10,266 nt of DNA, taken from an uncultured archaeon (lineage in GTDB: Archaea; Asgardarchaeota; Thorarchaeia; Thorarchaeales; Thorarchaeaceae). The notes below the pieces were generated by a model. That model did not search any database. It saw only the letters and a program-made list of their open reading frames with translations, and had not been told where the DNA came from. The position numbers and the translations under genes are program-made. Positions 1-10,266 of this stretch are shown here, piece by piece (within the stretch, counting starts at the first letter, position 1; every line of letters starts with the position of its first letter). The stretch lies in contig CAYYQL010000063.1 of the NCBI GenBank assembly GCA_964473825.1, positions 1 to 10,266 of the forward strand. The letters are read 5' to 3'.

Positions 1-19
1 CCACCACCATGGCATTCAT
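1..19 (-). CDS. Possible 5' end of a gene leaving the window (MNAMVV...)
   Basis: ATG at 19 (alternative ATG at 10), preceded on the minus strand by GTGA and a TTATAT box at about 32-38. Only 6 codons are visible. Confidence 0.3.
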
Positions 20-333
20 ATGTTTTCACGCATATAATGATTCACATCAGCGAGGGGCAAACGACGGATGACATGGGCAGTCGGGTTGTCATTGTTATCA
101 AGATGCTCTCTTACGGACGGTTCATTATCAGTTGTACGGTCTTGGACACCAGAGTGTCGAAGTACCAAGGAACGGTAATAGAGCAACTCTGTGAGGTCTA
201 TACTGTTTCAGGTCAGCCGCACCCTCTGATGATTGTTCTGAGCCACATAGGGACCTATCAGTTATTTCCAGCTGTTGTCTGATTGATATCGAGTTATATC
301 CAGGTTTCACGAAGCGTCCTGCAACCCGTAGTT

Positions 334-984
334 CTAGGTATCACGACGGTCCTTGCAGCCGGGCCGGGGTCTAAGGCCGAGATGGCGCATTAGCTTCCCA
401 CCGGGCATCCTTCTTTCTTCACTATCTTCATTATCAGATGAATCCACGGGCACGTCTCGGCGTCCAACCTGTTTGAAACCATATGCAGTGATGAGTAGCC
501 GGGATGGGCGATTCTTCTCGAAGACCTCACAGTAAATCTCTTCTACACCTGCTTCGAGAAAGTACTCGGAAGCTCTCTGAATCAATGCGGTAGCTATTCC
601 TCGACGTCTACGAGAGGGGAGTACGCCGATACCTGTGATTTCGCCGTATACAGACTCTTCATCCTTCTCCACAAAACAGGCAATGAAACCCGCGAGGTCC
701 CCGCCAAGTAAGGCAACAAATATGCCATCGGTATCAAGATTCTTAGCATCTTCCAGAGTGAGTGGACAGAAAGGGTCAGGTGAGGCGATGAAACAGCGAT
801 TGTAGAGCTCAACAAATCCTTCCATCTCATCTCGACGAAGGTTTCTGACCGTGATATATGTCGGAATGTCTTTGTCTTTCCACCAGTCGCTGGCCAGTTC
901 CAGTGCCTCTTGAGCATCCGCCTTCATGATCAAGTAAGAGTGCACAGAAGTATCCGTCTTAGACTCAACTCCATCTGCGGCCAT
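334..984 (-). CDS. GNAT-family N-acetyltransferase (RimI-like C-terminal domain)
   Basis: Acetyl-CoA motif A IGVLPSRRRRGIATALI and motif B EVFEKNRPSRLLITAYGF. Start moved from 999 to ATG 984 (MAADG) because GGAGG lies 8 nt upstream of it. Confidence 0.88.
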   Translation of the reverse strand: MAADGVESKTDTSVHSYLIMKADAQEALELASDWWKDKDIPTYITVRNLRRDEMEGFVELYNRCFIASPDPFCPLTLEDAKNLDTDGIFVALLGGDLAGFIACFVEKDEESVYGEITGIGVLPSRRRRGIATALIQRASEYFLEAGVEEIYCEVFEKNRPSRLLITAYGFKQVGRRDVPVDSSDNEDSEERRMPGGKLMRHLGLRPRPGCKDRRDT

Positions 985-1046
985 CAGCCAGTCCTCCATT
1001 AGTACTGTGTAATCATAGATAACAATCTGTTGATAATTTGTATCGT

Positions 1047-1853
1047 CTACTCCGATAAGAGTGAGTCTATGGCTGCCACAGTTGCCTGTATCGATCTCTG
1101 AACAGCCTCGATCAAGAGAGGGTTCTGTTCGCCCGTTTCTTTACTCTCGTCCTCTTGTTCACCCTTTTGCTCACCGTGAAGATTACCGTCGCAGGATAGA
1201 ATCGATGCGGCCTCAAGACCGCGGGTGCTTGCAAACACGTACACGAGCGAACTCTCCATCTCAACACACTTGACGCGCGCCTTTGTCCAGATGTCTAGCT
1301 GGTCTGCAACCCGGGCAGCATAGTAGACATCACTTGTCCAGCATATTCCTGTATGAACACGGTCAGGCGGCAGCAGCTTAGCAACCTCCCCATGAAGGGC
1401 TTCAAACCACCTGTACGAAGCCACCGCAGGATACTCAATGGGTGCATAGTTGAGACTGGTCCGTTCATCTCGAATGCATCCAGTTGGAATAATAACATCT
1501 CCTGCCACAACCTGAGGATCTATACCCCCACAAGAACCGATACGGATTATAACCTCGGCCCCTAGCTTAGCAAGTTCTTCTATGCAGATATGAGTTGAGG
1601 GGGTCCCAATGCCAGTGCCCGAGATTGTCACGGGAATCCCTTGGGGCGTATACGCCCGATATGTCACAAAGCCTCGATATCGAGCAATCTCTTCCGCATC
1701 GCTCATTGCAGAGGCGATTTTGGGAATCCTATCAGGATTCCCTGCAATCAATACTATTCGTTCTACGTCACCGTCTCCAACACGAAGATGCGGCTGAATT
1801 CGACGCTTCAAGTCAAACACCGGGTAGCAGATGCGACTTGTTTCCTTTTTCAC
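1047..1853 (-). CDS. Nucleoside phosphorylase, PNP_UDP_1 (NP-I) family, uridine-phosphorylase-like
   Basis: Motifs GNPDR, GTGIGTPS, IRIGSCG, RDERTSLNYAPIEYPAVA and VEMES. The GTG start overlaps the upstream gene's TGA (GTGA). Confidence 0.9.
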   Translation of the reverse strand: MKKETSRICYPVFDLKRRIQPHLRVGDGDVERIVLIAGNPDRIPKIASAMSDAEEIARYRGFVTYRAYTPQGIPVTISGTGIGTPSTHICIEELAKLGAEVIIRIGSCGGIDPQVVAGDVIIPTGCIRDERTSLNYAPIEYPAVASYRWFEALHGEVAKLLPPDRVHTGICWTSDVYYAARVADQLDIWTKARVKCVEMESSLVYVFASTRGLEAASILSCDGNLHGEQKGEQEDESKETGEQNPLLIEAVQRSIQATVAAIDSLLSE

Positions 1854-2071
1854 TGTTCGGTTTCTGACTGGCCGGGCGAAGACTGAGGGGATTCCATTCT
1901 CTTCATCACGCAGTCAACACAGACCCAGTGACCTGCAACCAAGAAAGTCCTTCCTAGATACACCAGTGATTTGCCGCATATAGAACAGGGGTTCAGCGAG
2001 TCGGGATAGTTTTCAGACAGGTATACCAGTAGAAGCGATATGAGTCTCCTGTGGCCAGACAGCGTTTGCAC
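1850..2071 (-). CDS. Small C4 zinc-finger protein of unknown function (start uncertain)
   Basis: CSICG...CVDC pair of CxxC motifs. The 4-nt stop/start overlap with the phosphorylase suggests translational coupling. Confidence 0.65.
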   Translation of the reverse strand: MQTLSGHRRLISLLLVYLSENYPDSLNPCSICGKSLVYLGRTFLVAGHWVCVDCVMKRMESPQSSPGQSETEQ

Positions 2072-2183
2072 AACATCAGCATCCTTTCCAATGCGTTCGC
2101 ATGATTCCTTATTAGCTCCGAGAACATAATTCTGATCTGCTCATCCCAAGAAGATTCCTATAATAGCATTCTGTGGACAGACA

Positions 2184-2190
2184 TTATTTA
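2184..2190 (+). promoter_or_regulatory. TATA-like box, bracketed by inverted repeat GGACAG (2175-2180) / CTGTCC (2205-2210)
   Basis: TTATTTA about 55 nt upstream of the SD-led ORF at 2244. Confidence 0.4.
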
Positions 2191-2243
2191 CTGGTGTGCA
2201 CGGCCTGTCCGCTCATCCGAGTCTGAATGATAGAGGTGCGAAA

Positions 2244-2489
2244 CTGGTAAGTGTAGGCTTTGACGATGATTGTTACCGACATGGTCAGAAGGACACCTTG
2301 GAGTTTTCGTGGCCCGAGGGCCCAAGCTCTAACCACCTCGAACCGAGCTGCAGTGATGTTACCTGTGCATTGCTCACGATATGTCCATTAGACCAGCGAC
2401 CCTCCATTCCTGACAAGCTTCTCATAGACGCAACCTGCCCGGGTGGATACAAATCCTCAAGGGGCACCCCAATTCTTGGTCTATACTGA
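2244..2489 (+). CDS. Small Cys-rich hypothetical protein (about 81 aa, MVSVGFDDDCYRHG...), probable CTG start
   Basis: SD GAGGTG at 2233-2238, 5 nt before an in-frame CTG. Five Cys. Fills the gap and ends 10 nt from the convergent GNAT stop. The ORF track instead starts it at GTG 2196. Confidence 0.55.
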   Translation: MVSVGFDDDCYRHGQKDTLEFSWPEGPSSNHLEPSCSDVTCALLTICPLDQRPSIPDKLLIDATCPGGYKSSRGTPILGLY

Positions 2490-2499
2490 TGACCATTCA

Positions 2500-3804
2500 C
2501 TAGCAATGATAGAATGGAACGTGGCTCTCCTTCTTTGGAAAGAGTGTTTCGACCAGCCCCCGTATTCTACCACTCACGATGAAGTCCGAATTCATCTCGC
2601 TTAGTTCCTTTACACTATTATGGCCAAGCAAGAGCCTGACGAAGTCCTGACGCATGCTTCTGAATTCAGTATGCTTGTCGTGCCCTTGGAAGCCGATATT
2701 CTCCACAGATGTGATTTGTCCCTCAACAACGCGGAGTACGTAGCAGTCACGATAGGTGTTTATGGCGAACTCTCTCGTGAGAAACTCATACATCGTGCCT
2801 TCCAGGCGTTTCTTAAGAATCGGAGCCGCCTTTTTCAGGAAATTGGTCACATCAGGAATCCTGACTTGGTAACGCCAGCCACGACTCATCTGCCCTCCTA
2901 AGTCTAGACCGACTTGGCTCATATTACAGACCTGAGTTCCTGGAAGGGCAATGTTACAGACATCATTATCCTTTGCCAAATCACGAACATGGACAAGTGC
3001 ACGTAAGACACCGGGATAGCTGCGTATACTGCTCTCTAGGATATCAACAAGGTGAATGCTCTCGGCGTCTTTCTCTCGGCGAAGTGTAACACGGAAATAG
3101 CCTACAATCCCGCCAGCATCCTCCAATACGTAGGTGCTGAAGGGCTGTGCATATTCTTTTTGATTCGTTTCTTGTTGCTCCCATAGAAGCTTTGACCGAT
3201 TTGAGCTGATAAGAAGGCGGTCACAGAACTGTTCATAGAGTACTATCATATGCGGGATGTCATCAGTGGTTGCGTGCCGAATCTTGAGGGACATAAGATT
3301 GGGAAAGTCGTCTACGGAGGTATCCGGAATCTGATCTGGTCTTATGTAGACACTACGTCCCAGAGGAATGATGAAATCGTAGTCGAATTGACGATAGAAG
3401 AAGGGGACCCCCATAATAGTGGAGATGTCGTAGTTGCCTTCTCTCAGAACTCTGTCGAAGTACTGATACAGAAGCGCCACGAGGCCCTTTCGCCTGTACT
3501 CTTCAGTGGTTCCGACAAAGCCCAGCTCCAGGTTCCTAAGTGGGATGCCTTCGTAGGACCAGACACTGGGAATTGAATTGAGAGAGGAAACAATCTTGCC
3601 GCTGTCACTCTCACGAATGTAGTAGTTCATCTCCCTGCCAAACCCTGGGAGACATTCAATCATTCGACGAAGGGATTCACCATCCTCATCTCCGTGAATG
3701 GCGACATTGAACTCGATTAGCTGCTCCTGTTCCTCGTCGGTTTCCACAACGCCGAACTCTAGACCGTCGGGGATATCTAACCCATCAATGTTTTTCACGG
3801 TCAT
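2500..3804 (-). CDS. Eis-like GNAT acetyltransferase (GNAT-GNAT-SCP2-like architecture)
   Basis: VGTTEEYRRKGLV motif A, GVPFFYRQFDY, a second GNAT-like domain (GIVGYFR) and an SCP2-like C-terminus (DFVRLLLG...LVETLFP). Start set at ATG 3804, after GGAGATGA. Confidence 0.85.
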   Translation of the reverse strand: MTVKNIDGLDIPDGLEFGVVETDEEQEQLIEFNVAIHGDEDGESLRRMIECLPGFGREMNYYIRESDSGKIVSSLNSIPSVWSYEGIPLRNLELGFVGTTEEYRRKGLVALLYQYFDRVLREGNYDISTIMGVPFFYRQFDYDFIIPLGRSVYIRPDQIPDTSVDDFPNLMSLKIRHATTDDIPHMIVLYEQFCDRLLISSNRSKLLWEQQETNQKEYAQPFSTYVLEDAGGIVGYFRVTLRREKDAESIHLVDILESSIRSYPGVLRALVHVRDLAKDNDVCNIALPGTQVCNMSQVGLDLGGQMSRGWRYQVRIPDVTNFLKKAAPILKKRLEGTMYEFLTREFAINTYRDCYVLRVVEGQITSVENIGFQGHDKHTEFRSMRQDFVRLLLGHNSVKELSEMNSDFIVSGRIRGLVETLFPKKESHVPFYHC

Positions 3805-3878
3805 GATAGACTCATCTCCATGAGTGTCCCGACCATCACATCTCTGCTTAAGAAGCATGTGAAGAAGACCGCATCGTA

Positions 3879-4550
3879 TCAGCTAGCCTTCAGGTAGTAA
3901 TCACATAGATTCGTGAGGGGGCAGACCTGGCACCGAGGGGAATTCCTGAGACACACTAATGCGACAAGGTCAATCATTCCCCAGTATAGCCGCTTGTCGT
4001 GGTCGGGATGCCCAATATGGCTAACCAGCGTCCAGATGGCTTCATCATCAGGAGAATCTGCCTCAAGACCGAAGAATCGTGAAACTAGATGAGCAATGTT
4101 ACTGTCCACCATGGGCACAGACTCACCGAAGGCGAAATTGAGAATTGCTGCAGCGCTATAACGTCCGAGTCCCGGAAGCGTGCACAAGATATCATAATCA
4201 TCTGGTACCTCTCCTCCATGTTCATCTTGGATTATCTTTGAGGTTTGAGATAGATGCGTTGCCCGGACTCTCTGGAGACCTAAGCCCTCAACCGCCCCCT
4301 GAATCTCATCCAGCTCGGCCTGTGCTAGTTCCTTGATACAGCTGAACTCGTCAAGGAAAGGCGTGTATTTCCGTTCTACGGCCGTGGCCGTGGTGCGCCG
4401 CAGAAGCATCTCGGCAATTAGAATACGATATGGTGTTGTATCTTCACGCCATGGGTATTCACGGCCATTATCAACAAACCAGGAAACGACAGACTCCCTG
4501 AATCTGCCAAGAGTCTTCTCATCGGGTATTTCCACAGAAGGCAATCTCAT
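3879..4550 (-). CDS. mig: HhH-GPD DNA glycosylase, Mig type (T/U:G mismatch), MutY-related, with 4Fe-4S cluster
   Basis: YPWR; AEMLLRRTTA (Mig-type LLRRT rather than MutY LQQT); HhH LPGLGRYSA with Tyr at the Nth lyase-Lys position; catalytic Asp in VDSN; C-X6-C-X2-C-X5-C. No MutT-like C-terminal domain. Confidence 0.8.
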   Translation of the reverse strand: MRLPSVEIPDEKTLGRFRESVVSWFVDNGREYPWREDTTPYRILIAEMLLRRTTATAVERKYTPFLDEFSCIKELAQAELDEIQGAVEGLGLQRVRATHLSQTSKIIQDEHGGEVPDDYDILCTLPGLGRYSAAAILNFAFGESVPMVDSNIAHLVSRFFGLEADSPDDEAIWTLVSHIGHPDHDKRLYWGMIDLVALVCLRNSPRCQVCPLTNLCDYYLKAS

Positions 4551-4566
4551 CAGTGTCCCTGTGATT

Positions 4567-5985
4567 TCAAGTCATATAACGGGAGAGGTCTAGCTGATAT
4601 GGGTCGATCTCCCAGTCGCCACGTCCGTAGGACCACTCTGTGGCGAAGTCGGTCGCTCCTCGCGATCCTTTCACTCTTACAGTCATGATTGGTTGAACCA
4701 GATCGATATCGGGGCGTTCTTCTAGATGCTTGAATGTATTATAGTATTGGACTTGATGTTTTCCAGGAACGGTCAACCACACGATTATTCCCTCAGCCGA
4801 CAGGAAATAGGTGGCTTGTGGTACAAGAGTCAGAATACGAAGGATGTAATCCCGGCCATGTTCATTGCATATTATCTCGAAACAGAAACTAGAGTCGAGT
4901 CCTAGTCCATCGAAGCTGATGTAGGGTAAGACGATTCCCTGTTTCTTAAGCCGCCGCACAACCGCGCCCACCTCCACCGCATTAAAATCGAGTCCTCTTG
5001 TCCGAAGATTTCTCGCTAATTCACTAGGTGGTGCGCGGTAGTCAAGTTTCAATTGGCTACCGACCACAAAATCGACGGGTGAGAATCCTTCAATTGGACC
5101 ACGACATCTGAGCATATAACGGTCAAGGCTCTCCAATGGAATCTCTCCACCCTTATGGAACCCCAAGTGTTCGGAGATAACCCACTCATTGTTGTTGAAG
5201 AGACTGAAATTGTACCTCTGGCCTGTCGCTTGCTGCACGTGGATAGTTGCGTAATCGAAGATGTTATGCGTGAGCTTGGAAACACTACGACTGAAAGCTG
5301 AAATCCGTTCTTCTCCTCCCGGAAACAGAAATGTCGCGTAGCCCAAATCGGTCATTGTCGTCTTCAGAATGGTTTTTGTGAAGGGAAAGTGAGCCAGACC
5401 CATCTCTATGTTCGGCCAGTCAGCGCCATCTTGTAACCTAAAGAATACTACGACTGAATTTATCCCAAAAGCGGTCGTATCTAAGAAACAAGAAAATCGG
5501 AGGTATAGCCGTTCTGTTAGACGCTTCAGGGATCGCGTTACAGTACGAGATGAAACGCCAAGATGGGAAGAAGCATCGGCTGTTGACGAGTCCGGATTCT
5601 TGGCAAAATATGCGAGGGTATTGAGGTCATTGGCTGCAATCGGGGTTTCGGGCATTAAGAATGCAAAGGTCAGCGCAGACCTCACGGAATCGGCATTGTT
5701 GAGGTTATACTTCTTGAGTGTTCTCAGGTTGTCGATGATTCTCTCTTTCACAACCTCGTTCAGAGGAATGGTAGTGGGATTGAAGGGATACTTTGTGTAT
5801 TCGGGGTTCTCCTTGAGCTCTGAAACCCCCTTGGAGGCAAGATCGAAAGATATAGTCCCGGAACACAGACCGAGATAGATGCGGATGGCATCAAGATAGA
5901 AGCTCACGGTTTCATCGTTTGTGGTGGGGACTATATCGTCGTAGGGTGTCACAATTTGTGACAATGCATCGCGTTTGGTATCCAC
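4567..5985 (-). CDS. Large Lrp/AsnC-like winged-HTH protein with duplicated HTH + RAM-like modules and an N-terminal extension
   Basis: HTH1 LNTLAYFAKNPDSSTADASSHLGVSSRTVTRSLKRL, then LDTTAFG. HTH2 DYRAPPSELARNL...VVRRLKKQGIV, then ISFDGLG. Start likely GTG 5985 after AAGGTG; the ORF track gives 5997. Confidence 0.75.
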   Translation of the reverse strand: MDTKRDALSQIVTPYDDIVPTTNDETVSFYLDAIRIYLGLCSGTISFDLASKGVSELKENPEYTKYPFNPTTIPLNEVVKERIIDNLRTLKKYNLNNADSVRSALTFAFLMPETPIAANDLNTLAYFAKNPDSSTADASSHLGVSSRTVTRSLKRLTERLYLRFSCFLDTTAFGINSVVVFFRLQDGADWPNIEMGLAHFPFTKTILKTTMTDLGYATFLFPGGEERISAFSRSVSKLTHNIFDYATIHVQQATGQRYNFSLFNNNEWVISEHLGFHKGGEIPLESLDRYMLRCRGPIEGFSPVDFVVGSQLKLDYRAPPSELARNLRTRGLDFNAVEVGAVVRRLKKQGIVLPYISFDGLGLDSSFCFEIICNEHGRDYILRILTLVPQATYFLSAEGIIVWLTVPGKHQVQYYNTFKHLEERPDIDLVQPIMTVRVKGSRGATDFATEWSYGRGDWEIDPYQLDLSRYMT

Positions 5986-6022
5986 GTGGTGTCCCACCTT
6001 GGTTAGGACGCTGCTATACTGA

Positions 6023-7075
6023 TCAAAAGAGGTACGGCAGAATGTCCTTCAATCCTTTTCTTATAATCCGTGCTTCCGTTATGAATGTAGATACTTGCGC
6101 GTCTGACTTAAGCATGTTGGATAGCGAAATTGATAGCCCAAACCAATCAGAGGCACTAGGTAGGCTGATATCCACTGCCATAAGTCGACTCCCCGAGAGA
6201 ATCCTAGCTCTTGGCAATAGATGCCCCTGAGTGTGCAGGAGTCGTGAAACGCTGCTGCCCCTAGTAAGGTCATTGACACAAGTAACGATACTTGGTCCGA
6301 GTCCTATGTTCTGAATCTCTATGTAGGGACGAGCCAGCCGTTCTCTATAATCAGAGAGCCTTCTTCGGATTGTCCTGAGGGAGGGGGGCGAAAGCCCAAG
6401 AGTGAGCATATAATCATAGACCTGAGCAGCACCGGAGTAGTAATCACTCTCAAGGCACGCTCCAGTTGCATGAATATCGGCTGAAACTCCTCTCGAAGGC
6501 CCCTGGTCGAGTGGAGCGTTAGCTGGAAGGATCTCTGAGAACTCCCGTGCTGCGTCGATTGATGCCTCAAACCTGAAATCAGTCGCGAAGTTCCAGCTAT
6601 TGCCATTGAAGAGCCCAAGGTTCAGGTGTTCGGTGATGGTCGAAACAGGTTCGCATTCGATATTCAGATTATAGGGGCGCTTCTCAAACCTGGCCAGTTT
6701 CTCCAAGAAATTGGAATGGTGCCGTCCAAGAGGCAAGAGTACTTCGAAATACACTCTCTCGTCCGTCTTGGTACTCATGAGCGCGTCTGCCTTGGCTATA
6801 ACAAACGGATTTGCATCAAGCCATCTGGAGAACTTCTCAACGGCAGCTGCATCTTCCTCACTCCATACCCAACCAATAAGTATCGAGAAGCCAAGGACGT
6901 AGTAGTCCAGAAGACAGCGAACACGGAGACTCCTTTCATCCACTAATCGATTCCATATCTGGCTTACCGCAGACCGGCTGACACCAAGCTGTTCTGCAAT
7001 ACCAACCTGTCTCTCTGTAGGGTTGATTGCCAAGCGCCTCAGCACTCGAAGCTCAGAAGGACCAAGAGGTTTCAA
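6023..7075 (-). CDS. Lrp/AsnC-like winged-HTH protein with duplicated modules; paralog of the downstream gene
   Basis: N-terminal HTH ELRVLRRLAINPTERQVGIAEQLGVSRSAVSQIWNRL, then LDYYVLG. Second HTH-like SLRTIRRRL...IQNIGLG. TTG start. Confidence 0.78.
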   Translation of the reverse strand: MKPLGPSELRVLRRLAINPTERQVGIAEQLGVSRSAVSQIWNRLVDERSLRVRCLLDYYVLGFSILIGWVWSEEDAAAVEKFSRWLDANPFVIAKADALMSTKTDERVYFEVLLPLGRHHSNFLEKLARFEKRPYNLNIECEPVSTITEHLNLGLFNGNSWNFATDFRFEASIDAAREFSEILPANAPLDQGPSRGVSADIHATGACLESDYYSGAAQVYDYMLTLGLSPPSLRTIRRRLSDYRERLARPYIEIQNIGLGPSIVTCVNDLTRGSSVSRLLHTQGHLLPRARILSGSRLMAVDISLPSASDWFGLSISLSNMLKSDAQVSTFITEARIIRKGLKDILPYLF

Positions 7076-7106
7076 GTCAAGTCATATCAGGATACTCGTG
7101 GCCACT

Positions 7107-7118
7107 TGTTAAGATTTT
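7107..7118 (-). promoter_or_regulatory. Putative BRE/TATA promoter for the regulator operon
   Basis: Minus strand reads AAAATCTTAACA about 35 nt upstream of the TTG at 7075. Confidence 0.4.
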
Positions 7119-7235
7119 GGGTCGAGAAATCGTCAGGATTTTCGGTCCTGCGAGCCAACTTCACGAGAGCGAGCTCCCCCATGCAGAAGAATGGAGACAG
7201 AAGGCTTGGAATATCGATTTTTCGTACCCCGCTTC

Positions 7236-7244
7236 TTTTATTTA
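7236..7244 (+). promoter_or_regulatory. Putative TATA box for the micropeptide transcript
   Basis: TTTTATTTA. Predicted TSS about 7265-7272, just before the first leader hairpin. Confidence 0.5.
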
Positions 7245-7276
7245 GGACCTAGCCCCCATATACTTGTCAGTTGTAA

Positions 7277-7389
7277 ATGGAGTCCGACGAAGAACGGTCT
7301 CTATGAAGTGTTGCGCAAATGAAAGCCACACAGCTTCAGTGTGGACACTTAGATACCTGACCATCTGGCGGAAAAAGGCCAGGAGGTGA
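7277..7389 (+). promoter_or_regulatory. Structured 5' leader: three consecutive stems, the last sequestering SD AGGAGGTGA
   Basis: H1 ATGGAG-T-CCG/CGG-T-CTCTAT (7277-7304). H2 AAGTGT/ACACTT (7306-7350) enclosing CCACAC/GTGTGG. H3 ACC-A-TCTGGC/GCCAGG-A-GGT (7360-7387). Confidence 0.5.
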
Positions 7390-7394
7390 ATACA

Positions 7395-7529
7395 ATCAGC
7401 GCCGCAAGTATGCGAGAAGTGTACGAGTCTTTGACAGAGAGTCGTATCGTTCTCGAGCTCTGTGCAAAGGGTGTCGGTGATCTATCGACCATCGTACAAC
7501 CTCCATGCGAAGATCCTTGTCCTTTCTAG
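7395..7529 (+). CDS. Micropeptide 1: (M)SAASMREVYESLTESRIVLELCAKGVGDLSTIVQPPCEDPCPF (44 aa from ATC 7395, or 39 aa from ATG 7410)
   Basis: Perfect SD AGGAGGTGA at 7381-7389 and an open frame to TAG 7527-7529. Its C-terminal motif is shared with micropeptide 2. Confidence 0.6.
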   Translation: MSAASMREVYESLTESRIVLELCAKGVGDLSTIVQPPCEDPCPF

Positions 7530-7594
7530 ACTTCAGCTTTTGCTACGAGGAGACTGAGGTCGGGAAAGGTCAGCTGACGGCGTTGACTGGCCGT
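7517..7594 (+). other. Structured RNA spacer overlapping the stop of micropeptide 1, with competing helices
   Basis: CCTTTCT-A-GACTTCAG (7521-7536) pairs with CTGAGGTC-G-GGAAAGG (7554-7569). Alternatives are GGTCAGC/GTTGACT (7568-7588) and ACGGC/GCCGT (7577-7594). G-U pairs favour the + strand. Confidence 0.55.
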
Positions 7595-7654
7595 AAGCCG
7601 GATGTATGATAACATCGACTTACAGCAACAATTCACAGGAGGATGAGAGAAAAA

Positions 7655-7693
7655 ATGAATCCGTCACAATGGGAAGAACCAGAACCATTCTAG
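7655..7693 (+). CDS. Micropeptide 2: MNPSQWEEPEPF (12 aa; 16 aa, MREKMNPSQWEEPEPF, if started at ATG 7643)
   Basis: SD-like AGGAGGATGA at 7637-7646, ATG 7655, TAG 7691-7693. Ends E-E-P-E-P-F, matching E-D-P-C-P-F of micropeptide 1. Confidence 0.45.
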   Translation: MNPSQWEEPEPF

Positions 7694-7747
7694 AACAAAT
7701 ACTTTGAGAGATGTTGAATGAACAAAGAAAATCGGAGGAAAGAGTGA

Positions 7748-7999
7748 TTGATCAGAAGTGAAAGCATCGACACGCTAGCATTCCTAGTCCAGCCTGAGAA
7801 TGGACGGGCAGTTGACCCCTTCAACGACCCTGAGATTGTCAGGTTAGTAGCAGCCAACCTTGAGATGGCAGTCCGGAACTTGATGATGGCTAATTCATCA
7901 CCGGAGTGTCTTGTGCTGACTGCAGATATCTGTAGCCACAAATTAGTTGCTGCTCCAAAGGCAGACGGAAGCATCAGTGTCACAATATATGATGAGTAG
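7748..7999 (+). CDS. Hypothetical protein, 83 aa (TTG start)
   Basis: SD GGAGG at 7734-7738. Protein-like alpha/beta pattern. No family recognised. Confidence 0.7.
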   Translation: MIRSESIDTLAFLVQPENGRAVDPFNDPEIVRLVAANLEMAVRNLMMANSSPECLVLTADICSHKLVAAPKADGSISVTIYDE

Positions 8000-8013
8000 C
8001 CAAACGTTAGACT

Positions 8014-8062
8014 TGTCACTGTGTATTGCCGTGTCCGAGTAATTGGGCCGGAAATATTGACA
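8014..8062 (+). other. Long GNRA-capped hairpin in the 3' UTR of the 83-aa gene
   Basis: TGTCA..GTATT.CCG.GTCCGA-[GTAA]-TTGGGC.CGG.AATAT.TGACA with several G-U pairs. Possible outer closure TTAGACT (8007-8013) / AGTCTAA (8078-8084). Confidence 0.5.
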
Positions 8063-8109
8063 GCAAGAATCGATGGGAGTCTAAATAGCTATGTCAGTAC
8101 TCAAGAACA

Positions 8110-8140
8110 GACTCTGCGTGGGCCTATCCACGCAGATGTC
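8110..8140. promoter_or_regulatory. Strong inverted repeat upstream of the MFS gene
   Basis: GAC-TCTGCGTGG-G-CCTA-T-CCACGCAGA-T-GTC: a 9-bp perfect stem plus extension. Confidence 0.55.
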
Positions 8141-8178
8141 AAGGTTGGCTCGGTATTTACGGGTCAGGAGAGTACTGT

Positions 8179-9597
8179 ATGCAGAGGTTACAAGAAGATA
8201 AGAAAGAGGGATCAGCTACGGAGGACCGCGAACCTATCACCAGCGTCCCTCCGCACAACGAAAACGGGGAGTATATTGAGGGCAAGAACATTATTGCGTC
8301 ACTGAGAAGAGTCTTCTCGTGGCAGAACTACGTTGTCTATTTGCTTACCTCATGGACTTTCAATGCTCTGATGACTCTGGGAAATTTCTTCAACCTGTAT
8401 CTGCGGAACCTTGGCTGGGAGTACATCTTGATTGGTGCGGTCGCGAGTATCACTGGTGTGGTGGCTGCACTTTCGAGACTTGGAGGCGGATACATTGGGG
8501 ACAATTATGATAGAAGGAAACTCTCCGTCGTGGCGATGGCCATGTACGCGCTATATTACCTGCTGATTGGCATAACTGACTCCTTCATCATTGTATTCGT
8601 TTCACTCAACATCTTTGCCCTGACGAACTTGGCCAAGGGGGGTTCCACGGCCTTCATTATGGACAGTATACCGAAGAAAGATAGTGGCTTTGCGCTCTCA
8701 CTCTTTAATGCAGGGAAGGCTTTGGGAGTCATCACACTCTTGGTATTCTCAGCTCTGATTCCAGTATTTGGATTCGTTGAGAGCTTTCGGATCTTGTATC
8801 TCTTCACCGGAATTTCCCTTCTGATATGCGCTATCATACGTGACCGTCTGCTACTGCCAGCTGAGGAGAATGGGACACGAGAGAGAGCATCTTCTCTCTT
8901 CAGGGACTTCATGCAAGAGAATGCCAAGGCCGTACGACAGCTCCTTTCCGTCATCCCGGGTGTGATCCTCATTGTAATCATCGATGCGCTAAGTGATGAT
9001 ATGTTTCACTTTGGAGCTCTTATCTATTCTAACGAGATTATTGGAGTTTCAATCAGTGGAATCACTATCATCGTGCTTGTCTCCTTACTCCTTAGCGCAC
9101 CGCTTGTCTTGAAGGTCGGTCGAATGTCTGACAGAATCGGAATCAAGAAAGCAGGAATCGCTGTGTATACTCTTATGCCTGTTTCTGTATTTCTTCTCGT
9201 CCTTGCTTCTTTCGTAACCTTCTGGGGGCCCATCGAGCTGTACGCCTTGGCGGAATCGCTGTGGCCGGGCTTGGGGACGATCTTCACAGTCCCCTTTGTT
9301 GCCATTGTAATGAAAAATGTCAATGATCTGCTCTGGTGGGTTCTACTTATCACAATGGTACAGAAGTCCCTTCCACGGACGGATACAGCCAAGATGCTTG
9401 CTTGTTTCTGGTTCACGGTTTATGCAGTAAGGGCGATTGGCCCTCTGGTGGCAGGATTCATCTTCCAGTATTCCAGTCCAGTATTTCTCTTCGTCATCAT
9501 ATTCTTCATGAATCTTCTCATCTTGGGATTGATTCATCGGGGAGCCTTGAACATCAACGGAGAAGAGAAACCTGAAACAGAAAGCAAGGAAACTTAA
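8179..9597 (+). CDS. Major facilitator superfamily transporter
   Basis: About 12 hydrophobic segments, MFS motif A variants GGYIGDNYDRR and GRMSDRIGIK, and SD AGGAG at 8166-8170. Confidence 0.92.
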   Translation: MQRLQEDKKEGSATEDREPITSVPPHNENGEYIEGKNIIASLRRVFSWQNYVVYLLTSWTFNALMTLGNFFNLYLRNLGWEYILIGAVASITGVVAALSRLGGGYIGDNYDRRKLSVVAMAMYALYYLLIGITDSFIIVFVSLNIFALTNLAKGGSTAFIMDSIPKKDSGFALSLFNAGKALGVITLLVFSALIPVFGFVESFRILYLFTGISLLICAIIRDRLLLPAEENGTRERASSLFRDFMQENAKAVRQLLSVIPGVILIVIIDALSDDMFHFGALIYSNEIIGVSISGITIIVLVSLLLSAPLVLKVGRMSDRIGIKKAGIAVYTLMPVSVFLLVLASFVTFWGPIELYALAESLWPGLGTIFTVPFVAIVMKNVNDLLWWVLLITMVQKSLPRTDTAKMLACFWFTVYAVRAIGPLVAGFIFQYSSPVFLFVIIFFMNLLILGLIHRGALNINGEEKPETESKET

Positions 9598-9659
9598 GGT
9601 CTGCCTGCTGCCTCAATATGTATCGAACAGAGATACCATTCCAGATGAGGAATCCCAAG

Positions 9660-10266
9660 ATGGATTTTCAAGAGCGCGTAGAAGAGGTCATGAAACGACT
9701 GAAGAAGGCCTACCCTAATGCTCCGCCCACATACCTAGAATACAGTAATGCATTCGAGATGACAATTGCCACGATTCTCTCAGCTCACACAACTGACAAG
9801 AGTGTGAACTCAGTCACTCCAGAGCTCTTCGATAAGTATCCAGACCCGAAGACCCTGAAGGGGGCAGACCCCGACGAAGTCAAGGGAATCATCAGACCAG
9901 CGGGCATGTACAACCGGAAGACCGAGTACATCATGAAAACGGCCAAGATGCTGGTTGAAGACTTCGGAGGAGAAGTTCCAACGACCATCAAGGATCTCTC
10001 TAAGATGCCTGGCATATCACGGAAGACAGCCAATGTGATTCTTCAGACTGTGTTTGATATCAACGAGGGCGTGGTTGTTGACACACATATTCAGAGAGTC
10101 ACTCAACGCTTGGAATTCTCGGAAGAAGAACGCCCGGAGAAGATTGAGAGGGATTTGATGGAGATCCTACCCAAGGACGAATGGGACGACTATGCACGCA
10201 TAATCGGTGCTCATGGAAGAGAGATCTGTACAGCCAGATCTCCAGACTGCCCTGCCTGTCCGGTGA
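9660..10266 (+). CDS. nth: Endonuclease III (DNA glycosylase/AP lyase), truncated by the window end
   Basis: Not in the ORF track because it has no stop; translated by hand: MDFQERVEEVMKRLKKAYP...ILSAHTTDKSVN...KMPGISRKTANV...VVDTHIQRV...HGREICTARSPDCPACPV. Catalytic Lys and Asp and the start of the 4Fe-4S motif are present. In-frame upstream ATGs at 9618 and 9645. Confidence 0.93.
   Translation, partial: MDFQERVEEVMKRLKKAYPNAPPTYLEYSNAFEMTIATILSAHTTDKSVNSVTPELFDKYPDPKTLKGADPDEVKGIIRPAGMYNRKTEYIMKTAKMLVEDFGGEVPTTIKDLSKMPGISRKTANVILQTVFDINEGVVVDTHIQRVTQRLEFSEEERPEKIERDLMEILPKDEWDDYARIIGAHGREICTARSPDCPACPV

Follow-up and report, generated by a model that had tools for sequence, protein, structure and literature searches.

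A conserved Asgard gene module of tandem-Lrp-like regulators and a divergent micropeptide operon: a possible peptide-based regulatory cassette

The window, a stretch of 10,266 nucleotides, originates from a genome of the Thorarchaeota (Asgard archaea). Two neighboring regulator genes, regA and regB, are transcribed away from an operon that comprises a TATA-like box, a structured leader, two unannotated micropeptide genes (pep1 and pep2), a gene for a small protein (p83), and a transporter gene (Table 1). The original prediction had proposed this arrangement, and its named parts were found where it had placed them, apart from a hairpin 3' of p83, which folds no better than shuffled sequences (z -1.4). 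The predicted paralogy of the two regulators was confirmed by hhalign (99.4% probability, 308 columns), and a transporter gene does follow p83 on the same strand.

Table 1. Features of the regulator–micropeptide locus, in window coordinates.
Feature	Position	Strand	Product	Basis or detail
regA	4567-5997	-	476 aa	
regB	6023-7075	-	350 aa	
TATA-like box TTTTATTTA of sORF operon	7236-7244	+		sequence; block conserved in upstream alignments
Structured 5' leader	about 7268-7394	+		folding versus shuffles
pep1	7395-7529	+	44 aa	ATC start; tblastn conservation, codon alignment
Hairpin at pep1 end	7518-7572	+		folding versus shuffles
pep2 MNPSQWEEPEPF	7655-7693	+	12 aa	SD AGGAGGA at 7637-7643
p83	7748-7999	+	83 aa	TTG start
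MFS transporter	8179-9597	+	472 aa	Pfam MFS_1, E 9e-22

In other genera, a TATA-like sequence, CTTATTAT, lies about 190 nt 5' of the pep1 SD. The leader of the present locus folds better than its shuffles (z -3.9, 0/200 shuffles as good), and part of the pep1 SD (AGGAGGTGA, 7381-7389) is base-paired in the final stem. The conserved leader of other genera is longer and different, and an Rfam search of the leader matched no family. At the pep1 end, the final codons of pep1 together with its stop lie in the 5' arm of a hairpin (z -4.4 versus shuffles). A hairpin is present at this position in most of 55 loci, with differing inner-stem sequences and a mean MFE of -16.9 versus -12.4 in shuffled controls; the pep1 stop is located inside the 5' arm in 24/55 loci, against 22% expected. 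Farther downstream, the p83 SD is unsequestered, and about a third of the loci, including the present one, have no hairpin after pep2.

Here, pep1 starts with ATC, 6 nt after GGAGGTG, and has the C-terminal end IVQPPCEDPCPF. It is conserved in 18 of 20 loci by tblastn and absent from every public protein call set searched. Across loci it spans 44–45 codons ending in VVQPPCEDPxPF, and its start codon follows the SD by 6-9 nt; of 49 loci, 25 use ATT, 14 use ATC, and 10 use ATA. Codon alignment revealed an ATH start with in-frame stops upstream in four genera, and the invariant columns contain hundreds of synonymous but zero non-synonymous pairwise differences. Conservation extends over all 44 residues, as in a folded small protein. 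The second sORF, pep2, lies 30-62 nt ahead of p83 wherever upstream sequence is available and consists of 11–15 codons, with a high content of Pro (29%), Glu (11%), and Asp (10%). All 53 distinct pep2 peptides carry Pro at position -2, and their last residue (-1) is aromatic. Because the variation is synonymous, the codon comparisons show both pep1 and pep2 to be coding sORFs.

The divergence of pep2 between species is about five times faster than that of its neighbors. Among close species, non-synonymous codon differences per codon reach 0.49 in pep2, compared with 0.09 in pep1 and 0.10 in p83, and the ratio of non-synonymous to synonymous codons is 3.1 in pep2 versus 0.5 in the other two. 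Nevertheless, in L033 and L034 the two old pep2 copies of one genome encode an identical 13-mer despite differing at 13/42 nt and, synonymously, in 10/13 codons, a case confined to one lineage of two sister species. Other pep2 duplicates have retained the ORF while their 40-nt flanks diverged, and paralogous modules within one genome carry different peptides (G115, G101, G134). Judged by these codon patterns, pep2 evolves as expected of a specifically recognised peptide.

The p83 protein was found in 24/24 family genomes and constitutes a narrow orphan family, with only 9 representatives among 1.84 billion proteins and no family matched in a Pfam search. Its AF2 model (pLDDT 82) contains one helix and a three-stranded sheet, with weak Foldseek matches to Roadblock/LAMTOR (E 0.04-0.4) and weak VIA matches to PAS or longin (Z up to 6.3).

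RegA is predicted to have a helical N-terminal domain (~115 aa) and, after it, two wHTH + RAM (Lrp/AsnC-like) units in tandem. It matches HTH_24 in Pfam, its profile matches the full-length Lrp/AsnC protein PH1519 (E 3e-5, the second unit weakly), and one of the names given to it publicly is "DNA-binding Lrp family transcriptional regulator." The best Foldseek PDB match of the AF2 model (pLDDT 86) is the tandem-Lrp fusion NirDL (4ch7; E 4.5e-8, 364 columns), followed by single Lrp/AsnC regulators. The profile match, the model, and the structural match support the "double-Lrp" label that had been assigned from sequence alone, and the modeled fold of RegA is that of a tandem Lrp/AsnC protein. 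RegB, a RegA paralogue that has two wHTH + alpha/beta units without the N-terminal domain, matches MarR_2/HTH in Pfam, and its gene adjoins regA in every family locus.

The order regA–regB, divergent from pep1–pep2–p83–MFS–nth, is kept in 20/20 family loci fetched (16 genera). In 65 species loci, gene order is identical as far as the flanks reach, and pep1 and pep2 are both present wherever upstream sequence suffices. A genome-wide search for SD-led sORFs of at least 12 codons ending in P-x-P-[FWY] returned this locus only, plus one unrelated 36-aa ORF. Conservation of the locus is far above chance. In other Asgard families, 18/25 regA-like genes have a divergent ORF of 9–17 codons that ends in P-x-P-[FWY] and has its stop at a distance of 150-400 nt, versus a 7% chance expectation (binomial P 4e-16). 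The next gene usually encodes a p83-like protein of 68–116 aa, and spacing from sORF to p83-like gene is +4 to +84 nt in all families; the hhalign match between p83 and these small proteins is weak (P 0.003, probability 11%). The MFS gene, for which no subfamily could be assigned, is conserved 3' of p83 in the Thorarchaeota family loci and absent from the modules of other families, in which the regulator remains linked to the micropeptide and the small protein; it is thus an operon member in Thorarchaeota only. Downstream cargo varies among families while peptide and regulator persist. The co-location in relatives of the regulator genes with the sORFs and the gene for the 83-aa protein, by which the original prediction was to be judged, is therefore strongly upheld and extends beyond Thorarchaeota without the transporter. 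These observations show that a module of one or two regulators divergent from a micropeptide and small-protein operon is conserved across Asgard archaea.

We tentatively favor a function in which the peptides are recognised by sequence and act in trans. The locus is one copy of an Asgard module in which fused double-Lrp (tandem wHTH-RAM) regulators, one or two in number, are divergent from an operon whose first gene encodes a translated micropeptide with a Pro-x-Pro-aromatic end, followed by a small alpha/beta protein (p83). Thorarchaeota have added pep1, a second, longer peptide with the same C-terminal motif, and the MFS transporter. The regulators would bind the shared intergenic promoter region, and the short micropeptides would associate in a sequence-specific way with proteins encoded by the module itself. 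Their conserved acidic Pro-aromatic C-terminus may dock on a conserved site, for which p83 is the best-conserved candidate, while the fast-evolving N-terminal part would provide lineage or paralogue specificity towards the faster-evolving regulators; between close species pairs, identity is highest for p83 (89%) and lowest for the regulators (66-68%). This would feed back on operon transcription, and in Thorarchaeota the MFS protein may be an exporter of the peptide or of some related small molecule. The idea that the PxPF peptides are ligands or antagonists of the regulators gains from the synteny, the evolution of pep2, and the paralogue-specific peptides, but its choice of partner is less secure, as this could equally be p83. 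Translation of the hard-to-translate tails likely exerts an additional cis effect on downstream genes, which is compatible with a role in trans.

A purely cis-acting role, in which the peptides are arrest leaders and themselves functionless, is possible but less probable. The D/E/P-rich tail and the Pro-aromatic-stop would make ribosomes slow down or stall, at a rate set by aIF5A activity, polyamines, Mg2+, proline, or free aromatic amino acid, and their position would alter RNA fold or coupling to set expression of p83 (and of the MFS gene in Thorarchaeota). The conserved AUH start of pep1 at 6-9 nt from the SD, the tail with its composition and strict Pro-aromatic-stop end, the hairpin covering the pep1 stop, and the 5' position of the sORFs, in a long structured leader directly before the p83-like gene in all families, fit such leaders as well. 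Precedents include MgtL, in which an "EPDP" motif in a short ORF causes intrinsic ribosome destabilisation (bioRxiv 10.1101/2021.02.02.429294), and the AUU-initiated AZIN1 uORF, whose C-terminal PPW stalls at high polyamines (PMC9082881). Whole-length conservation of pep1 argues against this role, however, and the identity of old pep2 copies, together with the near-neutral divergence of orthologues, is not predicted by a tunnel-only function. Nor do the unsequestered p83 SD, the inconsistent hairpin after pep2, and the exchange of cargo between families agree with it.

It is unlikely that pep1, pep2, and p83 are independent small proteins, e.g., transporter or complex subunits or chaperones, under conventional amino-acid-sensing Lrp control with no peptide feedback. 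Lrp-type regulators are commonly divergent from exporter operons, and their RAM domain binds free amino acids (PMC2995911), which would suit the MFS gene next in all Thorarchaeota loci; other Asgard families, however, lack this gene in the module and retain regulator, peptide, and small protein, and structural subunits do not usually diverge so fast and in a paralogue-specific way. Less probable still is that the peptides are precursors from which modification or processing yields a product (such as a RiPP, a released Pro-aromatic dipeptide, or a diketopiperazine), exported by the MFS protein in Thorarchaeota and sensed by the RAM domains. Several precursor-like genes with a common C-terminal motif, an adjoining transporter, and the conserved "leader-like" N-terminal part and Cys of pep1 are consistent with it, but neither the window nor the conserved module encodes a modifying enzyme or a protease, leader-guided processing would need a longer peptide than pep2, and the transporter is outside the core module. 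That RegA and RegB are enzymes resembling the siroheme decarboxylases NirDL/AhbAB is highly improbable: NirDL tops the structural matches and side-by-side paralogues recall NirDL/NirGH, but identity is 9-11% with an rmsd of about 7 A, the match may reflect architecture alone since NirDL is the sole tandem-Lrp fusion among the matches, the family-specific Pfam PF17805 matches nothing in this genome while matching in three control archaea, no tetrapyrrole genes are in the context, and the HTH recognition helices retain typical DNA-binding residues (consensus).

Comparison with known systems places the regulators among Lrp/AsnC (FFRP) proteins, which share the wHTH and RAM alpha-beta sandwich; NirDL too has two units per chain, but RegA and RegB do not match the siroheme decarboxylase family model. 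To our knowledge, neither two fused units with an N-terminal helical domain nor the pairing of two such paralogues has been described for regulators. Archaeal Lrp proteins form hetero-assemblies (PMC2995911). Known Lrp/AsnC effectors are free amino acids rather than peptides. Roadblock/LC7/MglB/LAMTOR domains, which are expanded in Asgard archaea (PMC10933270), provide the top Foldseek matches of the p83 model, and longer p83-like proteins of other families add N-terminal strands; p83 itself differs in its non-significant scores and in having no Pfam match, terminal helices, or adjacent small GTPase.

If the favored peptide-based regulation is true, recurrence of the module suggests a cassette of a kind undescribed in archaea. 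As in the RRNPP and arbitrium systems (Rap-Phr, PlcR-PapR, Rgg-SHP, AimR-AimP), a regulator gene adjoins a very small peptide gene, peptides are lineage- and paralogue-specific, and several cassettes with different peptides occur per genome. The Asgard module differs in its archaeal host, a predicted receptor of tandem Lrp/AsnC units plus a helical N-domain rather than TPR, peptides of 9-17 (or 44) aa without signal sequence or pro-region, a p83-like protein as third conserved partner, and a core module without secretion or re-import machinery. The arrest leaders MgtL (EPDP), TnaC (Pro-stop), and the AZIN1 uORF resemble the micropeptide genes as short ORFs in a structured 5' leader with hard-to-translate D/E/P-rich sequence and a strict C-terminal end, to which pep1 adds a non-AUG start and a stop hairpin. 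Unlike these leaders, pep1 is conserved over its whole length, pep2 paralogues are identical at the peptide level only, and no terminator or SD-sequestering alternative surrounds pep2 and p83. We know of no arrest-leader system of this kind in archaea. The 14-aa leader peptide peTrpL of Sinorhizobium differs in its bacterial host, in its place within a Trp-codon attenuator, and in lacking both a dedicated regulator and a counterpart of p83. It is similar in being a short leader peptide with two roles: it is part of an attenuator and also acts in trans on an efflux operon (PMC7298713), demonstrating that cis and trans roles can coexist.

The regA and regB genes encode paralogous regulators, and both are transcribed away from a unit comprising two micropeptide sORFs (pep1 and pep2), the gene for an 83-aa protein (p83), an MFS transporter gene and nth, within a 10.3-kb window of a 3.27-Mb host genome. 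On either side of the cluster lies an HhH-GPD endonuclease III-like gene; the two have diverged to 27% identity. In almost every Thorarchaeota locus nth retains its position behind MFS. The neighbor of the upstream endonuclease III gene encodes 452 aa, of which the N-terminal part is a GNAT (Acetyltransf_9) domain and the long C-terminal part is uncharacterised; this pairing is conserved only within the genus.

Features of the divergent regulator-micropeptide locus, in window coordinates
Feature	Position (nt)	Strand	Remarks
GNAT-domain gene	2500-3858	-	452 aa
Second endonuclease III-like (HhH-GPD) gene	3879-4550	-	upstream of cluster
regA	4567-5997	-	476 aa
regB	6023-7075	-	350 aa
TATA-like box	7236-7244	+	
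Leader		+	about 125 nt, between TATA-like box and pep1
pep1	7395-7529	+	
Spacer		+	between pep1 and pep2
pep2	7655-7693	+	MNPSQWEEPEPF
p83	7748-7999	+	TTG start
MFS transporter	8179-9597	+	
nth	9618-10265	+	endonuclease III-like, after MFS

A search with p83 found the protein in all 24 family genomes and, elsewhere, one borderline match in other families. Synteny of regulators, sORFs and the 83-aa gene, the check originally proposed, holds in 20 loci from 16 genera, in which the divergent order of regA-regB and pep1-pep2-p83-MFS-nth is intact. A species-level scan, taking one genome per GTDB species, yielded 65 loci, all from Thorarchaeota-type MAGs. Wherever the sequence extends far enough upstream, these have a pep2-type ORF 30-62 nt 5' of p83, and pep1 is also present in nearly all, being missing from one genus (L029 and L030) and from locus L093.

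The regulators had been called double-Lrp proteins from the sequence, and several lines of evidence show this to be right. Pfam detects a winged HTH in each (HTH_24 in regA, E 3.5e-6; MarR_2 in regB, E 9e-6), and neither has any other family match in Pfam or NCBIfam. A profile built from 19 regA orthologues finds the HTH and RAM of the full-length Lrp/AsnC protein PH1519 (residues 3-123, E 3e-5), the second Lrp unit gives a weak profile match, and the alignment of regA to regB spans 308 columns (probability 99.4%). The AF2 model of regA (pLDDT 86) consists of a helical N-terminal domain followed by two repeats of an HTH and a beta-alpha-beta-beta-alpha-beta unit. Its top PDB match in Foldseek is the tandem-Lrp fusion NirDL (4ch7, E 4.5e-8, 364 columns), after which the list consists of many single Lrp/AsnC regulators, with probability 1.0 for the full-length proteins 2cyy, 2p5v and 2cg4. 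Homologues carry the public names of Lrp-family regulators, wHTH regulators or hypothetical proteins. The two Lrp-like units that make up one catalytic pseudo-dimer in NirDL/AhbAB thus have a structural counterpart in the regA model. Nevertheless, regA and regB are not filed as siroheme decarboxylases, because PF17805 (AsnC_trans_reg2) has no match in either protein or elsewhere in the genome, although it is found in three control archaea, because identity is about 10%, and because the gene context (sORFs, p83, MFS, endonuclease III, GNAT and PNP) is unrelated to tetrapyrrole (heme or d1) biosynthesis.

Patterns of substitution and conservation show that pep1 and pep2 are coding. The pep1 sORF has no conserved canonical start codon; an in-frame ATT, ATC or ATA is found 6-9 nt past GGAGGTG in 49/49 pep1 loci, and in four genera an in-frame stop just 5' rules out an earlier start. 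The peptide is 44-45 aa in length and conserved throughout (...YESMTxNRxALELLSIGxVxGISTVVQPPCEDPxPF), with columns such as V-11, P-8 and P-2 showing 785-881 synonymous and zero non-synonymous pairwise differences. Peptides encoded by pep2 are 11-15 aa long, most frequently 13, and rich in P (29%), E (11%) and D (10%). All 53 distinct peptides have Pro as the penultimate residue (-2) and an aromatic one last (-1; W in 39, F in 13, Y in one); position -3 is E in 39 of them, and position -4 is P in 37. Absence of a signal sequence from the peptides, already noted from the sequence, is borne out by the lack of a hydrophobic N-terminal signal in pep1 and by the acidic, Pro-rich nature and small size of pep2. 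Neither peptide has a match in Pfam or a usable one in the ESM Atlas, NCBIfam likewise gave nothing for pep1, and a query with pep1 found no homologue among the called proteins of a 5.8-billion protein set; in the sampled loci the sORFs were detected only through direct translation of the DNA. The genome has no wider family of PxP[FWY] sORFs: outside this locus, the search for SD-led sORFs ending P-x-P-[FWY] picked up no more than a pair of 7-codon ORFs and a single 36-aa ORF. Of the three small genes in the operon, two have non-ATG starts, ATC in pep1 and TTG in p83; the latter (position 7748) directly follows an in-frame TGA in this genus and is replaced by ATG in most other genera.

Evolution of pep2 is distinct from that of its neighbors. 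In 80 pairs of close species whose p83 proteins share at least 80% identity, pep2 has 0.49 non-synonymous codon differences per codon, as compared with 0.09 for pep1 and 0.10 for p83, and the non-synonymous/synonymous ratio is 3.1 for pep2 versus about 0.5 for the other two. Identity in close pairs is 89% for p83, 74% for nth, 70% for MFS, 68% for regA and 66% for regB. Within genomes the pattern is different: in L033 and L034 the two pep2 copies encode an identical 13-mer even though 13 of 42 nt and 10 of 13 codons differ, and duplicates in five further genomes have nearly identical ORFs with diverged flanks. Different peptides sit in paralogous modules of single genomes.

The p83 protein is rare, with nine representatives in 1.84 billion proteins, and has no match in Pfam or NCBIfam; none of 20 family members has any Pfam match, Robl_LC7 included. 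Its AF2 model (pLDDT 82) begins with a disordered N-terminus and contains a single long helix and a sheet of three strands. Foldseek places Roadblock/LC7/LAMTOR/MglB chains at the top (E 0.04-0.4), and VIA-align gives Z scores of up to 6.3, within the tool's stated noise range, to PAS, longin and Roadblock-type domains, PAS and longin being higher. The Roadblock/LC7/MglB fold with which it was compared is alpha-beta-beta-alpha-beta-beta-beta. An 836-aa protein found in the p83 profile search contains ten separate stretches matching the p83 beta-hairpin region (profile positions 50-75) and may be a repeat protein of similar hairpin units. A metal site formed jointly by the pep1 Cys and a p83 Cys-Cys-His set was rejected, since one clade keeps pep1 but has lost the p83 residues. 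The MFS protein could be assigned to no subfamily by solved structures or NCBIfam.

RNA structure in the operon agrees in part with what had been proposed. The leader folds better than all 200 shuffles (z -3.9), as does a hairpin over the pep1 end (z -4.4). A small GC hairpin is found between pep2 and the p83 SD in about two thirds of loci and is absent from this genus. The hairpin proposed to follow p83 folds no better than shuffled sequence (z -1.4). Most of 55 loci form a hairpin with the last pep1 codons and stop inside its 5' arm; its inner stem varies between clades, its mean MFE is -16.9 versus -12.4 kcal/mol with shuffled downstream sequence, and the stop falls within the 5' arm in 24/55 loci versus 22% expected. 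The p83 SD is otherwise free, and no universal structure was found around pep2 and p83. The leader of other genera is longer and lies behind a conserved CTTATTAT box; RNAalifold predicts that the block GGATTCACACTGCAG pairs with CTGCAGTGTGAGAG in the pep1-pep2 spacer. In a group of several genera (L041-L088, e.g., L068), a conserved leader block, GGATTCACACTGCAGACTGAGCTCA, has two possible pairing partners, CAGTGTG..CC just 5' of the pep1 SD and, in the spacer some 450 nt farther downstream, CTCTGCAGTGTGAGAG. These pairings resemble an RNA switch of the alternative, long-range type that spans pep1; the genus of the window lacks it. An Rfam scan of the window (E up to 1) gave nothing in leader or spacer and one chance sRNA match elsewhere, and a scan of the + strand of the operon region for intrinsic terminators found none.

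Several other Asgard families have full-length regA-like genes, up to six per genome, and 28 such loci were fetched. Twenty-five regA-like genes had hmmsearch E < 1e-30 and 400 nt or more of upstream sequence; 18 of them are accompanied by a divergent sORF that ends in P[FWY] (plus 0-2 residues), has at least two Pro in its last 14 residues and has its stop 150-400 nt away, versus 7% by background (binomial P 4e-16, with related loci counted as independent and window limits set post hoc). Examples outside Thorarchaeota include VNPPPLDPKPDPW, MAPRIPPKPEPW, MDGPNGGIVPW, MEPHATNPFPF, MYNPIDDPFPW and MRDDADPIDPTPF. In 12 of 16 modules examined, a protein of 68-116 aa is encoded directly 3' of the sORF, at a gap of +4 to +84 nt (+164 nt in L122). 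These small proteins share a core, [TS]P.T..E.[LM]R.[IV][GA]A....L, in register with DPEIVRLVAANLEMAV of p83, and are probably its homologues, with a weak profile-profile match (P 0.003, probability 11%). The MFS gene is missing from these modules, and one family has a helical protein and a CheY-like receiver in its place. There, the helical protein (118-150 aa) and the receiver come after the micropeptide/p83-like pair (L107, 8235-9026; L109, 4356-5163), and a gelsolin-like gene lies beside them. Because the downstream MFS is absent or replaced in other families, the conserved core of the module consists of regulator, micropeptide and small protein. Paired same-strand regA-like paralogues are also frequent outside Thorarchaeota (L113, L116, L118, L120, L102, L110, L111, L114 and L128), and the two-gene tandem-Lrp pairing is therefore a recurrent feature.

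How the micropeptides act can be read in two main ways. The reading to which we lean, at somewhat less than even confidence, is that they would be sequence-specific partners recognized in trans. It is favored because pep1 is conserved over its whole length, because paralogous copies of pep2 are held identical by selection even as orthologues diverge near-neutrally, because the peptides are paralogue-specific, and because regulator and peptide remain constant while the downstream cargo changes. That the sORFs are cis-acting arrest leader peptides alone is less likely, though a number of features speak for it: their placement in a structured leader, the short distance to the next gene (30-62 nt from pep2 to p83; +4 to +84 nt in other families), the AUH start of pep1, the conserved hairpin covering the pep1 stop, and a D/E/P-rich tail with a strict Pro-aromatic-stop, a C-terminal end that is hard to translate. 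Close precedents of this motif class are MgtL (bioRxiv 10.1101/2021.02.02.429294) and the AUU-initiated, PPW-ending uORF of AZIN1 (PMC9082881). The cis and trans roles are compatible rather than exclusive, a single peptide, peTrpL, having both (PMC7298713). The remaining weight lies on minor rivals. In a RiPP biosynthetic cluster the precursor peptide has a modifying enzyme beside it; no enzyme belongs to the conserved module here, and a RiPP role is very unlikely.

Should the trans reading hold, p83 and the regulators are candidate binding partners of the peptides, and the MFS transporter may export them. A fuller version, which we consider unlikely, would have paralogue-expanded peptide-receptor cassettes in Asgard archaea, each with a fused double-Lrp receptor, a cognate, ribosomally made Pro-aromatic micropeptide of ~9-17 residues and a Roadblock-like adaptor, coupled in Thorarchaeota to an MFS exporter and possibly serving cell-cell signaling. 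Such control of transcription by peptide ligands would be a type for which archaea have so far offered no described example.

Literature searches found no description of the module or of Asgard micropeptide-regulator pairs, and we know of no dedicated pairs of regulator and micropeptide genes in archaea. If the peptides are ligands, peptide sensing would join the Lrp/RAM repertoire, and Asgard archaea, the closest prokaryotic relatives of eukaryotes, would gain regulation of the short-linear-motif type that involves a Roadblock-like partner. Should the peptides instead be arrest peptides, the locus would represent an archaeal leader-peptide sensor with a non-AUG start and a Pro-aromatic-stop, parallel to the polyamine-sensing uORFs of eukaryotes; to our knowledge, no such archaeal sensor has been described. 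Under both readings the module lends itself to direct tests, with peptides short enough to be synthesized, small proteins and a defined promoter region.

Compared with known systems, regA and regB share the N-terminal winged HTH of Lrp/AsnC (FFRP) proteins, and the regA model shows the C-terminal RAM alpha-beta sandwich after each HTH. Standard Lrp/AsnC proteins are single units of ~150 aa that dimerize via RAM, whereas two units are present here in one chain, and regA has an additional 115-aa N-terminal domain. RRNPP receptors are TPR proteins, in contrast to the tandem Lrp/AsnC regulators, in which neither Pfam nor Foldseek finds TPR, and RRNPP signals of 5-10 aa are cut from secreted pro-peptides with a signal sequence, a form that pep1 and pep2 do not have. 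What the module shares with RRNPP systems is a regulator gene next to a small peptide gene, divergent in Thorarchaeota and at 18/25 regA-like genes elsewhere. Cognate specificity in RRNPP systems varies by lineage and paralogue, and the fast divergence of pep2, its identical copies within genomes and its paralogue-specific peptides would fit such a pattern.

Follow-up and report, generated by a model that had tools for sequence, protein, structure and literature searches.

Conserved micro-ORFs beside a tandem Lrp/AsnC regulator in Thorarchaeota and their predicted role as its peptide ligands

Organization of the locus

The window analysed here is a stretch of 10,266 nt from an uncultured archaeon of the Thorarchaeaceae (GenBank assembly GCA_964473825.1, contig CAYYQL010000063.1, positions 1 to 10,266). 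It includes a cassette whose order is the same across the family, with the genes for two regulators, R476 and R350, on the minus strand, followed on the plus strand by two very short reading frames, ORF-A and ORF-B, the gene for a small protein, P83, and an MFS transporter gene. The peptide genes are divergent from R476, with R350 lying in between in Thorarchaeota.

R476 (4567–5997, minus strand), the predicted peptide receptor, is a tandem Lrp/AsnC protein in which a unit made up of a wHTH and a RAM domain is present twice in the chain, together with an extra N-terminal domain of about 110 aa. It matches HTH_24, and both Lrp units match PH0061/PH0140. R350 (6023–7075, minus strand) is a paralogous tandem Lrp/AsnC protein that lacks the N-terminal domain (hhalign probability of homology to R476, 99.3) and is a possible partner or second receptor. 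Its AF2 model (pLDDT 86) has the NirDL/Lrp-like tandem fold, and among fold matches the enzyme NirDL ranks first. A sequence search of the PDB returned no peptide-bound homolog of R476, just single Lrp/MarR-type chains, and no TPR family was detected in the 36 receptor sequences scanned.

P83 (7748–7999, plus strand) is an orphan alpha/beta protein of 83 aa that accompanies the peptide gene. It is single-copy in 35 of 36 family genomes and was not detected in 24 other genomes searched. Close matches come from Ca. Thorarchaeota MAGs, and the search returned eight convincing cluster representatives and one weak match, with no remote homolog and no match in Pfam, NCBIfam or the Atlas. The AF2 model (pLDDT 85) consists of one helix and a three-stranded beta-meander, for which the best fold match, to PAS/longin-like chains, is weak (Z 6.3). 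A 9-bp GC-rich hairpin downstream of P83 (8113–8136) is the putative end of the operon. The MFS transporter gene beyond it (8179–9597, plus strand; MFS_1) is present in 35 of 36 loci and is a conserved neighbour in Thorarchaeota only, none having been seen behind the peptide genes of other families. As the hairpin and a gap of variable length, up to several hundred nucleotides, separate it from P83 and it was not seen in other lineages, a link between the transporter and the peptides is doubtful.

The cassette lies between two genes for HhH-GPD (MutY/Nth-like) glycosylases (3879–4550 and 9618–10266), the second of which keeps its place downstream in most family genomes. In most relatives, genes for an AfpA flavoprotein and two Mer-like F420 LLM proteins converge on R476 (e.g. 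L058:2063-4627), and these are absent from this place in the genus to which the window belongs. We have taken these neighbours (the F420 LLM pair, AfpA and Nth, and also GNAT, glycosyltransferase and SerRS) to be ordinary synteny.

ORF-A and ORF-B are conserved genes

ORF-A (7395–7529, plus strand) encodes a peptide of 44 aa with an amphipathic helix at the front and a tail of the form QPPCEDPxPF, which here reads VQPPCEDPCPF before the stop codon that ends at 7529. ORF-B (7655–7693, plus strand) encodes a leaderless 12-aa peptide, MNPSQWEEPEPF, with a species-variable front and a Pro-[WFY] end. The SD of ORF-A is GGAGGTG (7382–7388, plus strand) and that of ORF-B is AGGAGG (7637–7642, plus strand). 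A preliminary description of this DNA had drawn attention to two SD-led ORFs ending in E[DE]PxPF-stop, and the positions, SD sites and codons that it quoted were all correct. This ending is not a chance recurrence, as it occurs at just 2 of the 256,961 stop codons of the 3.27-Mb genome, namely those of ORF-A and ORF-B; the same two were the only ones among 4,135 SD-led short ORFs to end in PxP[FWY], and no long ORF with a matching [DE]PxP[FWY] tail was found in the genome scan.

Homologous loci in related genomes keep both short ORFs, and both are real, conserved Thorarchaeota genes. ORF-A is present in 63 of 76 family genomes and is missing from four loci that have ORF-B. No paralogs were found in its own genome, and outside the family there were just two marginal partial matches among 224 genomes. 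For ORF-A, dN/dS was 0.046–0.13 in five genera (mostly 0.05–0.13), with a value of 0.6 in one three-genome set that includes very few changes and saturation in another set. In genus g6, amino acid identity is 95 % for ORF-A compared to 81 % for SerRS. Synonymous divergence is low (pS 0.44 versus approximately 0.75), indels preserve the frame, changes concentrate at third codon positions, and a Cys is found in 62 of 63 tails. A DNA repeat was rejected on the strength of this third-position variation. An RNA was also rejected; there is no match to an Rfam family and no conserved structure in ORF-A or in the gap between ORF-A and ORF-B (mean z −0.65 and −0.92), and variation again falls at third positions. 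The suggestion that the peptide rather than the DNA is conserved, and that the C-terminal motif is functional, is supported by conservation at the codon level. The motif as first worded is too narrow, as the exact ending is seen in 43 of 63 ORF-A and in 3 of 72 ORF-B copies. The ends of ORF-A and ORF-B across all copies give instead a family motif of [DEP]-x-P-[FWY]-stop, i.e. acidic/Pro-x-Pro-aromatic-stop.

Two possible starts for ORF-A, 7395 and 7410, had been put forward, and only the first stands. The SD was found in 59 of the 61 orthologs examined, and behind it the start codon is ATT in 34, ATC in 14, ATA in 10 and ATG in 1, that is, ATH in 58 of 59, at a spacing of 6–8 nt. Neither the GTG at 7386, within the SD, nor the ATG at 7410 is conserved across orthologs and both were rejected. 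In eight AUH orthologs, the GTG within the SD is out of frame or interrupted by a stop codon and there is no early Met. As the SD, spacing and ATH are conserved and these eight orthologs offer no alternative, the start is placed at the ATC at 7395. AUH starts are not enriched genome-wide (8 % compared to approximately 10 % in controls), and AUH as a general start codon of this genome was rejected. ORF-A is probably translated weakly because of its AUH start. The M-R-E start that the two peptides had been said to share appears to be incidental, as the upstream MRE of ORF-B is found in only 3 of 67 copies.

Two further features of the region were recorded. In many genomes, the approximately 150 nt on the 5′ side of ORF-A (7250–7390) are more stably folded than shuffled sequences (mean z −1.7, down to −7), with no obvious structure common to the genomes. 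Many MAG contigs terminate in or directly beside ORF-A (G018, G207, G198, G029, G201, G034 and G228; L102–L114), and two pairs of these contig ends overlap by 125–131 nt. The breaks may arise from near-identical ORF-A DNA in co-occurring strains with differing flanks.

ORF-B varies between species and is constrained within lineages

The 72 copies of ORF-B represent 65 distinct peptides of 11–16 aa, in which Pro makes up 30 % of residues. An SD-like site lies ahead of 67 of 67 copies, and the ends of these 67 scored copies are PW (48), PF (16) and PY (3), features that are partly circular since both an SD and a P[FWY] end were criteria of the search for copies. The position, the length and the upstream [DEP]-x pattern (71 of 72) are not circular. 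Some tails read EEDDEPF or HEEDEPY. The gap between ORF-A and ORF-B spans 83 to 260 nt across loci. In g6, ORF-B varies (DARPGDERFEPW, APWNTSEIPEPW, DDPGHDSQNIEPW and others) while ORF-A is near constant. For the variable front, dN/dS is 0.45–0.77, a range that points to relaxed or diversifying evolution. As the values are below 1, relaxed constraint would explain them as well as diversifying selection.

ORF-B is duplicated in several genomes, and the two copies match each other and not those of neighbouring species. In the g2 pair, nine codons differ synonymously, including a TCA/AGT serine switch, and all 12 residues after the start codon are identical. The g10 and g5 pairs are near-identical at the DNA level and could have been homogenized by gene conversion. 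A product that is duplicated in dose and constrained over its whole length within a lineage is more readily understood as a trans-acting ligand than as a stalling leader, and from its pattern of variation ORF-B seems to behave like an identity signal. In one MAG, there are two versions of the cassette that are 74 % identical (G004 contigs C99 and C100, loci L100 and L101) with different ORF-B peptides, NNPFASPVPW and NNPFASPSPY, representing either a duplication or a mixed bin.

Peptide genes face R476 homologs in other Asgard families

Homolog searches gave Thorarchaeota-like sequences as the top hits. Full-length homologs of R476 were found in at least six other families, including Atabeyarchaeia and Asgardarchaeia, and the peptides encoded opposite them include MYPQDPFPV, MAPRIPPKPEPW, MDGPNGGIVPW, MYNPIDDPFPW, MRDDADPIDPTPF and MDPYSDDPFPF. 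A divergent SD-led ORF with the pattern P..P[FWY] accompanies 14 of 42 receptors from outside the Thorarchaeaceae, compared to 26 of 1267 control genes (2 %) and 0 of 68 other genes at the same loci; the motif was defined from the Thorarchaeota set, 12 of the 14 are short and convincing and two are long and probably spurious, and because the genomes are related the comparison does not amount to a formal test. Additional peptides lie behind weaker SDs. In a quick receptor tree, similar receptors have similar peptides, and paralogous receptors within one genome face different peptides. The peptide gene tracks R476, not R350 or the MFS gene. Many of the peptides of other Asgard families are followed by an ORF of 64–87 aa with a weak match to the P83 profile (E 5e-4, probability 32).

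ORF-A has no Sec signal (max KD15 0.9–2.2), none of the 72 ORF-B copies has a signal peptide, and the peptides of most of the distant relatives are also leaderless. In three Asgard lineages, the tail lies behind a signal-peptide-like stretch (max KD15 2.7–3.1), and the forms, with cleavage sites placed by eye, are …VVLA/DPQDPWPTG, …PTIA/DEGCPPNPEPISG and …PAAA/LPTAGSGSPA.

For several R476 paralogs, no peptide gene lies in the vicinity. In Thorarchaeota, such paralogs adjoin secreted-looking proteins (L173:2004-3878, L177:1829-3709, L182:3092-4546 and L175:3113-3865), of which three have Pro-rich tails (PEIPRPPPGPYD, QINPLPLS and YDPEPPDL) that could be the sources of ligands. In family f12 (L187, L189, L192 and L193), ATGTGAAA and not GGAGG is found ahead of the peptide genes, which suggests a shifted or weak SD. 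In one locus from Atabeyarchaeia (L181:5045-8104), tandem R476 homologs share a single divergent peptide gene (DPGGPGPYGN), a layout that recalls the two regulators seen here.

A predicted complex of ORF-A with R476

R476, R350, P83 and ORF-A, the only peptide included, were co-folded as four chains. The complex score was 0.85, 0.85 and 0.83, compared to 0.00 for all three controls, including one in which R476 was replaced. For calibration, 58 of 80 solved pairs reached the score mark compared to 2 of 110 mismatched ones, figures that apply roughly to a job of four chains. Confident contacts link ORF-A residues 30–44 with R476 residues 70–114, 165–222, 317–318 and 396–448 and involve no other pair. 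At least 39 % of the contacts recur between runs. The peptide pLDDT, at 39 or above, is low, and the fold of the peptide in the model is uncertain. ORF-A made no confident contacts with R350 or P83 in this job, which is no evidence against binding.

The predicted interface includes S107, R167, T213, W407 and G444-S445-R446 of R476, all invariant or near-invariant, and as a whole it is not significantly more conserved than the remainder of the protein (p 0.16 and 0.29). Co-variation of ORF-B with R476, R350, the MFS transporter or P83 did not rise above that with control genes, and the mean-z comparison within this test is uninformative by construction. The model supports binding of the ORF-A tail to R476 as a prediction, short of showing it. 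From the tail that it shares with ORF-A, we infer that ORF-B would bind R476 as well.

A 15-bp box and a candidate regulon

The sequence TG[GT]CC[AG]n[AT]TGTT[AT]AG at 7099–7113 (plus strand) is a candidate operator or upstream activating site. A close version is present in 51 of 52 cassettes, and the box was found in 38 of 41 family genomes (approximately 157 sites compared to approximately 15 for the reversed control). TATA-like hexamers across the cassettes peak 120–134 nt past the box, and on the basis of its position the sequence at 7236–7243 (plus strand) is the candidate TATA box of the peptide operon. A TATA box lies at +120–140 from the box both here and at the remaining sites.

The box is also found beside three R476 paralogs, and at other sites, among them C4:85858, C4:123766 and C17:21902 in this genome and the loci L231–L260, it precedes recurring genes. 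These encode an orphan family of 126–140 aa (13 sites), a glutaredoxin-like protein of 112 aa (4) and an orphan of 70 aa (3), the recurring orphan genes starting approximately 175–180 nt past the box. The 126–140-aa family has the signature RRP.IP..WD...RPHVA, no Pfam match and Atlas leads (<0.9) to beta-trefoil inhibitors. The glutaredoxin-like protein carries a CxxC motif, and in one locus a secreted protein of 385 aa lies behind the box. The protein that binds the box would be R476, probably with R350. At this locus, the box could also serve as the promoter of R350.

A proposed peptide signalling circuit

Selection acts on both ORFs at the level of the peptide, the genes of the cassette keep a fixed order, and homologous receptors in other families face genes for Pro-aromatic peptides. 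Our favoured reading, in which we have modest confidence, is that ORF-A and ORF-B are peptide ligands of the divergently encoded R476 and that the cassette forms a circuit for peptide signalling, which most likely acts between cells. Among the roles suggested in the preliminary description, this retains the ligand or docking motif and disfavours a RiPP-like core and a ribosome-arrest sequence; the connection to the 476-aa regulator had not been made there. The acidic Pro-x-Pro-aromatic tail is predicted to insert into R476 where its two RAM domains and its N-terminal domain enclose a cavity. R476, probably together with R350, would bind the box approximately 125 nt upstream of the TATA box and may control the peptide operon and two to eight other promoters. 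Because R476 would then control its own peptide operon, a feedback loop would result, making the circuit one of the autoinduction type. With a strong SD, an AUG start, a species-specific front and sometimes two copies, ORF-B would be the abundant signal that carries identity. ORF-A, which is near-invariant with an AUH start and a helical front, would act on the same pocket at low dose, as a modulator, primer or competitor. As ORF-B lacks a signal peptide, export would need a non-Sec route and might proceed as for the leaderless communication peptides of bacteria; the neighbouring MFS protein is only a candidate exporter.

The main rival keeps the same ligand-receptor pair and confines it to the cell, the peptides being cis-encoded co-effectors that are never exported. 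In an archaeon that ferments peptides, such a circuit would be a bistable switch or would gauge translation against peptidase activity. The absence of signal peptides from ORF-A, from all copies of ORF-B and from most of the distant relatives is as this reading would have it, and the complex model is silent on export. However, signal-peptide-like forms occur in three Asgard families, bacteria can export leaderless peptides (PMC10518010), and a species-specific sequence with matching copies within a genome is more easily explained by kin recognition. We consider a purely intracellular pair rather unlikely.

It is less likely still, and in our view improbable, that the ORFs are cis-acting ribosome-arrest leaders, with ORF-A, like the uORF of AZIN1, stalling when aIF5A or proline is limiting and so tuning ORF-B, P83 and the MFS transporter. 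The AUH start, conserved here and uncommon genome-wide, the Pro-Pro and Pro-x-Pro close to the stop codon, the lower synonymous divergence of ORF-A, the downstream MFS gene and the AZIN1 precedent (PMC9082881) would all suit such a role. Against it, neither a conserved RNA structure nor an Rfam match was found, each of the genes downstream has an SD of its own, and the variable gap between ORF-A and ORF-B implies no fixed coupling. Moreover, relatives have the tail behind signal-peptide-like fronts, the peptides track R476 and not the MFS gene, and the model docks the ORF-A tail in R476. ORF-A may nevertheless have a dual role in ligand binding and arrest.

A RiPP, with ORF-A comprising a leader and a core that includes the conserved Cys, NirDL-like enzymes as the modifying activity, P83 as the recognition element and the MFS protein as exporter, seems very improbable. 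The best fold match of R350, the near-universal Cys in ORF-A tails and the adjoining transporter are in keeping with it, but no known maturase was recognized in the conserved cassette, and the leader and conserved Cys are missing from ORF-B and most of the distant peptides. The AhbA/B-NirDL catalytic motif, HxYxR, is absent from the consensus of both R476 and R350, which both retain wHTH domains, and the P83 model does not have the RRE order. Decoy tails directed at unrelated replication or trafficking proteins, an idea based on a likeness of tails such as EEDDEPF and HEEDEPY to SSB C-termini (DDIPF-like) or the adaptor-binding motifs DPF/DPW, are hardly credible given that the genome scan found no long ORF with a matching tail and that the peptides are tightly linked to one receptor family across Asgard.

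Comparison with known systems

Archaeal cell-cell communication is poorly known. In Haloferax, the best-developed model, the evidence is for a small molecule that is as yet unidentified (PMC12240190). Neither an archaeal peptide-receptor pair nor a description of cassettes of this kind was found in the open-access literature searched. Extending the signalling circuit favoured above, we tentatively propose, with less confidence than for the circuit itself, that Asgard archaea communicate by species-specific peptides in a system of their own, based on a repurposed fused Lrp receptor. The form found in Thorarchaeota would combine a variable leaderless pheromone with a constant, AUH-throttled competitor and a small regulon, with the box approximately 125 nt upstream of TATA. 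If true, this would put names to a signal, its receptor, a candidate operator and a regulon in the closest archaeal relatives of eukaryotes, and would widen the role of Lrp proteins from sensing amino acids to receiving peptides. The cassette also supplies a clean archaeal example of a conserved AUH start.

As in the AZIN1 uORF, which is AUU-initiated, ends in PPW and requires scanning and ribosome queuing (PMC9082881), ORF-A has a non-AUG start, a length of approximately 45–50 codons and a Pro-rich end. However, initiation of ORF-A is SD-led and its tail recurs on separate and sometimes export-tagged peptides. A thiolactone AIP of the AgrD type does not fit, as there is no AgrB in the cassette, ORF-A stops six residues past the Cys and ORF-B has no conserved Cys.

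R476 and R350 share the wHTH and RAM domains of Lrp/AsnC proteins such as PH0061, PH0140 and LrpA, and the fused tandem layout is that of NirDL. The known effectors of Lrp/AsnC proteins are free amino acids or small molecules, and we know of no peptide effector described for the Lrp family. What sets R476 apart from these proteins is the additional N-terminal domain and the predicted binding of a peptide tail of 15 residues.

In the RRNPPA pairs (Rap/Phr, PlcR/PapR, Rgg/SHP, PrgX/PrgQ and AimR/AimP), as here, the peptide gene adjoins that of the receptor and a genome can have several pairs, and their Sec-type pro-peptides resemble the forms in three Asgard relatives. PrgX takes two peptides, cCF10 and iCF10, which recalls the two peptides proposed to meet at one receptor here. 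However, the receptors scanned have no TPR domain and the fold is non-homologous. A close parallel in gene layout is with the LCPs (SIP) of Firmicutes, hydrophobic peptides of 8–9 aa for which export and uptake have been shown and which act on a receptor of the RRNPPA family (RopB clan) (PMC10518010). Both systems have an ultrasmall ORF with no secretion signal that is divergent from a cytoplasmic transcription-factor receptor, here a predicted one, and in both the peptide code differs between species. In contrast to LCPs, the cassette belongs to an archaeon, its Pro-rich peptides are acidic, a tandem Lrp/AsnC protein is the predicted receptor, and export and uptake are proposed here. It also differs in gene content, with two peptide genes (one of which has an AUH start), a further regulator and the small orphan protein P83. 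As the receptor has an Lrp fold and is not a TPR protein, the cassette falls outside the RRNPPA/LCP systems despite a similar logic. To the Asgard pairs, this window adds the Thorarchaeota form with its two peptides, of which one has a conserved AUH start and the other is leaderless and varies between species, as well as the candidate regulon. The predicted function follows the logic of RRNPP and LCP signalling with unrelated parts, and it is on this ground that we regard the cassette as novel.
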